64,000 nucleotides of DNA, from the NCBI GenBank assembly GCA_000092065.1, contig CP000585.1. One strand, 5' to 3'. The stretch is from Ostreococcus lucimarinus. Lineage: Eukaryota. Under the pieces are notes generated by a model that saw only the letters and a program-made list of their open reading frames with translations, made no database searches and was not told the origin of the DNA. The position numbers were made by a program, and so were the translations under genes. Shown here one piece after another: positions 1-64,000 of the stretch. Every line of letters begins with the position of its first letter. Within the stretch, counting starts at the first letter, position 1.

Positions 1-146
1 GAGCTGTGGGTACGTGTACGAGCCGGCGAAGGGGCGAAGGTACGCGGAAGACGACGAGGCGGTGCTGCGAGCGACGCGCGATTCGGTTAGAGACGCTCGC
101 GGGATATCTACCGGTGGGTGATTAGAATTAGAAGTGCAATCGGAGT

Positions 147-2606
147 TTAGACGGAGTAAGTCTTCGAGCCGTCCTGGCGAACGTCGCCGCGCAGAACGAG
201 CTCGGCGATGTCCTCGCACGAGCCGAGGAAGAGCGGCGAGCGCTCGTGAAGCGTCGTCGGTTTCTTGTCGAGTATGGTTTCGACGCCGTTTGTCGCTTCG
301 TCCGAGCAACGAATGCCATCAGAAGATGCCGCACCGGCGGCGCGAGCGACGAAGGCGAGTGGAGCCGCTTCGAAGACAACGCGAAGGTGCGGTCGCGGGT
401 TGCCACACCATCCGCCGTAAATCAGCGTTCGGTGCGCATCCCCGACGAGCGAACAGATGTATCGCGCGCTGTACTGAGAGCCGCTCTCGCCTCGACCGTT
501 ACGAATATCATTAATGTACGACTTCAAGCCTTCGGGCCAGTCATCAAATCTGGCGTCGTTGAGCGAGTACACTTGACCTCTGGGAGGGCACGACATACGT
601 TTGTTTGCCACGGCGAATTCGCCGTCAAACAACGTGTACTCGACCGCTGGACCTTCATCGCCGCACGCAAGAACTAACGTTGTCGCGCCGCTATAGTGCG
701 CGTATCCAGCGGCGACTTGCTCGCGCCCTGGTTGCACGGCGTTCTCTTCGGCAGAAGCTCCCTCGATAGCGCGATATACGCCGAAGATTGACCCCACTGG
801 AACATTGCAGGCAATGTTTCGCGAGCCATCGAGCGGATCAATGCACACGACGTAACCACCGTCGACATTCAACACAACAGGCGTGTCATCTTCCTCGCTA
901 GCGTAGTACTTGACACCTCCACACTCCGTAAGGTGCCTTTTAAAGATGTCATTCGCCACGACGTCGAGCTTTTGCTGCGAATCGCCGGAAGCGTTACTTC
1001 CACCTGCGGCGCCGAGAAGTTCGCTGCCTCGCAAAGGCGCGCTCGCTAAAGCACTTGCGAGCTCTTTACTTGCGTTCGCCAGGGCGACGAGGACTTTACT
1101 CAGCATCAAGCGTTCTGTGGGCGAGCTATCGCGACCGGCGAAAGATTCGCATTCATGAATTTGTGAACCGACGGCGAACTGTCTTGCCGGATTGGAGTTC
1201 CATTGGACAACGCCGTACTTACCGGTGACCATCCAGCTTTCTTCCTTCTTGGCCATTTCTTGACGTTCACGAGAAATACCGCACCCCAGCTCAGCTTTCA
1301 ACGTACGCAAAGCTAATAGTGGTGCGGGAAAATACGCCGAGACGTCTTCGAAAGGCGTGTCCAGCTCCCACAAACAATCATTAAGAAGCCGCCGATAGTT
1401 CGCGTCTCCCTTGATGATGACGAGATCTGAAGACTTCAAGTCATCGTGAGCTTTCCGCGGGAGCGCCCATAACGGTTGTGGCTGGCACCATGCAAAGTCC
1501 GGTGTGATCGCCCACGCGCCACTACTGAGATGCGCCGCCCATCGACGGCCCATGACAGCCGTGTCCTCGTCCTCGCTCTTCATCATCGCGTCGATGGTAT
1601 CTCTGCAATCCTTGTCCATCGCATCCGACACAAAGACAGGGTGCGCCTTGACGCGAAGGATTACTCGTTGCACAGCACCGCTGGTGATCAGCGCATCCGC
1701 GAGTGCGAGGTCGCTCACAAGCTCGAAGCCGGCGTTGTCAACGACGATCGACACGTCACGCATGCCCTTCGCGAGCGCTGTGGACACCCGTTCGCTATCG
1801 TCCCACAGAAGGTACTCTTCACCAGCGTGTAGCGCTTCGACAAATGCCTCGCTTGCGCGATTCGATCCATCGCCATCCGATCCAGACTCAGGCCATATAC
1901 TCAGATCCATTCGGTTTCCCCAAAGTGCCACCATAACAAAGAGTCGAAGTTCTTCGGCGAGCGTCGACGCAGTCTTGGCTCGTTTTGAGAAAGAGTTGGC
2001 CTTCTTCGCCAGAGACGCCGCTGCCTGCGCGCCTGCACGCAGGCCATTCATTTTATCTACCGAGAACGGGTCGAAGTTAAAGAGCTTGGACTCTGAATCG
2101 AAGTAACCGATGGCGTTCAGGATGCGTCGATAAAAGTAAAACTCGACCAGAAGCCAAGGCGCGTCTAACCACGTCGTTCCAATCCACGGATCAAGGATTT
2201 CGCGCCACGTCTCGATATCAGGACCACCATCCGGTGTGATGTGTTCGATGACACTCGTCGACGCCGTGGAGAGCTCAGCCTCGAGTCTACGTAGTTTAAT
2301 CTCTGCGTCGCTCCCGGGCGTGAGTACAGTGGCATTGTCCCTGAAAACTCTTCCAAGAATGTCTTCACGAAGACGGCGATTCACAGTGTCGTACGACCAC
2401 GTTCCCGGGACGTTGTTCACGATCACGGGTGGCGTGGAACCGTCCCAAGTGCGCGGGCCCGCTGCGGCGCCATTATCCATCCGTCCCGCTCGTCTTCGCA
2501 GAGACGCTCGACTCTCCCTGAGCATCGACGACGACGTGCGACGCGACGAAGGAGACGCCGTTGATGCCGTCGACGCGCGCTCGTGCGCGCTCAGTGCTGC
2601 GCGCAT
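147..2606 (-). CDS. Fusion protein: N-terminal DUF89/ARMT1-like metal-dependent sugar-phosphate phosphatase domain joined to C-terminal fructose-1,6-bisphosphatase; Ser/Arg/Ala-rich N-terminus suggests organelle targeting
   Basis: ATG at 2606..2604. DUF89 motifs VVDNAGFELVSDL and IIKGDANYRRL in the N-terminal ~430 aa. FBPase motifs VVCIDPLDGSRNIACNVPVGSIFGVY, RYICSLVGDAHRTLIYGG and HLRVVFEAAPLAFVARAAGG in the C-terminal ~370 aa. Single uninterrupted 819-codon ORF. Confidence 0.75.
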   Translation of the reverse strand: MRAALSAHERASTASTASPSSRRTSSSMLRESRASLRRRAGRMDNGAAAGPRTWDGSTPPVIVNNVPGTWSYDTVNRRLREDILGRVFRDNATVLTPGSDAEIKLRRLEAELSTASTSVIEHITPDGGPDIETWREILDPWIGTTWLDAPWLLVEFYFYRRILNAIGYFDSESKLFNFDPFSVDKMNGLRAGAQAAASLAKKANSFSKRAKTASTLAEELRLFVMVALWGNRMDLSIWPESGSDGDGSNRASEAFVEALHAGEEYLLWDDSERVSTALAKGMRDVSIVVDNAGFELVSDLALADALITSGAVQRVILRVKAHPVFVSDAMDKDCRDTIDAMMKSEDEDTAVMGRRWAAHLSSGAWAITPDFAWCQPQPLWALPRKAHDDLKSSDLVIIKGDANYRRLLNDCLWELDTPFEDVSAYFPAPLLALRTLKAELGCGISRERQEMAKKEESWMVTGKYGVVQWNSNPARQFAVGSQIHECESFAGRDSSPTERLMLSKVLVALANASKELASALASAPLRGSELLGAAGGSNASGDSQQKLDVVANDIFKRHLTECGGVKYYASEEDDTPVVLNVDGGYVVCIDPLDGSRNIACNVPVGSIFGVYRAIEGASAEENAVQPGREQVAAGYAHYSGATTLVLACGDEGPAVEYTLFDGEFAVANKRMSCPPRGQVYSLNDARFDDWPEGLKSYINDIRNGRGESGSQYSARYICSLVGDAHRTLIYGGWCGNPRPHLRVVFEAAPLAFVARAAGAASSDGIRCSDEATNGVETILDKKPTTLHERSPLFLGSCEDIAELVLRGDVRQDGSKTYSV

Positions 2607-2618
2607 CTTTGTAGCGCG

Positions 2619-4427
2619 TCACTCACCACTCTCGCGCATGGCGACAAAGCGCGCTAAAAAAGACTCCAGAATGAAAACTCGATAGGCGAGCAATTCGCTA
2701 AACTCGTCGTCTTCGAGGGATCGAATTTTCTCTAACATTATCTGCGCCAAGAACGGGTGAGACTTGAAGATTTCTTCGATGGCCGATGCGCGCGCGCGCC
2801 AGAGTTCGCACACGGTGAGCGCCGAAGCGCGGACTGATTTTCTTCGTTCGGGTGGAATGAGTTCGTCCAATCCAAAGTAGCACAAGTACGCATCGGCTTG
2901 CCCAGTGAGAACAGCGATCATTTTGCGCTCGTTGGGACTTGAAATTGCCACGACTCCTTCGGTGACGACGTAAAAGTAACCAGAATCTATGACCATTCCA
3001 GGCTCGATGACGACTAGCTCGAATACACTCACGATGTGCTGACAAAGGCCGTTCGAGACGTTCCCGAATATTCGACCAACGTTCGGCGCGAGCATGTGGT
3101 GCGCCATGGACGCCATTAAATCAGTCGGCAATGACTTCATGATTTCTTCGTTTTCTCGTAGGAACGTGCGCCGTGGCTCGACTTCTGAAATGAACGACAT
3201 GATGTGCCTCCTGATGTGCGTCGGTGCGTGTTGCCGATCGAGAAATGCGTGCACACGCGTCACGCGTTCTCGAAATTTGCGCTGTCGCGACATCGTTGTT
3301 GAAAGTGCCTGAATCGATGCTCCCATGCTCCCAACGAGATAGGCGAAGAAGATCGCGCCCACGATCATCGCTACGGTCGATATGCAACGCTCGAGGTCAT
3401 TCGATCCCGCAGAGATGTCGCCAAAACCGACGGTCGTGATCGTGGCAGTGGCAAAATATAGTGCAACGATGTAGATTTCGGAGTTTGACCCATCTGCCAA
3501 GTCCGCCTGCGTGAGCCAGCTTTGATTACGGCCTTCCTGAATCGCAACGAAGATGTAGACGCACGCCACAGAATGGACCAAAAGCGCAAACACGAGCAGC
3601 GTCTGCGCGATGAATATCACCATCGGAGTCATACGAAACAGCTTCATGAACAAAATCTCCGGCGTCGTCAACGATGAACCAGTCACTCGAAGAACTCGCA
3701 AAAGACGTAGAATTCTCGTTAGGCGTTCCACCGGTGTGGATTCGCCTTTAATCGAGGCGATTATTTGCACGACAAACGGGACGCTCACTATCACGTCCGT
3801 GACAAATGAACCTTCAAGGATGTATATCTTACGGATGAGTCTGGGAGTCGTGATGAGCTTCCGTCGCCCCGTGGAGCGACACGTCAAAACTTTGGCTTCT
3901 AAGAAGTTGACCACAAACGTATCGATGAAGAAGAGCGCTCCTGCGACGAAATCGATAATCGGCGCAGCACTCAACCCTCTCCCTTTGAGCTTCATCGGGT
4001 AATCAAACGCTATGACAAACGGTTCAATGACAGACATCATCACTGTTACCGCCACGATGATCACGTTCCAAGCAAGCTGAAATCGCGACGACGGGAGAAA
4101 AAGAGATTCCCACCGTGGCCGACGATGCCGCGTTCTTCGCGCGTCCTCTTTCACGTACGCGTAGAACCTACTCGAATTCACCAACACGCCGTGTTTATAC
4201 GATTCTCGCACAAGTGTAGACTCGAGATCATCTTCTTCTATCACGAAACCTTCGATATCTTCCTCTTGCTCAAGACATTGTGACAACGGCGTGGCTCTGC
4301 GCTCTACGACTCCTGGTCCACCGTGCGCAAGCCTTATCGCAGCAGAGATGGCTGTGCCGCCCCAAGGTAAACGATCGCGCGTGCGATCAGAGGATAGCAG
4401 TGCTTGCTCGAGCGATCGGAATGACAT
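2619..4427 (-). CDS. Voltage-gated K+ channel of the cyclic-nucleotide-binding-domain family (KAT/AKT/EAG-like)
   Basis: ATG at 4427..4425. S4-like RILRLLRVLRVTG, pore TTVGFGD, and a C-terminal cNMP-binding fold (GMVIDSGYFYVVTEGVV...). Confidence 0.75.
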   Translation of the reverse strand: MSFRSLEQALLSSDRTRDRLPWGGTAISAAIRLAHGGPGVVERRATPLSQCLEQEEDIEGFVIEEDDLESTLVRESYKHGVLVNSSRFYAYVKEDARRTRHRRPRWESLFLPSSRFQLAWNVIIVAVTVMMSVIEPFVIAFDYPMKLKGRGLSAAPIIDFVAGALFFIDTFVVNFLEAKVLTCRSTGRRKLITTPRLIRKIYILEGSFVTDVIVSVPFVVQIIASIKGESTPVERLTRILRLLRVLRVTGSSLTTPEILFMKLFRMTPMVIFIAQTLLVFALLVHSVACVYIFVAIQEGRNQSWLTQADLADGSNSEIYIVALYFATATITTVGFGDISAGSNDLERCISTVAMIVGAIFFAYLVGSMGASIQALSTTMSRQRKFRERVTRVHAFLDRQHAPTHIRRHIMSFISEVEPRRTFLRENEEIMKSLPTDLMASMAHHMLAPNVGRIFGNVSNGLCQHIVSVFELVVIEPGMVIDSGYFYVVTEGVVAISSPNERKMIAVLTGQADAYLCYFGLDELIPPERRKSVRASALTVCELWRARASAIEEIFKSHPFLAQIMLEKIRSLEDDEFSELLAYRVFILESFLARFVAMRESGE

Positions 4428-4511
4428 GCGAAACGGTTAGGAAGGAGCGCGAGGTATACTGTGGGGGCACCGGCGTCGTAACTACGATGTGTTTGGAATA
4501 CAATACTATAC

Positions 4512-6872
4512 TCAAAGTTTGAGAGATGGCTTGTTCTTCGCGGAGTCTGACTTGCTCTTCTTCGCCACACCGCCGCGCGCGGCGTCTGCGTCTTTGGCAT
4601 CTTGGAGCATGCCGAAAACCTTGCTCGATTTGGAGAAATCGGATTTGGATTTCCCAGCCGCCGAACCGACGGCGAGCATCGCAACTTTCGGCGCCTTGCG
4701 CGTGAAACCAGCATCTTCTTCTGCCTTGTGCTGGGCCTCGCGTGCGCGGTCTCGTTTGGCCTTGACGCGATCTTTCTCTTCTTGCGCGGCTTTGGACTTC
4801 CGTTTTCGCTTGGCACGACCAGCCTTGCGTTCCTCCTTGGTGAGTTCGTCGTCCGCCTTGACGGCGCCAGCGGCGGAGCCGCGCTGTCCGCCCTTGCCTT
4901 CGCCTCCCGCGAAGACTTCCTCGGGCGCCAGACGTTTGGACTCGTCGAACGTCAACGGCACAATATTCCCCTTCGCACGCGCGGCGAGTTCCCGATCGAT
5001 CTTCTTTTCGAGATCCTTCGGATCCTCCACCTCGCCCGTTTGCAAGAGCACGTCCAAGCGATACGAAAGCGTGGCCCAGAGCTTCTTCACCTCGGCAACC
5101 ATGGGGTCTTCCTTCTCGCCGAGCGCGACGCCAGCCTTTTGACGCATGTACTCATCGGCGTAAATATCACCTAAACCCTTGGTAGACTTGGTGTCGTCGA
5201 GTTGTGGGAGCTCCTTGCGTTCGCGCTCCTCCACGGGTTCGACACGCTCGACGTCGTCGAATCGGCCTTCGATGATTCGCTGCTTGATGATTTCCTCGAG
5301 CTTCTGGGTTATCTCTGCGCTGATCACCGGCGCAGGTGCCATGACGTGCTCGAACTCGAGATCAGTTTCCAACGCGCTATTCATCGGCCGCTCTTTTGCT
5401 GCGGCTTCACCCTTGAGAAGCCAAGACTTTTCGCCGATGGCCGCGGCTTCGAGCTTTTCGATTTGGCGCCCGAGCGCTTCTTGTTGGCGCTGGAACGCCG
5501 ACTTCGGACCCGACCGCGGCACTTCCTTCTCGTCGTCGTCGATGGCGTCGCTATCGCCGTCTTCGCCCTCCGCCTCCGCACGAGCAAGCTCGGCGTCCAA
5601 ATCCGCGTCCAGCTTTCTATCCAACTCATCGAGCTCTTCTTCGTCGCCAGCGACGAGTTCGTCTTCTTCGTCCTCTTCTTCCTCGTCGTCGTACTCGTCC
5701 GCGTCATCGTCATGGTTTTCGATTCCACGACTACCGGCGATACCGGTCTCCAACTCCCCATCCAAATCGTCATCCTCTTCGTCGTCGTCTTCGCCGTCCT
5801 CAAGTTCGTTGAACATGTCCTCCTCCTCGTCGCTCAACTCGTTCAGTTCAGCGTCTGTCGAAGCGCCGAGCTTGCCACCCTTGCGCCCACCGAGAGGCTG
5901 CCCCTGGCGCTTGCCGAAAAAGTCTTCAAACATTAAATCTTGCGCCTTCTTGCCCTTGGTGGCTTTCCTCGTCGATTTTTTCTTGCGCGCGCTCGCGCTC
6001 ACGCCGGCGAGTTTCGCCGTGTACGCCAACGCGTCATCAAGGTCATCCTCCTCGTCAGAGTTCTCGTTTTCGTCCCCATCTTCGTCGCTGTCGCTCATGT
6101 CTCCGTATATGTCGAGCATATCGTCGTCTGACTCGCCCTCTTCGTCCGCCGAGCCGCCGTCTACTTCTTCGTTCGCGCGACGGCGCTTCTCCTCCTCGAC
6201 GTCTCCTTGATCCATGAAGCTCTCCATCTCGTCCAAACTAAACATTCCAGGCTTTTGAAAGATCTGCGCGGTGCGATCACTTCCGCTCGATTTCTTACCG
6301 CTCTTCGCGCGTCGATCGTCCCGTCCTTCGTCGTCGTCTTCGCTTTCGTCTTCGCCGCCGCCTTCGTCGCTTTCGCCCTCGTCTTCGCTCTCGTCGTCAT
6401 CGCTCCCTCCCTCACCCTCATCGATCGACACTCGAAACAACTTATCGACGTCTATCTCGCCCCCCCGCGCGCCTTTCCCGCCCAACGCTCGCACCGCGCG
6501 CTTACACGCCGCCAACACCGGCGCCGTCTGCGCGTCCACCTGCGTCCACACCTGCTCGCAATCCAACCCATCGACCACGAGTTCGTCCCCCAGCGGCAGC
6601 GCGATCGTCCGCGCGCCCTCTCCCGCGATCACCGCTCGCGTGAGCCGCGCGAACAGCGCGCGCGCGGCGTCCCGCACCGCCTCGCGCGCCTTCGTCGCCG
6701 TCGCCTCCGTCGAGCCGCCGCCGCCGACCGCGCGTTTCCGCCGCGCGCCGGGCGCGCGCGACGCGCGCGGCGTCGCCCCCGAGTCCGCGAGCGTCGTCGC
6801 GAGCGTCGTCGCCCATCGCGCGTCGGGCACCGCGGGCGCCGCCGCGGGCGCGCCGCGCCGCCGCGCGCCCAT
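4512..6872 (-). CDS. U3 snoRNP protein MPP10 homologue (highly acidic nucleolar protein)
   Basis: Long Asp/Glu tracts. Conserved MPP10 core: KSAFQRQQEALGRQIEKLE...ERPMNSALETDLEFEHVMAPAPVISAEITQKLEEIIKQRI. Basic KR-rich C-terminus. Confidence 0.6.
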   Translation of the reverse strand: MGARRRGAPAAAPAVPDARWATTLATTLADSGATPRASRAPGARRKRAVGGGGSTEATATKAREAVRDAARALFARLTRAVIAGEGARTIALPLGDELVVDGLDCEQVWTQVDAQTAPVLAACKRAVRALGGKGARGGEIDVDKLFRVSIDEGEGGSDDDESEDEGESDEGGGEDESEDDDEGRDDRRAKSGKKSSGSDRTAQIFQKPGMFSLDEMESFMDQGDVEEEKRRRANEEVDGGSADEEGESDDDMLDIYGDMSDSDEDGDENENSDEEDDLDDALAYTAKLAGVSASARKKKSTRKATKGKKAQDLMFEDFFGKRQGQPLGGRKGGKLGASTDAELNELSDEEEDMFNELEDGEDDDEEDDDLDGELETGIAGSRGIENHDDDADEYDDEEEEDEEDELVAGDEEELDELDRKLDADLDAELARAEAEGEDGDSDAIDDDEKEVPRSGPKSAFQRQQEALGRQIEKLEAAAIGEKSWLLKGEAAAKERPMNSALETDLEFEHVMAPAPVISAEITQKLEEIIKQRIIEGRFDDVERVEPVEERERKELPQLDDTKSTKGLGDIYADEYMRQKAGVALGEKEDPMVAEVKKLWATLSYRLDVLLQTGEVEDPKDLEKKIDRELAARAKGNIVPLTFDESKRLAPEEVFAGGEGKGGQRGSAAGAVKADDELTKEERKAGRAKRKRKSKAAQEEKDRVKAKRDRAREAQHKAEEDAGFTRKAPKVAMLAVGSAAGKSKSDFSKSSKVFGMLQDAKDADAARGGVAKKSKSDSAKNKPSLKL

Positions 6873-7422
6873 CGCCGCGCGTCGCGAAGTCGCGCGTCGG
6901 CGGGCGCGTCCACACTACGAGGATGCGCGCTATCTGTACAGGCAAACAGTGAGAGATGGTGGTCGGTCGGACGCGCGGGCTCGGCGACCGCCGCGCGCGC
7001 GCGCGCCGTCTCTTCACGACGCGCGACTTCACGCGATGGGTGCGTCCTCGACGAGCGCGCGCGAGCGACGCGAGCGCGACGACGCGGAGGCGCCGCGGCG
7101 CGCGCGCGGACGTCGCGCGCGACGGCGACGCGACGCGCGCGGACGTCGCGCGGGCGCGACGATCGCGCGTAGGGTCGCGGTGACGCGCGCGATGACGCGC
7201 GCGCGGGGCGCGACGCCGCGCGTCGGACGCGGCGCGCGCGCGATGGGTGTGGATGATATCGCGCGCGCGCGGTGCGCGCGGGTCGACGCGCGCGGGCGCG
7301 CGCGGGCGACGCAGGCGAGGATGACGGGGGCGACGCTGGGATGGGGCGAAAGCCCTAACCTCGCGATGGCGCGATGGACGCGGGGCGACCGCGGCGCGCG
7401 GACGGCGCGCGGACGCGCGGAG

Positions 7423-7871
7423 ATGGGTGAATGCGTGAAGCATAAATATTTCGCGCGCGCGATCGATGACTGACGACGACTCGCGAACGTTTTATCGACG
7501 CAGTGCACCTTCGATGCCACGAACTCCGCGAGCGCTCCAAGCACGACTTGAAGCAGCAGCTGGAACAGTTGAAGACGGAACTCGCGGCGCTGCGAGTCGC
7601 GAAAGTCACGGGTGGTGCGCCCGGTAAGCTTAGTAAGATTAAGCAAGTGAGACTGGCGATCGCGCAAACGCTCACGGTGATGCGTCACAAGCAGTTGAAC
7701 TCGTTGCGCGAGGCGTACGCGGGGGCGAAGTACACGCCGCTCGACTTGCGACAAAAGAAGACGCGCGCGATTCGCCGCGCGTTGACCAAGTCCGAGAAGG
7801 GTGCGAAGACTGTTCGCCAGGCGAAGAAGGACGCCGCGTTCCCGAAGCGCAAGTACGCGCTCAAGGCGTAA
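7423..7871 (+). CDS. RPL35: 60S ribosomal protein L35 (uL29); inferred model join(7423..7426,7504..7871) with a 77-nt intron right after ATG+G
   Basis: Strong identity to eukaryotic L35 ([26 protein letters not shown]...[12 protein letters not shown]...RKYALKA). The ORF-track start is GTG. Upstream ATGG (7423..7426) followed by GTGAAT, then CTGAC 26 nt before a CAG acceptor ending at 7503. The spliced N-terminus [14 protein letters not shown] aligns with plant L35 MARIKVHELREKSK. Confidence 0.8.
7427..7503 (+). other. Predicted spliceosomal intron of the RPL35 gene (GTGAAT...CTGACGA...CAG)
   Basis: Donor GTGAAT at 7427, branch-like CTGAC at 7470..7474, polypyrimidine TTTTAT, acceptor CAG at 7501..7503. 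The splice restores a canonical L35 N-terminus. Confidence 0.5.
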
Positions 7872-8054
7872 AGGAACTGCGATTCTTTTTCGTAGAAAAC
7901 TTCTTTAGGATGGACGTGACGAGATAGCTTTGTAATCGAATTCCGGCGAGATTTCGACATTCCCGGCGCGTTCGACCATGACCCGCGCGCCGCGCAAGCT
8001 CGTGTTTGCTGTCGTTGAATGAATTAAATCGTTGCTACGCGACGCGTGTACAAT

Positions 8055-9269
8055 TCACGCCGCTCTGCTATTTGGGGAGTCGTCGTCGTCGGCTTGCGGC
8101 GCCGGCGCGTTTTTGCGCGTCTCTTCCTCGGCAAACTCTTTCAAGAGCTCTTCTTGCCGCGGCGACAAATTTGCGGGCGTCGAAACGCTAAACCTAACAA
8201 ACAAATCACCGACGAGAGCGGTGCCGAGAACCGGCAAACCGCGCCCGCGCAATCGTAACTGGTCTCCGTGTTGCGTCGCCTTGCGAACCTTGACCTCGAC
8301 TTCGCCGTCCATCGTCGGCGCCTTCACCGTGCCCCCCAAAGCGGCGGTAGGGAAGGGAATATCGATGCTCGTGACCAAATCGCTTCCGACGCGTCTAAAT
8401 CGCGGATCCATCCTGACCTGGACGTTGATATATAAGCTACCTACGCGCCCTCCGACGCCGCGAATGCCTTCGCCGGCGACGCGCAGTCTTTGCCCATCCT
8501 CGACGCCCTTTGGGATGTCCACCTTGACCTCTCGCGCGGGCTGCGTCTCACGCTTCCCTCGCACGTTCGTCACCGTCTCTGGAATGTTGATTTCTCGGCT
8601 CACGCCGCGGCGGACGTCATCCAGGGTTATTTGAACGTTTGCCTGAATATCGCGAGCGCCGCCGCGACCGCCGCCGAAGAAGTCTTGCAAAACTTCCTCG
8701 AACGGATCGAACCCACCCGCGCCGCCGCCGCTCTGGTAAAACCCTTGGAATCCACCTCGTCCGCCGAAATCTTGGAACCCGCTGAACCCTCCTCCCCCGG
8801 CCCCGCCCCCGCCGTTCTCCATGCTCTCGTAATTCGCGTGTCCGACTTGGTCGTACGCGCTTCGCGTCTTCGCGTCCCTCAACACCTCGTACGCCTTCTG
8901 CACCTCCTGAAACCGCTTCTCCGTCTCCTCGTCGCCCTTATTCGTGTCCGGGTGATACTTCTTCGCCAACGCGTAGTACGCCTTTTTAATCTCCCCCGCG
9001 CTCGCGCCGCGCTCCACGCCCAGCACCTCGTAATAGCTCCGTCCCGCCGCCTCCGCCCGCGCGCTCGCGCGAAATCCTCGCGCCCGCGCCGCCGCCGCCG
9101 CCACCGCGCTCCCGATCGTCGTCGTCGCCGCCGTCGACCGTCTCGCGAACCCATCGCGCGCGCCGCGCGTCGCCGTCGTCGACATCGTTCGCCGCGCGTC
9201 GCGCGCGCCCGCGCGTTCGATCGCGCGCGCGGCGCGTCGCGCGACCGCGATCGCTCTCGCGCGCGACAT
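8055..9269 (-). CDS. DnaJ/Hsp40 chaperone (J domain + Gly/Phe-rich region + C-terminal substrate-binding domain, no CxxCxGxG zinc finger), probably organelle-targeted
   Basis: ATG at 9269..9267. J domain [34 protein letters not shown] region, DnaJ C-terminal domain. The ORF-track extension to 10334 is an Arg-rich artefact. Confidence 0.75.
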
Positions 9270-9464
9270 GTTCGTCGCGTCGTTCGACGCGCCGCGCGTC
9301 GCGCGACGCGAAGTGCGCGCGACGACGCGAATTCGCGCCGACGCATCCGTCGAATCGCTCGCGCGGCGAAAACCTCGACCGCCGACGACGCGACGCATCG
9401 CGACGCGCGAGCGCACGCGCGAGCGCTCGACGCGCGACGGCGCGCGAACGAACGCGCGCGAGCG

Positions 9465-10292
9465 ATGCACCTGGCGCGCGCGATGGCGTTCAGAACCGCC
9501 GCGCGAGGCGGAGGCGCGCGCGTGGCGATGCCCTCGAACGCGCCGGCGCGAGCGCGAACGTACCGCGCGAGCGACGTGACGTGCGGACGCAAGGCGGCGA
9601 AGATCGCGCAGAAGAAGGGCAAGACGGACGCGGCGCGCACGAAGCTGTACGGAAGGTACGGGAAGCTGATCGCGCAGACGGTGAAGCAGGGAGGGAGCGC
9701 GGACCCGGTGGCGAACGCGGCGCTGGGGAAACTGCTGAAGCAGGCGCAAGCGGCGAACGTGCCGAGAGATTTGATCGAAAGAAACATAAAAAAGGCGGCG
9801 GAAGGGAAATCTGGGGATTACTTTGAGCTGACGTACGAGGTGTACGGGGCGGGAGGGGTCGGGATCGTGTGCGAGGTGCTGACGGATAACGTCAACCGCG
9901 CGGCGAGCGAGACGAGAACCGCGGCGACGAAGGCTGGGGGCAAGATGGCCGAATCGGGAAGCGTTATGTTTAACTTTAATCGACGCGGCGTGTGCGTGCT
10001 CGACGGTGGCGACGAAGAGGCGGTGTTTGAGGCGGCGATGGAAGCCGGCGCCGAGGACATCGTTCCGCGACGCGACGGCGCCGAGGGTTGGGACGTCGTC
10101 TGCGAGCTGGACGATTTCTCCGCCGTGCAGGACGCGCTCAGCGAAGCGGGATTCACGATCAACGAAGACACCGGGCTGAAGTGCATCCCGATCAACGAGA
10201 TCGAGACGAGCGACGAAGACGCCGACGTCAACGACAAGATCATCGACGCGCTGCTCGATCTCGACGACGTCGACGCGGTGTACTCGCAATAA
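9465..10292 (+). CDS. YebC/PmpR-family protein (TACO1-like translational activator/transcriptional regulator), probably organelle-targeted
   Basis: ATG at 9465. YebC family signature [66 protein letters not shown], with the remainder of the fold through to the C-terminus. Confidence 0.75.
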
Positions 10293-10522
10293 AATTCGCG
10301 TCGAATCCATTCTTAACTCATTTAATACGCACATCTTCGCGTTTCTTCCGTTTTCGCGTCGCCGCGCCGCGAAAGATGCCGATTACCCGCGCGCGGCGCC
10401 GCCGCCGCGCAAAGTCTTCCCAATCCCCGCCCTCGGCGACGCGTTTTCCCTCACAGTCACGCGCGTCGCGCCCCTCGCCCTTCCGCGTCGCGCGCGGACG
10501 AACGCGAACGCGTTCGCGCGAT

Positions 10523-12301
10523 ATGTCCGCGCTCGATGTCTGCGTCGCCGCGTGCGGCGCCGCCGCGGACGCGACGTGCGCGACGGCTTGCTTCACCGCG
10601 TCCGGCTGGGAGATTCCCGCCGAACCGTTCCTCCCGAGGACGCCGAGCCTGATCCTGGGGTGCTGCCTCATCCTGCTCTCCGCCCTGTTCAGCGGCCTCA
10701 CGCTCGGGCTGATGTCGCTCGATCCCGTGGGGCTGGAGATCATCGCCGAGGGCGGCGACGCCGAGGAGCGCGAGTACGCGAAGCAAATCATTCCGGTGAG
10801 GAAAAACGGAAACCTGTTGCTGTGCACGCTGCTGCTCGGAAACACGGCGGTGAACTCCATGATATCGATTTTGATGGCGAGCGTGACGAATGGGATCATG
10901 GGCTTGTTGGTGTCGACGCTGAGCATCGTGATTTTGGGGGAGATTACGCCGCAGGCGCTGTGCTCGCGGCACGGGTTGTACATCGGGGCGAAGACGATTT
11001 GGATCATGAAGTTTTTCATAATGTTACTGTTCGTCGTCGCGTGGCCGATATCGCTCGTGCTCGATCGCATACTCGGGGTCGACATAGGGACCTTTCACAC
11101 GACGGAGGAGTTGAAGCACTTGGTGCGCGTGCACGTGGAGAAGCCGCAAGGCCAGGAGGAATCGGGGTTGAATCAACAAGACGCCACGATGCTCACGGGG
11201 GTTTTGGAGTACAAGCACATGACGGTGGCGGACGTGATGACGGATCTAGACAAGGTTTACATGATTGAACTGAACACGAAAATGTCTTTCGCCGTGTTGA
11301 TGGATATTTACAAGAGCGGGTTCACACGCATTCCCGTGTACGAGGGCACTCGCTCAAACATCGTGGGGATTTTGTTCACGAAAGATTTGATTCTCATCGA
11401 CCCAGACGATGAAATCGAATTGTCCGCAATCTTAGCGTTCCACGGCGGTAAGAATGGTGGGTACATTCGCTATGTTAGCGATAACACGACTTTGGACAAG
11501 GTGTTCCTCGAGTTCAAGACGGCTCGCATGCACTTGCTATGCGCGCACTCCGAAGACGGGCCGCCGCGCAAGGATGGATCAAACGCTCAAGTCACGGGTA
11601 TAATCACGCTCGAAGATGTGCTCGAAGCGCTCATCAAGGACGAAATTATCGACGAGACGGACAACTTGATTGACGTAAACGAGCCAACGTCAATCGTGGA
11701 AAGGCGAGTGACGTTTCGCGGCGCCGATCCGACCAAGTTTATGAGCGTCTTCGAACACAAGATGAACGAAGAAGAGAAACTCGGCGAGAATGAAGTGAGT
11801 GCGATCGTCGCGTTCTTATCGTCGAACGTGGCGGAGTTTAAAACTCTCGGCGAATACCACAAAGTGCTGCGCAAACTCATCGAAACATCAAATGTCGTAG
11901 AAAACGATGACACGAGCAGTAGCGATAGCGAAAATAGTACGATGGGGACACCGGGCGTGCACAGGGGACGCGAATACGACGAAGACCTCTTGTACAGAGC
12001 TGGAGAGCCATCAGACGTTTTTACGCTCGTCCTTCAAGGTCAAGTCAAAATCTTCGCCGGCTCCGAAGACTTTGAGTCTGAGCTCGGTCCTTGGTCGTAC
12101 ATAGGACAAAATGCGCTCATCACAGACCCGTACGTTCCTGATTTCCGCGCGTACAGTTGCGGTGGAACGAGGGTGTTGAAGATTGCTCGTGCGGACTATA
12201 AAGCCGCGCTGGCGAGCGCGGCGGTGAAAGCCATGGGCGCGGGCGCGAAGAAAAGAGTGCAGCTCGTGGGATCGAAAAGCTTTTCCGAGACCGAGCGCTG
12301 A
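10523..12301 (+). CDS. CNNM/ACDP-type metal (Mg2+) transporter: DUF21 transmembrane domain + CBS pair + cNMP-binding-like domain
   Basis: ATG at 10523. DUF21 region LILGCCLILLSALFSGLTLGLMSLD...GEITPQALCSRHGL. CBS pair with ITLEDVLEALIKDEIIDETD. C-terminal cNMP-like fold. Confidence 0.75.
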   Translation: MSALDVCVAACGAAADATCATACFTASGWEIPAEPFLPRTPSLILGCCLILLSALFSGLTLGLMSLDPVGLEIIAEGGDAEEREYAKQIIPVRKNGNLLLCTLLLGNTAVNSMISILMASVTNGIMGLLVSTLSIVILGEITPQALCSRHGLYIGAKTIWIMKFFIMLLFVVAWPISLVLDRILGVDIGTFHTTEELKHLVRVHVEKPQGQEESGLNQQDATMLTGVLEYKHMTVADVMTDLDKVYMIELNTKMSFAVLMDIYKSGFTRIPVYEGTRSNIVGILFTKDLILIDPDDEIELSAILAFHGGKNGGYIRYVSDNTTLDKVFLEFKTARMHLLCAHSEDGPPRKDGSNAQVTGIITLEDVLEALIKDEIIDETDNLIDVNEPTSIVERRVTFRGADPTKFMSVFEHKMNEEEKLGENEVSAIVAFLSSNVAEFKTLGEYHKVLRKLIETSNVVENDDTSSSDSENSTMGTPGVHRGREYDEDLLYRAGEPSDVFTLVLQGQVKIFAGSEDFESELGPWSYIGQNALITDPYVPDFRAYSCGGTRVLKIARADYKAALASAAVKAMGAGAKKRVQLVGSKSFSETER

Positions 12302-12494
12302 TGAGCACGAAGTAACAGTACATTATAGCGGCACACGACGACGAACGATAGGGTCACGCATGTGATAAAATTTACAGCAACGAACGCATTCTCTTAAACC
12401 GAACGCGCGTTTTGGCCGACGAAGACGTTCTCCGTCGCGATTAAAACGTACAACAACGCGTCACTGGTGCGCGATTCAGACGATCTCTCCATCT

Positions 12495-13097
12495 TCAGCG
12501 CGCACCGCTTCCCTCGTCCATCGACTTTGTCGACGATTGCTTTTCAAAATCCGCGAAAATATTCCTTCTAACCTCAATCTTCTTCTCCGGCTCCGCGTCG
12601 TGTCGAGGAAAATGTTCGAAAGCCGCCGCCTCCGAGTCCCCTCCCTCGAAATCCGCCGGCACCCTCGACGACGCCACGCGCACGTACCCCGTCCCTCCGC
12701 ACGCCTGACACGTGCTGATCGTCTCTTGGTGCCGTCCTCCCCGTCGCGTCGTCGACATCACCAACTTATTCCCGCCGCACTTGCCGCACCTGCGGTCGTA
12801 CACCTCCGTCGACTGTTGAATCGTGCACGTGTCCAGCTCCTCCGCCGACGGCTCGCACTTCGCGTCGCCGAACGTGCTCTTACCATCGGACGGTCGAGGC
12901 GGGGCGACGTGGTACGTTATCGGCAGACCGAGCGGTCCGTCGCGCGGCGATGACGACGATGACGACGTCGATGCCTTTGACGATGACGAGGCGACGCGCG
13001 GCGCGCGCGCGACGCGCGCGCGGCGATCGACGACGCGATGGACGCGACGATGCGACACCGCGCGCGTCGTGGACGCGGGCGCGAGTCGGGCGCGCAT
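12495..13097 (-). CDS. Small organelle-targeted protein with DnaJ-type zinc-finger-like CxxCxGxG repeats (BSD2/LQY1/PSA2-like)
   Basis: ATG at 13097. Ser/Arg-rich presequence. CGKCGGNKL...CQACGGTGY motifs. Confidence 0.4.
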   Translation of the reverse strand: MRARLAPASTTRAVSHRRVHRVVDRRARVARAPRVASSSSKASTSSSSSSPRDGPLGLPITYHVAPPRPSDGKSTFGDAKCEPSAEELDTCTIQQSTEVYDRRCGKCGGNKLVMSTTRRGGRHQETISTCQACGGTGYVRVASSRVPADFEGGDSEAAAFEHFPRHDAEPEKKIEVRRNIFADFEKQSSTKSMDEGSGAR

Positions 13098-13128
13098 GGC
13101 GAACGCGCGCGGTCGTGTGCGGGCGATC

Positions 13129-13162
13129 GCGGTCGTTGCGGTCGGTCGTTGCGGTCGGTCGA
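13129..13162. repeat. Tandem duplication of a 13-14 bp unit (gtcgttgcggtcg) in the short intergenic region between two minus-strand genes
   Basis: gcggtcgttgcggtcggtcgttgcggtcggtcg read directly. Confidence 0.7.
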
Positions 13163-13275
13163 TTTTTGGGAGAGAGCGCGCGCGGGCGAAAAACGACGCG
13201 GACGACGATCGCGCGCGGCGGAGGGACGAGTCGCGGAGACGAGCGTAAAGTACAGCGGATGTGGCAACACGCGCG

Positions 13276-14190
13276 CTACGGGCGCTCCGACGGCGCGCTC
13301 GCGGCGCTCGATCGCTTGAGACGCTTCGGCGGCGCTTCGGCGGCGGCGCGACGAGATTTCGCGCTCTCGCGCGCGCCGGTGAACGGCGCGCCCATCGGTG
13401 GGAGCAGCGTCACCGGTGGACGCGACGTCCAAGGTTCGTCGATGACCGGAAGCGGCGGCTCGCGCGACTCGGCGGCGTCGGCGCGGCGACGCGCCGCCGT
13501 CTTCTTCGTCGCGCCCCTTCGCGCCTTCGTCGAGGACGGCAATCCATCGGACGGCATCCCGTCCGACGGAAACCCATCGGAAGGGAACCCATCGACGAGC
13601 GCCGCGACATCGCCGGTCAACACCGCCTCCTCGAGCGTCTTCGCGCGTCCCCTCAATTTCGCGTTTTCCTTTCTCAACCGCTCGCACGTCGTCTTCGTCG
13701 TCTTCAACTCCCGCCTCAACTCCTCCGACGCCTTCGCCGCGTCTCCCGTCGTTTCCGCGTCCTCACCGCTCGCTCTTCGCGCGCTCTCCGCCGCCTCGCG
13801 CGCTCCTCGCGCGCTCCACGCCTCCCTCGCGCTTCGCTCCGCCGCGTCTCTCGCCGCCTCCGCCTGCATCCGCCGTCCCCGTTCCTCGCTCGCCATCTGT
13901 CGCGCCACCGCCACTTGCTCCACCGCGTCCGCGTCCGACAGCACCACCTTCCTCTGCGACGCGCATCCCGCGTGCAGCAGCTCCAGCGCCTCGTACTTCG
14001 TCTTCAGCGCCACCAGCGCGTCGCGCATCTTCGACCGAATCGTCTCGCTCTCTCGCAGCGCCTCCCGCACGTCCGCGAGCGTCGCGCCGCGCTTCGGCGG
14101 CGACGTCGTCGCCGGCGCGTTCGTCCGCGTCGCGCGGTGCGCCGCGCGCGTCGCCGGCGCCTGCGCGGGGTTGCGCGCGCGCGCCGTCAT
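13276..14190 (-). CDS. Hypothetical coiled-coil protein with GFPSDGFPSDGMPSDGLPS pentapeptide repeats
   Basis: ATG at 14190..14188. Balanced Glu/Lys/Arg heptad-like segment (LRRELKTTKTTCERLRKENAKLRGRAKTLEE). The opposite strand in the same span is Arg/Leu-rich nonsense. Confidence 0.3.
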   Translation of the reverse strand: MTARARNPAQAPATRAAHRATRTNAPATTSPPKRGATLADVREALRESETIRSKMRDALVALKTKYEALELLHAGCASQRKVVLSDADAVEQVAVARQMASEERGRRMQAEAARDAAERSAREAWSARGAREAAESARRASGEDAETTGDAAKASEELRRELKTTKTTCERLRKENAKLRGRAKTLEEAVLTGDVAALVDGFPSDGFPSDGMPSDGLPSSTKARRGATKKTAARRRADAAESREPPLPVIDEPWTSRPPVTLLPPMGAPFTGARESAKSRRAAAEAPPKRLKRSSAASAPSERP

Positions 14191-14208
14191 TCGTCGTCGC
14201 GCGCCGAA

Positions 14209-15054
14209 ATGCCGCCGACGCGCTCGACGACGCCGACGCGCTCGACGACGCGCGCGCGCGTCGCGACGCGCGCGAAAAGACGCGGGCGCGCGTCGCGCCG
14301 ACCGGCGCCCGGCGCGCCGACGACGCGCGCGCGCGAGGACGCGAACGACGACGACGACGACGTCGGCGCGCTCGACGACGTCGAGCGCGCGGTGTTCGAC
14401 CGCGCGGACGGCGCGTACGCGACGCCCGAACCGGTGGCGATGGACGCGATGCGAGAGATCGAGCGAGCGAACGCGCGCGCGATGCCGGCGGCGGAACGGG
14501 CGCGCGAGGAGGCGTTCAGGACGATGATGCGACGCGCGAAGGCGCGAGAGGATAAGTTGAACGCGGCGGAGCGAGCGCTGAGCGTGGACTCGTTGTTGGT
14601 GTTCGGCGCGGATGGGGTGCTGCCGGAGCTGGTGAACGCGAGAGTGGCGATGTTCGGCGTGCTCACGGGACTGGTGGTGGAGGTGACGACGGGGAAGAGT
14701 TTCTTCGAGCAGTTGGCGTGGAACGCGACGCACGGCGTGAGCGAACTCGTCGTGGGGGCGGTGATTCTGGCGAGTTGCTTGCCGAGTTTTAGGGCTGAGA
14801 GCGATGGAGAGACGATTTTTGGGTCCGGGGCGTGTAAGTGGAGGCGGGATAAGACGGCGCGCGCGGAGAGAGGGTACTTGGTGGATCCTTTGAATCTGGA
14901 CGTGCGAACGCTGCCGGGGAAGGACACCGTGCTCGGACGCGTCGGATGGGTGCCTTTCGTCGAACTGCTCAACGGGCGGTTGGCGATGATCACGATCATC
15001 GTTCTGTTCGCGGGCGAACCGCTACTCGGACATCCGTTCTTCACGTCCCCGTGA
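14209..15054 (+). CDS. LHC-like / early light-induced protein (ELIP)-family protein with two chlorophyll-binding helices, chloroplast-targeted
   Basis: ATG at 14209. Thr/Ser/Arg-rich transit-peptide-like N-terminus. Helices PELVNARVAMFGVLTGLVVE and ELLNGRLAMITIIVLFAGE match the ExxNGRxAM LHC motif. Confidence 0.55.
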   Translation: MPPTRSTTPTRSTTRARVATRAKRRGRASRRPAPGAPTTRAREDANDDDDDVGALDDVERAVFDRADGAYATPEPVAMDAMREIERANARAMPAAERAREEAFRTMMRRAKAREDKLNAAERALSVDSLLVFGADGVLPELVNARVAMFGVLTGLVVEVTTGKSFFEQLAWNATHGVSELVVGAVILASCLPSFRAESDGETIFGSGACKWRRDKTARAERGYLVDPLNLDVRTLPGKDTVLGRVGWVPFVELLNGRLAMITIIVLFAGEPLLGHPFFTSP

Positions 15055-15113
15055 GCGTTTAGGAGATTTGCACGATTTTAATTACAACGAGCGCGTCGGC
15101 TCCTCTTTTTGTT

Positions 15114-16454
15114 CTATTTTTTCGCGTCGCGTTTCGCGCGAAACGCCTCGCGAAGCAGACTAATTTTTTCGTCCGTCACAGGATTACTCTCCACGGCGGA
15201 CTCGTTTTGAAGGAACAACACGCTCGTGTCGCTCGTCGCTAATCGATATCGAGATTTCTTCCGATGCTGCGCTCCTTCGTAATAACCATGCTCGCGAACC
15301 GATATCACTTCGGCGCGAGAGCAAAACTTTGAGCGTCTCATCTTTTCCCAACACGGGCGATTGGGCCAATGCGGGGTGACGACGACAAAAGTCAGCGCGG
15401 AAGACGCTGCGTCCAAGCACTCGAACAAATGTTCAGCCATGCGCGCGACGACGTCTTCGTCGAACGGAGGATTGGCTTCGAACGCGCCTCCTGAGGGCTT
15501 GCATGCGCGAAAGTCCCCCAGCGACCCGAAGGGCTTGTCCACGTCACCGTATTTGCTGTAATACATGGGCCAGCGACAGTTCAACGGCGAGGCGAAGAGC
15601 TCGCACTCGACTTTAAAGCAGTCACGCAGCACGTCGAAAACTTGCCCGTGTAACGAAGCTTGAGAACCACCGGAAAAACGAAACTGCCCGCCAGCCGCCG
15701 CGTCGTACCGACACACCATCGCGAACGCGTCGAACAGGAAATCATTTTCGACAAACTCTTTGGACGACGCATTCGCGTAAAGCGTTTTCAATTTCTCAAA
15801 GTGATCACCGTTCAACCGCACCTCGGTCTTTCCTACGCGCAGCGAAACGACGCCGTCGGCGCGTTCCTCCTTCGACACCGACGTCGCCGGTCCGCGAAAC
15901 TCATTTCTCATCACGCGCGCGCACTCCGTGGCTTTCATCATCATAACGCGCACGACCGCGTCGACTGCCTCATCGCTCGCGTCTTTCTTCTTCGCCCGTA
16001 ACTTCTTCGCCAACGCGTCGCCGCCGCCGTCTCCCGCCGGCACCAGCGGTTCGTCCTCCGACGCCGACGCCAACCACTCCTCGAACGCCGAGCACCACCG
16101 CTTGCCCAAATGCGGTCCCGCGACCCTCTCAAAGTCCATGCACAGGTGCGAGATCGCCCGCAATCGACACGCCTCGATCGCCGCGCGCGTCGCGCGTTCG
16201 TCGCTCGAGCTCGTCGCCTTCGCCGCGCGCTCGCGTCGCGCCCTCGCGCGCGCTTCGTCGACGTGCGCCGCGTCGAGCAACCCCTCGCGATAGTCGACGA
16301 CGACGCCGTCGTCGCGCGCCGTCGTCGCGGTCCTCGCGCGCTTCCGCGCGTCGTCGTCGTCGCGTCGTCCCTCGTCGCGCGCGCGTCGTCCGACCGGCGC
16401 CTTCGCGTCGTCGCCGCCGCGCGCGCGCGCGCGCATCGCCGCCCAGTTCGACAT
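15114..16454 (-). CDS. PCIF1/CAPAM-like mRNA cap-specific adenosine N6-methyltransferase homologue
   Basis: ATG at 16454..16452. C-terminal catalytic region closely matches the metazoan PCIF1 methyltransferase fold from memory: ELFASPLNCRW, catalytic NPPF in GGAFEANPPFDE, and SDTSVLFLQNE. Confidence 0.65.
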   Translation of the reverse strand: MSNWAAMRARARGGDDAKAPVGRRARDEGRRDDDDARKRARTATTARDDGVVVDYREGLLDAAHVDEARARARRERAAKATSSSDERATRAAIEACRLRAISHLCMDFERVAGPHLGKRWCSAFEEWLASASEDEPLVPAGDGGGDALAKKLRAKKKDASDEAVDAVVRVMMMKATECARVMRNEFRGPATSVSKEERADGVVSLRVGKTEVRLNGDHFEKLKTLYANASSKEFVENDFLFDAFAMVCRYDAAAGGQFRFSGGSQASLHGQVFDVLRDCFKVECELFASPLNCRWPMYYSKYGDVDKPFGSLGDFRACKPSGGAFEANPPFDEDVVARMAEHLFECLDAASSALTFVVVTPHWPNRPCWEKMRRSKFCSRAEVISVREHGYYEGAQHRKKSRYRLATSDTSVLFLQNESAVESNPVTDEKISLLREAFRAKRDAKK

Positions 16455-16524
16455 CGCGCGCGCGGACGCCTCGCGCGCGCGTCGTCGACGCGCGTCGCGC
16501 GCGCGCGTCGCGCGCGGCGCCGCG

Positions 16525-17304
16525 ATGTCCCGGCGACGTTCCGCGTCGGGCGCGCGCCGCCGCACACGACGACGACGCATGGCGCGCGCGGCGACGACGC
16601 CGACGCGCGCGACGACGCCGACGCCGACGCGCGGCGTCGCGCGACCGCGACGCGGCGACGCGCGCGCGCGACCGCGACGCGCGACGCGCGCGAGCGCGAA
16701 AAAGCGAAAAGGTTTCGCCGAACTCTTGGGCGGCGCGGCGAGCGACGACGGAGACGCGCGAGCGGAGCGCGCGGGCGCGACGACGAGCGCGAAGGGAAAA
16801 GCGGCGCGGAGCGCGGAGGCGCGATGCCCGTGCGGGGGAGGGCGCGATGGGCTGACGTACGCGAGCTGTTGCAAGAGGTTTCACGACGGCGACGCGTACC
16901 CGGAGGATCCGGTGACGCTGATGCGCACGCGGTTTAGCGCGTACGCCAAGGGAAAAGGACTTTATGTGGTGAAAACAACGCATCCGGATAACCCGCTGCT
17001 GATGGAGGGGGCGAAGACGAAGACGGGGAAGGTGGTGAGCACGCTGGCGCGAGACGTCGAGGCGACGTGTAAAAAGGTTCGGTTTTACGACTTGGACATC
17101 GTGCGCGACGTCAAGGGCAAGGGTAAGGGCGACGCGCGCGAGCATTTGGTTGGGTTTCGTTACAAGTGTCGGGTCGTCGGGCAACAGGGGTTCAACGAGC
17201 TTCCCGAGGAGAAACACGCGGAGCTCTCGACGTTTCGCACGACGAGGGACGACGACGGGAACGAGGTGTGGAAATTCGTCGACGGAATCCAAGGATCGAC
17301 TTAG
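16525..17304 (+). CDS. SEC-C motif / YchJ-family (UPF0225) protein with NTF2-like domain, organelle-targeted
   Basis: ATG at 16525. CPCGGG...YASCC SEC-C metal-binding motif followed by an NTF2-like fold. Confidence 0.6.
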   Translation: MSRRRSASGARRRTRRRRMARAATTPTRATTPTPTRGVARPRRGDARARPRRATRASAKKRKGFAELLGGAASDDGDARAERAGATTSAKGKAARSAEARCPCGGGRDGLTYASCCKRFHDGDAYPEDPVTLMRTRFSAYAKGKGLYVVKTTHPDNPLLMEGAKTKTGKVVSTLARDVEATCKKVRFYDLDIVRDVKGKGKGDAREHLVGFRYKCRVVGQQGFNELPEEKHAELSTFRTTRDDDGNEVWKFVDGIQGST

Positions 17305-17439
17305 TACTTTTCTCGATTGTATTTGAATATTTGATTTTTGTTCCACCGCGTGTTCGCGTCCGACGTTTGAGGGCTCTCGGTTGGGCGTCGTCTCGTCCCG
17401 GCGGCGTCGCGGATAACCTTCACAGTCACGCTCGCGTCG

Positions 17440-18057
17440 ATGCCCGCGCTGACTTCGACCGCGCGCGCGGCCACGCACGCGTTCGCCACGCATCGCGGCG
17501 TCAACTCCCGTCGCAATCCGCGCTCGATGCAAGCCGTTCGCGCCTTCTTCGGCGGCGCCGCCACGTCATCAAAGTCCGCGCACGAGTTCACCGTGAAAGA
17601 CATCGACGGCAAGGACGTCTCGATGTCCAAGTACGCCGGAAAGGTGTGCCTCGTCGTGAACGTCGCCTCCGAGTGAGGCTTGACGGACCAAAACTACAAG
17701 GAGCTCGTCGCGCTGGACGCGAAGTACGCCAACCTTGAAGTTTTGGCTTTCCCGTCGAACGAGTTCGGCGGACAAGAACCGGGAAGCGCGGCGCAGATCA
17801 AGGCGTTCGCTCGGGAAAAGTACGGGGCAAAGTTCCCGCTGTTCGAAAAGACCACGGTAAACGGTGCGAGTGCGAGCCCGTTGTACAAGCATTTGAAGGA
17901 ATCCGCGCCCGAGTCTGGTTTGCTCGCGATGGCTGGTTCAGAAATCAAGTGGAACTTTGCCAAGTTTTTGCTCGATAAGGACGGCAAGACGATCGCGCGT
18001 TACGCGCCGACGTCTAGCCCTTTTAGTATCGAGGGGGACATCATCAAGGCGCTTTAA
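17440..18057 (+). CDS. Selenocysteine-containing glutathione peroxidase; in-frame TGA (Sec) at 17674..17676 splits it into two track ORFs
   Basis: ATG at 17440. GPx active-site motif VNVASE-U-GLTDQNYKEL, with TGA exactly at the U/C position of GPx families. Frame and GPx motifs (FPSNEFGGQEPG, WNFAKFLLDKDGK) continue to TAA at 18055..18057. Confidence 0.85.
17674..17676 (+). other. In-frame UGA selenocysteine codon of the GPx gene
   Basis: TGA between GAG (Glu) and GGC (Gly) within the conserved NVAS-x-U-G-x-T GPx active site. Confidence 0.8.
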
Positions 18058-18257
18058 TACGTCATACTGTCACGACAAAGACAGTCGCAACAGCGCAAGA
18101 TTTGCCGCGGAGAGGTGACGCTTCATCCAATAAATCGACGTCTGTCGAGGGGATGGGCCGAGTTAACATCCGCGTCGTTTCGCTCGCGCTAACATTCTTT
18201 TACATTCTCTGAACACAGTAATACAATCTACGCTATGCGGCTGCGCAATGCTCTAAA

Positions 18258-19523
18258 CTATTCTAAAAAATCGGCGACGTATTCTGCCACCGCGAGGCTC
18301 GACGTCAAGCCGGGTGACTCAAAGCCAAACAGATGCACCAAACCAACCGCACCGTGCTGACTTTCAGTTTGAAATACAAAGTCAGTCGTCGCGCCGGGCT
18401 CATCAGTGTCACCTGCTTCGTTGATGAGCTTAGGTCGGATACCCGTGAACGCCGGTCGAAGCGCGCCGTCTTGCAAACCAGGCCAGTACTCGCGAATCGC
18501 CTCGTAAAACGAACGCACGCGCGCTGGGTTCATCGTGTAATCGATGTCGTCTATCCATTCAATGTCAGGACCAAACTTGCACTTGTCGTAAACATCGCGA
18601 GTGAAGTGCACACCCAGACCTCCTTCTCTCGGCAAAGGATACACGAGCCGCTGAAAAGGCGCCGAGTAGCCTTTTTTCAGCTCACAATACATCCCTCGCG
18701 CGAAATACAAAGGCGGTGGCGGCGTCACGGAGATGTCGTAAACATCTAACAACCGATCGCACAACCGGTGTGCGTATAGCCCGGCGGCGTTCACTAAGCG
18801 CGGCGTAGAAATTACGCGACGCGACTTTGTCTTCACCTGAAACGTTTTGCTCAGCCCGCGCGTGATCTCAACCACTTCATCCCCGAGCGCCACCGTTGTT
18901 CGCCCATCTCGCACGCAATCGCGACGAAACGACTCCATGAGCTCTTGAACGTCGACGATACTCGTCGAAGGCGACAAAACCCCAGCGTAACCTCGCACAT
19001 TTTTCTCGTACGCCGTGAGTTGCTCCGACGTGAGCAACGCCAAGTCGTCGACGTCGTTCATCTGCGCTCTCGTAATCATCGCCTCGAGCGCGTCCATCTG
19101 ACTCTCATCCCGCGCGACGATGAGTTTACCTATGTTTTCCCACTTTACATCTTTCTTCTCACAGTATTTCACAATCTTTCGCCGCCCTTCGACGCAAAAC
19201 TTTGCCTTCGCGCTTCCCGGGACGTAATGCATCCCCGCGTGTAACACCTCCGAGTTCTTTGAGCTCGTCTCCGCGCCGATGCTCTCCGCTTTATCGATGA
19301 CGCACACGCGCATACCACGCAAAGACAAGGCGCGCGCGCACGCCAGTCCGATGACACCGGCTCCGACGACGACGGCGTCGTAGCGTTCATCAGCGTCAAA
19401 GCCGCGAAGGGCGCCCGGACGGAACGTCGTCGCGCGCGCTGTGCGGGCGCGCCCGTGCGGTAGCGCGCGCGCGCGTGACGTCAATACATCACGAGACACG
19501 CGTTGCGCATCGTGGACCCGCAT
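18258..19523 (-). CDS. L-2-hydroxyglutarate dehydrogenase (FAD-dependent oxidoreductase), mitochondrial-type
   Basis: ATG at 19523..19521 (the track start is TTG). Dinucleotide-binding motif YDAVVVGAGVIGLACARAL. L2HGDH-like core SEVLHAGMHYVPGSAKAKFCVEG...KLIVARDE. Confidence 0.75.
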   Translation of the reverse strand: MRVHDAQRVSRDVLTSRARALPHGRARTARATTFRPGALRGFDADERYDAVVVGAGVIGLACARALSLRGMRVCVIDKAESIGAETSSKNSEVLHAGMHYVPGSAKAKFCVEGRRKIVKYCEKKDVKWENIGKLIVARDESQMDALEAMITRAQMNDVDDLALLTSEQLTAYEKNVRGYAGVLSPSTSIVDVQELMESFRRDCVRDGRTTVALGDEVVEITRGLSKTFQVKTKSRRVISTPRLVNAAGLYAHRLCDRLLDVYDISVTPPPPLYFARGMYCELKKGYSAPFQRLVYPLPREGGLGVHFTRDVYDKCKFGPDIEWIDDIDYTMNPARVRSFYEAIREYWPGLQDGALRPAFTGIRPKLINEAGDTDEPGATTDFVFQTESQHGAVGLVHLFGFESPGLTSSLAVAEYVADFLE

Positions 19524-19570
19524 GTAGGGCGTCAACGTCTGCCGCTGCGCGCGCGAACGCTCGTCGACTC

Positions 19571-20716
19571 CTACGCCCGAGGGTCCTCGTCAACCTTTGC
19601 GAAGTTCGTGGCGACCTTTTGTCGCAAGAAGTCGGCGTATCGCACCTCGCGCGGAGATGAGTAACCCGATTCCAAAGCACTTTGATCCGTGAGATGCCTG
19701 TTCGATATCACAGCGTCGTAGTTGGGTTCATAAAAGAACGCAATCGAAATACGAGGACGCGCGCAGTTTTCGTCGCTCGGCTTTCGGACGACGCGATGCC
19801 GGGTGGCTTTGAGACTGTCGTCCGTGAAGAGCTGAAGCATCTCGCCAACGTTACAGACCATGTGTTCTGGATGGTGAGGAACATCGATAATCTTGCCTGA
19901 TACTTCGATTTGTAAGCCTGGATGCGTGGCGTGAATGAAAGTCAGCAAACCGTAGTCGGTGTGCCAACCGCACGAAGTTTTCTCGCCATCGGAATCGCAA
20001 CCGGGCGAGTTTATGAGCCGTAAGATCCAAAACGGACATCCCGCGATGTCATCCTCGAGTATGTCCTCTGTGAAGTCGTCCGCTATGCGATAGTGGAGGT
20101 ATTCTTTCCGAATCGCGCCCAATAGCGCGCGCAAAATATATTTACCAATGCGCGTCATCCCTTTCGCGTATCTGTCGACGCGCTCGTTCAAATCGTTCGG
20201 ACCAATGTACGGATGCGGCGCGCGCAAACCACCATCACTAACGGCACACGGTCGATAAAAATCAATGGCTTCGTGCTGATCTCGTCTCCCATTCGTCACA
20301 TTCTCCCCTATTCGTTGATATCCTCTTCCGTTCGTCATCGCGTACGCGTCCTTGTCAGCCTGTTTCTGTGAAAACCACGCGTCGACGTGTGCAAAGGTCA
20401 AATCTTTCCCCTCGATCAGACACCCTTCTGACCGGTCATGCCGCGCGTACTCCCAGAGAAAGTCGTCGGGCAAATCATCACGGGTGTTCAGCGTTAACAG
20501 GTCAACGACGTCGGCCCACGGGATTGATTCCTTTTGAATGGTGCATACGATGGAAAAGAAGCCGAACCGTTCGCACGCGGCGAGAAGCGCTCGACCGACC
20601 TCGCGTCGTCGGGCAAGAATGAAGCGAACGTCCTCGTTCGGATCGCCGGCGCTGAGTAAAGGGCCGACATCGATGACGGGGTACTCGGACGCTGCGTCTT
20701 CGCGCGCGGCGGGCAT
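19571..20716 (-). CDS. 2-oxoglutarate/Fe(II)-dependent dioxygenase (isopenicillin-N-synthase-like superfamily)
   Basis: ATG at 20716..20714 (the track start is GTG). HxD (WHTDYGLLTF)...H (ATRHRVV) facial triad. DIOX_N-like N-terminus YPVIDVGPL. Confidence 0.65.
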   Translation of the reverse strand: MPAAREDAASEYPVIDVGPLLSAGDPNEDVRFILARRREVGRALLAACERFGFFSIVCTIQKESIPWADVVDLLTLNTRDDLPDDFLWEYARHDRSEGCLIEGKDLTFAHVDAWFSQKQADKDAYAMTNGRGYQRIGENVTNGRRDQHEAIDFYRPCAVSDGGLRAPHPYIGPNDLNERVDRYAKGMTRIGKYILRALLGAIRKEYLHYRIADDFTEDILEDDIAGCPFWILRLINSPGCDSDGEKTSCGWHTDYGLLTFIHATHPGLQIEVSGKIIDVPHHPEHMVCNVGEMLQLFTDDSLKATRHRVVRKPSDENCARPRISIAFFYEPNYDAVISNRHLTDQSALESGYSSPREVRYADFLRQKVATNFAKVDEDPRA

Positions 20717-20813
20717 GCCGTCGAAAGCCGCCGCCGCGCGAGGCGCGTACTGACGCACGAAGGCTCGGTCAAAGCGTCTATACGTATCACAAGGGCATAT
20801 TCGAGAGCAACTA

Positions 20814-22238
20814 TCAGTTTGGTCGTTCGGAGTAATCGAGAGTGGTCCAATCGTCGAGATCGAGGAGCGCCAAGACGTCTAAAATTTGCTCGTCCTCGAC
20901 GTCTACAATTTCCTCGTCCTCGACGTCCTCGACGTCATCTGTGGCGGGTGGTTCTTCGGGTGAGTCAATCAACGTCGACGTCGACGGCTCGCCAGTCGTC
21001 TTTTTCTTGTTCTTCTTTTTCTTCTTAGAGGGTGCGGGGGATATGACTCGTGGTACGTCATCCTTTGCCAGCGCTTCGGCGTCCATGCGTCTGACTGCTT
21101 CGTCGGTGAGCTCGGCCATGGCGAGCGCGCTTTCCATGACGGCGTTCAAGCGTTCTCGGGGCCAAGCTCTAGGTTCTGTCTTCAGGTACACCACAATTGC
21201 TTCGAAGTCGTCGAGTTTGAGTAAATCCACCGCGGCTTCGTTCAGAAAGGATATACAGATGCGCATGATGAGCGACGGAGAACGTTGCGCTAAGAGACAG
21301 TCCATGACGCGTCCACTGAATCGAACGGGAAAGTCAGAAGCAAAGGCAGACATGAACCACCCCGACGCGTATAACACAGGTGCAACGTCATGCTTTTCTA
21401 AGTGTTGCGCCAGTGTAGCGTTCTTCACGCGAAGTACGACGGCGAGTTGGCGTAGACGCGTCTTCAAGCCTTCCATCGAGCGTAGGTACATCGAGCGGAA
21501 ATCGCTGCTCTCCATGAGCGTGACGAACGCCGCGAACGCACGATTTTCGGATAGGTATATCAGAAGCACGCCCGCGACGAAAGCCATGCCTTGGCAGTAA
21601 CCAACTTTTGTGTCGTGTATCGCGTACGCCTTCAGTATGTTGGCCAACGCCCGTCGCCCGTCGGCGCCCTTCGTCGTCGCCGCGGCGAAAAATTCATGAT
21701 TCGGAAACGTCCTCGACAGATCCCGCTCGATAGCCGCACCGACGTTCTCGTCCCAGCCTTTCGATGCTTTAACGCACGCACCATCCCCAGCGCTCGTCTC
21801 CGCCACGCGCGCGCGTTCGCTCTTCGCCTCGAAGGCCTCTCGCAACACTTCGTAGTACCCGCCGTCCGCCGTCAGCACCGCCGCCATGTCGTCCAAGATA
21901 TCGCCCTCCGCGCCGTCGCTCGAGCTCGCCAATCCGTGCCCACCCTCGCGCTCGGCGCGATCGAGCAGGGACTCCCACAACTGCGTCCGCATGAACCCGG
22001 GCGAGTCGGCGTAACAGTTCGCGCCCACTTGCAAATCACAAAGTTCATCCGTCTCCAACTCCCGATTCTTTCGACTCAGCGTCGCCGCGTGCTGCAGCGC
22101 GCGACCGAGCCGTTCGCCAAACTCTCCGCCAACCTTTCCGAGCGCGCTCGTCGTCGATTTCGCCGCGCGCGCGCGTATCGTGGCGTCGTTTATCAGTGAA
22201 TTAAGCCCAGCCGACGCGCGTTCGAAAAAGTTCGGCAT
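20814..22238 (-). CDS. TBC-domain Rab GTPase-activating protein
   Basis: ATG at 22238..22236. Arg-finger IERDLSRTFP and Gln-finger YCQGMAFVAG motifs. C-terminal poly-Lys tract. Confidence 0.75.
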   Translation of the reverse strand: MPNFFERASAGLNSLINDATIRARAAKSTTSALGKVGGEFGERLGRALQHAATLSRKNRELETDELCDLQVGANCYADSPGFMRTQLWESLLDRAEREGGHGLASSSDGAEGDILDDMAAVLTADGGYYEVLREAFEAKSERARVAETSAGDGACVKASKGWDENVGAAIERDLSRTFPNHEFFAAATTKGADGRRALANILKAYAIHDTKVGYCQGMAFVAGVLLIYLSENRAFAAFVTLMESSDFRSMYLRSMEGLKTRLRQLAVVLRVKNATLAQHLEKHDVAPVLYASGWFMSAFASDFPVRFSGRVMDCLLAQRSPSLIMRICISFLNEAAVDLLKLDDFEAIVVYLKTEPRAWPRERLNAVMESALAMAELTDEAVRRMDAEALAKDDVPRVISPAPSKKKKKNKKKTTGEPSTSTLIDSPEEPPATDDVEDVEDEEIVDVEDEQILDVLALLDLDDWTTLDYSERPN

Positions 22239-22369
22239 GGCGCCGTCGCGTCGCGTCGCGCGTCGTCGACGCGCGCGATTCGCGCCGCGATATCGTCGAC
22301 GAAATTAATCCCGCGTCGCGCGAGCGCGCGCCGCGAGATGACGATTGCAAACGCGTTTGCTACGAGTCT

Positions 22370-22888
22370 CTAACCGCCGGCGAGCGGCCACACCTCCGCG
22401 ACGCACGCGGGCTCGGAATCGTCCCTGAACTCCGTGCCGCATCCTCGACAGTGCGCGACGTACACCGCGTACCGCCCGGTCTCTCGATCGAGCGGGACGA
22501 ACGCGCAGCTCTTCTGCCGTTGCTTGTCGCGCGCGACAAAGGCGCCCGAGCCGTCGTCCTCGTCGAGCGCGAACGCGGTGACGCACGACAGCGCGGGCAC
22601 CGGCACGCCGCACCAGCACCAGATCGCGTCCGTGCATCCGTCGCCGCACGAGACGTTGTAGGCGCAGATCGGACAGGCGCGGCAGACCGCGCGGCAGGCG
22701 CCCCCGCACTCGTCGCCGGTGCCACCGCGGCAGCGATGGAAACCGCGAAAATCGCGCGCCGTCGTTCGACCGAGCGCGCGCGCGCGCGCGGTCGCCTCGG
22801 CGTACGTCGGGTCGCGCTCTTCCACGCCTTTGCGCATGTCGAGGGCGTCGGGCGCGCGCGTGCGCGTCGTCGACTTCGCGTCAGTCAT
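22370..22888 (-). CDS. Hypothetical cysteine-rich small protein (about 24 Cys in 172 aa)
   Basis: ATG at 22888..22886. Cys clusters CRGGTGDECGGACRAVCRACPICAYNVSCGDGCTDAIWCWCG and CRGCG. No family recognised. Confidence 0.3.
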   Translation of the reverse strand: MTDAKSTTRTRAPDALDMRKGVEERDPTYAEATARARALGRTTARDFRGFHRCRGGTGDECGGACRAVCRACPICAYNVSCGDGCTDAIWCWCGVPVPALSCVTAFALDEDDGSGAFVARDKQRQKSCAFVPLDRETGRYAVYVAHCRGCGTEFRDDSEPACVAEVWPLAGG

Positions 22889-22951
22889 GGAACAACATGC
22901 GAACCGTCGAGTGGCGTCTAAAGGCGAGCGCGACCGCGAGTGTTTTGGTAT

Positions 22952-25678
22952 TCAATCACCGGACGCGACCAACTCTTCTATGATGGCTTGCATCGCGCGC
23001 GTCTCGTCCTTGGCGTCGGGCTTGGCTTGATCGCCCTCGGCGAGAATCGTGCTGCCGAGGTTCAGCTTTTGCTCGGCGATGGCGACGATTTTTTCATCGA
23101 CGCTGCCTTCGGTGACGAGACGGTAGACGGTGACTGTCTTCGTTTGGCCGAGACGGTGGCAACGGTCTTCGGCTTGACGATCTATCTGTGGGTTGAAGTC
23201 GCAGTCGTGCAAGATGACGGTGTCGGCGCCGGTGAGGTTTAAGCCTTGGCCGCCGGCGCGCGTGGATAGGATGAAAGTGTCGAGGTATGAATCCTTGGCG
23301 TTGAATCTGTCGACCAACTCTTGTCTGTTATCCACCGCGGTGTCTCCGTCAAGTCGGGCGTATTTCCAACCCATGTGATGAAGGACCCACTCTAGGATGT
23401 CGAGCATGATTTTCCACTGAGAAAATATCAGCGGGCGAGAGCCTTTCGCCTTCAACTCGACGAGAAGTTCCTGCAAGCGTTGCACCTTAGCGCTCTGCAA
23501 ACCGATCTCGGGGTCCAGCATCTTGTCCTTAAGCGCGCCGTCAAGCATGTAATCGCCGCAGAGCTGATGTAAACCGAAATCGCTCAAGCCGCTCACGTGC
23601 TCCTTGACGCGCTCGAGTCGAGCGTCGGGGCCGAAAACTCGTTTTTTGTGACAGATGTCGGCGATTTCAATCAAGTCCTCGTCGGTGTATTCGTTTCGCA
23701 CGAGTAAAGGATGATTCGCAACCTTGCGTAAATGCACGAAAATTGCTTTCAACCTTGACTGGGCCAAACCGATGCCATTCGCACTTCGCGCCTTGCCTTC
23801 TAACGCCTCACGACGAATTCGATCGACGGCGAGCTTATATGCCTCAGCTTGTCTTCCGCTCATCGCGATGACATCCTTCACTTGCACCTTCGGCGCCAAT
23901 TGCTTCGCGACAGTTTCTTTGAGGCGTCTGAGCACGAAAGGTTCCAGAATGCGTCGCACTTTCTTGACCCTACGTTCGGATTGGTCGTCTTCTTCGAGGC
24001 CCTCGCCAAGTTCGCCGTGTTTCAGTAAGCCTGGTAACACGAATTCAATCAACGCCTCGAGTTCGCGAAGGTTGTTTTGAAGAGGAGTTCCGGTGAGCAG
24101 GAGACGATAGTGCGCCTTGCGCGCCGTTCTTGTCAACCTTATTGTTCTCTGCGCGTCTCTGTTCTTTAGCAAGTGCGCCTCGTCTAGGATTAAGTGAGAA
24201 AACTCCATGCGTTGTAACCACGAACGATTATCTTGCGACTCGATAGAGTCACGTTCGAATAAAGAATAGCAAACAATGATGACGTCGTAGCAGCATTCGC
24301 CGGTTCGCTCTCGATGATATTCTTCCGTTTGTCGGACGTCTGCGCGACTTTCGCCGTGAAACACACCAACGCGCATATTTGGGGCCCACATGCCGAGTTC
24401 ACGCTTCCAGTTTTCCAGAAGACTCGCCGGAGAGACTACGAGGACGGGATTTGGCTTGGAGACCACGCGCGGCCAACGCACGCCGTTCTCGGCAAGCGCG
24501 CCAGTGTCTGGGTGATATCGACTCGTCGCTATGAACGCAATCGCTTGGGCGGTCTTTCCAAGACCCATTTCGTCTGCCAAGATAGCGCCTGGAATCGCGT
24601 TTTGCTGTAAAAGCATGAGAAAGTTTACGCCGACCATTTGATACGGTTTAAGATTGACCGAAAACGTTCCGCTGTCCATACCTCCCGTCGCCTCGACGAC
24701 GTTGTCAACTGAAAACACTGGCAATCGACCATTCTCAGCGTGCGCCGCTTCCTTCAGCGTATTTCGCAACCGCTTCGACATGTTCTTACACTCTTCGTAC
24801 GCTCGGTCCTCATCCTCCGTCGCGTCTCCCCCGGCGTTTTTCCAATCCTCCTGATCCGGACGATAATCATCAAACTCATCATCCTCTCGCTGCATGACGT
24901 AGTCTTCGCGCTGTCTGTAACTTGGCGCGCCTCTCGCGTCCCTAGCTTCCTGCGCGAGCGCGTCCAGCCGCGCCTTAGTTTCGCTCCTTTGCCTCGCGCC
25001 TGCGTCCTCTTCTTCGCTCTCCTCGTCCGACGTGCTTCCGCTATCGCTATCTTCATCCTCCGATCGCACGACCGCTCTCGCCGCAACCGGCTTCTTCACG
25101 CTAAACTTCAACGTAGGCTTCGTTCCCGGGGGATAGCGCTTCGGGTCGACGTTCTTTAACACCACGCCCTTCACCGCCGGCGCCCGAAATCTGCTCGCCA
25201 CGGGATTCGTAGAAAAATCCTCCGCGTAGTGCGCCCCCCCTCCGCCGAATCCCGCGCCCTCGTCCTCATCGCTCGCGCTTCCAAGCGACGACTCGCTCGC
25301 CGCGTCCGCATCGCTCTCTTCCGCCATCTCGCTCTCGCTCGCGTCTTCGCTCAAATCCTCGTCGTCGTCCGCCAGGAAGGAATCGTCGTCGCCGCCGCCC
25401 GCCTCCCGCGCTCTCTTCCTCGACTGCGTCTTCGCCTTCGTCTCCCCCTTCCGCATCCAGGGCGGCGACGACTGCGACGGCGCGTCTAACGATCCGACCG
25501 CGCGCGTCTCCGCGCCTTCGTCGCCGCCGACGCGCGCTAAAACACCGTTCGAGTGTCGAAACTCGTCGAAGACGGCGTCGTCATCTTGCGCCGGTCGCGC
25601 GCGGTTTTCGTCGTCGCTCGCGGGATCGGCGTCGCGCGCGCGCGAGGGATCGATCGGGGCGAGCGCGGCGGCGTCCAT
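22952..25678 (-). CDS. SNF2-family chromatin-remodelling ATPase, Fun30/SMARCAD1/ETL1-like
   Basis: ATG at 25678..25676 (the track start is TTG). LKPYQMVGVNFL...DEMGLGKT...DEAHLLKN. Helicase-C FILSTRAGGQGLNLTGADTVILHDCDFNPQIDRQAEDRCHRLGQTKTVTVYRLV. Acidic N-terminus, short C-terminus. Confidence 0.8.
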   Translation of the reverse strand: MDAAALAPIDPSRARDADPASDDENRARPAQDDDAVFDEFRHSNGVLARVGGDEGAETRAVGSLDAPSQSSPPWMRKGETKAKTQSRKRAREAGGGDDDSFLADDDEDLSEDASESEMAEESDADAASESSLGSASDEDEGAGFGGGGAHYAEDFSTNPVASRFRAPAVKGVVLKNVDPKRYPPGTKPTLKFSVKKPVAARAVVRSEDEDSDSGSTSDEESEEEDAGARQRSETKARLDALAQEARDARGAPSYRQREDYVMQREDDEFDDYRPDQEDWKNAGGDATEDEDRAYEECKNMSKRLRNTLKEAAHAENGRLPVFSVDNVVEATGGMDSGTFSVNLKPYQMVGVNFLMLLQQNAIPGAILADEMGLGKTAQAIAFIATSRYHPDTGALAENGVRWPRVVSKPNPVLVVSPASLLENWKRELGMWAPNMRVGVFHGESRADVRQTEEYHRERTGECCYDVIIVCYSLFERDSIESQDNRSWLQRMEFSHLILDEAHLLKNRDAQRTIRLTRTARKAHYRLLLTGTPLQNNLRELEALIEFVLPGLLKHGELGEGLEEDDQSERRVKKVRRILEPFVLRRLKETVAKQLAPKVQVKDVIAMSGRQAEAYKLAVDRIRREALEGKARSANGIGLAQSRLKAIFVHLRKVANHPLLVRNEYTDEDLIEIADICHKKRVFGPDARLERVKEHVSGLSDFGLHQLCGDYMLDGALKDKMLDPEIGLQSAKVQRLQELLVELKAKGSRPLIFSQWKIMLDILEWVLHHMGWKYARLDGDTAVDNRQELVDRFNAKDSYLDTFILSTRAGGQGLNLTGADTVILHDCDFNPQIDRQAEDRCHRLGQTKTVTVYRLVTEGSVDEKIVAIAEQKLNLGSTILAEGDQAKPDAKDETRAMQAIIEELVASGD

Positions 25679-25852
25679 CGCGCGCGCGAGCGGTCGGACG
25701 CGCGCGCGCGGCGAGGTCTGACGCCGACGTGGGGTGGGCGCGGCCGGGGCTGGGCTGGTTTGAATCTCGGCGCGAAGACGAGGGCGACGACGACGCGGCG
25801 AAGAGGACGCGGCGATGCGGTGAATAAAATACAACGGCCCGAATGCGGGCGG

Positions 25853-27253
25853 TCAATCGTCGTCGGAGTCATCGGTGTCGGAGACGAAGTGAATCGCGGC
25901 GGGAGAGCGGTCGGCGAGCGCGGCGGTGGGCTGCGCGGAGCAGCCGCGGCCGTCGACGCCGACGAGGGCGCGGGTGCCGTCGTAGGTGCGTTCGAGCGAC
26001 TTTCCGAGCTCGTAGACGAGCTCAGACGTGCGACTGGCGGTGAACGAGATGTAGTCGAACACGCCGAACGGCTTCGGGGACTTGCGATGGGGATTGGCTT
26101 CGCCGAGCGCGGCGTGATGGACCTCGAGAACGTCGAGCGTGCGCTCGCGGAGCGACGACGCGACGCGAATGAGACCGCCGGCGTAGGACGCCAAGGCGGC
26201 CAAAGCCACGTTGTCGTTCCTCGCGAGTTTCATCTGTTGGAGTGAAGTGAACTCGGCGTTGGGGTATCTCGCATAGAGCACTCTGCGGTACGCGCTCGAG
26301 TTTCGAAGTCGTCGAGCGAGCGTCTTCGCGCGAGAACCGTGTCCCCAAGTCTTCAGAGTTTCCAACGAGTCGATCGTTTGTTGCTCCTTCAACTTCGCAC
26401 TCCACACCGCTTCCGCTTTTTCTAGCGCGTCTAATTGCGCTACGACGTCGATGTCGCTCATCACCGCGTGTTCTTCCGTCAAATCGCTCCCCCAGAAGGA
26501 CTCGCGATCCGCCAACGCCTCGGGATCGAACCCGTAACTCACGCTCAGTTCGTTGTACAAACGCACCCCTATCGTCTCTTTCGCGTTCGCCTGCAACGAT
26601 TCTTGCCACGCCGCCGGCACCGGCATCGCTTCTATGCTCAATAACGATATCCTCGTCGCCCCTTCGATGACGCCTCGAATCCACTGCGACGCGCCGATGA
26701 CCTTCTTATACTCCTCCTTGGACAACCCATTGGGAGATTTCAGCGTCGGTTTCGGCGCTTTAACCTCCAACACCACCCCGTTCCACTCCCTCGCCACTTC
26801 ATACGCGCTCGCGTACGTGAACGCGCCGTCATCGTCCGAAAACGACGCCGCCGCGTTCGCCAACTGCTTATCCAACGCCCGCAGGCATTCCCAGTGCTCG
26901 CGCAGCGTCTCTCCGCTCCGTCCGCGCTCTCCGGACGACGGCGACGGCATGGACTCCCTCTCACTCCCGGGCATCGCCACCGACCCAACGCTCGGCGCCG
27001 CTTCGCACGCCCGCGCGTACGCGTCGTCCAACGTCTTCGCCGCGCTCGCGCGCGCCTCGCTCGCCGCCGCCCGCAGCAGCGGCACCCGTCCCCATCCTCG
27101 CGCGCACGCCTCCGCGACCGTCTCCGACGTCTCGCGCGCGTCGCGCGCGTCGCGCTCTCGCCGCGCGTCGCTCGTCGGCGTTCGAGGCGTCGCGCGTTCG
27201 CGTCGCGTCGTCGATCCGTCGTCGGCCGCGCCGGCGGCAATCGGCGTCGTCAT
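25853..27253 (-). CDS. Hypothetical protein (conserved-looking alpha/beta region, no family recognised)
   Basis: ATG at 27253..27251. The 330 track codons upstream of it are Ser/Ala/Arg-rich antisense of the divergent neighbour. Confidence 0.4.
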   Translation of the reverse strand: MTTPIAAGAADDGSTTRRERATPRTPTSDARRERDARDARETSETVAEACARGWGRVPLLRAAASEARASAAKTLDDAYARACEAAPSVGSVAMPGSERESMPSPSSGERGRSGETLREHWECLRALDKQLANAAASFSDDDGAFTYASAYEVAREWNGVVLEVKAPKPTLKSPNGLSKEEYKKVIGASQWIRGVIEGATRISLLSIEAMPVPAAWQESLQANAKETIGVRLYNELSVSYGFDPEALADRESFWGSDLTEEHAVMSDIDVVAQLDALEKAEAVWSAKLKEQQTIDSLETLKTWGHGSRAKTLARRLRNSSAYRRVLYARYPNAEFTSLQQMKLARNDNVALAALASYAGGLIRVASSLRERTLDVLEVHHAALGEANPHRKSPKPFGVFDYISFTASRTSELVYELGKSLERTYDGTRALVGVDGRGCSAQPTAALADRSPAAIHFVSDTDDSDDD

Positions 27254-27326
27254 CGCGCGCGCGTCTCGCGTCGCCGGCGCCGCGTCGCACGCGACCGCGC
27301 GCGCGCGATCCGGACCGTCGTCGCGC

Positions 27327-27357
<31 letters not shown>

Positions 27358-27416
27358 CGCCGCGGACGCGCGCGCGCGCGAGCGAGCGACGCCAAGTAAC
27401 GACGTAACGACCGCAC

Positions 27417-29669
27417 ATGACGACGCGCGAACCGACGACGTGGCGCGACGTCGACGCGCGCGACGTCGGCGCGCGCGCGCGCGCGCTCGCCGATCGTCGA
27501 CGTCGACGCGATGCGACGCGCGGCGCGTCGTCGAGCGCGCCGGACGCGCGACGCGCGAGCGATTCGTCGCGCGTGGAGGACGCGCTGGGATTCGAAGGCG
27601 TCGACGCCGTCGCGCTCGTCGAGCGCGCGCGCGCGACGGCGGGCGAAGACGTCGACGCGTGGGATGAGAAACGCGCGCGCCGCGCGACGCTGGCGAGGAT
27701 GACGACGACGGAGGAGGGGTTCGACGCGAGGGCGTATCTCGTCGCGGCGCACGGCGAGCGAACGCGCGAAGAGCTGGCGAGAGGGGCGACGAGGCTGGAG
27801 GCGGAGATCGACGCGGTGCGGGCGTCGACGCGAATGTCGGCGGCGGAGGAGTTGCCGACGGTGCTGGCGTGCTTGGACGCGATGGAGGACGCGAGAGGGG
27901 TGCTGCGAAGAGGGCGAGAGGAGGCGGGCGAATTCGGCGCGACGGCGGAGTTGGAGGCGCGACTGTCGCGAGCGTGGAAGAGCGCGAGGGAGAGCTTGAG
28001 GGAGGTCTTTGCGATCGAGGAGAGACGGGAGAAGATTGCGCGCGCGCTCGAGGCGATGGAGCGGCACGAGGACGTGTTCGGGATTCCGGGAGCGGTGCGA
28101 GAAGCGCTGTCGCGAGGAGAGTACGCGCGCGCGGCGGAGACGTATCGTCGCGCGCGCGCGGCTTTCAGCGGCAAACGCTCGCGCGTCTTAGATGCGGTCT
28201 TGGATGAAGTCGAAGAAAACGTGAAATCCGCGGAGGAGCGCATGTACGAACGCTTGTACGTGGGAGACCTCGACGACGCTCACGCGGAAAGAATCGTCAC
28301 GGCGCTGCAGACGTTGAAACTTTGCAGGCCCGCGTTGACGTCGAGTCAGGGTGAAGTCACGGCTGCCGGTAATGCCGTGCATATTTATTTAGATAGATTA
28401 GTGGAGTACGCGTGCGAGGAACTGACGAACACGGCCTCGAGCGATGACTTTGACGTCGAGACGCTCAGTCGAGGATATCGCGCGCTTTTCGTTCGCGTCT
28501 GGCGCTTCGTGACTCTCATGGACACGTGTGCGTCGTCATACGCGCGTGATGCGTCGACTAAGATCCAATCGGTATACGTTGGTTTCATGAAATCCAGGTT
28601 TGACAACAGTCTCAACAAGCGGACAATTGAAACTGACGCCGAGCAAGCGAATCGTCGCTTTGACGTCTTAATTGACAAGTGCGCGAAAATGTCTTGCATC
28701 GGCTTTTCGTTATCGTATTCATACGATATTCTTGGCACGCGATTAAGCTTACAACCGGACTTGCTCGAGGCACTGCAGCAACAATACACGCGTTTTAGCG
28801 TCAGTTTGCGCGTGCACTTGGAACAAGCGCTCAAGTTGGCGGCGCAACCGCTCGCGCAAGACCAACGCCTCGAGACGACCACACAGTCGTTCTTCCGTGA
28901 TGCACGCGTCGTATTTCAAATCACCGCGGAATACTGGCTCGATGAGCGGTTCACGCCTTGGATGATCAACGCCGGTTCACGAGACGTGGGAAGTTTGATT
29001 GACACCTTTTACGACGCTGCTCGCTCGCTCGTGGCGCTGGCACGCGAACTTCGGCGTGGTCCGTTGGCGTCGTTGGCCGCTCTGAAACAGATCGAAAATT
29101 GGTGCGCGGTATTTTTCGATGAGTTCAATTTTACTGGGACCGGAATAGGTAACGAGGCGAATCGCGTGGCGTTCAGAGACGACATCTCACGAACCACGCA
29201 AATGTTTCTGGACGAATTTGTCGGTGGCGAAATGAGCGCAATTATCGTCGCAGTGCGCCGTTGGTTCGCAGCACCGGTGGAGAAAACGTTAGAATCACGC
29301 CCGGAATGCGTCGATGTCTTGCATCGGGTGCGTTCAACGTACGAGTCTGCGACGTCCACGGTGCCCGAACTCGCCACGGCCATCTCGCAAGACATCGCGG
29401 CGCGACTCGTCGACGCGTTACGCTCCGAGTTCACCTCGAATCTCAGTCAGCTTAGACCGACGGCGAGTACACTTCGCGTAGAGTTCGAGCTTTTGAAGCT
29501 CGCGCTGGACGCGCGCTCGACGAAACAGGCGCGAGACGGCGCGTCTCGTCTCGTCGATTTGGCGGCGCGCGTCGCCCCCGACGACGACGCCATCGCGCGC
29601 GCGCGGGCAATCGCCAACGACGCTCAAAAACACAAACACCTCCTTGTCGCGCTCGGGAGATTAGCCTAG
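27417..29669 (+). CDS. Hypothetical large alpha-helical protein (possibly a vesicle-tethering/exocyst-like subunit; not confidently assigned)
   Basis: ATG at 27417. 750-codon ORF with non-repetitive helical composition after an Arg/Asp-rich N-terminus. Confidence 0.5.
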   Translation: MTTREPTTWRDVDARDVGARARALADRRRRRDATRGASSSAPDARRASDSSRVEDALGFEGVDAVALVERARATAGEDVDAWDEKRARRATLARMTTTEEGFDARAYLVAAHGERTREELARGATRLEAEIDAVRASTRMSAAEELPTVLACLDAMEDARGVLRRGREEAGEFGATAELEARLSRAWKSARESLREVFAIEERREKIARALEAMERHEDVFGIPGAVREALSRGEYARAAETYRRARAAFSGKRSRVLDAVLDEVEENVKSAEERMYERLYVGDLDDAHAERIVTALQTLKLCRPALTSSQGEVTAAGNAVHIYLDRLVEYACEELTNTASSDDFDVETLSRGYRALFVRVWRFVTLMDTCASSYARDASTKIQSVYVGFMKSRFDNSLNKRTIETDAEQANRRFDVLIDKCAKMSCIGFSLSYSYDILGTRLSLQPDLLEALQQQYTRFSVSLRVHLEQALKLAAQPLAQDQRLETTTQSFFRDARVVFQITAEYWLDERFTPWMINAGSRDVGSLIDTFYDAARSLVALARELRRGPLASLAALKQIENWCAVFFDEFNFTGTGIGNEANRVAFRDDISRTTQMFLDEFVGGEMSAIIVAVRRWFAAPVEKTLESRPECVDVLHRVRSTYESATSTVPELATAISQDIAARLVDALRSEFTSNLSQLRPTASTLRVEFELLKLALDARSTKQARDGASRLVDLAARVAPDDDAIARARAIANDAQKHKHLLVALGRLA

Positions 29670-29756
29670 CTTTTAGTAGTAAGTAGCTCACAATCGCCGC
29701 GTCCCGCTCGACGTCCCGCTCCACCGTCGCCGCACAGCGCGGCCGCGCGAGGCGGC

Positions 29757-31010
29757 ATGCCTGCCCCCCTCCCCGCCCCTCGCCTCGCCCTCGTCGTCCT
29801 CACTTTCGCCGCCGCGTTCGCGTGTTACATCGACCGCGTCGGCTTCCCGATCGTGTACACCGCCATCGCGCGCGACGCTTGGATTCCGAAGACGATTCAA
29901 GGCTCGGTGCACTCGGCATTTTACAATGGATACACCGCCACGCAAGTCCCAGGAGGCGCGCTGGCGACGCGAATCGGCGGACAAAAGGTCATCGTGTGGG
30001 CGTTCGCGCTGTGGGGACTGATGAGCGCGCTCACGCCGAGCGATGGAAGCCGAACGAGGGCGATTTGGTGGTGCCGCGTCGGCGTCGGCGGCGCGATGGG
30101 GACGGTGTTCCCGTCGATGCACTCGATGCTGGCGCAAGCGATCCCGACGCAGGAAAGAAATCGAGCGGTGAGTTTTATGACGAGTGGGATGTATTTTGGC
30201 AGCGCGTTCGCGATGGTGGCGGTGCCGGTGGCGATGCGATTGGGCGGCGCGGCGTTCGCGACGACGGCGACGGGGTGTTGCGCGTTCGCGTGGTTGCTCG
30301 CGTGGAACGCGGTGAACGAGAAGATGTCGATCTTGCGGCCGTTTGAGGACACGACGGTGTTACCCGGGGCGATGGGGGCTAGGAAACCGCGCGGTACGCC
30401 GTGGGGGGGGTTGTTGACGTCGCCCGCGGTGCTGGTAATCATGTTGAACAACTTTACGTTTCATTACGCATTCTTCATTTTGATGTCGTGGATGCCGACG
30501 TTTTACGAGCAAAAGTTAGGACTCGACGCCGGGTCGTATACGTGGCTGAAGATGATACCGTACTTGGTCATGGGGACGTGTTCGAACGTCGGCGGGATCG
30601 TGGCGGACAAGATGATGTCGTCCAAGGCGTATTCGCCGACGTACGTGCGTAAATTATTGAACACTATCGGATTCGTCCTCGCGGCGTTGGCGCTATGGTC
30701 GTTGCCGCTGTGTACGAGCGTCGGCTCCGCCGCGTTCGTGAGCTCTATCGCTTTAGGCGCGCTCGCCGTCGCGCGCGGCGGTTACGCGGTGAACCACATG
30801 GACGTCGCCCCTCGACTGGCCGGCGTGCTCATGGGTATGAGCAACGGTTGCGGCGCTATGGCGGGCATGATCGGTCCTTGGTTCACGGGTTTAGTTTTAG
30901 ACACCGCTCGCGATCCTTGGGTCGCCGCGTTCAACATGCCCGGATATTTGTGCGTCGGCGGCGCTGCGGCGTACTTGAGATACGCCACGGCGGAGCAACT
31001 CTTCGATTAG
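29757..31010 (+). CDS. Major facilitator superfamily transporter, SLC17/PHT4 (anion/phosphate transporter)-like
   Basis: ATG at 29757. N-terminal signature CYIDRVGFPIV...GYTATQVPGGALATRIGG. About 12 predicted hydrophobic helices. Confidence 0.65.
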   Translation: MPAPLPAPRLALVVLTFAAAFACYIDRVGFPIVYTAIARDAWIPKTIQGSVHSAFYNGYTATQVPGGALATRIGGQKVIVWAFALWGLMSALTPSDGSRTRAIWWCRVGVGGAMGTVFPSMHSMLAQAIPTQERNRAVSFMTSGMYFGSAFAMVAVPVAMRLGGAAFATTATGCCAFAWLLAWNAVNEKMSILRPFEDTTVLPGAMGARKPRGTPWGGLLTSPAVLVIMLNNFTFHYAFFILMSWMPTFYEQKLGLDAGSYTWLKMIPYLVMGTCSNVGGIVADKMMSSKAYSPTYVRKLLNTIGFVLAALALWSLPLCTSVGSAAFVSSIALGALAVARGGYAVNHMDVAPRLAGVLMGMSNGCGAMAGMIGPWFTGLVLDTARDPWVAAFNMPGYLCVGGAAAYLRYATAEQLFD

Positions 31011-31091
31011 CATCACGCTTTGTAGTCAAACAATGCACGCGCGTTAGGAACCAAACGCCGTCGAACGTTTCAGACGCGCCCGTCGCGCGTC

Positions 31092-31457
31092 TCAGTGAAA
31101 GGAATAGTGCTTCTTTATCGCCTTCGTGACGTTCCACGTGCAAGACATGCCCGCGGGAAAAGTCGCGAGCGTTCCCGGCGTCAAGCGCACGGGCGCCGAT
31201 CCATCGTCCGGGGTCACGACGCACTCGCCCTCGATGACGTAGCAAGTCTCGCTCGAGCCGTACGTCCACGGGAACTCGCTCGCCTCGCACCCCCAGGTGG
31301 GCCAAGTCTTAGCCTTCGCGACGTCTTCGGCGCTCGGGGAGGCGTCGACGCGCGCTTCGGCGAGCGCGAACACGCGCGCGCATCGTCGATGATGCGCCCG
31401 ATGGCGTCGAGGGGCGAAAACGGCGGTGCGCGCGGTCGAGGTGGTGACGCACGTCAT
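31092..31457 (-). CDS. Small cupin-fold protein (DUF861/cupin_3-like)
   Basis: ATG at 31457..31455. WPTWGCEASEFPWTYGSSETCYVIEGE...ATFPAGMSCTWNVTKAIKKHY. Confidence 0.55.
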   Translation of the reverse strand: MTCVTTSTARTAVFAPRRHRAHHRRCARVFALAEARVDASPSAEDVAKAKTWPTWGCEASEFPWTYGSSETCYVIEGECVVTPDDGSAPVRLTPGTLATFPAGMSCTWNVTKAIKKHYSFH

Positions 31458-31650
31458 CGCGAAGAAGAGGGACGAGCGCCGGCGAGTGCAGTTCGCGAAG
31501 TTTGTTACAACATTAAAGGTAAGGAGGGATTAAGGTACAGGAACGCTGCGTAAAAGAATGCGTTGCGCGCGCAAGAATTGTAGCTCGACGCGGAATCGTC
31601 GAAGCGCGATGCGTACGGCGTGCGAAGCAGCGCCTCGGCGCGGCTCGAGC

Positions 31651-32868
31651 TCACGCCGACTTCTGCTTCTTGACTCGGCCGTAAAGAATGACGCCGAAAA
31701 TCGCCAGGGCGGTGCCTATGATGTTCGTCGTGCTCACTGGATTACGGAAAATGATCACAGACGCGGCGATCACGGCGACGCGCTTGAGGGAGTTGCCGAC
31801 GCTGTGCGTCACGGGATTCACTCTCGAAAGCACCATGAAGCTCAGCTGCTGGTACAGTTGGAAGCAGAGCGCCGCCATGAAGAGATTTTTACCAGCCACC
31901 GCGAGCGGCATGCCGCCGGCGACGATACTAGCGACGTTCATCTTCGAGCTCTCAAACGCGAGCGCCAAGGGAAGCGCGAACACGGTCGACGCGATGGTGA
32001 GCACGCCCAGCAAGTTGACGTAATCGAGCTTCTTCATGTCGTCTCCAGTCATGACGAATTTGCTCAACACGTTGCGCGATTGAAACGTCAAGTTCGAGCC
32101 CATGGCGGATAAGAACCCAGCCATGTTGAACGACACCTCAGTCGCGCTGGCGATCATGACCCCGGCGATGATGGGCACCAAAGACGCGCACATCGCCAGC
32201 GACGGGATATTCCCGAGAAAAATGGCGCTCAAGCCGACGCTGAACACCGGCTCCAACGCCTTGACGGTGTGCGTGAAGCTCACCGCCACCTTCCCCAGCG
32301 ACACATTCGTCAGCGCGTTCCCGAGCATGTGCACCATCCCCAGCGTCGCGATCGGTTTCAGCATCGACGTCTTCACGTCGGGCCTCGCCTTGGCCCCCAG
32401 CCCCCAAGACGCGGCGACCAGCGCGCTCCCTATCGCCAGCTCCAAGAAGGTCGCCGTCAGCGGCATCGGCACCGCCTTCAGCAGCGCTTTTTGGTACACG
32501 TTAAACGCGATAGAGAAGTAGTACCATCCCGCGAACAACGCCCCGAGCTCGACCGTCGGCCGCCACTTCGCCGCCGTCGTCTCGAGCGTCGCGCGCCAGC
32601 CCGCGCGCGCGTCGACGACCGCGGCGTCGTCCATCGAGCCGCCGACCGCGCGCGGCGTTCGCGCGCGCGCGCGCGGCGCATCGTCGCGCGCGTCCTCGCG
32701 CGTCGCGCGCGGCGTCGAGGCTCTCGCGCGAGAGACGCGCGCGCGTCGAAGCGTCGTCGGTCGCGCGCGCGTCGTAACCGCCGGGCGCGGCGCTTTCGCG
32801 GCGTCGCGCGGCGCGCGCGCGGCGCGGAGGGGCGCGAGGACGCGGTGGGAGACGATAGTGACGTGCAT
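31651..32868 (-). CDS. Plastidic phosphate translocator (TPT/PPT/GPT/XPT family, DMT superfamily) with Arg-rich transit peptide
   Basis: ATG at 32868..32866 (the track start is TTG). Conserved SFTHTVKALEPVFSV and lysine-containing substrate-site motifs. The two halves are internally duplicated. Confidence 0.8.
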   Translation of the reverse strand: MHVTIVSHRVLAPLRAARAPRDAAKAPRPAVTTRARPTTLRRARVSRARASTPRATREDARDDAPRARARTPRAVGGSMDDAAVVDARAGWRATLETTAAKWRPTVELGALFAGWYYFSIAFNVYQKALLKAVPMPLTATFLELAIGSALVAASWGLGAKARPDVKTSMLKPIATLGMVHMLGNALTNVSLGKVAVSFTHTVKALEPVFSVGLSAIFLGNIPSLAMCASLVPIIAGVMIASATEVSFNMAGFLSAMGSNLTFQSRNVLSKFVMTGDDMKKLDYVNLLGVLTIASTVFALPLALAFESSKMNVASIVAGGMPLAVAGKNLFMAALCFQLYQQLSFMVLSRVNPVTHSVGNSLKRVAVIAASVIIFRNPVSTTNIIGTALAIFGVILYGRVKKQKSA

Positions 32869-33346
32869 CGCGCGCGTGGCCCGAGCGCGGCGCGCGCGGC
32901 GATGAGTGCGGCGTCGACGGGCGATCGCGGCGCGCGCGCGACGAGGGTGCCTCAAACGCCGGGACGCCGGGGCGCGGGGACCGAGCGTCGTTTGAACAAA
33001 CGTGCGTTAAACTTCTATCAGTGTTCTCTACTTGAACAGGAGACGCGCGGACGATGTCGGCGAAACGAGCGTTTCGCGTCGATGGCGTCGACGTCTCGTG
33101 TGCGCTAGTCCGTGTACTATGTTGCGCTACGGGGGCCCGCGCGTGCTTGCTAAGCGACGCGCGCCCGTGACTACTCGCTAGATCTATTGGCTAGATCTTT
33201 AAGATGGCGCGACGCGCGCGCGCGAGATCGAATACATCGTCGCTCTCGCGTCGTCGGACGGTGCCGACGAGGACGAAGAGGGACGATAGACGAACGCGTG
33301 CGCGCGGCGACGCGCCCAACGTTTTCCGAGGCGCCCTTCCGAGGGA

Positions 33347-34340
33347 TTACTTCGGAAAGTCGAGCTCCATGGGTCGCTCCCACTGGCTCACACCTGTTCT
33401 GCTGTTGTAATAGTACACGTACCCTTCGGGTGCGGTGTGCTCGGTCCAACCGTGGCTGGACGCATCGGCGGTGCCGCCCGGAGGCTTGGAACCGTCGCCG
33501 GCGTACCCGTATCCGGGCTTTTGTCCGCCCGCGGCGTCGCCGCCGAGGGTCCCCCAAGGGTTCGCCCCGTCGTACGCGCCCGGCGCACCGCCGGCTTGCG
33601 GTGCGCCGTATTGCTGTCCGCTGTACCCATACCCGGGTCCCGCGGCACCGCCCGGTCCCCCGCGAGGCTGGCCGTATCCGTACCCTTGCGAGCTCCTCGG
33701 CGGTCCGCGCTGCGGCGGCGGCGCCTGTCCTCGCGGCACCGCGCTCTTCACCTCCACGCGCTTACCGAGCATGTCGTGGTATCGGTTTTGAAGCACTTGC
33801 TTCGCGGAATCATCCCGTTGAAACGTGATGAACCCGAATCCTCGGCTTTGATGGTTGTGCGGGTCGCGCATCACCAGCACCTGTTTTCCGAGGGGAAAAA
33901 TCGTCAGTCGATCGCGCAATCTTCGCCCGCGCGCGAACTGTTTCCGCACTGTTTGCGCATACGCCCACACGCGATCGCGAAAACCCTAGCGCCCCCCCGA
34001 CGCGTCGTCGATCGCGCGCCGCGCTCGCCTCTCGCGTCGCGCACCTCCATCACCGGCCCGAACTGCGAGAAAAAGTTTCTCACCACGCCTGCGTCCGTTC
34101 GCGTCGTCGTCTCGTCAGTCCCCGCGCGCTCGATCACCGCGTCGAATCGCGCATCGCGAATCGTCCCGTCGCGCGCGATCGACCGATCGCGCGATCGATC
34201 GCGCGTCGCGTCGCGTCCGTCGTCGTCGCGCGCGCGCGCGTCCCGCGCGATCGCGTCGCACCTTCATCGACGGTTCGATCGAGTCCACCGACGAAGATCT
34301 TGGAGCCCGCGCTGGCGTCGCCCGCGGCGGAGTCGCCCAT
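33347..34340 (-). CDS. RNA-binding protein with one RRM, a Gly/Tyr-rich linker and a C-terminal WW domain; three exons: complement(join(34262..34340,34045..34088,33347..33880))
   Basis: Exon 1 MGDSAAGDASAGSKIFVGGLDRTVDE(G) carries RNP2. Exon 2 GVVRNFFSQFGPVME. Exon 3 VLVMRDPHNHQSRGFGFITF carries RNP1, then the GY-rich linker and WW (GWTEHTAPEGYVYYYNSRTGVSQWERP). Introns: GTGCGA...CTGAC...CAG (34089..34261) and GTGCGC...CTGAC...CAG (33881..34044). Confidence 0.7.
33881..34044 (-). other. Predicted intron 2 (164 nt) of the RRM-WW gene
   Basis: Donor GTGCGC after ATGGAG, CTGACGA branch motif, pyrimidine tract TTTTTCCCCTC, acceptor CAG. Phase-0 splice joins PVME to VLVMRD. Confidence 0.55.
34089..34261 (-). 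other. Predicted intron 1 (173 nt) of the RRM-WW gene
   Basis: Donor GTGCGA immediately after GATGAAG, CTGACGA branch motif, acceptor CAG. Phase-1 splice gives a contiguous RRM. Confidence 0.55.
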
Positions 34341-34623
34341 GTCGCGCGCGCGTGTGCGGGCGCGCGCGCGCGCGGGGCGTCGCGCGCGCCCTCGCTGGCG
34401 TTGAGTCGCGAACCGTCGATGGGATCGGCGTCGCGCGCGATGAGTCACGAACGGTCGATGGGATCGGTCGCGCGGTCGCGGTCGCGCGCGACGCGAGAGC
34501 GCGACGCGCGGGCCGACGCGCGGCGACGGCGCGGCGACGCGCGCGCGGGGCGACGCGCGGCGACGCGAGGCGCGAGACGCGGTCGGATTCGTCGACGACG
34601 CGAGAGACCGCGAGCGATTCGAT

Positions 34624-34652
34624 TCGAAACGAAACGAAACGAAACGAAACGA
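34624..34652. repeat. Pentanucleotide microsatellite (GAAAC/CGAAA)x5 in the divergent promoter between the RRM-WW gene and the kinase gene
   Basis: tcgaaacgaaacgaaacgaaacgaaacgatt read directly, 30 bp upstream of the kinase ATG. Confidence 0.9.
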
Positions 34653-34683
34653 AACGATTCGAGCGCGCGACGCGACGCGCGCG

Positions 34684-36528
34684 ATGGCGACGCGAGGGAT
34701 GGCGGCGGCGTCGACGACGCGGGTCCTACCGGACGGGCGGCGCGCGCGAGGACGCCGGACGAGGCGGCGCGGACGCGCGGCGCGCGCGGCGGCGGAGGTG
34801 GTGGACGTCGACGAGCGAGGCTTGGCGCGGGCGCTGGAGCGACAAGGGCTGCGCTTGGGCGAACGCGTCGATCAGGGGTCGTTTGCGGTGGTTTATAAGG
34901 CGACGAGCGCGGGGATGCGTGGGGGGGATGAGACGTCTTGGCAGGGGGCGGAGGGGACGCTGCACGCGGTGAAGATTTTGAGCGCGACGGCGTCGACGGT
35001 GAGTTCTCGGCGCGATTTTAAGCGAGAGGCGACTCTGCTGACGCGAGTGAATCACCCGGGGATCGTCAAGGTGCAACACTACGACGAGACGCCTCAACCG
35101 TACATGGTGACAGAGTTTTGCACGAGTGGGAATTTGTGGAACGCGCTTCGCGCCGAGGAAATCAAGGCGACGCGGTTCGCCGGCGCGAGCGGTTCGCCGG
35201 CGCCCGTGCCCGAAGAAATGCCTTTGCTCGACTTTCCCACGCTCATGAAAGATGTGGCGGATGCGCTGACGTATTTACACACCGCCGGGTTCGCCCACCG
35301 CGACATCAAGACGGCAAACATTTTGCTCACCTGGTCGTCGGAGCTGAACCGCTTGCAAGCCAAGCTGTGCGATTTCGGGAGCGCGGCGCCCGTGTCTAAA
35401 ATGCCTCGTCGCCCGAAGCGCGGGGCCGTGGAGAAGGCGTTAGGTTTAGGTAAAGGTTGGCAACCGGTCGGTACGATGCTTTGGATGGCGCCCGAGATGC
35501 TTCGGCCTCCCATCGTCGGCGAAGAGTTGGAGGGATTCGGCGGCGACAAATCAGACATCTACGCGCTCGGCGTCGTCTTGTGGGAATGCTTGGAGTGGCG
35601 CGTACCTTGGATGGGCGACGGCACGCCCACGCGCGCGAGAGTTATAGAGGAAGTCGTCGACAACGGTTCGCGACTACGTGCGGGCGATAGGTCGAGCCAG
35701 GCTGTGACGTCTCTTTTGGACGGCATGTTCAAGACGGTGCCCGCGCAGCGACCGTCTGCGTCGCAAGTCTCCAACTCGCTCTCCGCGATACAAAAGCGTT
35801 GGGACGGAGCCGGTATGTTCGACTACGTGAGTCAAATGGCGATCACGCGAGCTACCGAGGTAGCGAGCTTGCTTGAAAGCACGTCGATCGATAAAGACAC
35901 GCAAAGCGTCATTGAAAAGGAAGCGCGCGCCGTCGCTGGTGGCGGGGGTGAAGACGAGGATGCGGTCGAGGAATCCGCGACGGAGTCTGGGCAAACGATC
36001 GAAGCATCAGATTTGTCCGAAGCTGTGCAGTCGTTCAGGCCGACCGCGAGCGCTGAAGAGCGAGGTGAAGACGAACTCGACGGGACGACGGCGAAACAAC
36101 TCACACGCACCGAGGAGACGAGAATTAGACTCACAGACATCGATCCGGAGACGTGGTTAGGCGAGCCGGGCACGCTCGATTCTGACTTACTGTGCGAAAA
36201 TTTGCTCAACATGATTTTCCCGCACATCCTTGACGCACAATTCACTCCTGAAATGGCGGACGAGATGGCGAAGGGAATCGAAGAGTTACAATCGCTCACT
36301 CAAAAATTCAACGAGTTGAAGCGCAGATCACGCACGGATCCTTTCGCCGCGCTAGCCACAGATTCGAAAGGCCGTGAAGTCAAGAGAATGACGAGCAAAA
36401 TAGAAAGAATCGAAGTTGAAGCGCAAGTTGCGGCGTGGGATAAGACGCGCACAGTCTTGCGCGAGCAACAAAAGAGAGCAGACGAAGAGTATAGTTCGTG
36501 GAGGCGGGCGCTTCGCAAACTCGGGTGA
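34684..36528 (+). CDS. Ser/Thr (TKL-like) protein kinase with long C-terminal acidic/coiled-coil tail
   Basis: ATG at 34684. Catalytic HRDIKTANILL, DFG (CDFGSA) and APE (WMAPEML) motifs. Confidence 0.75.
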   Translation: MATRGMAAASTTRVLPDGRRARGRRTRRRGRAARAAAEVVDVDERGLARALERQGLRLGERVDQGSFAVVYKATSAGMRGGDETSWQGAEGTLHAVKILSATASTVSSRRDFKREATLLTRVNHPGIVKVQHYDETPQPYMVTEFCTSGNLWNALRAEEIKATRFAGASGSPAPVPEEMPLLDFPTLMKDVADALTYLHTAGFAHRDIKTANILLTWSSELNRLQAKLCDFGSAAPVSKMPRRPKRGAVEKALGLGKGWQPVGTMLWMAPEMLRPPIVGEELEGFGGDKSDIYALGVVLWECLEWRVPWMGDGTPTRARVIEEVVDNGSRLRAGDRSSQAVTSLLDGMFKTVPAQRPSASQVSNSLSAIQKRWDGAGMFDYVSQMAITRATEVASLLESTSIDKDTQSVIEKEARAVAGGGGEDEDAVEESATESGQTIEASDLSEAVQSFRPTASAEERGEDELDGTTAKQLTRTEETRIRLTDIDPETWLGEPGTLDSDLLCENLLNMIFPHILDAQFTPEMADEMAKGIEELQSLTQKFNELKRRSRTDPFAALATDSKGREVKRMTSKIERIEVEAQVAAWDKTRTVLREQQKRADEEYSSWRRALRKLG

Positions 36529-36649
36529 GCGACACCGCGGCTTAGTGCACTTTGGCTTTGAAGTAGCGACGTGCCGTATTTCCTATTAATAGTAGATGGT
36601 GAATATAGCAGCGCTGGCGCTCGTCTTTTAAATTTTTTTTTATTTCGCC

Positions 36650-36714
36650 GATGGTGTATAAGGCGACGAGCGCGCGACGCGACGCGCGCGATGGCGACGC
36701 GAGGGTATAAGGCG
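36650..36714. repeat. Mosaic micro-duplication: a 38-bp exact copy of the kinase start region (gagcgcgcgacgcgacgcgcgcgatggcgacgcgaggg) flanked by copies of an internal kinase motif (tataaggcgacgagcgcg / tataaggcg), lying 120-190 bp downstream of the kinase stop
   Basis: Compare 36650..36714 with 34655..34693 and 34890..34911. Junctions share GAGCGCG microhomology. Confidence 0.6.
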
Positions 36715-36717
36715 TCG

Positions 36718-38712
36718 CTACTTCAGCGAGGTGTGCCCCAACGTGTGGCAGCTTGTTTTGTTCCCGTCTGTGTCGAAGACTAAGGGTAAATACTCCTCGT
36801 TTTCGCACGGGAATCTACTGTTTTTGAAGTGCTCGACCATCGCGTCTTTCCCCTGCACGCGCGCATACGTGACTTCGCAAACTTTTCGCGAATTGAACTC
36901 CTCCCATTTTTGCTTATGGAATTCCTTGTAAAACGCCGCTGTTTGCTTTGCACACTTGAAGTTGACAAAAGCGTAGCCCAAATTGCACTTGTTCTTGAAG
37001 TCGATTGGAAGGTAAAAGAAGTCATATTGTCCCGCGTACGAGCGATTGAGTAGGTCCAACATCATCGCTTGATTGTACTTGTTAGGGATGTTACGAATCA
37101 TGAGCGTCGTCCGGCCGTGTACCTCGGGATGTTCAGACGTGCCCTCATCGTTCGCTTCTTCCATACTAAAGATGAATTCCTCCGGATTCGATCTCGCCCC
37201 TCCATCTATTGCACTATTACCGCTCGACCTTGATCGAGCCATGCTTTCGCTGGTACGCGGCGAACGCATGTATTCCCCGCTCGTCCGCGGCGAGCGACGA
37301 CTGGCGCCATAGCCCCCGACACCTTGCATCATTGCGTAGCCGTACTGCTGTTGCTCCGTAGGCCACCCTTGGTAGCCAAATCCTTGCATCGCGCCCATCG
37401 GCATCCCCGGTCCCATCGAATTTGCGTACGGCCAGTACATATTCGACATCATTTGTGCGCCCATGTACTGCGAGAGCGTCGGCGGCGACTGCGGGGAGAA
37501 GGACTGCGTCTGCATTTGTTGCGGATGTCCACACTGAAAGTCGACGTGAAGTGGTGCGCCTCGGAAACCGACTCGCTGGAGCTCCATAACCGCTGTCTCG
37601 GCGTGTCGAACGTCGAAATACTCCACAAATCGATGATTCTCATGTCCCTTTGGCACCGTCAACCGCTTCAAGTCGCCAAACGTTTCAAGAGTGCTTCGAA
37701 GCTCGGCTTCGCGCTCAACGTCATCACCCGAACCGACATCGTACGCTAAGAAACGCCCTTGGTTTTCCATGCCCGGGATCCATTCGCACGTCGCCGAGTA
37801 CGCCACCATGTGAAACACGTGCGTGGACATTTGCAACGTACGCTTGGCGCTCTCTGCGCATCGCACGTCGTAATATGCGATAAACACTGCGTTCAACGAG
37901 CGTCGCATCTCGGTCGACAGCGCGCGAATTTCTCCGAACGGCGACAAAATTTGCCACAGCACTTGATCACTCATCGTGGGATCGGCCAACACGAGATAGA
38001 GCGTGCGAGACGGGTCGTCATTCGTCCAGACCGCCGGCATCGTCATCGACGTCTCCCGCTGGATCGGCATCGACGCCGCCGATTGTTGCTGCATGCTCAT
38101 CAAGTATTGTTGTTGTTGCTGTGCCGTTGACTCCATCAAGCTCGTCGGCAACGGTGGTGGCGCCATCATCGGCGGCGGCGGCATCGGAGGCACGGGCGGC
38201 GCACCTCCTCGCCACGCGCCCGCGCGCGCGTCCGCATTCGCCGCTTTCTCGCTCGCATCCGCGACCCTCTGCTTACCGTACGCAACACTTTCACTTTCAC
38301 ATCCATCGTCCCCGACGCTCGACGACGACATCCGTTTCGCCAGCTCTCCCTCCTTCGCCGTCGACGCGTCCGGTCTCGCCTCGCGCGCCTCGCGCGCCCC
38401 TCCCGCGCCGCGCGCCTCGCTCACCGCGTCCAACACCTCCATCGTCGACGTCCCCGACACCCGCACCGCGCGTTCAAGACTTTCCCCGAGTCCATCCATC
38501 CCCTGCGAATCGCTCCCACGCGATCGCATCGCGCCTTCAGCCCCAACATCCGCCGTCGAGCGCCCGTCGGCCCCGCGTCGCGCATCCGCGTCGTCGTCAG
38601 CGATTCCCGCCTTCCCGTCGCGCGCGAACGCACTTTCCCCGCCCGCACCGCGCCGATCGCTCGCACAATATTCATTCTCACCCCCGTTCGCATCTTCGCG
38701 CGTCCGCGGCAT
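36718..38712 (-). CDS. Mei2-like RNA-binding protein (three RRMs, with the Mei2-type C-terminal RRM3)
   Basis: ATG at 38712..38710. RRM3 signature [21 protein letters not shown]...[23 protein letters not shown]. Upstream RRMs ([10 protein letters not shown]..., [24 protein letters not shown]). Confidence 0.75.
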
Positions 38713-39305
38713 GTCTCAACGCCGCGCGCGCGCGCGATTCACCTCGACGGCGCGTCTCGATTGCGCGATGTCGCGCGATCGCGTGCGCGTTCCCGCGCGC
38801 GCGCGCTCGCCTCGCCCCCCGCGTGCGCGTCGATCGCGCGCGCGTTCGATCGCGACTTTGCGCCCGCGTTCGTTCGTTCGTTCGCTCGCGCGCGCGTTCG
38901 TTCGCTCGCTCGCGCGCGCGCGTTCGCGTGCGCGTCGCGCGATGCCGTGCCGACGTGGCGCCGAAATATCTGCGCGACTTTTTGTGCGCGCGCGGTCGGT
39001 CGTCGTGTGCGCAAACAGTCTGGCGCGTCGAGACTTTTTAAAACTTTTTGCGATCGCGCGCGACGCGCGATCGAGCGGTCGATCGGTCGATCGATCGCGA
39101 TCGCGCGCGCGACCGCGCGCGCGTCGATCGCGCGCGCGCGTCCAACCTCGCGCGGTGGGTCGACCGACGCGCGCGCGTCGATCGCGACCGCGACGACGAC
39201 GGCGCGCGATCTCGCGCGCGGGCGCACACGACGACGACGACGACGACGACGCGCGCGAACGAGCGAGCGAGCGACGCGCGAAGACGAAGGCGACGATGGC
39301 GAAGA

Positions 39306-39378
39306 TCGAGGAGATGACGGACGCGGACGCGGCGCGCGAGGCGAAGACGCCGAACGCGAAGGCGACGGAGGGGACGAA

Positions 39379-39416
<38 letters not shown>

Positions 39417-40072
39417 CGACGGGGGGGAAGCGGGACTCGACGACGGCGCCGAAGCCGACGCCGCCGACGATCTCGCCGAAGATGTTCATCTCGCCGATTT
39501 TGTTGATGGGGGGGAAGCGCATGGGGATCGATTATAAGGATCCGGCGCACGTGGCGAAGATTCGAATGTGCTTCGTGGTGGCGATGACGATGTTGGCGCT
39601 GTGCTTTGCGCATTTGTGGGTGACCATGAAGAAGAGGAAGAAGAAACTGGAGGAAGATACGTGCGAGGTGAAGGTTAAGGATGTGCAGAGTGGGGAGACG
39701 AAGACGGAGAAGGTGACGCTGTACGAACACGACGTGCGAGAGTTTCGCAAGGTGTTGATGAGCAACATCATGGGCGGTTGCATGGTGAGCATGTTGCACT
39801 TTGCGTTCAAGGTCGTGCCGCCGTTGTTGTTGCAGTCGATCATGATGCCGTTGAACTTGTGGGATGGAAATCTGTGGCAGGTGCACGTGCTCTCTCGCGG
39901 GGAAAAAGACAACGCCAAGTTGAGACGTCCGTGGGAAGAACCCGAGCAAAAGAGTCCGTTCGCGGCGTTCGCCGAGGCGATGTCGCCGGAAACAAAGGCG
40001 AATCCGAAAGCGATCGATGCATCGCAAAAGAAAGCGAAAGATGCGAAGAAGAATCCGAAGCACAAGAGATAA
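39306..40072 (+). CDS. PHO88/Snd3-family (DUF788) ER membrane protein with N-terminal acidic/poly-Thr extension
   Basis: ATG at 39306. Conserved core EHDVREFRKVLMSNIMGGCMVSMLHFAFKVVPPLLLQSIMMPLNLWDGNLWQVHVLSRGEKDNAKLRRPWE aligns with yeast Pho88 from memory. (GAC)n repeat encodes T10. Confidence 0.55.
39388..39424 (+). repeat. Trinucleotide (GAC/ACG)n coding repeat giving a poly-Thr tract in the PHO88-like protein
   Basis: gacgacgacgacgacgacgacgacgacggcgacg read directly; translated as TATTTTTTTTTTATG. Confidence 0.85.
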
Positions 40073-40137
40073 CAAGCACGAAATGGTTGACGAGTTGATG
40101 ATGTAACTAGTGTGTGGAGCTGTGTGTAGTGTCAAAT

Positions 40138-42465
40138 TTACATGTTACGTCGCACGTTTCCTCGTCTAAAGTCGTTCTCCTCGTCTTCGCCCTCGACATT
40201 TTCTTCTTCGTCTCCTCTATTTCGTTTAGCGCTCAGCCCGTCGCGCCACTCAGACCCGAGTTCTTCGTCCAAACGTCGCGCCAGACGCGCTTCGATTTCC
40301 CGAATGCTAGCGTCCGCGTCGTCCGCGAATCCGGCATTCGTAGCCGGTAGCGTGATGAACGGCGCGAGCGAAAGCATGGATGCTTCCACTAAGCACACTG
40401 CGACCGTGGCGTCGAGCCGCGTCGCGACGTCACGGTACATGAGTCGCGCGTGCGCCTGCGTCAACCGAATGAGCGATTCGAGCATGCGAATCGTCGTTCG
40501 AGCGACGCTGCGACCTTCCAGGCGCCTTTGCGCCTGGTAGTACGCGGTGAGCAGACGTTCGGCATCGCTTGTGAGTTGTGGCTGAAACACATTCTTCACG
40601 TGCGCGATGTAGCGCCGAAGACGGTCGAACGGCCACGCCGCCACGCTCGCGTCTTGCAAACGCTTCGTTCGCTTCGCCGGGATCTCGCCGGCGACGTCGT
40701 CCGCCACCTCCTCTGCAGCCTGTGGAACAGCACCCCACTTTTCGAGCGCGCGTCCCCATCGCACGCCATCGGAGAGTTGAGAGCTCCCTGGCTGCGTCGC
40801 GACGGAGGACGACAACGACGAACGACCGCGCCCATCGGAACTTTGCGTACCCGACGGTAAATCGTCCTCAATCGCGCCCAATCGAGCGTGCGTTTCCAAA
40901 ATGTGCGCGCTCACCGCACGATCCCATGACGGTTTACGATCGTCTCGTAACACGATCAAGCAATCGAATCTGCTCAATAATGGTGGCGCTAATCCTGTGT
41001 TCACTGCGAGACTCGATCCCATATCGAATTGCCCACCTTTCGGGTTCGTCGCTCCGATTACCGTGGTGCGCGTGCGAAGCGTCGTCACCATGCCCGCCTT
41101 GGCGACGCTCAGCGTCTGTTGCTCCATCGCTTCGTGTATCGTCGCCCGCTCGGCTTCGCGAATAGAGTCGAACTCGTCTATGCAGCACACTCCACCATCT
41201 GCCAGGACCAACGCGCCGGCTTCCAGCGCCCATTCTCCCGACTCTTTCGTAGCGGCGACGGTGAGACCGGCAGCGCTCGAGCCCATACCCGTGGTCATAA
41301 TCGCTCGCGGCGCGACGGCGGCGGCATATTTCAAAAGCTGCGATTTGCCCATGCCAGGGTCACCGACGAGAAGAATGTGCGACTCGCCGCGCACGCGTCC
41401 ACCACTCGAATCTCGCCTGGGAACTCCACCTATGAGCGCCAGCATCAGCGCAAGCTTTGGCGTCGCCATGCCAAAGAGCTGCGGACACATGGCGCGCAAA
41501 ATCATATCTCGCGCATAAAATGGTTTTGATTCGTGTTCGCGCCAAAACGCAGCAAACGCAGCACTTTCTACATCGTCCACGATTCGTTCAACTGTTTGCT
41601 GCTTTTGTTTGACGTGCAGACTAACGCAGTGCCCGACGAGCTCGACTTCGCATCGCTGCTCGCGAGCGCATTTGTACCAGCGGCGTCGCACGACAACTGC
41701 CATCTTCACGTCATCACCCGCCTGAACTTTGTCAACTAAATCATCTTCTAAAACAATGAGCAACGCGCGCGGCGCCGCGCGCGCGCTCCCGCCCGCTGGA
41801 CCACCGACGGGCTCTTGAATCCGAATCTCTTGATAATCGCGAACCATTCGGCGCGCCGCCGGCACCGATCGAAACGATTTCCCCTTGCACGGCTTCGTTC
41901 GCGGACACGCGGGTGGGGGTTCACCACCACTTCCCTCCTCCACGTTCACCGGAATCAAAAACTGATGTCCGCACTTGACGCATTCAAACACCTGTTCCGC
42001 CTCCAGCGACTTCGCCGATCCCACGCGCACCGCCACGCCCTCCACGCACCACATTCGATTCACGTGCCTCGTCCGTATGCTCCCGATCCCCGGCGCGAGC
42101 TCTGGGTACGTCTCACACAGCCTATCCGCGTCCACGCGCGCGCGCACGATCTCCTTCACCGACATCTTCTTCGCCAGCGTCGCCGCCTCGCCGTCGCCCG
42201 CCTCCGCCGCGGCGCGCGTCGCCCGCATCACCTCTCCCTGCGCGCTCCGCAGCGCTTCGTCCAGCGCCGGCATGAGCGCCAGCGGTCGATGTAACATCGC
42301 GTTCGCGAGCATCGGCACCGCGGCGAAGAGCTTCAGCGCGTCGACGCGCACGGCGTACGGCGCGCGAAGGTCGGGCGCGGTGAGCGCATCGACGAGGGCG
42401 TCGCGATGGTTTTCGACGACGTAGCGCTCGAACTGCTGCGTGATCGTGAGCGATGTGGACGCCAT
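40138..42465 (-). CDS. MCM9: MCM9 (minichromosome-maintenance family helicase)
   Basis: ATG at 42465..42463 (the track start is TTG). Zn finger CVKCGHQF...CPRTKPCKG. Walker A GDPGMGKSQLLKYAA. Walker B/arginine finger region SGEWALEAGALVLADGGVCCIDEFD...SRFDCLIV, closest to MCM9 rather than MCM2-8. Confidence 0.8.
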   Translation of the reverse strand: MASTSLTITQQFERYVVENHRDALVDALTAPDLRAPYAVRVDALKLFAAVPMLANAMLHRPLALMPALDEALRSAQGEVMRATRAAAEAGDGEAATLAKKMSVKEIVRARVDADRLCETYPELAPGIGSIRTRHVNRMWCVEGVAVRVGSAKSLEAEQVFECVKCGHQFLIPVNVEEGSGGEPPPACPRTKPCKGKSFRSVPAARRMVRDYQEIRIQEPVGGPAGGSARAAPRALLIVLEDDLVDKVQAGDDVKMAVVVRRRWYKCAREQRCEVELVGHCVSLHVKQKQQTVERIVDDVESAAFAAFWREHESKPFYARDMILRAMCPQLFGMATPKLALMLALIGGVPRRDSSGGRVRGESHILLVGDPGMGKSQLLKYAAAVAPRAIMTTGMGSSAAGLTVAATKESGEWALEAGALVLADGGVCCIDEFDSIREAERATIHEAMEQQTLSVAKAGMVTTLRTRTTVIGATNPKGGQFDMGSSLAVNTGLAPPLLSRFDCLIVLRDDRKPSWDRAVSAHILETHARLGAIEDDLPSGTQSSDGRGRSSLSSSVATQPGSSQLSDGVRWGRALEKWGAVPQAAEEVADDVAGEIPAKRTKRLQDASVAAWPFDRLRRYIAHVKNVFQPQLTSDAERLLTAYYQAQRRLEGRSVARTTIRMLESLIRLTQAHARLMYRDVATRLDATVAVCLVEASMLSLAPFITLPATNAGFADDADASIREIEARLARRLDEELGSEWRDGLSAKRNRGDEEENVEGEDEENDFRRGNVRRNM

Positions 42466-42712
42466 GGCGACGAAGCGACGCGCGATCGTCGTGCGTCGCG
42501 GCGCGCGGGCCGCGACGGCGTGTGGCGCGGCGCGAGCGGTCTGATTCGAGCGATGGCGCCGGTGACGGCGGGACGCGCTTTGGCTGTCGACGCGCGTTTG
42601 AATCGGCGGCGTGAACTCGCGGTGGAGTGAAAGAAAAAATGTCAATGAAAATTAAAACAATCTTTACTGTTAATGTCTAGTATGGTACGTATGGTACTGC
42701 GGTCGTCGCCGC

Positions 42713-45700
42713 TCAGGCGAAACCGAATCCGCTGCTGCCGGTGCGCACGGCGTGGAGCAAACGAGCGGCGGTTTGCTCGGCGCTCGCGTACTTGGGAAGC
42801 TTGAGCGTTAAGAAACACGTTTGCGCCATGGGAAGGTGATCAGTGGATAATTTCTCGTCGAAACGCACCTTGAAGTTCAAACCTTCGAATCCGCTGTGCG
42901 GTAGATGGGTGTACGCGGCCCAGAAATGGAGAAGTAGCGCCTGGTCGGCGGACGAAAATTGCGTGATGGCTTCCCAAAACCACTCGACTCGACGCTCTTC
43001 TTCAGGCGTCGTCACCTTGGGTTCGTAAATCGTCGCTTTCTTCCAAGCTTCGACGGAAATTTTCGGGAGCCCGCACACTAAACGCTCGAGGTCGACGGGC
43101 GAGAGCGATGAGAGCAGCTCGGCCGGAATGACGTCGCACAGCCCTTTGCGAGCGGCTTGCGCCACGACTTCGATGCTCTCCCCGTGCACCATCTCCATCG
43201 AGTTCCACGCATACGATTGAACGAAATGCTTGCGATTGTGATCGGTTACCGCGATTTGGCGGCCACCAGAAACGAGTTCGTACTCGGCCATTTCGCCGCT
43301 CGGCAAACGCACCGTGCGCGAAAAGTTCAACCCGGACATCTCAACCCACTTGTTCTTTTCGTGCGAAAGCGGGTGCGTATGGAGCGTCATGAGCGTTCTA
43401 CCAAATTCTTCATCCACCGCAGAGAGCTGCGAAAGCGTGCCTCTGCGACCAAGCAGTGCACTCCACAACCAAGGTGCTAATGGCAAAACAACCGTGACGT
43501 TACTCGATATGATAAGGCCGATGACCTTCCCAAAGAACACAGCCGCGGCGAGCGGCGCGTCGGGGCGGAGCGTCAAGAACGCCGAAGCATTGGCGTTTTC
43601 GGACGACAAAGCGCACAACACGGCTTCCCCGGGCTTATTCGGCGCCCCACGAGCGAGAGTATCGATCAGAATTTGCATCGCTTCCCGATTTACGCCGTCG
43701 CCCAATCCATCTTCACCTTCAAACGAAGCGTTCAAAGATCGCCCCACGAGCGCTCGTCGGCACAAAGAGTTGATAGCTCGCCAAGCCGAAGGGCAAGGTG
43801 AGCTGCGATCGAGCACCAGCGAGATGGATGATGCGTTTTGAAACTCCGCCGCGTGGCGTTTAAGATCCTTGCGAAGACGAGAAATCTTGAACGAATGTGG
43901 GAAGACGTCCGCTGAGGCCCCGATCAAATCGAGCGAGCTGCCGAAGTAAAACATGTTCGGCGACGCGGCTTGGAGCATAGAAAACGTCTTGTGCCATTTC
44001 GGGTCAGTGAGCAGTGCGTTGACGGTATTCGATGCGGATGCGTTCGGTGGACGAAGCTCACAGAAGCAATGCAACAAAAGCTGAGTCATATCGACGATTT
44101 GTTGCGCTGGACTGTACACTGGGAATTCTCCTTGCGAATCAGTCAACCAGCGCGAATTTCCCAGGAGGGACAAACCGCCTCGAATACCTTTGTGTCCACC
44201 GTCCAGAGCCCATCCCAATATTGCCAAAGGCGTAGCGATACACGCAAGAGCACTAACACAGTCGTTAAACGCCGCAACGACCGGATCGAGGTCGACCACG
44301 TCGTTCGCTTGAGAGCGCGATGCTCGTCGCGAGTTGCTCGCTGAACTTGGTCCGAGCTTCAGACTTTTCGCTGCGGCTTTTGAGTTGGTCTCAACGCCAG
44401 TTTCAAGCGCTGCACCGTCATCGTCGAGTGGCACCGTAACTCTCGAGCAGCACGATTTGATTCGCATGCCAGAAACCGATGAGATCGCCGCGGCCAAGCC
44501 GACGAGAACACCGAGGCGGACGCCCCTGCGAGCGTTGACTTTGTCATGAAACGCCAAACCTGGCACTGAAGGATCGTCGTTAACGGTGAGATCCGCCTTA
44601 TTCATGTAGTCTGCAGACACAGAACCAGCACGCTCAGCCGTGAGTCTGACTTCTTTTGCCCACATAGCAGTTTCCAGTACACTTTGTCGAAGTTGCTGCG
44701 GGATCGTCGTTTGCGTAAGCTCGATCGCCGGAACCCATCGAGTGTCCGTTTTCGCTGCGTCGCAAATGATGCGCGCAAACAAAAAACAGAGACCGCTTAC
44801 AGAGTCTACAACGGTGGTCGATACCTCGGCATCAGCCAAGTCGTGCAAGAGTTTTGGCGCAGCTTGAGCGAACAACTTTCCCCACGACAACTCGGCGTTC
44901 GGTGAGCAGCAGTCGGGACCTAAACCGTCTTCCATGACGAGTCCGGCAAGGATAGCTTTAGCCACGACATCGCTCATTTCATGACGTCCGCTATTTCCAG
45001 TGTTTGGGAACGTCAATGAAATACCGTTCGAGCCTGAACTCCAGCAAATGAGCACGTCTGCAAGATGTGCCAGCGTCTTCCACCAGTTAGCCGGACGCAG
45101 CTTCGGGGCTTCGCCCGCTTCAACGTACGCCGCCAGCACCATGCGAATCACCACGGTGACGGCCGTACAGAACATCGACGCAGGCGCGATGGTTGTGGGG
45201 AATTCACCATTCGTTTCGCTGAGCAAGCCGTTCATGATACATATCTGCATCGGCATGCAGTGAACGGTGAGCGCGCGACCCAAGACAGCGCACCAACGCC
45301 CATCTTTAGCTGATTGCTTGGCAAGACGTTCGCACAACAGGTGCGGTGAACCGGTACCAATCTTTGCAACGTCCGACGTGTTGGAGTACCCGAGTAGTTC
45401 CCAGCGAGCGATGTGCTCGAAGAGCTTGATCATATTCGGAGACCGAGTCTTATTCTTTCCAGTATCCAATAACGGTGCCGAAACAGATCGAAGTCGAGTG
45501 GAAAGGTTGCTGACGAGACGTGTGATCCCGGTAGCCTCACGCATACGTGCTTGACTCAACGGCTGTTGCGTCGGCACGCGTACTGGTTGGCCACGTTCAG
45601 TGAACGTCAGACGAGCGTGCACTTGCGTGCTACTCGCTAAACGAGATGCATGGAGTCGAGCCTCGTTCGCGTCCGTCGGCGGCGCCTGGGCGTCGTCGTT

Positions 45701-47299
45701 CTCCGCCTCTCCCGCCTCACGAGCAGCACGTCGGCCTGTCGCAATGTCATCTACCATCGTATCCATGTGTCCCTGATTCACCCAGTCCATGAAAGCGCGA
45801 TCACTTACGGTCAGATTGTTGTTGATCATTCCAGTCAGGTCTGGCTCGCCCTGATTAGGTCCATGAAGGTCGCTGAGATCGACGACGTGCCCACCGGGAC
45901 GCGGTATCAGTAGTTCGTGTTCGTCGTTTGCAACGCGACGCTGCGGCATCTCAAACCTCCAAGCTCGCTGGGCAAAATTCGCTGACGTTGAACGGTGCGC
46001 CGCCGCCGACGAAGGCGCGTCACGCCGCCGCTCGCGTTGGTCATGAAGACCCATGAGAGCCCGGTTGAGTGGAATCGCATGTTCGACCGCACCGTCTTCG
46101 TTGCCACTCGAAACACGTGGAGCGTCGCGACCATCGTTACTCGCGCGCGGGATGCGCTCTCCTGAGTCTCGTATACCTATGTTGTCCTCCGGACTAGTCG
46201 ACGCATCTCGGACATTCTGTCTTCCTGGGGAACTCGCACCACTGACTGGCTGCCACACGGCTGACCAGGATTTTGGAACGTCGGACGGTTCCTGCGTTCT
46301 CGCGGTACTCGGTGCGTGCGTCGGCGGACCGTGGTAACTTTCGTGAAGCTCTGTCAATGCATAAGGGGTTAACTGAATTATCTGCGTCGGATCGTAAGGC
46401 TCGACGTCGGCCGAGGACTCACTGGCGACGACGCTGTCCACCGAGTTGACGATTTCGTCGAAGTGAGAGTTCAAACTCAATATGGTTCCGCAATTCAGTC
46501 GCCACGCCCGTCGCAATCTACCGAGTTCAATCAAGAATTTGCCCGCTCTTCGCGGGTCGTACAAGTTACCCTCGTTTGTGGACGTCCCAATCACTTTGAA
46601 TATCAGAAACATACAGCGGTTGAGCTGCTGCGTCACACTGGTTCCGGCTTCCAACGCACCAACGGACTCGGCGCGCAGCAACGGCATCATCGTCCCGAAC
46701 GCCCGACTCACAAAGTCCATATACAAGTACGCCAAATCTAACACGCACGGACCTTGTTCGCGGTTCTGCATCTCTTTGAACGGATCAGCCTCTAGCACGA
46801 GCTTCACCTGTTCCTTCGCGCGTTCGTGCAACTCGAGCACCGCGTCTCGAACTCGCACGACGCTGTCTCCTTTCCCCAACTTCAAAATAGGGCTCTTGTC
46901 GTGCGCGGTTATGATTCTCGCCAACTTTGCAAGCGACACGCTCAACTGATCCGCTGGTTCCGCCAAATCAGTCAGGTGTTTCTGCACCACCTCCACGAGC
47001 TCCGGCCGCGTCCCCGCGCTGGGCAACCCCAGCGCGGATGTGAGCGATTTGAGTTCCCACTCCGAAGCATCCTCGCGCCAGTTCCACGCCTTCGTCGCCG
47101 TGGTCGCGTCCACGCTCCGCGTGTCATCGCCAGGCGACACCAACGACGCGACAACTTTCCCCGTCGGCGACTTCCCGGGCGACCCCCCGTACTCTGAAAA
47201 CAGTTTGTTCAGCACCGACGACCTCGCGTCCGGCGCCAACTCCGCGATTCTCTGCGCGCGCGCGACGTCAAACCGTCTCCAGTCAGTCTCGCGTTTCAA
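42713..47299 (-). CDS. HECT-domain E3 ubiquitin ligase (large, about 1500 aa); 5' end uncertain
   Basis: C-terminal HECT lobe with catalytic Cys in AQTCFLTLKLPKY. The track start is TTG and the first in-frame ATG is at codon 177. A plausible 18-nt ATG exon (47337..47354) plus an 85-nt intron (47252..47336) is proposed in the findings. Confidence 0.75.
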   Translation of the reverse strand: MKRETDWRRFDVARAQRIAELAPDARSSVLNKLFSEYGGSPGKSPTGKVVASLVSPGDDTRSVDATTATKAWNWREDASEWELKSLTSALGLPSAGTRPELVEVVQKHLTDLAEPADQLSVSLAKLARIITAHDKSPILKLGKGDSVVRVRDAVLELHERAKEQVKLVLEADPFKEMQNREQGPCVLDLAYLYMDFVSRAFGTMMPLLRAESVGALEAGTSVTQQLNRCMFLIFKVIGTSTNEGNLYDPRRAGKFLIELGRLRRAWRLNCGTILSLNSHFDEIVNSVDSVVASESSADVEPYDPTQIIQLTPYALTELHESYHGPPTHAPSTARTQEPSDVPKSWSAVWQPVSGASSPGRQNVRDASTSPEDNIGIRDSGERIPRASNDGRDAPRVSSGNEDGAVEHAIPLNRALMGLHDQRERRRDAPSSAAAHRSTSANFAQRAWRFEMPQRRVANDEHELLIPRPGGHVVDLSDLHGPNQGEPDLTGMINNNLTVSDRAFMDWVNQGHMDTMVDDIATGRRAAREAGEAENDDAQAPPTDANEARLHASRLASSTQVHARLTFTERGQPVRVPTQQPLSQARMREATGITRLVSNLSTRLRSVSAPLLDTGKNKTRSPNMIKLFEHIARWELLGYSNTSDVAKIGTGSPHLLCERLAKQSAKDGRWCAVLGRALTVHCMPMQICIMNGLLSETNGEFPTTIAPASMFCTAVTVVIRMVLAAYVEAGEAPKLRPANWWKTLAHLADVLICWSSGSNGISLTFPNTGNSGRHEMSDVVAKAILAGLVMEDGLGPDCCSPNAELSWGKLFAQAAPKLLHDLADAEVSTTVVDSVSGLCFLFARIICDAAKTDTRWVPAIELTQTTIPQQLRQSVLETAMWAKEVRLTAERAGSVSADYMNKADLTVNDDPSVPGLAFHDKVNARRGVRLGVLVGLAAAISSVSGMRIKSCCSRVTVPLDDDGAALETGVETNSKAAAKSLKLGPSSASNSRRASRSQANDVVDLDPVVAAFNDCVSALACIATPLAILGWALDGGHKGIRGGLSLLGNSRWLTDSQGEFPVYSPAQQIVDMTQLLLHCFCELRPPNASASNTVNALLTDPKWHKTFSMLQAASPNMFYFGSSLDLIGASADVFPHSFKISRLRKDLKRHAAEFQNASSISLVLDRSSPCPSAWRAINSLCRRALVGRSLNASFEGEDGLGDGVNREAMQILIDTLARGAPNKPGEAVLCALSSENANASAFLTLRPDAPLAAAVFFGKVIGLIISSNVTVVLPLAPWLWSALLGRRGTLSQLSAVDEEFGRTLMTLHTHPLSHEKNKWVEMSGLNFSRTVRLPSGEMAEYELVSGGRQIAVTDHNRKHFVQSYAWNSMEMVHGESIEVVAQAARKGLCDVIPAELLSSLSPVDLERLVCGLPKISVEAWKKATIYEPKVTTPEEERRVEWFWEAITQFSSADQALLLHFWAAYTHLPHSGFEGLNFKVRFDEKLSTDHLPMAQTCFLTLKLPKYASAEQTAARLLHAVRTGSSGFGFA

Positions 47300-48091
47300 G
47301 TCTCACTATCGATCACCCCATCGTCGTTCGCATCACCGTCCTCGCGTCGCGCATCGCGCGTCGTCTTCGAGTTCGTCCTTCGCGCGTCGTCCCGAGCGTC
47401 CCGGCGTCGTCGCGCGCGCGCCCACCTTTAACAACTCCGTCTCATCCCCGGTCGTCGACGTCCCGTCCTCCAGCCGTCGCCGCGACGTTCCTCGTCCCTC
47501 CTGCGCTCGCGTCGCTCGCGCGCCGTCGTCGTTCTCGCGTTTGCGTCCTCTCATGACGCGCCGACGCGCGCTCCGCCGTCGCGACGCGTCCACCGCAGAT
47601 CGCTCGCGTTTCTTTCGCGTCCCGCGCGCGCGCGCGCGCCTCGCGCGAGACCTCCGCGCGCGCGAGCGACGACGCGAGACGTTCGCGCTCGGTTCGTCGC
47701 GCGTCGGCGGTCGCGCGGCCGTCGCGCGCGGCGGTGTGCGGCGCGGCGGGCGAGGGTAATGCGCGGTCGTTGCCGCGGTCTCAAACTTTGTATTCAACAC
47801 GGACACGTGTTGACGGACACGTCGCGGCGCCGCGCGCGCGGCACTCGCGCGCGCCACGCGCGTCGATCGCGCCTCGAGCGCGCCGCGACGGTCGAACGCG
47901 TCGCGTAGCGCATGCGCGCGCGCGCGCCGGCGTCCGCGGCGTCGTCGTCGACGCGCCGGACGTTCCGGAACGCGCGAACGACGCGCGCGGGGGGCGGCGG
48001 CGGACGCGAGACGACGCGGACGCGCGGAAGCGCGCGCGAAGGGCGAGCGACGCAAAGGCGCGACGTCGCGAGACGCGCGCAGTCGGACGCG

Positions 48092-48736
48092 ATGTACGGA
48101 ATCTCCACCGAACCGTCGGATGAGGACGTGAAGACGTTTAATAGAATCATTCAGGCGACGTCGTGGGAGGGCATCGTGAGCAACGTCAAGGCGAGCGCGA
48201 ACGGCGGTGAACTCACGACCGGCGTGCTCGGGGCGGGATATTTGGTGTTCACGGAGTCGAAAAAGCGAGGCGAGAACGAACAGACGCTCGGGGTGCTGCA
48301 GAACATCATTCAGGTGATGACGCAGGCGTTGATGACGATGTCGGCGTCGCCGGCGCAGCGCGTGATGGACGAGCTCATGGAGCTTCCGGTGAGCGAGGAA
48401 CGAAAGCTGGTGGATAGGATCGAGGAGGCGTATAATGATGGCATCGATACCTACGCTATCGCGGAGTGTTTGAGAGATTTCATTAAGAATTTACAAGTGC
48501 AAGAGATGTCGTTCGACCTCGAAGTCGCGAAGGCGAAGGAAGCCAAGTGGGACGACCAGATCGCCAAGCTCGAGGTCTTGGCGCAAGAGCGCATCGAGGC
48601 GCAAAAGCGCGCGATGAACATCCTTAAGCTCATCGGCGCCGACGCGCCACCCGCGATGCCTGCGATGCCTGCGGTCGATCCCAACGCGGCTGGCCCTTCG
48701 CCCGCGGCGGGCGCGTTCGAGGACCAAACCGACTGA
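48092..48736 (+). CDS. Hypothetical protein (214 aa), no family recognised
   Basis: ATG at 48092. Protein-like composition with helical C-terminus. Upstream track residues are Arg-rich artefact. Confidence 0.4.
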   Translation: MYGISTEPSDEDVKTFNRIIQATSWEGIVSNVKASANGGELTTGVLGAGYLVFTESKKRGENEQTLGVLQNIIQVMTQALMTMSASPAQRVMDELMELPVSEERKLVDRIEEAYNDGIDTYAIAECLRDFIKNLQVQEMSFDLEVAKAKEAKWDDQIAKLEVLAQERIEAQKRAMNILKLIGADAPPAMPAMPAVDPNAAGPSPAAGAFEDQTD

Positions 48737-49340
48737 GCCCTTGCTCGTCCGTCACCACGCCTCGAGGGCCGTGGATGTGATAACTCACACGCATTAACGT
48801 TGTTTACACGTCGTTTCGCTCCCGTTCGAAATCACGCGTCTCATTTGCGTCTCATTCTCGCGCGACAGTCCAAGAGTATTTGTCTTCCCAGTCGACAGTC
48901 TGGCTCGCCGAAGCGTCGCCGAGCCCGCACAGCTCGTCGCGCGCGTCGCGCGAGCGCCAGCCCTCGGCGACGTTCGTCGCGACGAACGCTTCCGACGCGA
49001 TGCACCGCTCGGGCGCCTCGAGCGCGCTTCGAGCCTCCGCCGCGCGCGTCGGCACCGTCCGCGCGCGAAGCGTCGGCGCGGCCTCCGCGTCGCGTTCGCC
49101 GCGCGCAGCGCTTCGCAGCGCGATCGCGGGGCGCGGACTCACCGCGCGCGGGTCGAAGAACTCAATCTCGAACGCGCTGTTGCTTCAAGACGCGCCGAAG
49201 GCGGTGGGAGAGGTGCGCGCGACGACGCGAGCGCGCGCGATGTTGGCGGCGGCGAAAATGCGTCGAAGACGTGCGACTAACGACGACGCGCGCGACGGCG
49301 CGATGACGCACGACAGGGCTCCGGCGCGATTGGGACGCAG

Positions 49341-50972
49341 ATGTGCTCCATTCTGGCCATGTATGACCCGAACGCGGCGATGGAGGACGGACGAGAGGAG
49401 CTGATGCGCGAGCTGAGCGCGCGCATGCGAACGCGAGGGCCGGACGGCTCGGGATATTACGGTTCGAAGCGCTATGGATTGGCGCACGAACGCCTGGCGA
49501 TCATGGACCCCGAGGGAGGCAAACAACCGATCGTGTACGAGGACGCGGCGAAGACGTACGCGGTGTGCGCGAACGGTGAAATTTACAACTTTCGTAAACT
49601 GCAAGCCAAGTACGGGTTGACGGCGGCGAAGACGGGAAGTGATTCGGAGGTTTTGTTGCAGCTCTACAAGCATCTCGGGAACGAGTTCGTGAAAGAGCTG
49701 AACGGAATCTTCGGTTTTGTCGTCGTCGGTGACGACGGTGAGCACATGATCGCCGCTCGCGATCACTGTGGAATCAAACCGCTGTACATCGGGTACGGCA
49801 AGAATGGCGTCATGTGGTTCGCGTCCGAGCTTAAAGCCATCTGCGACCAAGACTGCGAACGCATCGAAGAATTCCCGGCGGGTTATTACTGGACTCCGAA
49901 GGAAGGCTTTGTGAAATGGTACAACCCGACCTGGGACTTTGACGACGCCGTCGGCACGAAAGACACGTCGCACGTTCGCGCGATTCTCGAAGAGGCGATT
50001 CTTGATCAAACCATGGCTGATGTTCCGATCGGGCTTCTTTTATCCGGCGGTCTCGACTCTGCGGTCGTATCTACTGTTTTAAAGCCGTTTCTTGAGGCGA
50101 GTGGGCAAGAGTACCTGTCGTTCACCGTCGGTCAAGAGGGTTCGCCCGACGTCACGGCCGCTCGTATGATGTCCGAGTTCTTGGGCACGAAGCATCACGA
50201 GTACCTTTTCACCTCCGAAGAGGCGTGTGCGAACATCGAAAACGTGATTTACCATCTTGAAACCTACGAGCCGGAGCTCATCAGATCCGCCATTCCGAAC
50301 TACTTCCTGGCTAAGCTCACGTCGCAGCACGTCAAGGTGGTCCTCACGGGCGAAGGCTCCGATGAGCTTTTCGCCGGCTACCTCTACTTCCGCGATGCAC
50401 CGAGCTCCAACCACGTGCACAACGAACTCCGTCGCATCTTTGGTCACCTGCACAACGTGAACTGCCAGCGTGCCGATCGCATGACGATGGCTCACAGCTT
50501 GGAAGCGCGCGTGCCTTTCTTGGATCCGCGCGTCATCGACGCCGTGATGGCGGTTGATCCGAAGTATAAAACAATCGAAGGCGAAGAAAAGCCGGAAAAG
50601 CACGCGTTGCGCGCGTTGTTCGATGGTGAGATTCCTGACCCCGTGCTCTGGCGCACCAAGGCGATGCAGTGCGAAGGCGTCGGCCTGAACTGGGTCGAGG
50701 ACCTCCAAAAGTTCTGCGAAGAACAAATATCCGACGAAGATTTCGCCAAGGCGGAGTCGACGTACCCAATCAACCCTCCGCACAGTAAGGAGGAGATGTA
50801 CTATAGACGCATCTTCGAAAAGCACTACAAGGGGATGGATAAGTTTGTTCACGTGTGGGAGGGTGGATGTCGCGCCGGTGGCGCCGCGTGGGAAAACGAT
50901 CAGTACACGCGCGCCGGCGTGAAGAACGTCAAGCAACTCGCGAAGGGTCTCACCGGCGTTAAAGGCGCGTAA
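49341..50972 (+). CDS. Asparagine synthetase (glutamine-hydrolysing), AsnB type
   Basis: N-terminal nucleophile MCSILAM (Cys2) and LAHERLAIMD. PP-loop SGGLDSAVV in the synthetase domain. Full-length 543 aa. Confidence 0.85.
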   Translation: MCSILAMYDPNAAMEDGREELMRELSARMRTRGPDGSGYYGSKRYGLAHERLAIMDPEGGKQPIVYEDAAKTYAVCANGEIYNFRKLQAKYGLTAAKTGSDSEVLLQLYKHLGNEFVKELNGIFGFVVVGDDGEHMIAARDHCGIKPLYIGYGKNGVMWFASELKAICDQDCERIEEFPAGYYWTPKEGFVKWYNPTWDFDDAVGTKDTSHVRAILEEAILDQTMADVPIGLLLSGGLDSAVVSTVLKPFLEASGQEYLSFTVGQEGSPDVTAARMMSEFLGTKHHEYLFTSEEACANIENVIYHLETYEPELIRSAIPNYFLAKLTSQHVKVVLTGEGSDELFAGYLYFRDAPSSNHVHNELRRIFGHLHNVNCQRADRMTMAHSLEARVPFLDPRVIDAVMAVDPKYKTIEGEEKPEKHALRALFDGEIPDPVLWRTKAMQCEGVGLNWVEDLQKFCEEQISDEDFAKAESTYPINPPHSKEEMYYRRIFEKHYKGMDKFVHVWEGGCRAGGAAWENDQYTRAGVKNVKQLAKGLTGVKGA

Positions 50973-51086
50973 GGAGTATGGTTTGTCGTTTTGTGTTGAT
51001 TCTGTTTGTATCGGTCGAGATGCTCGATATATCATGTTGTACCTACGGTTTCTATTCTTAGCGTTTTGTTCATTTTGAATCAGTCT

Positions 51087-52040
51087 CTATTGCGTATTAA
51101 CTCTGCTCACCAACTTGGATTTTTCGGCGAGTGTAATCGACGCGCCATCCTCGGCGTTCGTGAACACAAACGTGCGCGCATCCGTGACGGGAAAACTCTT
51201 CGCGACGAGAGCCTTCATCGGACGGTACCCCGGGTACGACATTCGATCAAAAACAACCGCTCCGGCACAAACAACGCCCGGCGCCGTCGTCGCCGCCGCG
51301 CTCTCGATCCCCCAATCGCACTGCATGCCAACCTTGTGCGTGACGTGAATCTCCCCACCATTCCTCACCACGTACTCGCTCGCCCCAGCGACGAACCGCT
51401 CGACCAACGCCCGATTCGCCTCGAGTTCCTCCGCGCTCCTCGCGTCGAATCCGCCCAACGCCGCCTCTCTCGCCGACCCGTCCGCGTCTCGCGCCACGCA
51501 CGGAAAGTTCCAAATCGCCGCGTCGAACGTCCCCCGCTCCACCGTCTCCGGCAGCGTCTCGCCCAAATTTCCCGCGTCCACGCCGTGAATGACGCGCGCT
51601 CCTAACCTTTCCAACTCTCCCAGCGTCTCCTCCATCGCTCGTTCCCCGTAAATCGCATCCAACGACGCCCTCGTCTCGTGCGACGTCGCCGTCACCCCCG
51701 CGCCGCCCAGCGCGCGCGCCACCGCCCTCGAGAACGTGAAGTCCCCGTCGCCGACCGCCAGCACGCGCGCGCGTCGCGCGTCGTACAGTCCGATCCTTTT
51801 CCTTCGCTCGCCGCCGTCCCGCGCGCGCGCGCACGCCTCCGGCCGCGCGTTCGGCGCGTTCGCGACGCCCGCCGTCGCGAACACCGCGCGTCGACACACC
51901 ACGCACCCCGCGCGCGCGCACGCGAGCTGCGCGCGCGTCATGTGCAGCGCGACCGCGGGCGCGACCGCGTCGCGCGTCGCGGCGACGCGCTTGGCGTCGC
52001 GCGCGTCGTCGTCGTCGGCGTCGCGTCGGCGTCGCGACAT
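51087..52040 (-). CDS. BMT5-like (DUF2431) Rossmann-fold methyltransferase-family protein
   Basis: ATG at 52040..52038. VLAVGDGDFTFSRAVA and FDAAIWNFPCVA motifs typical of DUF2431/25S rRNA m3U methyltransferase-like proteins. Confidence 0.5.
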   Translation of the reverse strand: MSRRRRDADDDDARDAKRVAATRDAVAPAVALHMTRAQLACARAGCVVCRRAVFATAGVANAPNARPEACARARDGGERRKRIGLYDARRARVLAVGDGDFTFSRAVARALGGAGVTATSHETRASLDAIYGERAMEETLGELERLGARVIHGVDAGNLGETLPETVERGTFDAAIWNFPCVARDADGSAREAALGGFDARSAEELEANRALVERFVAGASEYVVRNGGEIHVTHKVGMQCDWGIESAAATTAPGVVCAGAVVFDRMSYPGYRPMKALVAKSFPVTDARTFVFTNAEDGASITLAEKSKLVSRVNTQ

Positions 52041-52235
52041 TCGGCGCCGCAGAGTGCGGCGCGATGGACGGCGCGCGCCGAGGCGCGTGCGATCACGCGC
52101 CGACGACGTCGGGCGGTGCGGGCGACGCGCGACGACGACGCGACGCGCGCGACGCGCGACGCGCGCGACGCGCGACGCGCGCGACGCGATGCGATTCGAT
52201 GCGTGGTGCCCGAATTGACGAACGCGACGACTGAC

Positions 52236-52265
52236 GACGGCGACGGCGACGGCGACGGCGACGAC
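52236..52265. repeat. (GACGGC)n hexanucleotide repeat in the BMT5-like divergent promoter, inside the proposed 5' intron of the 52309 gene
   Basis: gacggcgacggcgacggcgacggcgacgacg. Confidence 0.8.
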
Positions 52266-52308
52266 GCGCGCAGCGCTCGCGGAGACGCCGACGCCGTGTC
52301 ACACGCTC

Positions 52309-53475
52309 GTGTCGCTCGCGTGCGCGCGGTGCGGCGCGCGAGTGGTGCCGTGCGACGCGTGCGGGGGACTGGCCTCGGCGACGGCGAGACGGTGCCCGAG
52401 GTGCGCGGCGGCGCGCGTGGAGGGCGACGCGACGCGGGCGGCGATCGGACTCGACGCCGTCGACGCGGTGGACGCGATCGAAGCGATGGAGATCGCGCTG
52501 GACGGCGGATGGACGCGCGAGGCGTACGCGAGGGCGAAGAGGGAGGAGCTGGCGCGGCTGGAGACGCGGGGCGAGCGACGCGAACGCGCCGGACGCGGCG
52601 ACGCGTCCGTCGCGCCGAGGCGGTCGAGCTCGAGCGCGCCGACGCTGGACGACGAGGGCGTGCGCGGGACGCCTGACGCCGATCTGGACGAGCGACGGCT
52701 GACGCTGAGCTCGGTGCAGTGTGGGCAGCGCGTCGTGCCGGAGAGCGTCTTCAAGACGCCGAAACCGTCGAGGTTCGGACCGGCGCACGCGACGGTCGCC
52801 GCGTCGGCGTCACCGATCGGGGCGAGCGAGGCTCGAGCGAACGCGAATGCGTTGGACGCGGCGATCGTACGCGTGAAGAGTCAGCTTCTGTTTTGTGAGA
52901 AGGCGACTCGAAAGCGGCGCAAGACGCTCGAAGAGTACACTTGGACCGACCACGAAGTGCTGCAAGTTTTGTTGAAACGCGTCAAGTACGACGTCGCGAG
53001 CGCGCGACAGTTGATGATGATTTCCCGGTCGTTCCTTGAGTCCCGGGACCGCATTCATGCCGACGTCACGTACGCGCAGACGTTGCGAACGGCGATCGAC
53101 ACGCTCGAACGCGACGTACGCTTGATCATCGCTGGGAAAGACGAGACGCGGGAGCACGACGGCGATCATCGTTCGTTACATCTCCTTTGGCCGGACGAGC
53201 AGAGTGAGACGAACACAGAGGCTCACGCACTTTTATCGTCCGCCTTGCGCGCGCGCTCGAGCTGGGCCGATGACCAAGCGCGCGAAATCGGCGCCGAGCA
53301 CAGCAAGAGGCTGCGGGAAATCACGCGAGCGCAAAATGATTTGTTGGCGACGATCACGGAAGGTTCGTGCGACCAGATGACGCACGACGCCGCTTGCAAA
53401 GCAATCTACATGGTTTTGCGCATGTACAAGACCATCTTTCTACTGACGGAGCACGCTAGAGCTAGAACTACGTAA
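52309..53475 (+). CDS. Hypothetical protein with N-terminal Cys pairs (CARCG...CDACGG...CPRC) and a helical C-terminal domain; true start probably upstream via a short intron
   Basis: The track start is GTG. The first internal ATG is about 60 codons in. A candidate ATGC microexon at 52199..52202 and intron 52203..52273 (GTGGTG...CTGAC...CAG) would give MPLAETPTPCHTLVSLACARCG... Confidence 0.4.
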   Translation: MSLACARCGARVVPCDACGGLASATARRCPRCAAARVEGDATRAAIGLDAVDAVDAIEAMEIALDGGWTREAYARAKREELARLETRGERRERAGRGDASVAPRRSSSSAPTLDDEGVRGTPDADLDERRLTLSSVQCGQRVVPESVFKTPKPSRFGPAHATVAASASPIGASEARANANALDAAIVRVKSQLLFCEKATRKRRKTLEEYTWTDHEVLQVLLKRVKYDVASARQLMMISRSFLESRDRIHADVTYAQTLRTAIDTLERDVRLIIAGKDETREHDGDHRSLHLLWPDEQSETNTEAHALLSSALRARSSWADDQAREIGAEHSKRLREITRAQNDLLATITEGSCDQMTHDAACKAIYMVLRMYKTIFLLTEHARARTT

Positions 53476-54244
53476 AACTGGGCACTGCTAATAAACAACA
53501 TACGGCGTGCGCCAAGTCTTCATACACATCCACGGGAAAGCACTCATCGGGAAGCGACATCGTCGGATCGTCCGCGCGCGTCGTAATTCTGTACGGCAGT
53601 CGTTGATTTTTCGACCGCAGCGCTTCACCCATGACCTCTCCGTACCCCGTGCACACCAAGCACCGCCGAACGCCCGCTCTCGCCGCCGCCTGCATATCCG
53701 TCACCGTGTCCCCGATGAACACCGCCCGCGACGGCTCATCCGCGAGCCCATTCGCCGCGAGTGCCTCGACCACCATCCCCGGCGCCGGCTTTCGCCGGTC
53801 GCACGGTTCGTCTCGCGCCTTGTGCGCGTAATAAATCTCCCCCAGCGTCGCCCCGGCGTCTTCGCGAAGCGCGCGTCGCATCTCCCCGTGCACCACGTCC
53901 TCGACGTACGCCGCGCTGACGTGCCCCTTTCCGATCGCCGTCTGATTCGTCACCACCGCCGTCGGCACGCCCGCGTCGTTCAGCGCTCGCACCGCGCGCG
54001 CCGCGCCGTCGATGAGCTCGAACTGCGCGACGTCCACGACGCCCGGCGCGCCGACGTCGACGTTGATCACCCCGTCGCGGTCGAGCAGCGCGAGCGCGAC
54101 GTCGCGCGTCGTCGCCGCGCGCGTCGTCGCGCGCGCGCGCCGCGCGCGCGCGACGCGCGGCGTCGCTCGACGACCGACCGCGAGCCGCATTGTGCGACTC
54201 GACGACCGTCGCGACCGTCGCGACGGTCGCATCGCGCGACGCAT
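53468..54244 (-). CDS. HAD-superfamily subfamily IIIA phosphatase (GmhB/histidinol-phosphatase-like), organelle-targeted
   Basis: ATG at 54244..54242. Motif I LLDRDGVIN, motif II VVTNQ, motif IV GDTVTD. Confidence 0.65.
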   Translation of the reverse strand: MRRAMRPSRRSRRSSSRTMRLAVGRRATPRVARARRARATTRAATTRDVALALLDRDGVINVDVGAPGVVDVAQFELIDGAARAVRALNDAGVPTAVVTNQTAIGKGHVSAAYVEDVVHGEMRRALREDAGATLGEIYYAHKARDEPCDRRKPAPGMVVEALAANGLADEPSRAVFIGDTVTDMQAAARAGVRRCLVCTGYGEVMGEALRSKNQRLPYRITTRADDPTMSLPDECFPVDVYEDLAHAVCCLLAVPSFT

Positions 54245-54267
54245 CGCGCGACAGCGCGCGGCGATCG

Positions 54268-54618
54268 ATGTTCAACGCGTGCGCGCCCGCGGCGTCGCGG
54301 TGCGGGCGGAACAAGGGCGCGAAACCGCCCAAGCCCGAGTGGGCGGAATCGTTCGAGCGATTCCGAAAGGAACGCGGCGAGTTGACGCGCGAACAGGCGG
54401 AGAAGGCGTGGGAGGCGCAGAAGACGGCGATGCTGCAGGAGGAAGAAGTCGCCACGCGGTTGTACGCGGAGATGGACGTGCTGGAGGGGACGTCGGGAGG
54501 GCGAACGGGGAACGCGGCGGCGACGGCGGAGCTGGTGAGCGAAAACGTACGAAGGGCGTCGCCGACGGCGGCGGACGTGGAGCAGGCGAAACGAGCGGAT
54601 GCGAATCCGTTCAAGTGA
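54268..54618 (+). CDS. Hypothetical small basic/acidic protein (116 aa)
   Basis: First ATG at 54268 in a TTG-started track ORF. KPPKPEWAESFERFRKERGELTREQAEKAWEAQK looks protein-like. Only 23 bp from the divergent HAD-phosphatase ATG. Confidence 0.25.
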   Translation: MFNACAPAASRCGRNKGAKPPKPEWAESFERFRKERGELTREQAEKAWEAQKTAMLQEEEVATRLYAEMDVLEGTSGGRTGNAAATAELVSENVRRASPTAADVEQAKRADANPFK

Positions 54619-54727
54619 GACTCGGTTCGAGTGAGACTGGCGCGATTGTTGTGGTACTACTAGGATTGTATTTGAAATAAAAACGCAGATGCGTAAGAGG
54701 AGCGCTGGCGGTGGGCGCCCGACGCGG

Positions 54728-56099
54728 CTACGCCTCGACTTTGCCAAACTTTTCCTCGATCCACTGCGACGTGACGGATTTCGGGCGTTCGATGGGGTAT
54801 CCAGACCCGCGAGACAGCGTGAGTTGGCTCAAGACGCCGATAGCGCGCGAGGCACCGAATAAGACGGTGTAGAAGTTTGCTTCGGTGATGCCGTAGTATT
54901 GAAGCAACACGCCCGAGTGCGCGTCGACGTTGGGCCACGGGTTCTTCACTTTACCAGTCTCGGTGAGCACGCCCGGGACGACTTCAAAGAGCTTACCCAC
55001 GAGCTTGAACATCGGATCGTCGGGCAAGTGCTTGAGCGCGAACTCGCGCTGACACGTGTATCTCGGATCCGTCTTTCGCAACACGCCGTGGCCGTATCCC
55101 GGAACGACCCTGCCACTCTTCAGCGTCGCCCACACGAACTCAGTGAGTTCTTCCTTCGTCGCGTTGTCGCCAACTTTTTCGCGCGTCTCGTTGAGCCATT
55201 TCAGCACCTCTTGGTTCGCCAAGCCGTGCAACGGGCCGGCGAGGCCGTTCAAGCCGGCGACGAGCGAGAGGTACGGATCGCTCAACGCGCTCCCAACCAG
55301 GTGCGTGGCGTGCGCCGACACGTTCCCGCCCTCATGGTCGACGTGAATGGTCATGTACAACCGCATGAGCTCCTTCACGGCCTCGGAATCGTGCCCCATC
55401 ATGTGCGCGAAGTTCGCCGCCCAGTCCAGACTCGCGTCGGCGGCGACGAGCGTCCCATCCTTGAACGTTCGCCTGTAGATCGCCGCGCACACCGCGGGTA
55501 AACGAGCGATGATATCCATCGAGTCTTCGAACGCGTGCTCCCAAAACGTCGTCTTGTGCGCGCCGTCTTGATACGCCTTGGCAAACTTACTCTCCGGTTG
55601 CATCGCCATCAGCGCGACGCTCAGCTGCGTCATCGGATGCGCGTTTTTCGGCAGCGCGTCGAGCGCGTCGAAAACCGCCTTCGGCACCTCCGCGCGCGCC
55701 GCCAGCTCCGCGCTCAGCGTCCTCACCTGCGCCTCGCTCGGAATCTCCCCCGTCAGCATCAACCACATGATTCCCTCCGGCAGCGGCTCCTCGCCCCCCC
55801 GCGCCTTCGGCAACTTTTCCCGCAGCTCGGGAATCGCGCGCCCTCGGAACCGTATCCCCTCCTCCGCGTCCAACAGCGACGTCTCGTACAGCATCGCCGT
55901 GATCCCTCGCATCCCTCCCGCGACCATGTTCACCGTCACCTCGCCCACGACGCGGTCCCCGTGCGCCCGCTTGATCGCCCGCAGTCGCGCGTTCGCGCGC
56001 TCCAGCGCCGCCGCGACGCGCGCCTTGAGCCCGACCGCCGCGTCGTCGCTCGCCGACGTCGCGCTCGCGCGTCCGCGCTCGACGCGCGTCGTCGGACCG

Positions 56100-56136
<37 letters not shown>

Positions 56137-56245
56137 CGCGCGCCCATCCGTCGCGCGCCCATCCGTCGAGCGCGCGCGACGGACGCGCGCGCGACTCGAG
56201 CGCGCGCGCCGCGCGTCGGCTCGCGCGCGCGACGATCGCCGACAT
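54728..56245 (-). CDS. Citrate synthase, eukaryotic mitochondrial type
   Basis: ATG at 56245..56243. Near-complete identity blocks with animal/plant CS: [135 protein letters not shown]. Arg/Ala-rich presequence contains an ATATATATATAT run. Confidence 0.85.
56100..56135. repeat. Hexanucleotide repeat (GTCGCC)x6 inside the citrate synthase presequence (encodes ATATATATATAT on the coding strand)
   Basis: gtcgccgtcgccgtcgccgtcgccgtcgccgtcgcc read directly. Confidence 0.9.
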
Positions 56246-56570
56246 CCGCGTCGAGCGCTGGCGCCGGCCGCGCGCGCGACCGACGCGACGCGGATGTCGG
56301 CGATCGACCGACACGCGGGTGTCTCGCGGCGCACGACCGACCGACCCGAACGCGCGCGTACACCATATAATAATCGTCAGCGCGCCGTCGACGCGCGCGA
56401 CGTTCGCGCGAAATTCGACCGCGAACGTAAATCTCTGCGTCGTGTGGGCGAACAGTGTAGAGCTCGGACAATCGGCGCGCGTTCGAATTGCGCGTCGACG
56501 GATTCGCGCGCGAATCGCGACGACGCGCCCGCACGACGCGACGCGCGACGCGCCGAGAGCGCGAGGCGAG

Positions 56571-56798
56571 ATGGCGCGCGACGCGCCGAGAGCGGTCGAG
56601 GACGACGAGGGGCTGGCGATGGCGATCGGACTGGACGTGGGGATGCGATTGGCGACGCGCGGGACGCGCGACGGGGATTCGGACGCGAACGTTGACGAGG
56701 ACGACGACGACGACGACGACGGGGTGCTGCGAGCGATGGATCGATTGGGAACGAGGGACGAGGCGCTGCTGTCGAGGGTCGGGGCGCTCGGGACGCGA

Positions 56799-56831
<33 letters not shown>

Positions 56832-58748
56832 AAGGCGGGGGGGGAGACGCGCGCGGACGACGCGACGGCGGACGCGGCGAACGCGCAGGGTTCGAGGGCG
56901 CTGCAGATACTCAAGGTGAATCCGCAGGTGAGGAACGCGGAGTCGGCGCAAATGTTTCTGCCGGCGATTCATAAATCGCTCGCACCGAAGATTCGGACGG
57001 AGATGAAGACGAGCGCGTTTCGACCGCAACTTCCCGCGTGGGCGGCGACGAAGAAGGATAGTTTGGAGATTTCGGGAGACGTGGACGCGGTGTCGACGGC
57101 CTTGGACGCGAATCAAAAGTTTCAGCAAGACATATCTACCCTGTTGCGGGCGTTGGATGAAAAGATGGAGAGGAACGAGCGCTTGATCACGATGGTTACG
57201 CGTTGGAGAAATCGCAAGGGTCGTCGCGTGCACTGGTCGCTGCGAGAGGCCATGATGGACTTGTGGGGGCAGAAGAGCGATTTGTACTTCAGAGTGCCTT
57301 CGGCGTGGAATCCATCGAGCCGCGCGAGCGCATCGCTTCATTCGGACGACGCCACAGGGATCATGTCTCAGGCGACGCTGCAAAAGCAAATCACGCCGAA
57401 CGCGGACATGCTTCGTCTTGGCTGGGCAAATTTGGTGGAAAAGATACCGCTTTCGTACGCCTCGCATTGTCGAGCTTGGACGCCCAAGGAAGACGCACAG
57501 CTGAGAAAAGGTGTGCACTTCCAGCTGCAACAAGCCCGTTTACTCACGGATCAGCGCATGAGTCTGGAAGAGCTTGCGGGAATGTCAGTGCAACCGCTCA
57601 GCGCGCTCCTCCAGCCGGGCGGTTTGGACGTCGTCTTGCGCGATTCCGAAGCCATCGATTGGGGCGAAGTGGTTCGCATGCACATGCCGTTGCGCACCGT
57701 GGATGATTGTCGATTACGGTGGATGAACGTCGTCGACCCGCGAATCTGTCCAGAAGCGTGGACGGACAGGGAAGACGATATGCTCATCGAACTCGCCGAA
57801 GGATGGGAGACGAAGAGGAATTGGACCTTGATCGCCGAGGAGATTTTCGCGGCCAAGATCACGCCCGGAAAACTTCTTCGCTCGCCGCATCAGTGCGCGA
57901 TGCGCTACCAAGCGGAATGGAATCCGTCGCTGGTGAAGAGCTCATGGACGCCGGAAGAAGACGCGTTCATTTTGCGTTGGATCAAGGACCACGGCGTCGG
58001 ACACTGGACTAAGCTCGCCCGTCTGCTGCCGGGTCACACCGGGCAGCAACTTCTTCATCGTTGGCGTCGGATCCAGCCCACGAGGCGCACGGGCGCGTGG
58101 ACGGAAGAGGAAGACGAAGCGTTGCGCGTCGCCGTCGGCGCGTACAAGCAGGGTGAGCGAATCAAATGGTCGTTGGTTCAAGAGCACGTCCCGACGCGCA
58201 CAGACGTGCAGTGCCGCGAGCGTTGGACGGGTGTACTCGATCCTGGCATCAAGACTGGACCATGGACTGAGGAAGAGGACGCGGCGTTGATGGCGGCCAT
58301 GGGTCCCCACTGGCAGGAGAACGGCTTCAACGAATGGGCGCGTCTCACCGCGGTTCTGCCTGGTCGCACTGGGAAGCACTGTATGCGACGCTGCCGCGCG
58401 CTCGCAAAGAAACAGAACGACGACGGCGAGGCTTCTCACCAAGGCGGAGGCGAACGATCGTCGGCCGCAAAATCGAAGAACAAAGCGACGACGACGAAGA
58501 AGAAGCGCGCTGCGGCGACGACCACGGCACCCGTCGCGGAGCCCGCTCTCGAAGAGCCGGTCGACGACGCGCTTGGCACCGACGAACATCCACCGACTGC
58601 GAGGAAGAAGGCTCCCGCTCGACAGAAGACTGCGAAGACCACAGCTTCTAAGACGGCGTCCATCGCATCGCCGAAAACGCGCGATGACAAAGCGCCCGTT
58701 GTCGAACCCGAGCCGAAGAGACCGCGAAGAAGTACGCGGACGACGTGA
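56571..58748 (+). CDS. Myb-domain protein with five consecutive Myb/SANT repeats (SNAPC4/SNAP190-like or multi-repeat c-Myb-like)
   Basis: ATG at 56571. Repeats [44 protein letters not shown] and [11 protein letters not shown], each followed by a conserved W...C/QC...RW pattern. Lys/Thr-rich basic tail. Confidence 0.65.
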
Positions 58749-59023
58749 GCGAGCGTGCATTTTTTGCGACGCGACGTAGTCAACCAGCACTAGATAGAAC
58801 GACACGAACGATACGAGGTTGTAGTAGAACAGAAAATAACAAACGACGAAGACGACGATGACGAAGGCGGCAGTAGGGGTGATTGATTTCAGTAAGAATT
58901 GACGTTAGAGGTTTACAAAAAATGTGTAAAAGCTTGAATGGCGAGTTCAACCCGACGCGCGTGCTCGGAGAGAACTCAATCTCATGACGAGATTGATGAA
59001 GCAGAATCAGAAAGATTCGACGC

Positions 59024-59782
59024 TTAGCTCATGCGAGCGGCGGCTTCGAGAGTCGCTTCGAACGCCTTGGCGCACGCGGCTTCATCCGGCTTGCCGGCGC
59101 ACGCCTGCTCCATGGCTTGCAAGTCGCCGTTGCCGAGCTCGAGAGCGACGTCGGACGGGATCAAGTTCAAGCCATCGACGAGTTCTTGCGCGATCATACC
59201 CGAGATGGAGATCATCGCGAGGCGGCCGTTGTTGAGCTCCTTCAATCGAAGTTCATCGAGTTCTTCCTCGGACTTGCCTCGGCCGAGGCCGAGCGGGTCG
59301 AAGTTCAAGTCGCCCGGCGTGTAGCCATCCTTGAGCAAGAAGAGCTTGTCGGATTGACCCGGATCTTGCCAGCCCGCTTGCACGCGCGTGGATTCGGCGA
59401 TCGCGATCGTCGCGCCGATCGCGAACCAGAACGGCGTCGGCACTTGTTGGAAGTGGTTCACCGCCGGACCCGTCACCTGCGCGTCGAACAAAAAGCTCGA
59501 CCCCTCGACTTGTTCGCCGACCAAGAATCCCACCGTCGCGAGCATCGACACGCGACCGTGCGTGAGCTCCGCCTCGCGGTATCGCTGGAGCGACGCCCCG
59601 TCGATGCCGTTGCAGAATCCGAGCACGTCGAGTCCCTCCGGGAACGGCGCCGACGCCCCGACGAGTCCCGCCGCGGTGGCCTCTTGAATGTTCGCGTAGT
59701 TCTTACCCTTCGTGAACACGCCCGCGGACGCCGTGCGGACGGTGGGCTTGACGCTCATGGCGTTGACGACGACCGGAGACAT
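59024..59782 (-). CDS. Light-harvesting complex protein, LHCSR/LI818-like chlorophyll-binding protein
   Basis: ATG at 59782..59780 (the track start is GTG). Helix 1 YREAELTHGRVSMLATVGFLVGE, helix 3 ELRLKELNNGRLAMISISGMIAQE, and FDPLGL motif. Confidence 0.75.
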   Translation of the reverse strand: MSPVVVNAMSVKPTVRTASAGVFTKGKNYANIQEATAAGLVGASAPFPEGLDVLGFCNGIDGASLQRYREAELTHGRVSMLATVGFLVGEQVEGSSFLFDAQVTGPAVNHFQQVPTPFWFAIGATIAIAESTRVQAGWQDPGQSDKLFLLKDGYTPGDLNFDPLGLGRGKSEEELDELRLKELNNGRLAMISISGMIAQELVDGLNLIPSDVALELGNGDLQAMEQACAGKPDEAACAKAFEATLEAAARMS

Positions 59783-59870
59783 CGTGCGTTGTCGGTGTGT
59801 GAGTTCGTGCGTCACAGTGACGCGCGCGTCGCGCGACAGGTCCGCCGAGCCCCTCGGATTATCCCTTCGA

Positions 59871-59891
59871 TGACGTCACGCGACGTCACGC
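59871..59891. promoter_or_regulatory. Tandem C-box/CRE-like ACGT elements (TGACGTCACG CGACGTCACG) about 90-110 bp upstream of the LHCSR-like gene ATG
   Basis: tgacgtcacgcgacgtcacgcg: two direct copies of a GACGTCACGC decamer. The first forms the perfect palindrome TGACGTCA. Confidence 0.45.
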
Positions 59892-59916
59892 GTTTCGCGC
59901 GTGTTCGTTCGTGTGG

Positions 59917-60063
59917 TCGAGGCGCCTCGCGGGATTTTGACTCGTTCAGAGCAACATCAGTGGGGTTTCAGTGACCGTTCATGACTCAATAAATCGTTGA
60001 CCAGTCATAACTCGCCAACAGGGACTGTGCGGTCGAGGCGCCTCGCGGAGGAGTCCCTGTTTT
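59917..60063. promoter_or_regulatory. Two copies of a 17-bp element GTCGAGGCGCCTCGCGG containing the perfect 12-bp palindrome CGAGGCGCCTCG; the second copy is embedded in a 9-bp inverted repeat ACAGGGACT/AGTCCCTGT
   Basis: Copies at 59917..59933 and 60032..60048. Arms at 60018..60026 and 60052..60060. Located in the 578-bp divergent promoter between the LHC gene and the 60361 gene. Confidence 0.5.
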
Positions 60064-60258
60064 GAGCGTTCACGACTCACGAAGTATCGCGGTGTGTGAA
60101 CGAACAGTGCGGTGGTCACGTTCCGTGTAGTAGTGTCGCGCGAATGACGGCGTTTCATACGAGCGGTCGGCGTCGCGACGCGCGACGCGTCGCGGCGACG
60201 CGCGAGACGCGCGCGCGGGGACGGACGCGATCGCGCGATCGCGGCGCGCATGCGAGGC

Positions 60259-60300
60259 GCGAACGCGAACGCGAACGCGAACGCGACCGCGAGCGCGAAC
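60259..60300. repeat. Hexanucleotide (GAACGC)n repeat in the LHC divergent promoter, 60 bp upstream of the 60361 ATG
   Basis: gaacgcgaacgcgaacgcgaacgcgaccgcgagcgcgaacgcg. Confidence 0.85.
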
Positions 60301-60360
60301 GCGTCGAATCGAATCGGTGGCGCGATTGCGCGATTGGACTCGATTTGATTCGTCGTCGAC

Positions 60361-62844
60361 ATGTCGCGCGACGGAAGCGCGCCGACGCGAAACGAGACGT
60401 CGAGGGCGACGATGGCGTTCGCGGCGGCGATGCGCGCGGACGAGGCGAGCGACGAGGCGCGAGCGGCGGCGGGGAGGGCGCTGCGGGACGCGCTGGCGCG
60501 AGGCGCGGAGACGAACGGACGCGAGACGAGACGCGTGGTCGAGGGCGTGCGCGCGGGGCTGGCGCGGGGAGGGCGCGCGCGGACGGATGCGTTCGATGCG
60601 TTCGGGGCGGCGTGCTGCGCGGTGAGGGGAGAGACGTTCGGGGAAGAGGTGGCGGCGGAGGTGGCGACGCGCGCGAGCTCGAGCGACGCGGGCGACGACG
60701 CGAGTCACGTCGCGAAAGGGCTCGAGGCGTTGCGGTTTTACGTGCTACAGTGGGACGGGAGGAGTGCGGCGATGACCGCGGCTGTGGTGGCGTCGATCGC
60801 GCCCGCGGTGAAGTTTGCGGCGAAATCGATCGACGCGAGGGAAACCGCGGCGCCTTCGGAAGCGGCGACGCAAGCGGCGCTGTTCCTCGCGACCGTGTGC
60901 GTAGTGTGCGGAGACGTGGACGAATTGCGCGAAGGTTGGCGAGCAAAGGCGCGCGGCGTCCTCGACGCGGCGCCGATTTCCGTCCAAACATTGCTCGGGC
61001 CGCGCGCGAGTCGCGCCTCGCGCGCGTCGGCGAACGAGGCGGCGAGGCGCGCGCTCCGCCGCATCGCGCAAGTCACGGCGCCCGTCGAAGTTTCGCCCGC
61101 CGCCGTCGCCGAGCCATCATTGCGAGAGTCGTCGCCGGCGCCGGCGCTGGCGATGAACGATCCCGTGACACCGTTGCCGCCTTCGCGAGACGCTTCGGCG
61201 TCGGCGTCGCCTTCGACGTCCGACGACTCGCGCAAAGCTCCCGCGGCGGACGCTTCGTTCGCGACACGGCGGCACTTCGACTGCACGATGTTGGCCGAAC
61301 CACTTGACGCAAACGTGACCGTCGACGCGATGTTTTCGTACCAAATTGATGGCATGTGCGCGTATTCAGAGGCTTTCTGCGACACTCTCGTGGCGGCGGC
61401 GAAGTGGGTTCGCAAATGTAGAGCGACGTTACGGCGAAGCACACTGCTTAAGCTGAATTCGACAAGTAACAGAGCGATCGAGCACGCGCTCAGGGTAGTT
61501 TTAGACGCGAACGTGCTCGCGTTGACGAGCTTGACGCGGCTGGCGAAGATGGTCGGCGAGCGAAAGCTTTTGCTTGCGAATCGAGATAAGGCTTTCATCG
61601 CTTCAAAGAACGTTGAGGCTTGGGTTCACAGCGGTTTTGCGCTTCTCAGAAGCGCGGCGCGGCAAGATTTAGGCCTTAGTGCTTTCGCAGTCGTCGCGCT
61701 CGCGACACATGAGCCGAGCAGTAGATATAAAAGCTTGGGTGCCAATCACGGCTTCCCTGGCGCAATTTCGGCGCGGATGGCGTTTCTTCGATGGTCGCGC
61801 GTCATGTACGCGCACAGAGCCGAGGCAAAAGCCGAACTTCTGGCGTTGGTGCATTACGAGCAAACGCTCATGACGAAAGCATTTCGTACGTTGAGCGAGT
61901 ATGCACCGTATCATCGTCAACAAGCAAACGCGCTCGCATTGAAGTTTGGTTTGCGGTGGCGAGCTAACGCTCAGTTGAGTCGCGACCGCGAGCCGTTCGA
62001 ACACACCTTTGGCATCACTACGCCGTTATCGCAGCGATCATCGACGGCGCGCTCTTTGTCTCAGCACCATGGCGCATCTTCAGTACCGTGGGCGCCGTCC
62101 GTCGGCGCGCTGGGTAGTTCGCGTGCAAAAACGCGCCGCACTCGAAGCGTCGTGAGTCGAAGTTCGTACAAGTCGATCGGTGACGAAGGTGAGATTTTGG
62201 ACTTCGACGTCCCGCACATCGTCTTCAACGAATCGCAAACAATCATGTATGAGGCGTTCCAAGCGTGGATCGATCACACGTACGAACAGCTTCTCACCGG
62301 GCCGAGTTTGGTGGCGAAGGAGCACAGGCGCGCGGTATTGTTGCGCAAATCCTTTAAAGCCATGCGTCGATACGTAGTTCGAAGCGTCGGCGTGCGCGAA
62401 AAAGCCGTCGCGATCGAAGTCGCGGTCAATAAGCTGGACTTTTACGTATGCGGCGGAGCCGCCTTCCGCAAATGGGTCGCTGGCGTTAGATACATCAAGC
62501 GTCTGTACACCTTCGTCGACGGCGAAGTCGAGCGATGGCGAAACGAGCTTCGCGTGAATTGCTTCCGCGCCTGGCGCGAAGTAGCGGCTTCGGGCGCACG
62601 AACGACGCTCTGGGAAGAACAAACGTGGGCAGATATCACGCCGAAGCTCGAGCACAACCGTCGTCGCGTGTGGTTGCGGCGATGGGTCAACGCAACTCAA
62701 GCGTCGCTGGAAGAACGATTCGCTGAGGCGCGAACGTGGAGACGACGACGCTTGCTTCTTGCCTGGCGAACCGTCGCCGGCGAGCTCGTGGTGAAACGAA
62801 TGGTGGCAGATACTATAGACAAACTCGCGCGATTAGAAACATAA
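60361..62844 (+). CDS. Hypothetical 827-aa protein; C-terminal third has repeated Trp-containing basic heptad-like units (FRKWVAGVR, ERWRNELRVNCFRAWRE, RRVWLRRWVNA, RTWRRRRLLLAWRTV)
   Basis: ATG at 60361. Long uninterrupted ORF with protein-like composition. The repeats are loosely reminiscent of Sfi1-type centrin-binding repeats, which is a weak inference. Confidence 0.45.
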   Translation: MSRDGSAPTRNETSRATMAFAAAMRADEASDEARAAAGRALRDALARGAETNGRETRRVVEGVRAGLARGGRARTDAFDAFGAACCAVRGETFGEEVAAEVATRASSSDAGDDASHVAKGLEALRFYVLQWDGRSAAMTAAVVASIAPAVKFAAKSIDARETAAPSEAATQAALFLATVCVVCGDVDELREGWRAKARGVLDAAPISVQTLLGPRASRASRASANEAARRALRRIAQVTAPVEVSPAAVAEPSLRESSPAPALAMNDPVTPLPPSRDASASASPSTSDDSRKAPAADASFATRRHFDCTMLAEPLDANVTVDAMFSYQIDGMCAYSEAFCDTLVAAAKWVRKCRATLRRSTLLKLNSTSNRAIEHALRVVLDANVLALTSLTRLAKMVGERKLLLANRDKAFIASKNVEAWVHSGFALLRSAARQDLGLSAFAVVALATHEPSSRYKSLGANHGFPGAISARMAFLRWSRVMYAHRAEAKAELLALVHYEQTLMTKAFRTLSEYAPYHRQQANALALKFGLRWRANAQLSRDREPFEHTFGITTPLSQRSSTARSLSQHHGASSVPWAPSVGALGSSRAKTRRTRSVVSRSSYKSIGDEGEILDFDVPHIVFNESQTIMYEAFQAWIDHTYEQLLTGPSLVAKEHRRAVLLRKSFKAMRRYVVRSVGVREKAVAIEVAVNKLDFYVCGGAAFRKWVAGVRYIKRLYTFVDGEVERWRNELRVNCFRAWREVAASGARTTLWEEQTWADITPKLEHNRRRVWLRRWVNATQASLEERFAEARTWRRRRLLLAWRTVAGELVVKRMVADTIDKLARLET

Positions 62845-62858
62845 TGTAAAACAGAGAT

Positions 62859-63755
62859 CTAGTTGTTGAACTTGCGCGGCTTGGTCGGATACAGCGGCTC
62901 GCGAGGCGTGTTGATGCACCAAATCCCCCATACGAGCGTCGTGGCGATGGTCAACCACACGGCCAACGGCGCGATAACGTATCCCGCGGTGGGCACCACC
63001 TTGTAGTACTGGTACACCACGTTATACGCCGATCCGACGACGAAGAGCACGCCGACGGCGGCCACTCCGAGTTTCTTCTCGACGTTGTTGATGCTGTTCC
63101 ACGTGTCGCCGATGGATAGATGCGCCACGAGCGCCAATATGGCCGGGTGCGTCACCACTCCGGTTTGCGCGAACACCAACATCGTCGATAACGCGCGCAA
63201 AAATCCCATAGATATCCAAACCAACGGGAACACGATCGCCGGCGGCGTCCACGACGGTCGCTTCTTCTGCTTCTTCGCCAACCGCTCGTTCGCAATCTTC
63301 GGTCTCGACGCGTTCAGCGGCGAAAACACCCGCGAGCGAAACGCCAGCATGAAAAACATCACCGCCACGATCGCTTTCGCCGCGCCGAGGTTCGTCGCGT
63401 GCAGGCTCGCCAACGCGTACTTTTGCGCCGCCGCGAGCGCGAGCGCGATCCCCCCAACCTCCGCGCACGTCGCCAGCGCGTACTTCACCAGCGCCAGCGC
63501 GTCCACGTCTCCAGTGCGCACGACCCACGCATCGATCCACGCCTGCGCGCGTCGCGCGCGATCGAGCGTCGCCGCGTCTTTGGGCGAGCGCGACATGAAC
63601 GCCGTCCCCGGCCCTCCTCGAAAAGACACGCTCCCGACGCTCGCGCGCGCCGCGCCGGCGCCGGCGCCGCGTCGCGCGCGTCGCGCCTTCGTTCGCGTCG
63701 TCAGCGCCGCGGGCGCGCCGCGAAACGCGCCGCGCGCCGTCGCGAGGGCGTCCAT
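62859..63755 (-). CDS. TspO/MBR (translocator protein) family membrane protein with N-terminal extension
   Basis: ATG at 63755..63753 (the track start is GTG). An alternative ATG lies at 63596. TspO signature FPLVWISMGFLRA...HLSIGDTWN...VIAPLAVWLTIATTLVWGIWCIN. Confidence 0.65.
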   Translation of the reverse strand: MDALATARGAFRGAPAALTTRTKARRARRGAGAGAARASVGSVSFRGGPGTAFMSRSPKDAATLDRARRAQAWIDAWVVRTGDVDALALVKYALATCAEVGGIALALAAAQKYALASLHATNLGAAKAIVAVMFFMLAFRSRVFSPLNASRPKIANERLAKKQKKRPSWTPPAIVFPLVWISMGFLRALSTMLVFAQTGVVTHPAILALVAHLSIGDTWNSINNVEKKLGVAAVGVLFVVGSAYNVVYQYYKVVPTAGYVIAPLAVWLTIATTLVWGIWCINTPREPLYPTKPRKFNN

Positions 63756-64000
63756 CGGTCGTCGCGCGCTGAAGTGTGGATAACGACGCGCGCGCGCGCG
63801 CCGCACAGCTCGACGCGCGCGCGCGCTCGAACGCGCCGTCGGATCGACGAGACATCGCGCGCGCACATGTCGCGCGCGCTCGCGGACGCGCGCGCGCCTC
63901 GGAGCGCGCGCGCGAGCGTCGCGCGCGCGCGCGGCGGGAAACCTCGTCGCGGTCGCGCGACGCCGAACGCGTCGCCGCGCGCGGGCGCGCGCGCGGGCGC

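Follow-up and report, generated by a model that had tools for sequence, protein, structure and literature searches.

A single-ORF fusion of DUF89 subfamily III and cpFBPase2-type fructose-1,6-bisphosphatase domains in Ostreococcus lucimarinus and related picoalgae

Conservation of the plastid fructose-1,6-bisphosphatase (FBPase) paralogue cpFBPase2 extends from red algae to land plants, and the role of this enzyme has been obscure since 2009. The Arabidopsis enzyme cannot substitute for other FBPase isoforms. Enzymes of this type are reported to hydrolyse fructose-1,6-bisphosphate (FBP); plant cFBP2 has a 6.6-fold lower affinity for FBP, and FBPase activity in Arabidopsis is negligible when cFBP2 alone remains (PMC4986871). 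The DUF89 proteins of subfamily III are metal-dependent phosphomonoesterases acting through an aspartyl-phosphate intermediate. The best substrate of the yeast enzyme YMR027W is fructose-1-phosphate, with fructose-6-phosphate (F6P) being weaker, and DUF89 enzymes are promiscuous in vitro, using pNPP and PPi as well (PMC9062747). The 'damage-control' label of DUF89-III rests largely on in-vitro substrate screens. DUF89 domains are also found fused to pantothenate kinase (PanK).

We analyzed a window of 64,000 nucleotides from Ostreococcus lucimarinus (assembly GCA_000092065.1, contig CP000585.1). An ORF of 819 codons with an ATG start, the stop codon 147-149 and no internal stops occupies positions 147..2606 on the minus strand, where all features described below are located unless stated otherwise. 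It encodes a candidate presequence, a DUF89-III domain, a junction and an FBPase of the cpFBPase2 type. The initial annotation, made from the letters alone, had described both halves in one ORF without a stop or change of frame and had given no strand; this observation is confirmed and the single-ORF fusion is genuine. P0001, a protein of 777 aa called from M43, matches the product with 100% identity and occurs on at least 23 marine metagenome contigs. In addition, a 2.75-kb Logan contig, from a run of either RNA or DNA, consists of this gene alone with 5′ sequence. The upstream neighbour, outside the feature, encodes a 602-aa ion channel with a cNMP-binding domain (2619..4427, minus strand); its stop codon is separated from M1 of the fusion by 12 nt, and intergenic gaps near the fusion gene are 12-140 nt. 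Three antisense ORFs on the plus strand (246-677, 1504-2106 and 2236-2685) had no Pfam match and were taken as chance ORFs in GC-rich DNA.

Identification of the N-terminal half as DUF89 was borne out by domain search, the check which the initial annotation had named for it. PF01937 (ARMT1-like) matched aa 121-448 with an E-value of 9e-58 and 196.3 bits against the Pfam cut-off of 25. This half also matched PDB entry 6umq ('Damage-control phosphatase DUF89', E 3e-45) and Schizosaccharomyces pombe Duf89 (7t7n, E 2e-39), and the DUF89 part of an AF2 model superposed on 6umq with a TM-score of 0.85 (Foldseek). The predicted metal-dependent phosphatase domain extends over aa 50-470 (1197..2459), a size that fits the subfamily III range of 380-480 aa. 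Two motifs recognized at the outset, DNAGxE and KGDxNYR, are present as DNAGFE (aa 290-295; 1722..1739), the signature Asp-Asn metal and catalytic site that is invariant in all fusions, and as KGDANYR (aa 399-405; 1392..1412), the conserved Lys and Asp motif of DUF89. The second metal-ligand Asp is D328 in FVSDAM (1623..1625), equivalent to D290 of S. pombe Duf89 and to the position changed in the D291A mutant structure 6umr. D234 in GNRMDLS (1905..1907) aligns with the mobile-lid Asp (D199 of S. pombe Duf89, D195 of Duf8901), the role of which has been described (PMC9062747). D290-N291, D328, D234 and K399 are all present and invariant in the 20 fusion orthologues aligned.

The sequence RTLK (aa 434-437; 1296..1307) fits RTxK, the motif by which DUF89 subfamily III is recognized (PMC9062747), and R[TS]LK is present in all fusions. 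The domain ends near residue 470, about 35 aa beyond this motif, for which the subfamily definition gives a distance of approximately 40-50 aa to the C-terminal end. From these features we assign the N-terminal half to DUF89/ARMT1-like subfamily III, with a predicted phosphatase activity. Hydrolysis of fructose-1-phosphate, which the initial annotation had given as a property of DUF89 enzymes, is indeed a property of subfamily III, as exemplified by YMR027W (PMC9062747). Given the in-vitro promiscuity of DUF89 enzymes, fructose phosphates may not be the substrates of this protein.

The C-terminal half (aa 501-805; 192..1106) is a class-I FBPase. PF00316 (aa 501-664, E 1.6e-40, 139.2 bits, cut-off 34.8) is followed by PF18913, FBPase_C (aa 674-803, E 4e-27, 94.9 bits, cut-off 27), in the customary order, and hydrolysis of FBP to F6P is the predicted activity. 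Matches to spinach and pea chloroplast FBPase and to human FBP1 had E-values of about 1e-55 to 1e-57. The best NCBIfam equivalog of bacterial class 1 FBPase, NF006778, scored 238.5 bits, below its cut-off of 368, as expected because it models bacterial equivalogs and the query is a divergent eukaryotic paralogue. All of Asn64, Asp68, Asp74, Glu97, Glu98, Asp118, Leu120, Asp121, Arg276 and Glu280 (pig numbering) are present in the query, and these ten metal, catalytic and 1-phosphate residues are invariant in the fusion orthologues examined. Among them, E571-E572 (891..896) correspond to metal ligands Glu97 and Glu98 of the pig and human enzymes in the alignment to human FBP1 (1fta), D542 and D548 upstream of this pair correspond to Asp68 and Asp74, and DPLDGSRN (aa 590-597; 816..839) contains the Asp118/Leu120/Asp121 metal site, the DPLDGS motif of the initial annotation being at 590-595. 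The FBPase part of the model superposed on pig FBPase with a TM-score of 0.84-0.86 and an rmsd of 1.7 A over ~317 of ~330 residues (Foldseek). Since this superposition covers nearly the full length, the FBPase half is complete, as was proposed. The GG part of the C-terminal GG/YE motifs noted at the same time was found as YGG at aa 730-732; in place of YE the protein has FE (F745-E746), many orthologues having YE.

The FBPase half differs from canonical enzymes around the distal phosphate. Arg replaces Ser124 in DPLDGSRN, which is a signature of the cpFBPase2 clade, and NDARF (aa 683-687; 546..560) retains Asn212 and has Arg for Tyr215, another clade signature, which alters the distal 6-phosphate pocket. 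The 264-274 loop is shortened in WCGNPRPHLRVVFE (aa 733-746; 369..410), which is without Tyr264 and has His740 for Lys274, with Arg276 (R742) and Glu280 (E746) retained. The canonical 6-phosphate pocket is therefore incomplete: Asn212, Arg243 and Tyr244 are kept, and Tyr215, Lys274 and Tyr264 are not. Tyr244 is invariant among the fusion orthologues examined and Arg243 is retained except in P0024. The altered pocket separates subclades and does not exclude membership of the FBPase family, because it is common to the whole cpFBPase2 clade, which is reported to hydrolyse FBP. The thioredoxin-regulated loop-170 insertion of spinach and pea cpFBPase1 is absent, with no Cys in residues 612-625. All of the 120 best stand-alone matches carry DGSRN, NDAR[YF] and HLR. 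In the published phylogeny the O. lucimarinus protein XP_001417955.1 ('Olu_cpFBPase2') is placed in the cpFBPase2 clade (PMC7195585). The clade signature and this phylogeny identify the FBPase half as the redox-insensitive cpFBPase2 paralogue and not as the main Calvin-cycle enzyme.

The two halves are joined by the junction NSNPARQFAVGSQIHECESFAGRDSSPTER (aa 471-500; 1107..1196). Alignment of 20 fusion orthologues showed that its core, PA(R/G/K)Q..VA, is conserved, with in-frame indels only and zero stops. In the AF2 model of the two-domain chain (mean pLDDT 89.9, pTM 0.89) the junction contains a helix at 477-485 with a pLDDT of about 90. A Pfam search of the 819-aa fusion found no PanK and no further domain.

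A search of 1.84 billion representative proteins recovered the fusion in Mamiellophyceae-like algae, in Ostreococcus-, Micromonas- and Bathycoccus-like lineages; within the same set it was not found outside these algae. The fusion proteins form more than 25 clusters at 90% identity, none with a stop or frameshift. Both halves diverge equally, their identities across orthologues ranging between 80%/81% and 50%/51%, and a Micromonas-like locus retains microsynteny, with an eEFSec-type GTPase gene (GTP_EFTU and eEFSec_4th matches) downstream. Because the junction motif is conserved, indels are in-frame only, the halves diverge in step and microsynteny is retained, the comparison indicates a real fusion under selection.

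The FBPase half has been lost at least twice: two lineages nested within the fusion clade hold DUF89 alone, with a neighbour-joining bootstrap of 100 for each sister relationship. The acetyltransferase neighbour is also shared by L009. Since DUF89 alone persists in these two lineages, its coupling to FBPase is not obligatory. Proteins P0031-35 and P0036 are genuine stand-alone DUF89s, and no FBPase gene was found near the stand-alone algal DUF89-III genes on two contigs (L014 and L015). Other fusion partners of DUF89 include the unrelated fn3, S4 and ACT-like domains. Several candidates were rejected. A group of FBPase-only and some DUF89-only matches with more than 50% identity (P0243-246, P0249, P0255, P0030 and P0037) proved to be fusions that are fragmentary or were called too short, and P0371 (766 aa), which had two matched stretches and was considered as a distant fusion, is a tandem FBPase-FBPase. 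The Besnoitia protein P0120 (502 aa) is named 'DUF89/Fructose bisphosphatase'; PF01937 alone is on record for it, so that only the name suggests a fusion.

The O. lucimarinus reference model of this gene, RefSeq XP_001417955.1 (305 aa), has the DUF89 half spliced out. It covers aa 535-819 of the ORF, preceded by a spurious 'exon 1' (2171..2230, minus strand), which is read in a different frame from the ORF and joined to G535. This exon of 20 aa is situated inside the DUF89 coding region, and the splice removes the conserved domain. The truncated model is the published 'Olu_cpFBPase2' (PMC7195585); the reference model and the cpFBPase2 survey using it thus omit half of the protein, and the record is corrected here. 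Full-length fused models are already public, such as O. tauri XP_022838959.1 (763 aa), which is named FBPase only. The initial annotation named no characterised DUF89-FBPase architecture, and we found no paper on such a protein in the literature searched; the original study of DUF89 (Huang et al. 2016) lies outside that search. The architecture is a novel combination of known enzymes whose sequence entries pre-exist.

A candidate organellar presequence occupies aa 1-47 (2466..2606). Residues 1-40 are 78% S/T/R/A and 5% D/E, and pLDDT is below 50 at residues 1-33 and 41-47. Assignment of the start codon is ambiguous. Although A is present at -3 of M1, this codon is close to the upstream stop, and M28 (2523-2525) and M43 (2478-2480) are alternatives; GC content by codon position does not discriminate whether codons 1-42 are coding, so that translation of the presequence is putative. 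Many orthologues have comparable extensions that begin with Met, are in frame and are rich in S, T, R and A, and the closest stand-alone algal DUF89-III proteins have either a signal peptide with an ASAF-type motif or cTP-like N-termini. These recurrent extensions, the plastid-like stand-alone DUF89s and the cpFBPase2-clade FBPase half make a plastid location plausible. Of the plastid targeting and Calvin-cycle context suggested initially, the targeting thus stands as plausible, with firmer grounds than the Ser/Arg-rich N-terminus first cited, and the context does not, as the redox-regulated enzyme of the Calvin cycle is a different paralogue. Two observations weigh against a plastid presequence: M1 is located 12 nt past the upstream stop codon, and the O. 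tauri reference model begins downstream of the putative presequence and is without the extension.

We consider it somewhat probable that the protein is a plastid bifunctional hexose-phosphate phosphatase with two independent intact active sites. The ORF, the two domains, their intact catalytic sites, the conserved state of the fusion and the clades to which the halves belong are established; the substrates, the location and the functional link of the halves would be as follows. A single polypeptide, probably with an organellar (most likely plastid) presequence in front, would act with both halves on the stromal hexose-phosphate pool. The FBPase half would remove the C1 phosphate from FBP and, because the thioredoxin-regulated loop is absent, would do so independently of the light or redox state, sustaining FBP turnover at times when its redox-regulated counterpart is inactive. 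DUF89, for its part, would pre-emptively remove dead-end or glycating ketose monophosphates. Fusion would mainly secure co-expression and co-targeting, a single promoter and a single presequence serving both enzymes in a genome that is very compact, and obligatory channelling between the halves would not be needed. Counting against this reading, Arabidopsis is without a subfamily III DUF89, though land plants retain cpFBPase2; the two DUF89-only lineages, the stand-alone DUF89 genes with no FBPase nearby on two algal contigs and the in-vitro promiscuity of DUF89 enzymes also speak against it. The more specific coupling proposed in the initial annotation, with DUF89 disposing of a side product generated by the adjoining FBPase, is purely hypothetical, none of the observations favouring it in particular.

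The halves might instead act in tandem, the FBPase-like half taking the C1 phosphate of a ketose bisphosphate and DUF89 the remaining one. The substrate, FBP or an off-pathway product of aldolase, would be converted to free sugar and two Pi, serving as an overflow or Pi-release valve or in the clearance of aberrant bisphosphates, and cpFBPase2 would be a housekeeping and not a flux-carrying enzyme. The remodelled distal-phosphate pocket of cpFBPase2 (Y215R, K274H, S124R, a shorter 264-274 loop and no Tyr264), the low FBP affinity and negligible activity of cFBP2 on its own (PMC4986871), and the tight, conserved junction with its high pTM agree with such a scheme, as does hydrolysis of F6P, the product of FBPase, by the yeast DUF89-III enzyme, although F6P is its weaker substrate (PMC9062747). 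However, release of free fructose from FBP in the plastid would be a loss of fixed carbon and ATP, cpFBPase2 enzymes are reported to hydrolyse FBP and no alternative substrate is known for them, and DUF89 survives alone in two derived lineages; we regard tandem action as unlikely. Equally doubtful is a broader proposal in which the fusion is a 'Rosetta stone' that identifies cpFBPase2 as half of a sugar-phosphate damage-control module and not a back-up Calvin-cycle enzyme. Its remodelled pocket would admit ketose bisphosphates of aberrant structure, or else FBP during oxidative stress, and DUF89-III would follow by removing the remaining phosphate or clearing dead ends like fructose-1-phosphate. 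In other algae the pair would work together without being fused, each as a plastid protein of its own.

The fusion could also be functionally neutral, neighbouring or translocated genes with unrelated substrates having merged in a compact-genome ancestor and stayed together because splitting is costly. Loss of the FBPase half on two occasions with DUF89 retained, the short intergenic gaps (12-140 nt), the separate positions of the two genes on the two other algal contigs and the many unrelated partners of DUF89 (fn3, S4, ACT-like) are in line with it. It is made improbable by the persistence of the fusion in Ostreococcus-, Micromonas- and Bathycoccus-like lineages, where the junction motif is conserved and the halves are equally constrained, by the presence of sugar-phosphate phosphatases on both sides, and by the apparent plastid location of both partners as separate proteins. 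Finally, the FBPase-only RefSeq model could mean that no fusion protein exists, the ORF being misread or yielding separate products in vivo through internal initiation, processing or an unrecognised intron. That model needs an out-of-frame 20-aa exon from within the DUF89 region and deletes a conserved domain, whereas O. tauri models are full-length fusions and the more than 25 fusion clusters combine a conserved junction with uninterrupted frames; this explanation is highly improbable.

The fusion gives a tentative clue that two enzymes of ill-defined physiological role may work together. It is retained throughout a class of ecologically dominant picoalgae, and a similar genomic link led to the function of PanK-DUF89. 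It also yields a concrete hypothesis that is testable in the transformable O. tauri.

Comparison with known systems places each half close to a described family. Like Fragaria cpFBPaseII (ABW38331), Arabidopsis cFBP2 and Euglena EgFBPaseII, the FBPase half has no loop-170 cysteines; it has the same DGSRN, NDAR[YF] and HLR signature and shortened 264-274 loop, with the metal and catalytic residues retained. Known cpFBPase2 members stand alone, have a length of ~320-420 aa and each carry a transit peptide, whereas here the enzyme follows a DUF89 domain of 420 aa; at position 216 the fusion has Phe where most stand-alone members have Tyr, and Phe likewise replaces Y279. The DUF89 half has the fold and size of the DUF89-III proteins yeast YMR027W, 6umq and S. 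pombe Duf89/Duf8901 and shares with them the D-N metal site, second Asp, lid Asp, KGDxNYR and RTxK. Characterised DUF89-III members are stand-alone fungal and animal proteins, whereas this one is fused to FBPase and falls in a clade of algal proteins, most of whose stand-alone members have plastid-type N-termini. The PanK-DUF89 proteins (human PANK4, Arabidopsis AtPANK2), which the initial annotation had rightly cited, similarly tie DUF89 covalently to an enzyme of the pathway supplying its phospho-intermediates, and are a precedent for taking a DUF89 fusion as a functional link. They differ in using subfamily II, with a kinase or pseudokinase of CoA synthesis as partner in place of a phosphatase.

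Analysis of the open reading frames revealed, as the initial annotation had claimed, one uninterrupted ORF of 819 codons, with no internal stops, at 147..2606; it lies on the (-) strand. Pfam placed an ARMT1-like/DUF89 domain at aa 121-448 (E 9e-58), followed by two FBPase domains at aa 501-664 (E 1.6e-40) and aa 674-803 (E 4e-27), all encoded on the (-) strand. Comparison with solved structures gave E values of ~1e-55 to 1e-57 for the FBPase half; the DUF89 half matched 6umq (E 3e-45) and S. pombe Duf89 (E 2e-39). These matches, together with the motifs DNAGFE (aa 290) and KGDANYR (aa 399), bear out the DUF89 identity proposed for the N-terminal half; an RTLK motif is located at aa 434. DPLDGS was found at aa 590, as expected for the C-terminal half, but the canonical 'YE' also ascribed to it is 'FE' in O. 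lucimarinus. An AlphaFold2 model obtained with a 122-row alignment had a mean pLDDT of 89.9 and a pTM of 0.89, with disorder limited to residues 1-47. Its FBPase part superposed on pig FBPase over ~317 of ~330 residues (rmsd 1.7 A) and its DUF89 part on 6umq with a TM score of 0.85. A structure search with the model returned no PDB chain spanning both DUF89 and FBPase, and antisense ORFs over the fusion gene gave no family matches.

The ORF is 100% identical to protein P0001, present on many marine metagenome contigs. The corresponding RefSeq model, XP_001417955.1 (O. lucimarinus CCE9901, 305 aa), comprises two exons, window 2171-2230 and 147-1004 (-). The first, of 20 aa, lies within the DUF89 coding region in a frame other than that of the ORF; the splice skips 1.17 kb, removes the DUF89 core and joins G535, so that residues 535-819 are matched at 100% identity. 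This model is an ab initio artefact. It was used, in its shortened form and labelled 'Olu_cpFBPase2', in the cpFBPase2 survey of Li et al., where the fusion is not mentioned (PMC7195585). In O. tauri full-length fused models of 763 aa exist (XP_022838959.1/CEF97908.1 and OUS48069.1), named only 'Fructose-1,6-bisphosphatase class 1/Sedoheptulose-1,7-bisphosphatase'. Both domains are already well known, and fused models are public under an FBPase name; a literature search, which did not cover the founding DUF89 paper, found no paper describing or testing the DUF89-FBPase architecture.

The same three Pfam domains were found in more than 25 clusters (90% identity), at identities down to 45%. Assigned by GC content and named members, the carriers include O. 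tauri and further close relatives (72-77% identity) that are presumably Ostreococcus too, as well as Micromonas-like (contig L010, GC 59%) and Bathycoccus-like (L012, GC 47.5%) groups; a 1011-aa form is also known. Microsynteny also links the Ostreococcus locus to its Micromonas-like counterpart: both have an eEFSec-type GTPase gene downstream. A PA(R/G/K)Q..VA core is conserved in the junction (aa 471-500), which varies by in-frame indels only. The two halves diverge in parallel: identity is 80%/81% for the closest orthologue and falls to 50%/51% for the most distant one. When 1.84 billion representatives (50% identity clusters) were scanned exhaustively with HMMER, P0001, P0028, P0034 and the fragment P0366 emerged as DUF89+FBPase proteins, all Mamiellophyceae-type, and none outside that type was found. 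The sole other two-stretch candidate, P0371 (766 aa), proved to be a tandem FBPase with PF00316 and PF18913 twice each, both class-I units being complete. A 2.75-kb Logan contig carries the fusion gene and 5' sequence alone; its source run is either RNA or DNA.

Alignment against human FBP1, the numbering of which is used here, showed that the FBPase half retains all metal and catalytic residues (N64, D68, D74, E97, E98, D118, L120, D121, R276 and E280). The distal (6-phosphate) pocket is altered: S124 is replaced by R, Y215 by R and K274 by H, and the 264-274 loop is shorter and lacks Tyr264 (aa 596, 686 and 733-740; window 816-839, 546-560 and 369-410 (-)). Alignment to solved FBPases showed that the redox loop and its cysteines are missing. 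The altered-pocket signature was present in 120/120 of the closest stand-alone matches, which are green and red algal proteins and land-plant 'chloroplastic-like' proteins of about 400 aa; judged by sequence, all cpFBPase2 proteins share it, those of land plants too. Given the missing redox loop and the signature of these relatives, we assign the FBPase half to the cpFBPase2 paralogue and not to the thioredoxin-regulated Calvin-cycle enzyme. Plant cFBP2 has a 6.6-fold lower FBP affinity and cannot replace other FBPase isoforms, and the cyfbp cfbp1 double mutant has negligible FBPase activity (PMC4986871); the function of cpFBPase2 has been called unclear (PMC7195585). The altered pocket may explain the lower FBP affinity of cpFBPase2 or hint at another substrate.

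The DUF89 half shows the subfamily III features set out in PMC9062747: the D290-N291 site, second Asp D328, lid Asp D234, Lys K399 and RTxK, all invariant across 20 fusion orthologues. Characterised DUF89-III relatives are metal-dependent phosphatases; those of fission yeast work with Co or Ni through a covalent aspartyl-phosphate intermediate, and yeast YMR027W prefers fructose-1-phosphate over fructose-6-phosphate (PMC9062747), which supports the fructose-1-phosphate hydrolysis that the initial annotation named for DUF89 enzymes. Other DUF89 architectures observed were P0440 (957 aa; two DUF89 stretches and a weak fibronectin-III match), P0433 (582 aa; S4_2 and DUF89) and P0111 (724 aa; DUF89 and PF13840/PF10000 ACT-like domains).

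Stand-alone DUF89 proteins stopping soon after the domain were found in two Mamiellophyceae-like lineages, P0031-35 and P0036. The gene for P0035 (L009:4001-5422, locus GC 65%) has as its downstream neighbour a gene of Acetyltransf_1 type in opposite orientation, an arrangement also seen in Ostreococcus loci, with a gap too small for an FBPase. In a neighbour-joining tree of DUF89 domains P0031-35 group as sister to fused P0010 and P0036 as sister to the Micromonas-like fusions, with bootstrap 100 in each case; fused P0024 branches outside the latter grouping (bootstrap 79). Since both lineages are nested in the fusion clade, the FBPase half has been secondarily lost at least twice; DUF89 can function by itself, and its coupling to FBPase is not a requirement.

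Among the possible starts M1, M28 and M43, the initiation context is best at M1 (A at -3), and GC by codon position favoured none of the three. M1 is only 12 nt (window 2607-2618) past the stop of an upstream cNMP-binding ion-channel gene (2619-4427 (-)); use of M1 would force promoter and 5'UTR to overlap the coding region of this neighbour. Further along, window 4512-6872 (-) encodes a 786-aa homologue of the U3 snoRNP component Mpp10 that contains long acidic tracts rich in Asp/Glu. No tRNA gene was predicted by ARAGORN anywhere in the 64-kb window. Residues 1-40 are 78% S/T/R/A and 5% D/E. In-frame, Met-initiated extensions occur in ORFs of other close Ostreococcus-type relatives (MRA...) and in three Micromonas-like sequences, those of L010 and L013 being recognisably homologous (ML..(S/G)TLA.ARVA.VP); in Bathycoccus-like proteins and in the 1011-aa form such extensions are more varied in composition. 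Among stand-alone algal DUF89-III proteins, the closest ones often have N-termini made up of a signal peptide and a following ASAF/AAAF-type motif, or of cTP-like sequence; in P0043, P0045, P0047 and P0049 a hydrophobic signal peptide precedes AAAF, TFAF or ASAF. ASAF-type motifs are typical of stramenopile plastid targeting, and a signal peptide followed by such a motif is the plastid-import pattern of algae with secondary plastids. These N-termini suggest a plastid-resident DUF89-III clade, so far undescribed. The evidence on plastid targeting of the fusion protein is mixed: the recurrent extensions, the stand-alone N-termini and the cpFBPase2 identity make the plastid the better guess, but the O. 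tauri reference model starts downstream of the extension.

On balance we lean towards a bifunctional, probably plastid, hexose-phosphate phosphatase, in which a redox-independent FBPase site would be joined to a DUF89 site that, by analogy with the preference of the yeast enzyme for fructose-1-phosphate, might clear ketose monophosphates; covalent fusion would serve co-expression and co-targeting. No direct support was found for the idea, put forward initially, that DUF89 clears a side product generated by the fused FBPase. A more adventurous reading, in which ketose bisphosphates are cleared in two steps to free sugar, would accommodate the altered pocket and the poor FBPase performance of cpFBPase2, and we consider it rather unlikely. 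Less likely still is a neutral fusion in a compacted genome, with which the two losses of the FBPase half, the failure to find DUF89-FBPase linkage in two other algal contigs (L014, L015) and the lack of a subfamily-III DUF89 in Arabidopsis would agree.

The fusion is a testable link between two enzymes whose physiological roles are both unsettled. It also differs from the known PanK-DUF89 fusions: there DUF89 belongs to subfamily II, whereas that of the Ostreococcus fusion has subfamily III features.

What the first reader, a model, noticed from the sequence alone, without database searches (positions are those of the whole stretch)
15114..16454. PCIF1/CAPAM-like cap-specific m6Am methyltransferase homologue in a green-algal-type genome
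The C-terminal 250 residues align with the metazoan PCIF1 catalytic domain as I remember it, including ELFASPLNCRW, the catalytic NPPF tetrapeptide and the VLFLQNE block. No WW domain is visible at the N-terminus. As far as I recall, PCIF1 is best known from animals and is not a standard component in land plants. An intact NPPF suggests a catalytically competent enzyme, so the organism may carry m6Am at mRNA caps.
Basis: partly seen in the sequence, partly recalled or inferred. Interest (0 to 1): 0.5.

Follow-up and report, generated by a model that had tools for sequence, protein, structure and literature searches.

The report
Green-alga PCIF1-type RNA cap methyltransferase gene
This is an intact, conserved gene for a PCIF1/CAPAM-type RNA adenine methyltransferase in a tiny marine green alga; the call is correct, but the family was already catalogued in these algae, so it is an ordinary finding whose only open point is whether this copy really marks mRNA caps.

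Summary

[quoted passage not shown] A published PCIF1 alignment contains three Ostreococcus tauri sequences, one of them the apparent orthologue of this gene. WW-less relatives are the norm: 0 of 87 close relatives carry a WW domain.

Cap m6Am formation is inferred, not shown. Three paralogues in O. tauri and a charge-reversed cap-contact residue (Arg to Glu126) lower confidence that this copy is the cap enzyme.

Side observations: a conserved extreme N-terminal SNW motif, and a neighbouring selenocysteine glutathione peroxidase gene.

The parts
15114..16454 (-). Complete single-exon coding sequence (446 codons plus stop at 15114-15116) of a PCIF1/CAPAM-family methyltransferase.
   Evidence: ORF list. 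Pfam PF12237, E = 1.4e-59. PDB hits to CAPAM only. End-to-end alignment with orthologues. dN/dS 0.21 against the 92%-identical orthologue in L007. GC 0.621 and GC3 0.747 match the window.
16425..16454 (-). Extreme N-terminal conserved short motif M-S-N-W-A-A-M-R-A-R (the 'SNW' motif), followed by a disordered, basic, NLS-like linker (residues about 12-48).
   Evidence: The motif occurs at residues 2-4 in all Mamiellales-like orthologues. It also occurs in 9 of 142 distant cluster representatives, always at the extreme N-terminus, with 0 matches in 53,149 background residues. AF2 predicts a short helix at residues 3-11 and pLDDT below 50 for residues 1-48.
15885..16265 (-). Reduced helical domain (residues about 64-190). 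It is the counterpart of the CAPAM helical domain that helps hold the m7G cap.
   Evidence: The profile alignment to human CAPAM reaches chain position 24, which is inferred residue 188. Predicted helices are H65-77, H84-111, H113-128, H141-155 and H161-184. Human CAPAM carries about 100 extra residues in two insertions. Zebrafish cap contacts R239 and R269 map to E126 and K150.
15135..15884 (-). Methyltransferase (Rossmann) domain, residues about 191-440, including the Pfam PF12237 match at residues 221-394.
   Evidence: Invariant columns in 88 sequences: E285, S289, P290, N292, D306, G310, N328, P329, P330 and H389.
15579..15602 (-). ELFASPLN (residues 285-292), the probable SAM-binding motif I-like segment.
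   Evidence: E285, S289, P290 and N292 are invariant, and F287 and A288 are conserved in at least 90% of the 88 homologues. The segment aligns with human FECFASPLN. The role as a SAM-binding motif is inferred from the general architecture of N6-adenine methyltransferases (PMC4738411).
15462..15473 (-). Catalytic NPPF tetrapeptide (residues 328-331). It aligns with human N553-F556.
   Evidence: Position confirmed. N, P and P are invariant, and F is F in 35 and Y in 3 of 38 sequences. In human PCIF1 the N553A and F556G mutations reduce activity (PMC11550742; PMC8287941).

Best explanation
The locus is a functional nuclear gene of a Mamiellales-type marine green alga. It encodes a PCIF1/CAPAM-family, SAM-dependent N6-adenine RNA methyltransferase. 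The protein has a short conserved N-terminal SNW peptide and a disordered basic linker. These are followed by a shortened CAPAM-type helical domain and a Rossmann methyltransferase domain with an intact ELFASPLN segment and NPPF catalytic loop.

By analogy with vertebrate CAPAM, the pocket between the helical and catalytic domains would hold the 5' cap of an RNA polymerase II transcript. The NPPF loop would position the cap-adjacent adenosine so that a methyl group is transferred from SAM to N6, giving m6Am (or m6A at position +1). Because there is no WW domain, recruitment to transcribing polymerase cannot work as in animals and must use another route or none.

Shown here: family membership, fold, conservation of catalytic residues, gene integrity, synteny and purifying selection.

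Inferred: RNA as the substrate, cap specificity, and nuclear localisation.

My probabilities:
- About 0.97 that it is a PCIF1-family protein.
- About 0.85 that it is catalytically active.
- About 0.5 that its main substrate is the cap-adjacent adenosine of mRNA.
For: Family and fold:
- Pfam PF12237 over the full profile, E = 1.4e-59.
- phmmer and profile hits only to CAPAM chains: 7.7e-36 and 4.2e-34; 3.9e-84 and 2.1e-82, extending into the helical domain.
- AF2 model with pLDDT 83.5 and pTM 0.82.
- Foldseek: only the six CAPAM entries are significant.

Catalytic competence:
- NPPF and the E-x-F-A-S-P-x-N segment are invariant or nearly so across 20 and 88 homologues.
- E333 matches the cap-contact residue E563 of zebrafish CAPAM, and K150 keeps the basic character of R269.

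A real, maintained gene:
- The conserved N-terminus fixes the start codon.
- The gene order RabGAP, 2OG oxygenase, DAO, GPx, YchJ, PCIF1, LHC-like, CNNM is shared with L001, L004-L006 and L007.
- dN/dS is 0.21 overall and 0.14 in the catalytic half.
- Base composition matches the neighbouring genes.

Literature:
- PCIF1 is widespread and traced to LECA (PMC4738411).
- The WW domain is not needed for catalysis (PMC8287941).
Against: - No biochemical or transcript-level data exist for any algal PCIF1 in the literature I could search.
- The zebrafish cap-contact residue R239, which precedes a conserved Trp, is Glu126 here. That column is E in 11 and R in 9 of 38 family members.
- The helical domain lacks about 100 residues present in vertebrates.
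- O. tauri contributes three PCIF1-family sequences to a published alignment. Kinetoplastids contribute two each and Emiliania eight, so substrates may have diversified. On the trimmed columns all three O. tauri fragments align to human PCIF1 with similar scores, so none stands out as its counterpart.
- Without a WW domain there is no known link to RNA polymerase II.
- Whether this organism makes cap-1 (Am) at all was not tested.
Confidence: 0.85

Rival explanations
1. It is a PCIF1-family paralogue that is catalytically active but has a different main substrate. Candidates are snRNA or another non-coding RNA, an internal adenosine, or a cap variant other than m7GpppAm. The cap m6Am role, if it exists in this alga, would then belong to one of the other paralogues.
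For: - Three O. tauri sequences appear in the published PCIF1 alignment. This gene matches only one of them closely: 63% against 46-47% on the trimmed columns.
- The cap-contact residue R239 is replaced by Glu126.
- The helical domain is shortened.
- There is no WW domain.
- CAPAM-like domains are fused to other RNA-related modules in protists (PMC7641849; one RRM and one CCCH fusion among 87 relatives).
Against: - E333 (E563 in zebrafish) and a basic residue at the R269 position are kept.
- No alternative substrate is known for any PCIF1-family enzyme in the literature I read.
Confidence: 0.3
2. It is a catalytically dead or purely regulatory PCIF1, like the versions reported from flies, which lack m6Am.
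For: Reviews state that m6Am is not detected in fly, worm or yeast samples (PMC8287941; PMC10544176). From my own knowledge, not checked here, Drosophila Pcif1 keeps the WW domain but has lost catalytic residues.
Against: - NPPF is intact and N-P-P is invariant.
- dN/dS is lowest in the catalytic half, at 0.14.
- The protein lacks the WW domain that a purely scaffolding role would need.
Confidence: 0.04
3. It is a PCIF1-like methyltransferase domain derived from a DIRS1-type retrotransposon, or from a virus or contaminant, rather than a host gene.
For: PMC4738411 notes that PCIF1-like methyltransferase domains are embedded in DIRS1 polyproteins.
Against: - It is a stand-alone 446-aa ORF with no reverse transcriptase or recombinase module.
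- The DIRS1 copies are described as inactive because of substitutions in catalytic residues, whereas here those residues are intact.
- It occupies a syntenic position between the same host genes in at least three diverged relatives.
- Its composition matches the neighbouring genes.
Confidence: 0.01
4. It belongs to a different NPPF-type methyltransferase family (MT-A70/METTL3-14, N6AMT1/HemK, METTL5 or METTL16), or it acts on DNA (6mA) like its bacterial M.EcoKI/M.TaqI-type ancestors.
For: - The NPPF motif is shared by several families (PMC8287941).
- PCIF1 is placed in the M.EcoKI/M.TaqI group (PMC4738411).
Against: - No Pfam hit to any of those families at E <= 1.
- The CAPAM-specific helical domain is present.
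Confidence: 0.02

Closest known systems
[quoted passage not shown]
   Same: - Helical domain followed by a Rossmann methyltransferase domain.
- FASPLN and NPPF motifs.
- E563 (zebrafish numbering) conserved as E333.
   Different: - No N-terminal WW domain.
- The helical domain is about 100 residues shorter.
- Cap-contact residue R239 becomes Glu126, and R269 becomes Lys150.
- 446 aa against 704 aa for human PCIF1 (human length from PMC10544176).
- An extreme N-terminal SNW motif stands where animals have WW plus linker.
Ostreococcus tauri XP_022838967.1, one of three O. tauri sequences in the PCIF1 alignment of PMC8868631
   Same: It is the closest of the three O. tauri paralogues: 63% identity on the trimmed conserved columns against 46-47% for the other two. 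It shares motif variants such as ELFASPLN(A/C)RWP and TFVV(I/V)TP(Y/H)W. It is the probable orthologue.
   Different: It comes from a different species or genus, since identity is only about 63% even on conserved columns. Only a trimmed fragment was available for comparison.
WW-less PCIF1-family proteins of other protists and fungi (for example Obelidium mucronatum P0018, Pythium insidiosum P0114, Aureococcus anophagefferens P0237)
   Same: PF12237 domain with NPPF. None of the 87 full-length close relatives has a Pfam WW domain.
   Different: They are 30-40% identical. Most lack the N-terminal SNW motif, and some carry RRM or CCCH fusions.
DIRS1-retrotransposon PCIF1-like methyltransferase domains
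   Same: Same clade according to PMC4738411.
   Different: Those domains are embedded in polyproteins and are predicted to be inactive. This is a stand-alone, syntenic host gene with an intact active site.

Membership tests
PCIF1/CAPAM family (Pfam PF12237) | Significant full-length match to the family profile, above the curated threshold | tested here: met
   E = 1.4e-59, 201 bits against a 31.1-bit cutoff, profile positions 1-176 of 176. The Pfam name 'PCIF1_WW' is a misnomer for the methyltransferase domain (PMC7641849).
PCIF1/CAPAM family (Pfam PF12237) | Catalytic NPPF loop (human N553-F556) and the upstream FASPLN segment | tested here: met
   NPPF lies at residues 328-331 and ELFASPLN at 285-292. 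These positions are invariant or nearly so in the 20- and 88-sequence alignments.
PCIF1/CAPAM family (Pfam PF12237) | CAPAM-specific helical domain packed against a Rossmann methyltransferase domain | tested here: met
PCIF1/CAPAM family (Pfam PF12237) | Reciprocal specificity: no better match to MT-A70, N6AMT/HemK, METTL5/16 or Dam families | tested here: met
Animal-type PCIF1 (RNA polymerase II CTD-interacting cap m6Am writer) | N-terminal WW domain that binds the Ser5-phosphorylated CTD | tested here: not met
   No WW hit at E <= 1. The N-terminus is disordered. There is no room for an upstream exon. None of 87 close relatives has a WW domain.
Animal-type PCIF1 (RNA polymerase II CTD-interacting cap m6Am writer) | m7G-cap contact residues R239, R269 and E563. 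The residue numbers come from PMC11550742. My own inference assigns them to zebrafish numbering with a chain offset of 177. | tested here: inconclusive
   E563 maps to E333 (kept). R269 maps to K150 (basic character kept). R239 maps to E126 (charge reversed), anchored by the adjacent conserved W127. The R239 column is E in 11 and R in 9 of 38 family members.
Animal-type PCIF1 (RNA polymerase II CTD-interacting cap m6Am writer) | Cap-dependent N6-methylation of the first transcribed Am; presence of m6Am in cellular mRNA caps | not testable with these tools
   This needs an enzyme assay and LC-MS of cap dinucleotides. No report on algae was found in the searchable literature.
DIRS1-type retroelement methyltransferase domain | Embedded in a retroelement polyprotein, with degenerate catalytic residues | tested here: not met
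   It is a stand-alone ORF in a conserved host gene order with an intact NPPF.

The most novel reading that the evidence does not exclude
The prasinophyte orthogroup represented here is a genuine cap m6Am (or +1 m6A) writer. It has replaced the animal WW-CTD tether with a different recruitment device, the conserved extreme N-terminal SNW peptide followed by a basic linker. Under this reading, abundant marine picophytoplankton carry a cap-adjacent adenine methylation mark that land plants, and by inferred taxon numbering Chlamydomonas, have lost together with the gene.
Probability: 0.35. Interest if true: 0.45.

Novelty: already known. Interest (0 to 1): 0.2.

Why it matters
The finding is a correct functional annotation and not a discovery.

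Its modest value is comparative. The green lineage is split. The reviews I read say land plants lack PCIF1, and rice poly(A) RNA lacks cap m6Am. Mamiellales algae, in contrast, keep at least one conserved, selected, apparently active copy. That makes these easily cultured picoalgae a natural system for two questions: whether cap m6Am exists outside animals, and what a WW-less PCIF1 does.

If this copy proved to be a cap writer, it would show that the mark predates animals and was lost on the way to land plants. If it did not, the family's protist paralogues would point to unknown RNA substrates.

Tried and rejected
- An exact-sequence look-up of the window protein found no record. Near-identical cluster members do exist.
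- A second large protein search with an 88-sequence profile returned essentially the same 24 hits and added only an Aureococcus protein. It gave no useful taxonomic breadth.
- The AlphaFold-database Foldseek library was unavailable.
- The Akichika 2019 and Boulias 2019 primary papers are not held. Cap-contact residues were therefore taken from a review, and I inferred their numbering from the chain offsets.
- Literature searches for PF12237, for PCIF1 with Viridiplantae, and for PCIF1 with m6Am and algae found nothing relevant. One multi-term search was badly designed and uninformative.
- Searching the N-terminal SNW peptide against PDB returned only de novo TIM barrels, which are chance hits.
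- NCBIfam has no model that hits this protein or the bacterial-MAG homologue.
- The context of the 'Sulfobacillus MAG' PCIF1-family protein was inconclusive. The contig is 5.5 kb with an AAA ATPase neighbour.
- Rfam found nothing in the window, including no SECIS element near the selenoprotein gene.
- The DIRS1 retroelement, dead-enzyme and other-NPPF-family readings were considered and rejected on the evidence listed under the rival explanations.

Full report
**1. What is in the sequence**

Window 15114-16454 on the minus strand is the 3' part of a longer open frame (15114-16874). The ATG at 16454 gives a 446-aa protein that starts MSNWAAMRAR. Orthologues only 45-54% identical overall begin with the same peptide (MSNWAAMRARMR, MSNWLALKSQ, MSNWAALRAT).

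The frame is uninterrupted and aligns end to end with its homologues, so there is no intron.

**2. Is it PCIF1?**

Yes.
- Pfam gives one significant family, PF12237, over the entire profile (E = 1.4e-59, 201 bits, cutoff 31.1). No other methyltransferase family appears even at E <= 1.
- Despite its name, 'PCIF1_WW' models the CAPAM-like methyltransferase domain and not a WW domain (PMC7641849).
- Against all PDB sequences, only zebrafish and human CAPAM/PCIF1 match. A single-sequence search gives 7.7e-36 and 4.2e-34 over residues 190-439.
- A 20-sequence profile gives 3.9e-84 and 2.1e-82, and the human alignment extends back to chain position 24, well into the helical domain.
- An AlphaFold2 model built on that alignment is confident (mean pLDDT 83.5, pTM 0.82). 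Only residues 1-48 are disordered.
- Foldseek finds the six CAPAM entries at E = 1e-19 to 8.5e-23, and nothing else better than 1.4e-2.

**3. Catalytic and substrate-binding residues**

In alignments of 20 and of 88 homologues, E285, S289, P290, N292, N328, P329 and P330 are invariant. F287, A288 and F331 are conserved in at least 90%. In human PCIF1 the N553A and F556G mutations reduce activity (PMC11550742; PMC8287941). These residues correspond to N328 and F331.

A review names Arg239, Arg269 and Glu563 as crucial for cap recognition. Those numbers do not fit the human chain: an offset of 164 gives E, N and A. They fit the zebrafish chain exactly: an offset of 177 gives R, R and E. This offset assignment is my inference.

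The three residues map as follows (the HMM alignment agrees):
- E563 maps to E333, which is conserved.
- R269 maps to K150, which keeps the basic character.
- R239 maps to E126, a charge reversal, anchored by the adjacent nearly invariant W127.

Across 38 diverse family members the R239 column is E in 11 and R in 9, so this contact is not a family-wide feature.

The algal helical domain also lacks about 100 residues that vertebrates have in two insertions.

**4. No WW domain**

- There is no WW hit at E <= 1.
- The N-terminus is a short helix followed by a disordered basic linker.
- Only about 70 bp lie between the start codon and the divergent YchJ-like ORF (16525-17304).
- This architecture is not unusual. 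Of the 87 closest full-length 50%-cluster representatives, all carry PF12237 and none carries a Pfam WW domain at E <= 0.001. One has an RRM and one has CCCH fingers.
- The WW domain is dispensable for catalysis in vitro (PMC8287941).

**5. A real, maintained host gene**

The neighbours in the window are:
- RabGAP-TBC, 20814-22238 (minus strand)
- 2OG-Fe(II) oxygenase, 19571-20758 (minus)
- FAD oxidoreductase (DAO), 18258-19535 (minus)
- glutathione peroxidase, 17440-18057 (plus)
- YchJ-like, 16525-17304 (plus)
- PCIF1, 15114-16454 (minus)
- a chlorophyll a/b-binding-family protein ending at 15054 (plus)
- CNNM, 10088-12301 (plus)

The same order, mirrored, surrounds the orthologues P0007 (48% identity; L001, an NCBI assembly), P0012 (45%; L004-L006) and P0002 (92%; L007).

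Against the L007 orthologue, dN/dS is 0.21 overall, 0.14 in the catalytic half and 0.43 in the N-terminal half. Gene GC (0.621) and GC3 (0.747) match the window and the neighbouring genes.

I would call it Mamiellales-like (Ostreococcus/Micromonas group). I could not name the species.

**6. What is already known**

- Iyer, Zhang and Aravind describe PCIF1 as the most widespread clade of the M.EcoKI/M.TaqI-type group in eukaryotes. They trace it to LECA, note that it is 'usually' fused to a WW domain, and included O. tauri in their phyletic table (PMC4738411).
- A 2022 survey again traces PCIF1 to LECA (PMC8868631).
- That survey's supplementary PCIF1 alignment contains three sequences with the prefix I infer to be O. 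tauri: XP_003080912.2, XP_022838967.1 and OUS47426.1.
- The alignment has none with prefixes 24-28. By the order of the taxon table these should be Cyanidioschyzon, Arabidopsis, Selaginella, Physcomitrella and Chlamydomonas (the numbering is inferred from accessions I recognise).
- The window protein is closest to XP_022838967.1: 63% on the trimmed columns against 46-47% for the other two and for human.
- A 2025 plant review states that plants lack PCIF1 homologues and that cap m6Am is absent from rice poly(A) RNA (PMC12973405).
- JGI's pipeline already labels several orthologues 'phosphorylated CTD-interacting factor 1'.
- The family is large. 2,556 cluster representatives match at E <= 1e-3, and 245 at E <= 1e-30.

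**7. Mechanism and its uncertainty**

The best-supported reading is a SAM-dependent N6-adenine RNA methyltransferase that works like CAPAM. The cap sits between the helical and methyltransferase domains, and the adenine is presented to the NPPF loop.

Family, fold, active-site conservation and selection are shown. RNA substrate, cap specificity and nuclear localisation are inferred.

Several points keep my probability that this particular copy writes cap m6Am near 0.5:
- three paralogues in O. tauri
- the R239 to Glu change
- the shortened helical domain
- the missing WW domain
- the untested presence of cap-1 methylation in this organism

The dead-enzyme, retroelement and other-family rivals are each below 0.05.

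**8. Verdict**

Novelty is low: the family, its presence in Ostreococcus, its absence from land plants and the WW-less architecture are all documented or commonplace.

The one feature I did not find described is the extreme N-terminal SNW motif. It is present in all Mamiellales-like orthologues and in 9 of 142 distant representatives, always at residues 2-4, and never elsewhere in 53,149 residues. It may be a short linear recruitment or localisation motif, but that is speculation.

Noticed in passing
window 17440-18057 (+), in-frame TGA at 17674-17676: The glutathione peroxidase gene next to the YchJ-like gene reads through an in-frame TGA exactly at the active-site position (…VVNVASE-TGA-GLTDQNY…). 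The Pfam GSHPx profile matches positions 2-31 before it and 34-108 after it. This points to a selenocysteine-containing GPx. In the orthologous loci L001 and L004-L006 the gene callers split GSHPx into two genes, consistent with the same in-frame stop.
   Followed up: partly
window 18108-18172 (+), 3' of the GPx stop codon: A hairpin downstream of the GPx gene carries a 5' GUGA, an apical AAUAAA and a 3' GA, which is SECIS-like. However, Rfam finds no SECIS here (E <= 1), and the folding z-score is only -1.45, so the assignment is tentative.
   Followed up: partly
window 16425-16454 (-), residues 1-10 of the PCIF1 homologue; also P0094, P0096, P0099, P0116, P0117, P0134, P0153, P0154, P0184: A conserved extreme N-terminal motif M-x(0-2)-[S/A/K]-N-W-x-x-[L/M/S] is followed by a basic stretch. 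It is found only at residues 2-4 of PCIF1-family proteins, in 9 of 142 distant representatives plus all Mamiellales-like orthologues, with no matches in 53,149 background residues. From memory it resembles the N-terminal 'SNWxxLQ' of Rex4/REXO4 exonucleases. That resemblance is unverified, and a PDB peptide search gave only chance hits.
   Followed up: partly
window residues 55-62 of the PCIF1 homologue (about window 16269-16292, -): A second short conserved segment, [Y/F/R]-R-x-G-L-L-D, lies between the disordered linker and the helical domain in all Mamiellales-like orthologues. AF2 gives it high confidence (block 51-60, pLDDT 85), which suggests it packs onto the folded core.
   Followed up: no
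L008 2313-3413 (+) (GCA_054611035.1, contig JBTRTI010000244.1): A 366-aa protein that NCBI names 'PCIF1 family methyltransferase' is binned in a Sulfobacillus MAG. It is 34% identical to the algal catalytic domain and has ELFASPMN and NPPF. PMC8868631 states that PCIF1 has no prokaryotic homologues. The contig is only 5.5 kb (GC about 0.53, AAA ATPase neighbour), so mis-binning cannot be excluded.
   Followed up: partly
PMC8868631 supplementary PCIF1 alignment; no window coordinates: O. tauri contributes three PCIF1-family sequences, Emiliania eight and kinetoplastids two each. By inferred numbering, Chlamydomonas, Physcomitrella, Selaginella, Arabidopsis and Cyanidioschyzon contribute none. 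The family is multi-copy in several protists and patchy within Archaeplastida. No second copy lies in this 64-kb window.
   Followed up: partly
window 16455-16580: The PCIF1 gene and the YchJ-like gene are divergently oriented, with at most about 70-130 bp between their start codons. Spacing is similar in L001 (101 bp) and L004 (68 bp). This implies a very compact shared, probably bidirectional, promoter region of extreme GC-rich CGCG-type sequence.
   Followed up: no

Follow-up and report, generated by a model that had tools for sequence, protein, structure and literature searches.

The question raised by this locus of the minute green marine alga Ostreococcus lucimarinus is whether two adjacent open reading frames on the plus strand, listed at 17440..17676 (78 amino acids followed by TGA) and at 17680..18057, are the two parts of a single glutathione peroxidase (GPx) gene in which the in-frame TGA is read as selenocysteine (Sec). 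The present analysis of the window, i.e., the whole stretch of 64,000 nucleotides that contains the locus, gives a positive answer: 17440-18057 (+) is almost certainly a nuclear selenoprotein GPx gene, GpxB, with UGA as codon 79 and a type 2 SECIS element in the 3′ UTR.

One-frame translation of 17440-18060 (+) yields a single frame of 205 codons, whose sole internal stop is the TGA at 17674-17676, in the context VNVASE-*-GLTDQNYKEL, and which closes at the TAA at 18055-18057; the original prediction had likewise followed the frame and the GPx motifs to 18057. With the TGA replaced by Cys, the protein matches the Pfam GSHPx profile (PF00255) over residues 48-153, corresponding to profile positions 2-108 of 108, with 122.5 bits and an E-value of 7.3e-36 (the cut-off being 27 bits), and the match spans the TGA. 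The coding sequence is accordingly placed at 17440..18057 (+), 205 codons plus TAA, based on the frame, the Pfam domain, the published locus discussed below, and the MPAL start, which is conserved in the orthologous loci L001, L013, and L016.

These results bear directly on the possibility that the locus holds two small genes, one for a 78-residue protein ending at the TGA and one for a 125-residue GPx fragment beginning at TTG 17680, as public metagenome annotations in fact call it. Such an arrangement is refuted by the continuity of the GSHPx domain (residues 48-153) across the TGA, neither half being a complete GPx fold. In addition, the C-terminal piece would be devoid of the catalytic residue, and TTG 17680 lies in frame only 3 nt past the TGA, which leaves no space for a eukaryotic promoter and 5′ UTR. 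The probability that we assign to two separate genes is negligible.

In the GpxB protein, the residues of the catalytic tetrad, namely Cys/Sec79, Gln112 (in FGGQEPG), and Trp171-Asn172 (in KWNF), occupy invariant columns of a protein alignment (A2) and also align with the GPx of Schistosoma mansoni (PDB 2v1m). The TGA thus corresponds, as had been predicted, to the peroxidatic position of the tetrad (residue 79); plant GPx proteins and others have their catalytic Cys at this position, as has 2v1m, which is of the GPx4 type. The top matches among solved structures are 2v1m (9e-51), human GPX4 (7l8m and 2obi), mouse GPX4, and poplar GPX5 (2p5q), which places GpxB closer to the GPx4 type than to the tetrameric GPx1 type. 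It is similar to GPx4 and the plant PHGPx enzymes and probably monomeric. The first 40 to 45 residues, approximately, form a poorly conserved extension rich in Arg and Ala, which is possibly a targeting peptide.

The alignment with Mamiellales orthologues, proposed as a check in the original prediction, shows a TGA rather than a Cys codon at the identical position in loci L001, L009, L010-L012, L013, L014, L015/L016, and L017. These loci, drawn from independent metagenome and Logan contigs, represent six further lineages, seven in all, that diverge by 25-40% in protein sequence and are covered by many independent assemblies. The metagenome scan by protein alignment returned matches of which those listed were mostly bacterial Cys-type GPx proteins, L016 and L017 being the only useful new lineages among them. 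Two close protein matches (P0001 and P0003) were left out, as they cover the Sec site or overrun the C-terminus and have the appearance of chimeric assemblies.

The differences between orthologues concentrate at third codon positions both upstream and downstream of the TGA. Between the window and L001, for example, the 125 codons downstream of the TGA show 21, 21, and 52 changes at codon positions 1, 2, and 3, respectively. The locus therefore displays an in-frame UGA at a Cys/Sec position, flanked on either side by conserved coding sequence, as found in selenoprotein genes. On the other hand, it can be argued that the gene is one for a Cys-type GPx and that its TGA stems from an error of sequencing or assembly, or from a nonsense mutation (TGC or TGT to TGA) confined to this strain, which would make the gene a pseudogene or truncate the protein at residue 78. 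Automatic gene callers do report two ORFs, and Cys is encoded at the Sec position in land-plant and some algal homologues (L018, L019, and P0118). However, the presence of the identical codon in seven divergent lineages, the coding-type constraint that persists beyond it, and the conserved, covarying SECIS found in every 3′ UTR (see below) all speak against an error or a nonsense mutation, as does the publication of the gene as a selenoprotein (PMC2375036). We consider the chance of this to be vanishingly small and the proposal effectively refuted.

The gene has in fact been known since 2007. Lobanov et al. reported 29 selenoproteins in O. lucimarinus, and their supplement places a GPx of 615 nt at Chr_5 [241440, 242054] (PMC2375036), which equals positions 17440-18054 of the window plus 224000. 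The O. lucimarinus GpxB row of the alignment in supplementary file 2 (MPALTS..., ...VNVASEUGLTDQNYKELVALDAKY--ANLEVLAFPSNEF) agrees with the window sequence, and the O. tauri GpxB sequence of the same work is identical to loci L010-L012. The window gene is thus the catalogued selenoprotein GpxB of O. lucimarinus, with no substantive difference in sequence or locus, and the prediction made from the DNA was correct. What the present analysis adds to that work is the explicit coordinates of the SECIS, the orthologues from uncultured Mamiellales, and a count of covarying pairs.

The gene downstream, at 18258..19523 on the minus strand and thus convergent with GpxB, encodes an FAD enzyme similar to L-2-hydroxyglutarate oxidase/dehydrogenase (L2HGDH; Pfam DAO, E 6.7e-57), and its protein is 100% identical over 373 aa to XP_001417961.1 of O. 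lucimarinus CCE9901. The L2HGDH stop lies at 18258-18260, leaving an intergenic space of exactly 200 nt from the GpxB stop, a distance that had been estimated at about 200 nt. The gene order, a YchJ-like gene followed by GPx and the convergent L2HGDH, is retained in the orthologous contigs. A conserved motif of the poly(A) type could not be aligned between the convergent genes, where AT-rich "TACA" patches are present.

Within this intergenic space, the expected SECIS was found at 18099..18181 (+), as a full covariance-model match of the type 2 "Ostreococcus type". It begins 42 nt and ends 124 nt past the TAA at 18055-18057, and lies 441 nt after the UGA on the same strand. The original prediction held that the short 3′ UTR would force the element either to be compact or to overlap the neighbouring gene. 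Neither turned out to be the case, because the element has a normal span of ca. 73-83 nt and ends 76 nt before the L2HGDH stop, without overlap of the L2HGDH coding sequence.

The minimum-free-energy fold reproduces the architecture of the covariance model. Helix I is formed by CGCGGA at 18106..18111 and UCCGCG at 18169..18174. The 5′ side of the core is the GUGA at 18115..18118, in which an unpaired G precedes the UGA of the non-Watson–Crick quartet, and the 3′ side is the GA at 18160..18161, located between the two helices in the constrained folds of every orthologue. By analogy with the established SECIS structure, this GA would pair with G18117 and A18118 as tandem sheared G·A/A·G pairs. 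Helix II consists of GCU-U-CAUCC at 18120..18128, with U18123 bulged, and GGAUGGGC at 18151..18158. Above it, the A-rich bulge AAUAAA (18129..18134) provides, with its invariant AAA at 18132-18134, the conserved unpaired "AA" of the SECIS, and the hairpin is capped by the mini-stem that defines type 2 elements (18135..18148), with five UCGAC/GUCGA base pairs and the loop GUCU.

The GTGA at 18115..18118 had already been put forward as a first candidate for the core, with an AA following 10 nt later; the first AA is indeed found 10 nt past the core, and the conserved AAA 13 nt past it. A canonical AUGA had not been recognized by eye since the Ostreococcus SECIS has a G, not an A, ahead of the UGA quartet, together with a long apical mini-stem (PMC2375036). 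The second candidate, a hairpin at 18072..18087, is real insofar as a 6-bp stem is present at 18066-71/18080-85. However, the orthologues lack it and the covariance-model match does not include it, and it was therefore rejected as part of the SECIS.

The folding energy of the SECIS hairpin is unexceptional, with z = -0.84 and folds of equal or greater stability in 37 of 200 shuffles, as the sequence is GC-rich, and the case for the element therefore rests on conservation and covariation rather than on stability. The [AG]TGA core is present in all nine aligned sequences, as GTGA in eight and as ATGA in L017, and the pattern [A/G]UGA-N13-AAA occurs with fixed spacing in every orthologue, the AAA columns being invariant. 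The core is located 46-63 nt past the stop codon in six lineages and ca. 137 nt past it in L017. Even without constraints, every orthologue folds into helix I, internal loop, helix II, A-bulge, and mini-stem. Taken together, the 3′ UTR location, the (A/G)UGA and GA core, the adenosines at fixed distance, and the two helices with the mini-stem are those of a type 2 SECIS.

To count base pairs, we used an alignment made with the covariance model (A5), because plain MAFFT alignments (A1 and A3) misplaced the 3′ strand. In A5, 82.4% of the cells are paired, compared to 34-46% when the partners are slid, and compensatory changes on both sides occur at 12 of the 26 pairs. The observed covariation score was reached by none of 500 shuffles. 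All these figures come from a small sample of nine sequences from seven lineages and from an alignment fitted to the model. Both-side changes are found across lineages at 7 of the 13 pairs of helix I and at 3 of the 5 pairs of the mini-stem, where 95.6% of the cells are paired, while pair 27/58 of helix II is A-U in four sequences and G-C in four. As A5 leans towards the structure, this bias was addressed by the slid-partner control and by a leave-one-out model.

The covariance model R1 scores the site with 80.1 bits. The leave-one-out model (R2), from which the window was excluded, recovers 18099-18181 (+) with 66.3 bits (E ~8e-15), as the sole strong match on both strands of the 64 kb, the next best scoring 21.4 bits. 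The other matches, the best of them at 27293-27340 (-) with 20-21 bits, are GC-rich hairpins in which the whole core and the apical part are deleted, and are attributed to chance. The Rfam SECIS covariance models gave no match over 17900-18700 at E ≤ 10, and Rfam gave none in the whole 64-kb window at the gathering score. All that the permissive scan of 17900-18700 returned was a match of SNORD101 at 18415-18462, in the L2HGDH coding region, which reaches 19.7 bits where the gathering score is 47 and was dismissed as chance.

We have also considered that the UGA might be read through or reassigned without Sec, for example by near-cognate tRNAs that insert Trp or Cys, in which case the hairpin would have a different role, such as in mRNA stability, in localization, or in the termination of transcription between the convergent genes. 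That the Rfam SECIS models do not recognize the hairpin would be in line with such a scenario. However, the hairpin carries all sequence hallmarks of a SECIS at fixed spacing, namely [A/G]UGA, N13, AAA, and the 3′-strand GA between the helices. Moreover, ordinary stops in the window are most often TGA, which ends 12 of its 23 longest ORFs, and the recoding is therefore specific to the GpxB gene; the UGA also coincides exactly with the position at which animal GPx1-4 have Sec. The hairpin further fits the published description of the Ostreococcus SECIS, and 75Se labelling of O. tauri proteins gave a dominant band at ~25 kDa that was attributed to GPx (PMC2375036). Decoding without Sec is thus judged to be extremely improbable. 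The O. tauri "Glutathione peroxidase B" (ostta05g01540) has also been quantified by proteomics (PMC8834552), and it should be noted that both the labelling and the proteomics concern this sister species of O. lucimarinus.

On the preferred reading of GpxB as a selenoprotein gene, the following mechanism can be proposed by extension from the established eukaryotic one. The mRNA carries the UGA at codon 79 and, at ~18099-18181 in its 3′ UTR, the hairpin with a GUGA...GA core expected to form a kink-turn, the unpaired AAA, and the mini-stem. This hairpin would recruit SBP2, the Sec-specific elongation factor (EFsec), and Sec-tRNA(Sec), upon which the ribosome would insert Sec at the UGA rather than terminate. 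Family knowledge suggests that such insertion takes place in O. lucimarinus and that Sec79 would act as the peroxidatic residue of a Sec/Gln/Trp/Asn tetrad reducing hydroperoxides, with the substrate and the reductant taken from the same analogy. The machinery for Sec decoding (tRNA-Sec, SBP2, and EFsec) is absent from the 64-kb window, in which a search for tRNA-Sec found none.

The element can be compared with known SECIS structures. Like the type 2 elements of Ostreococcus and Chlamydomonas, it is located in the 3′ UTR and has a helix I, an internal loop, the UGA/GA core, a bulged helix II of ~8-10 bp, an unpaired A-rich stretch, a mini-stem, and a G before the UGA. Most animal SECIS elements have AUGA, whereas the window element has GUGA and is missed by the Rfam models; the related locus L017 has AUGA, unlike the window. 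The 3′ UTR is short, with the SECIS starting ~42 nt past the stop.

As regards the protein, mammalian GPX4 (2obi and 7l8m) and S. mansoni GPx (2v1m) match residues ~43-204 with E-values of 9e-51 to 5e-45 and share the catalytic position. The native animal GPX4-type enzymes are Sec enzymes decoded via a 3′ UTR SECIS; GpxB differs from them in being algal and in having the N-terminal extension of ~45 residues. The GPX/PHGPx proteins of land plants and streptophytes (poplar GPX5 2p5q; Selaginella and Chara) have 55-60% domain identity and the same motifs. Most of them use Cys where GpxB has Sec, lack a SECIS, and depend on thioredoxin via a resolving Cys, as established for poplar GPX. In contrast to the FPCNQF of many of these proteins, GpxB has Ser in FPSNEF, and its AFAREKYG segment, which aligns with the plant FACTR, contains no Cys. 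The missing Cys at these two sites suggests that the reductant of GpxB may differ from that of the plant enzymes.

Since the 3′ UTRs of GpxB and L2HGDH share the 200-nt intergenic space, one may imagine that transcripts of L2HGDH extend in antisense across the SECIS (18099-18181) and thereby influence either Sec decoding or the stability of the GpxB mRNA. The convergent orientation of the two genes recurs in the other lineages, but the evidence neither supports nor opposes this idea, and we regard it as very unlikely. If true, such coupling would be a form of regulation particular to ultra-compact genomes.

With GpxB and its SECIS type published in 2007, the discovery value is small, and the locus serves rather as a positive control, in which a reader given only the DNA picked out a genuine selenoprotein gene together with the right SECIS core. 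The locus is also instructive for annotation. In hundreds of public contigs, automatic callers still report GpxB as two products, one a "hypothetical protein" and the other a truncated "glutathione peroxidase-family protein", and the Mamiellales-type SECIS, missed by the Rfam models, is recovered cleanly by a small lineage-specific covariance model.

The GpxB gene (window 17440-18057, plus strand) forms a single frame of 205 codons, which ends at TAA 18055-18057 and has TGA 17674-17676 as its sole internal stop. The mechanical ORF list breaks the frame at this codon into 17440..17676 and 17680..18057. With the stop swapped for Cys, the protein matches the Pfam GSHPx domain (PF00255) with 122.5 bits (cut-off 27, E 7e-36) and, because the match extends over residues 48-153, the domain spans the TGA. 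The catalytic tetrad positions U79, Q112, W171, and N172 do not vary across an alignment in which Cys homologues from plants and haptophytes are also represented, and the nearest solved structures are GPx4-type enzymes. Translation, ORF list, and Pfam match agree in all coordinates with the frame, the TGA, and the end of the neighboring gene in the original prediction.

Public automatic annotations also split the gene (17440-17676 and 17680-18057; proteins P0150, P0002, and P0047). The first piece is a 78-aa "hypothetical protein", whose exact sequence is present on 428 contigs, and the second is a 124/125-aa "glutathione peroxidase-family protein" without the catalytic residue. Two other protein-search matches from ENA metagenome assemblies, P0001 (163 aa) and P0003 (150 aa), are apparently assembly chimeras: a segment identical to the window protein passes into another GPx at a strongly conserved motif (FGGQEPG and KWNFAKFL, respectively).

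The closest relatives in the protein search are C-terminal fragments of 124/125 aa with 74-98% identity, which are gene calls beginning just past the same TGA stop. Their contigs served for a comparison of lineages. In this orthologue alignment, a check proposed with the original prediction, the TGA is retained at the identical codon in six more lineages (contig loci L001-8, L010-12, L013, L014, L015/16, and L017), in the context VNVAS[EQKA]-TGA-GLT[DSK]QNY. Between the window and five orthologues, changes at third codon positions exceed those at first and second positions both upstream and downstream of the TGA; against L001, the 125 downstream codons show 21, 21, and 52 changes at positions 1, 2, and 3, respectively. 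The downstream region therefore evolves as coding sequence. TGA is an ordinary stop in 12 of the 23 longest non-overlapping ORFs of the window, so UGA is not reassigned in the organism and its decoding here must be gene-specific. The interrupted frame could alternatively reflect a sequencing error or pseudogene, Sec-independent read-through, or two separate genes, but each of these is contradicted by the conserved TGA, by the continuity of the domain across it, and by the coding constraint downstream.

A minimum free energy fold of 18095-18185, read base by base, gives the SECIS architecture on the plus strand: helix I (18106-11 with 18169-74), an internal loop between helices I and II, helix II (18120-28 with 18151-58, U18123 bulged), an A-rich bulge AAUAAA (18129-34), and a mini-stem of 5 bp (18135-39 with 18144-48). 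GUGA (18115-18118) occupies the 5′ strand of the internal loop and GA (18160-61) its 3′ strand, which is the arrangement forming the SECIS non-Watson–Crick quartet; from this placement we infer the pairing itself. The element starts 42 nt past the GpxB stop and is of ordinary size. It was expected to be compact or to overlap the neighboring gene, but 76 nt still separate its end from the stop codon of the L2HGDH gene, whose coding sequence it does not overlap. The first core candidate proposed originally, GTGA 18115-18118, is the true one according to the fold, the conservation in orthologues, and the covariance model. The second, a hairpin directly after the GpxB stop (18066-18085; 6 bp, ACTGTC/GACAGT, 8-nt loop), is not conserved in orthologues and was rejected.

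The folding energy is unexceptional (z = -0.84), and the Rfam 15 SECIS families give no match on 17900-18700 even at E <= 10, nor over the whole window at the gathering threshold. The support for the SECIS thus comes from conservation and covariation rather than from stability or a database model; unlike Rfam 15, a small Mamiellales-specific covariance model finds the element at 66-80 bits. All orthologues have [A/G]UGA, 13 nt, and AAA downstream of the stop, at 46-63 nt for six lineages and, for L017, at about 137 nt, and their folds, constrained or unconstrained, give the same architecture. When nine sequences are aligned to covariance model R1, standard pairs fill 82.4% of the pair cells, versus 34-46% with the 3′ partners slid by 1-3 columns. 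Changes on both sides occur in 12 of 26 pairs, and none of 500 shuffles attains the observed covariation score. Since this alignment was fitted to the model, a stricter test was added with R2, built from the other lineages only and run on both strands of the whole window with filters off. It yields a single strong match, 18099-18181 (+), with 66.3 bits and E about 8e-15. The conserved SECIS likewise contradicts each of the three alternatives, which even jointly appear very improbable, and the reading as a Sec GPx with a 3′ UTR SECIS is borne out by the TGA, the GSHPx domain, and the SECIS.

The runner-up R2 matches (<=21 bits) are GC-rich hairpins without a SECIS core. The best spurious ones, at 17-21 bits, are inverted repeats of about 0.8 GC at 27293-27340 (-) and 27424-27477 (+), which have neither core nor apical part. 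The L017 element (1033-1116; JGI Ga0182096_1174639), from a more distant GPx with 61% identity and TGA at the same codon, is of the AUGA type, the other lineages having the GUGA type; a single ATGA-type SECIS has been reported in one O. lucimarinus GPx gene (PMC2375036). In L009:468-550 (JGI Ga0182088_1121104), from an environmental variant 98% identical to the window gene, helix I reads CGCAGA in place of CGCGGA. This G-to-A substitution costs the helix one G-C pair, and the covariance-model score drops from 80 to 73 bits.

The window gene is a textbook selenoprotein gene, already known and in the literature since 2007. Lobanov et al. counted 26 selenoprotein genes for O. tauri and 29 for O. 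lucimarinus, with five GPx homologues among the Ostreococcus selenoproteins (PMC2375036). Their "O. lucimarinus GpxB" row (supplementary file 2) starts with MPALTS and contains VNVASEUGLTDQNYKELVALDAKY--ANLEVLAFPSNEF, and an O. lucimarinus GPx is listed at Chr_5 [241440, 242054], that is, 615 nt corresponding to window 17440-18054 plus exactly 224000. Their "O. tauri GpxB" row is the sequence of L010-L012. In the same study, a G directly precedes the quartet in all but one SECIS per Ostreococcus species, and a long apical mini-stem is nearly universal among them; the window element agrees exactly in both features. 75Se labelling of O. tauri gave a dominant band of ~25 kDa attributed to a GPx (PMC2375036), and O. 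tauri "Glutathione peroxidase B" (ostta05g01540) was quantified in a later proteomic study (PMC8834552).

The convergent neighbor (18258-19523, minus strand) encodes an FAD enzyme of the DAO family by Pfam, which sources name L-2-hydroxyglutarate oxidase (L2HGDH-like) and which is identical over 373 aa (100%) to XP_001417961.1 of Ostreococcus lucimarinus CCE9901. Its stop lies at 18258-18260, and the gap of about 200 nt noticed originally is exactly 200 nt between the stops. Upstream lie a YchJ-like gene (16525-17304, plus strand; YchJ_M-like by Pfam, motif CPCGGG...YASCC) and an ORF (15114-16580, minus strand) at the position of the PCIF1_WW-domain gene of orthologous contigs. The order PCIF1-WW gene, YchJ-like gene, GPx, and convergent L2HGDH is shared by contigs that are long enough and is retained in those of L001-L008. 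GC content is about 60%. Midway between GPx and L2HGDH, several lineages have an AT-rich stretch in which TACA/TAATAC words recur (window 18195-18235; L001 ~3520-3550; L010 ~1290-1320; L014 ~800-830). Both genes may share it as a zone of polyadenylation or termination, although a search between them gave no motif that could be aligned.

The decoding steps proposed here follow established knowledge of eukaryotic Sec decoding. SBP2, bound to the SECIS kink-turn, would deliver EFsec and its Sec-tRNA(Sec) to ribosomes that reach UGA 17674, and Sec79 would act as the peroxidatic residue. In the alignment, GpxB is without Cys at the positions of the plant thioredoxin-dependent GPX cysteines: FPSNEF (17749-17766, plus strand) has Ser in place of the Cys of FPCNQF found in many GPx, and in AFAREKYG (17806-17829, plus strand) the Cys of the plant GPX motif FACTR has no counterpart. 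Unlike the window gene, the L001 lineage retains FPCNQF. Because these cysteines are absent from GpxB, its reductant may differ from that of the plant enzymes, and the sequence suggests that GpxB may not work through a resolving Cys and thioredoxin as plant GPX do.
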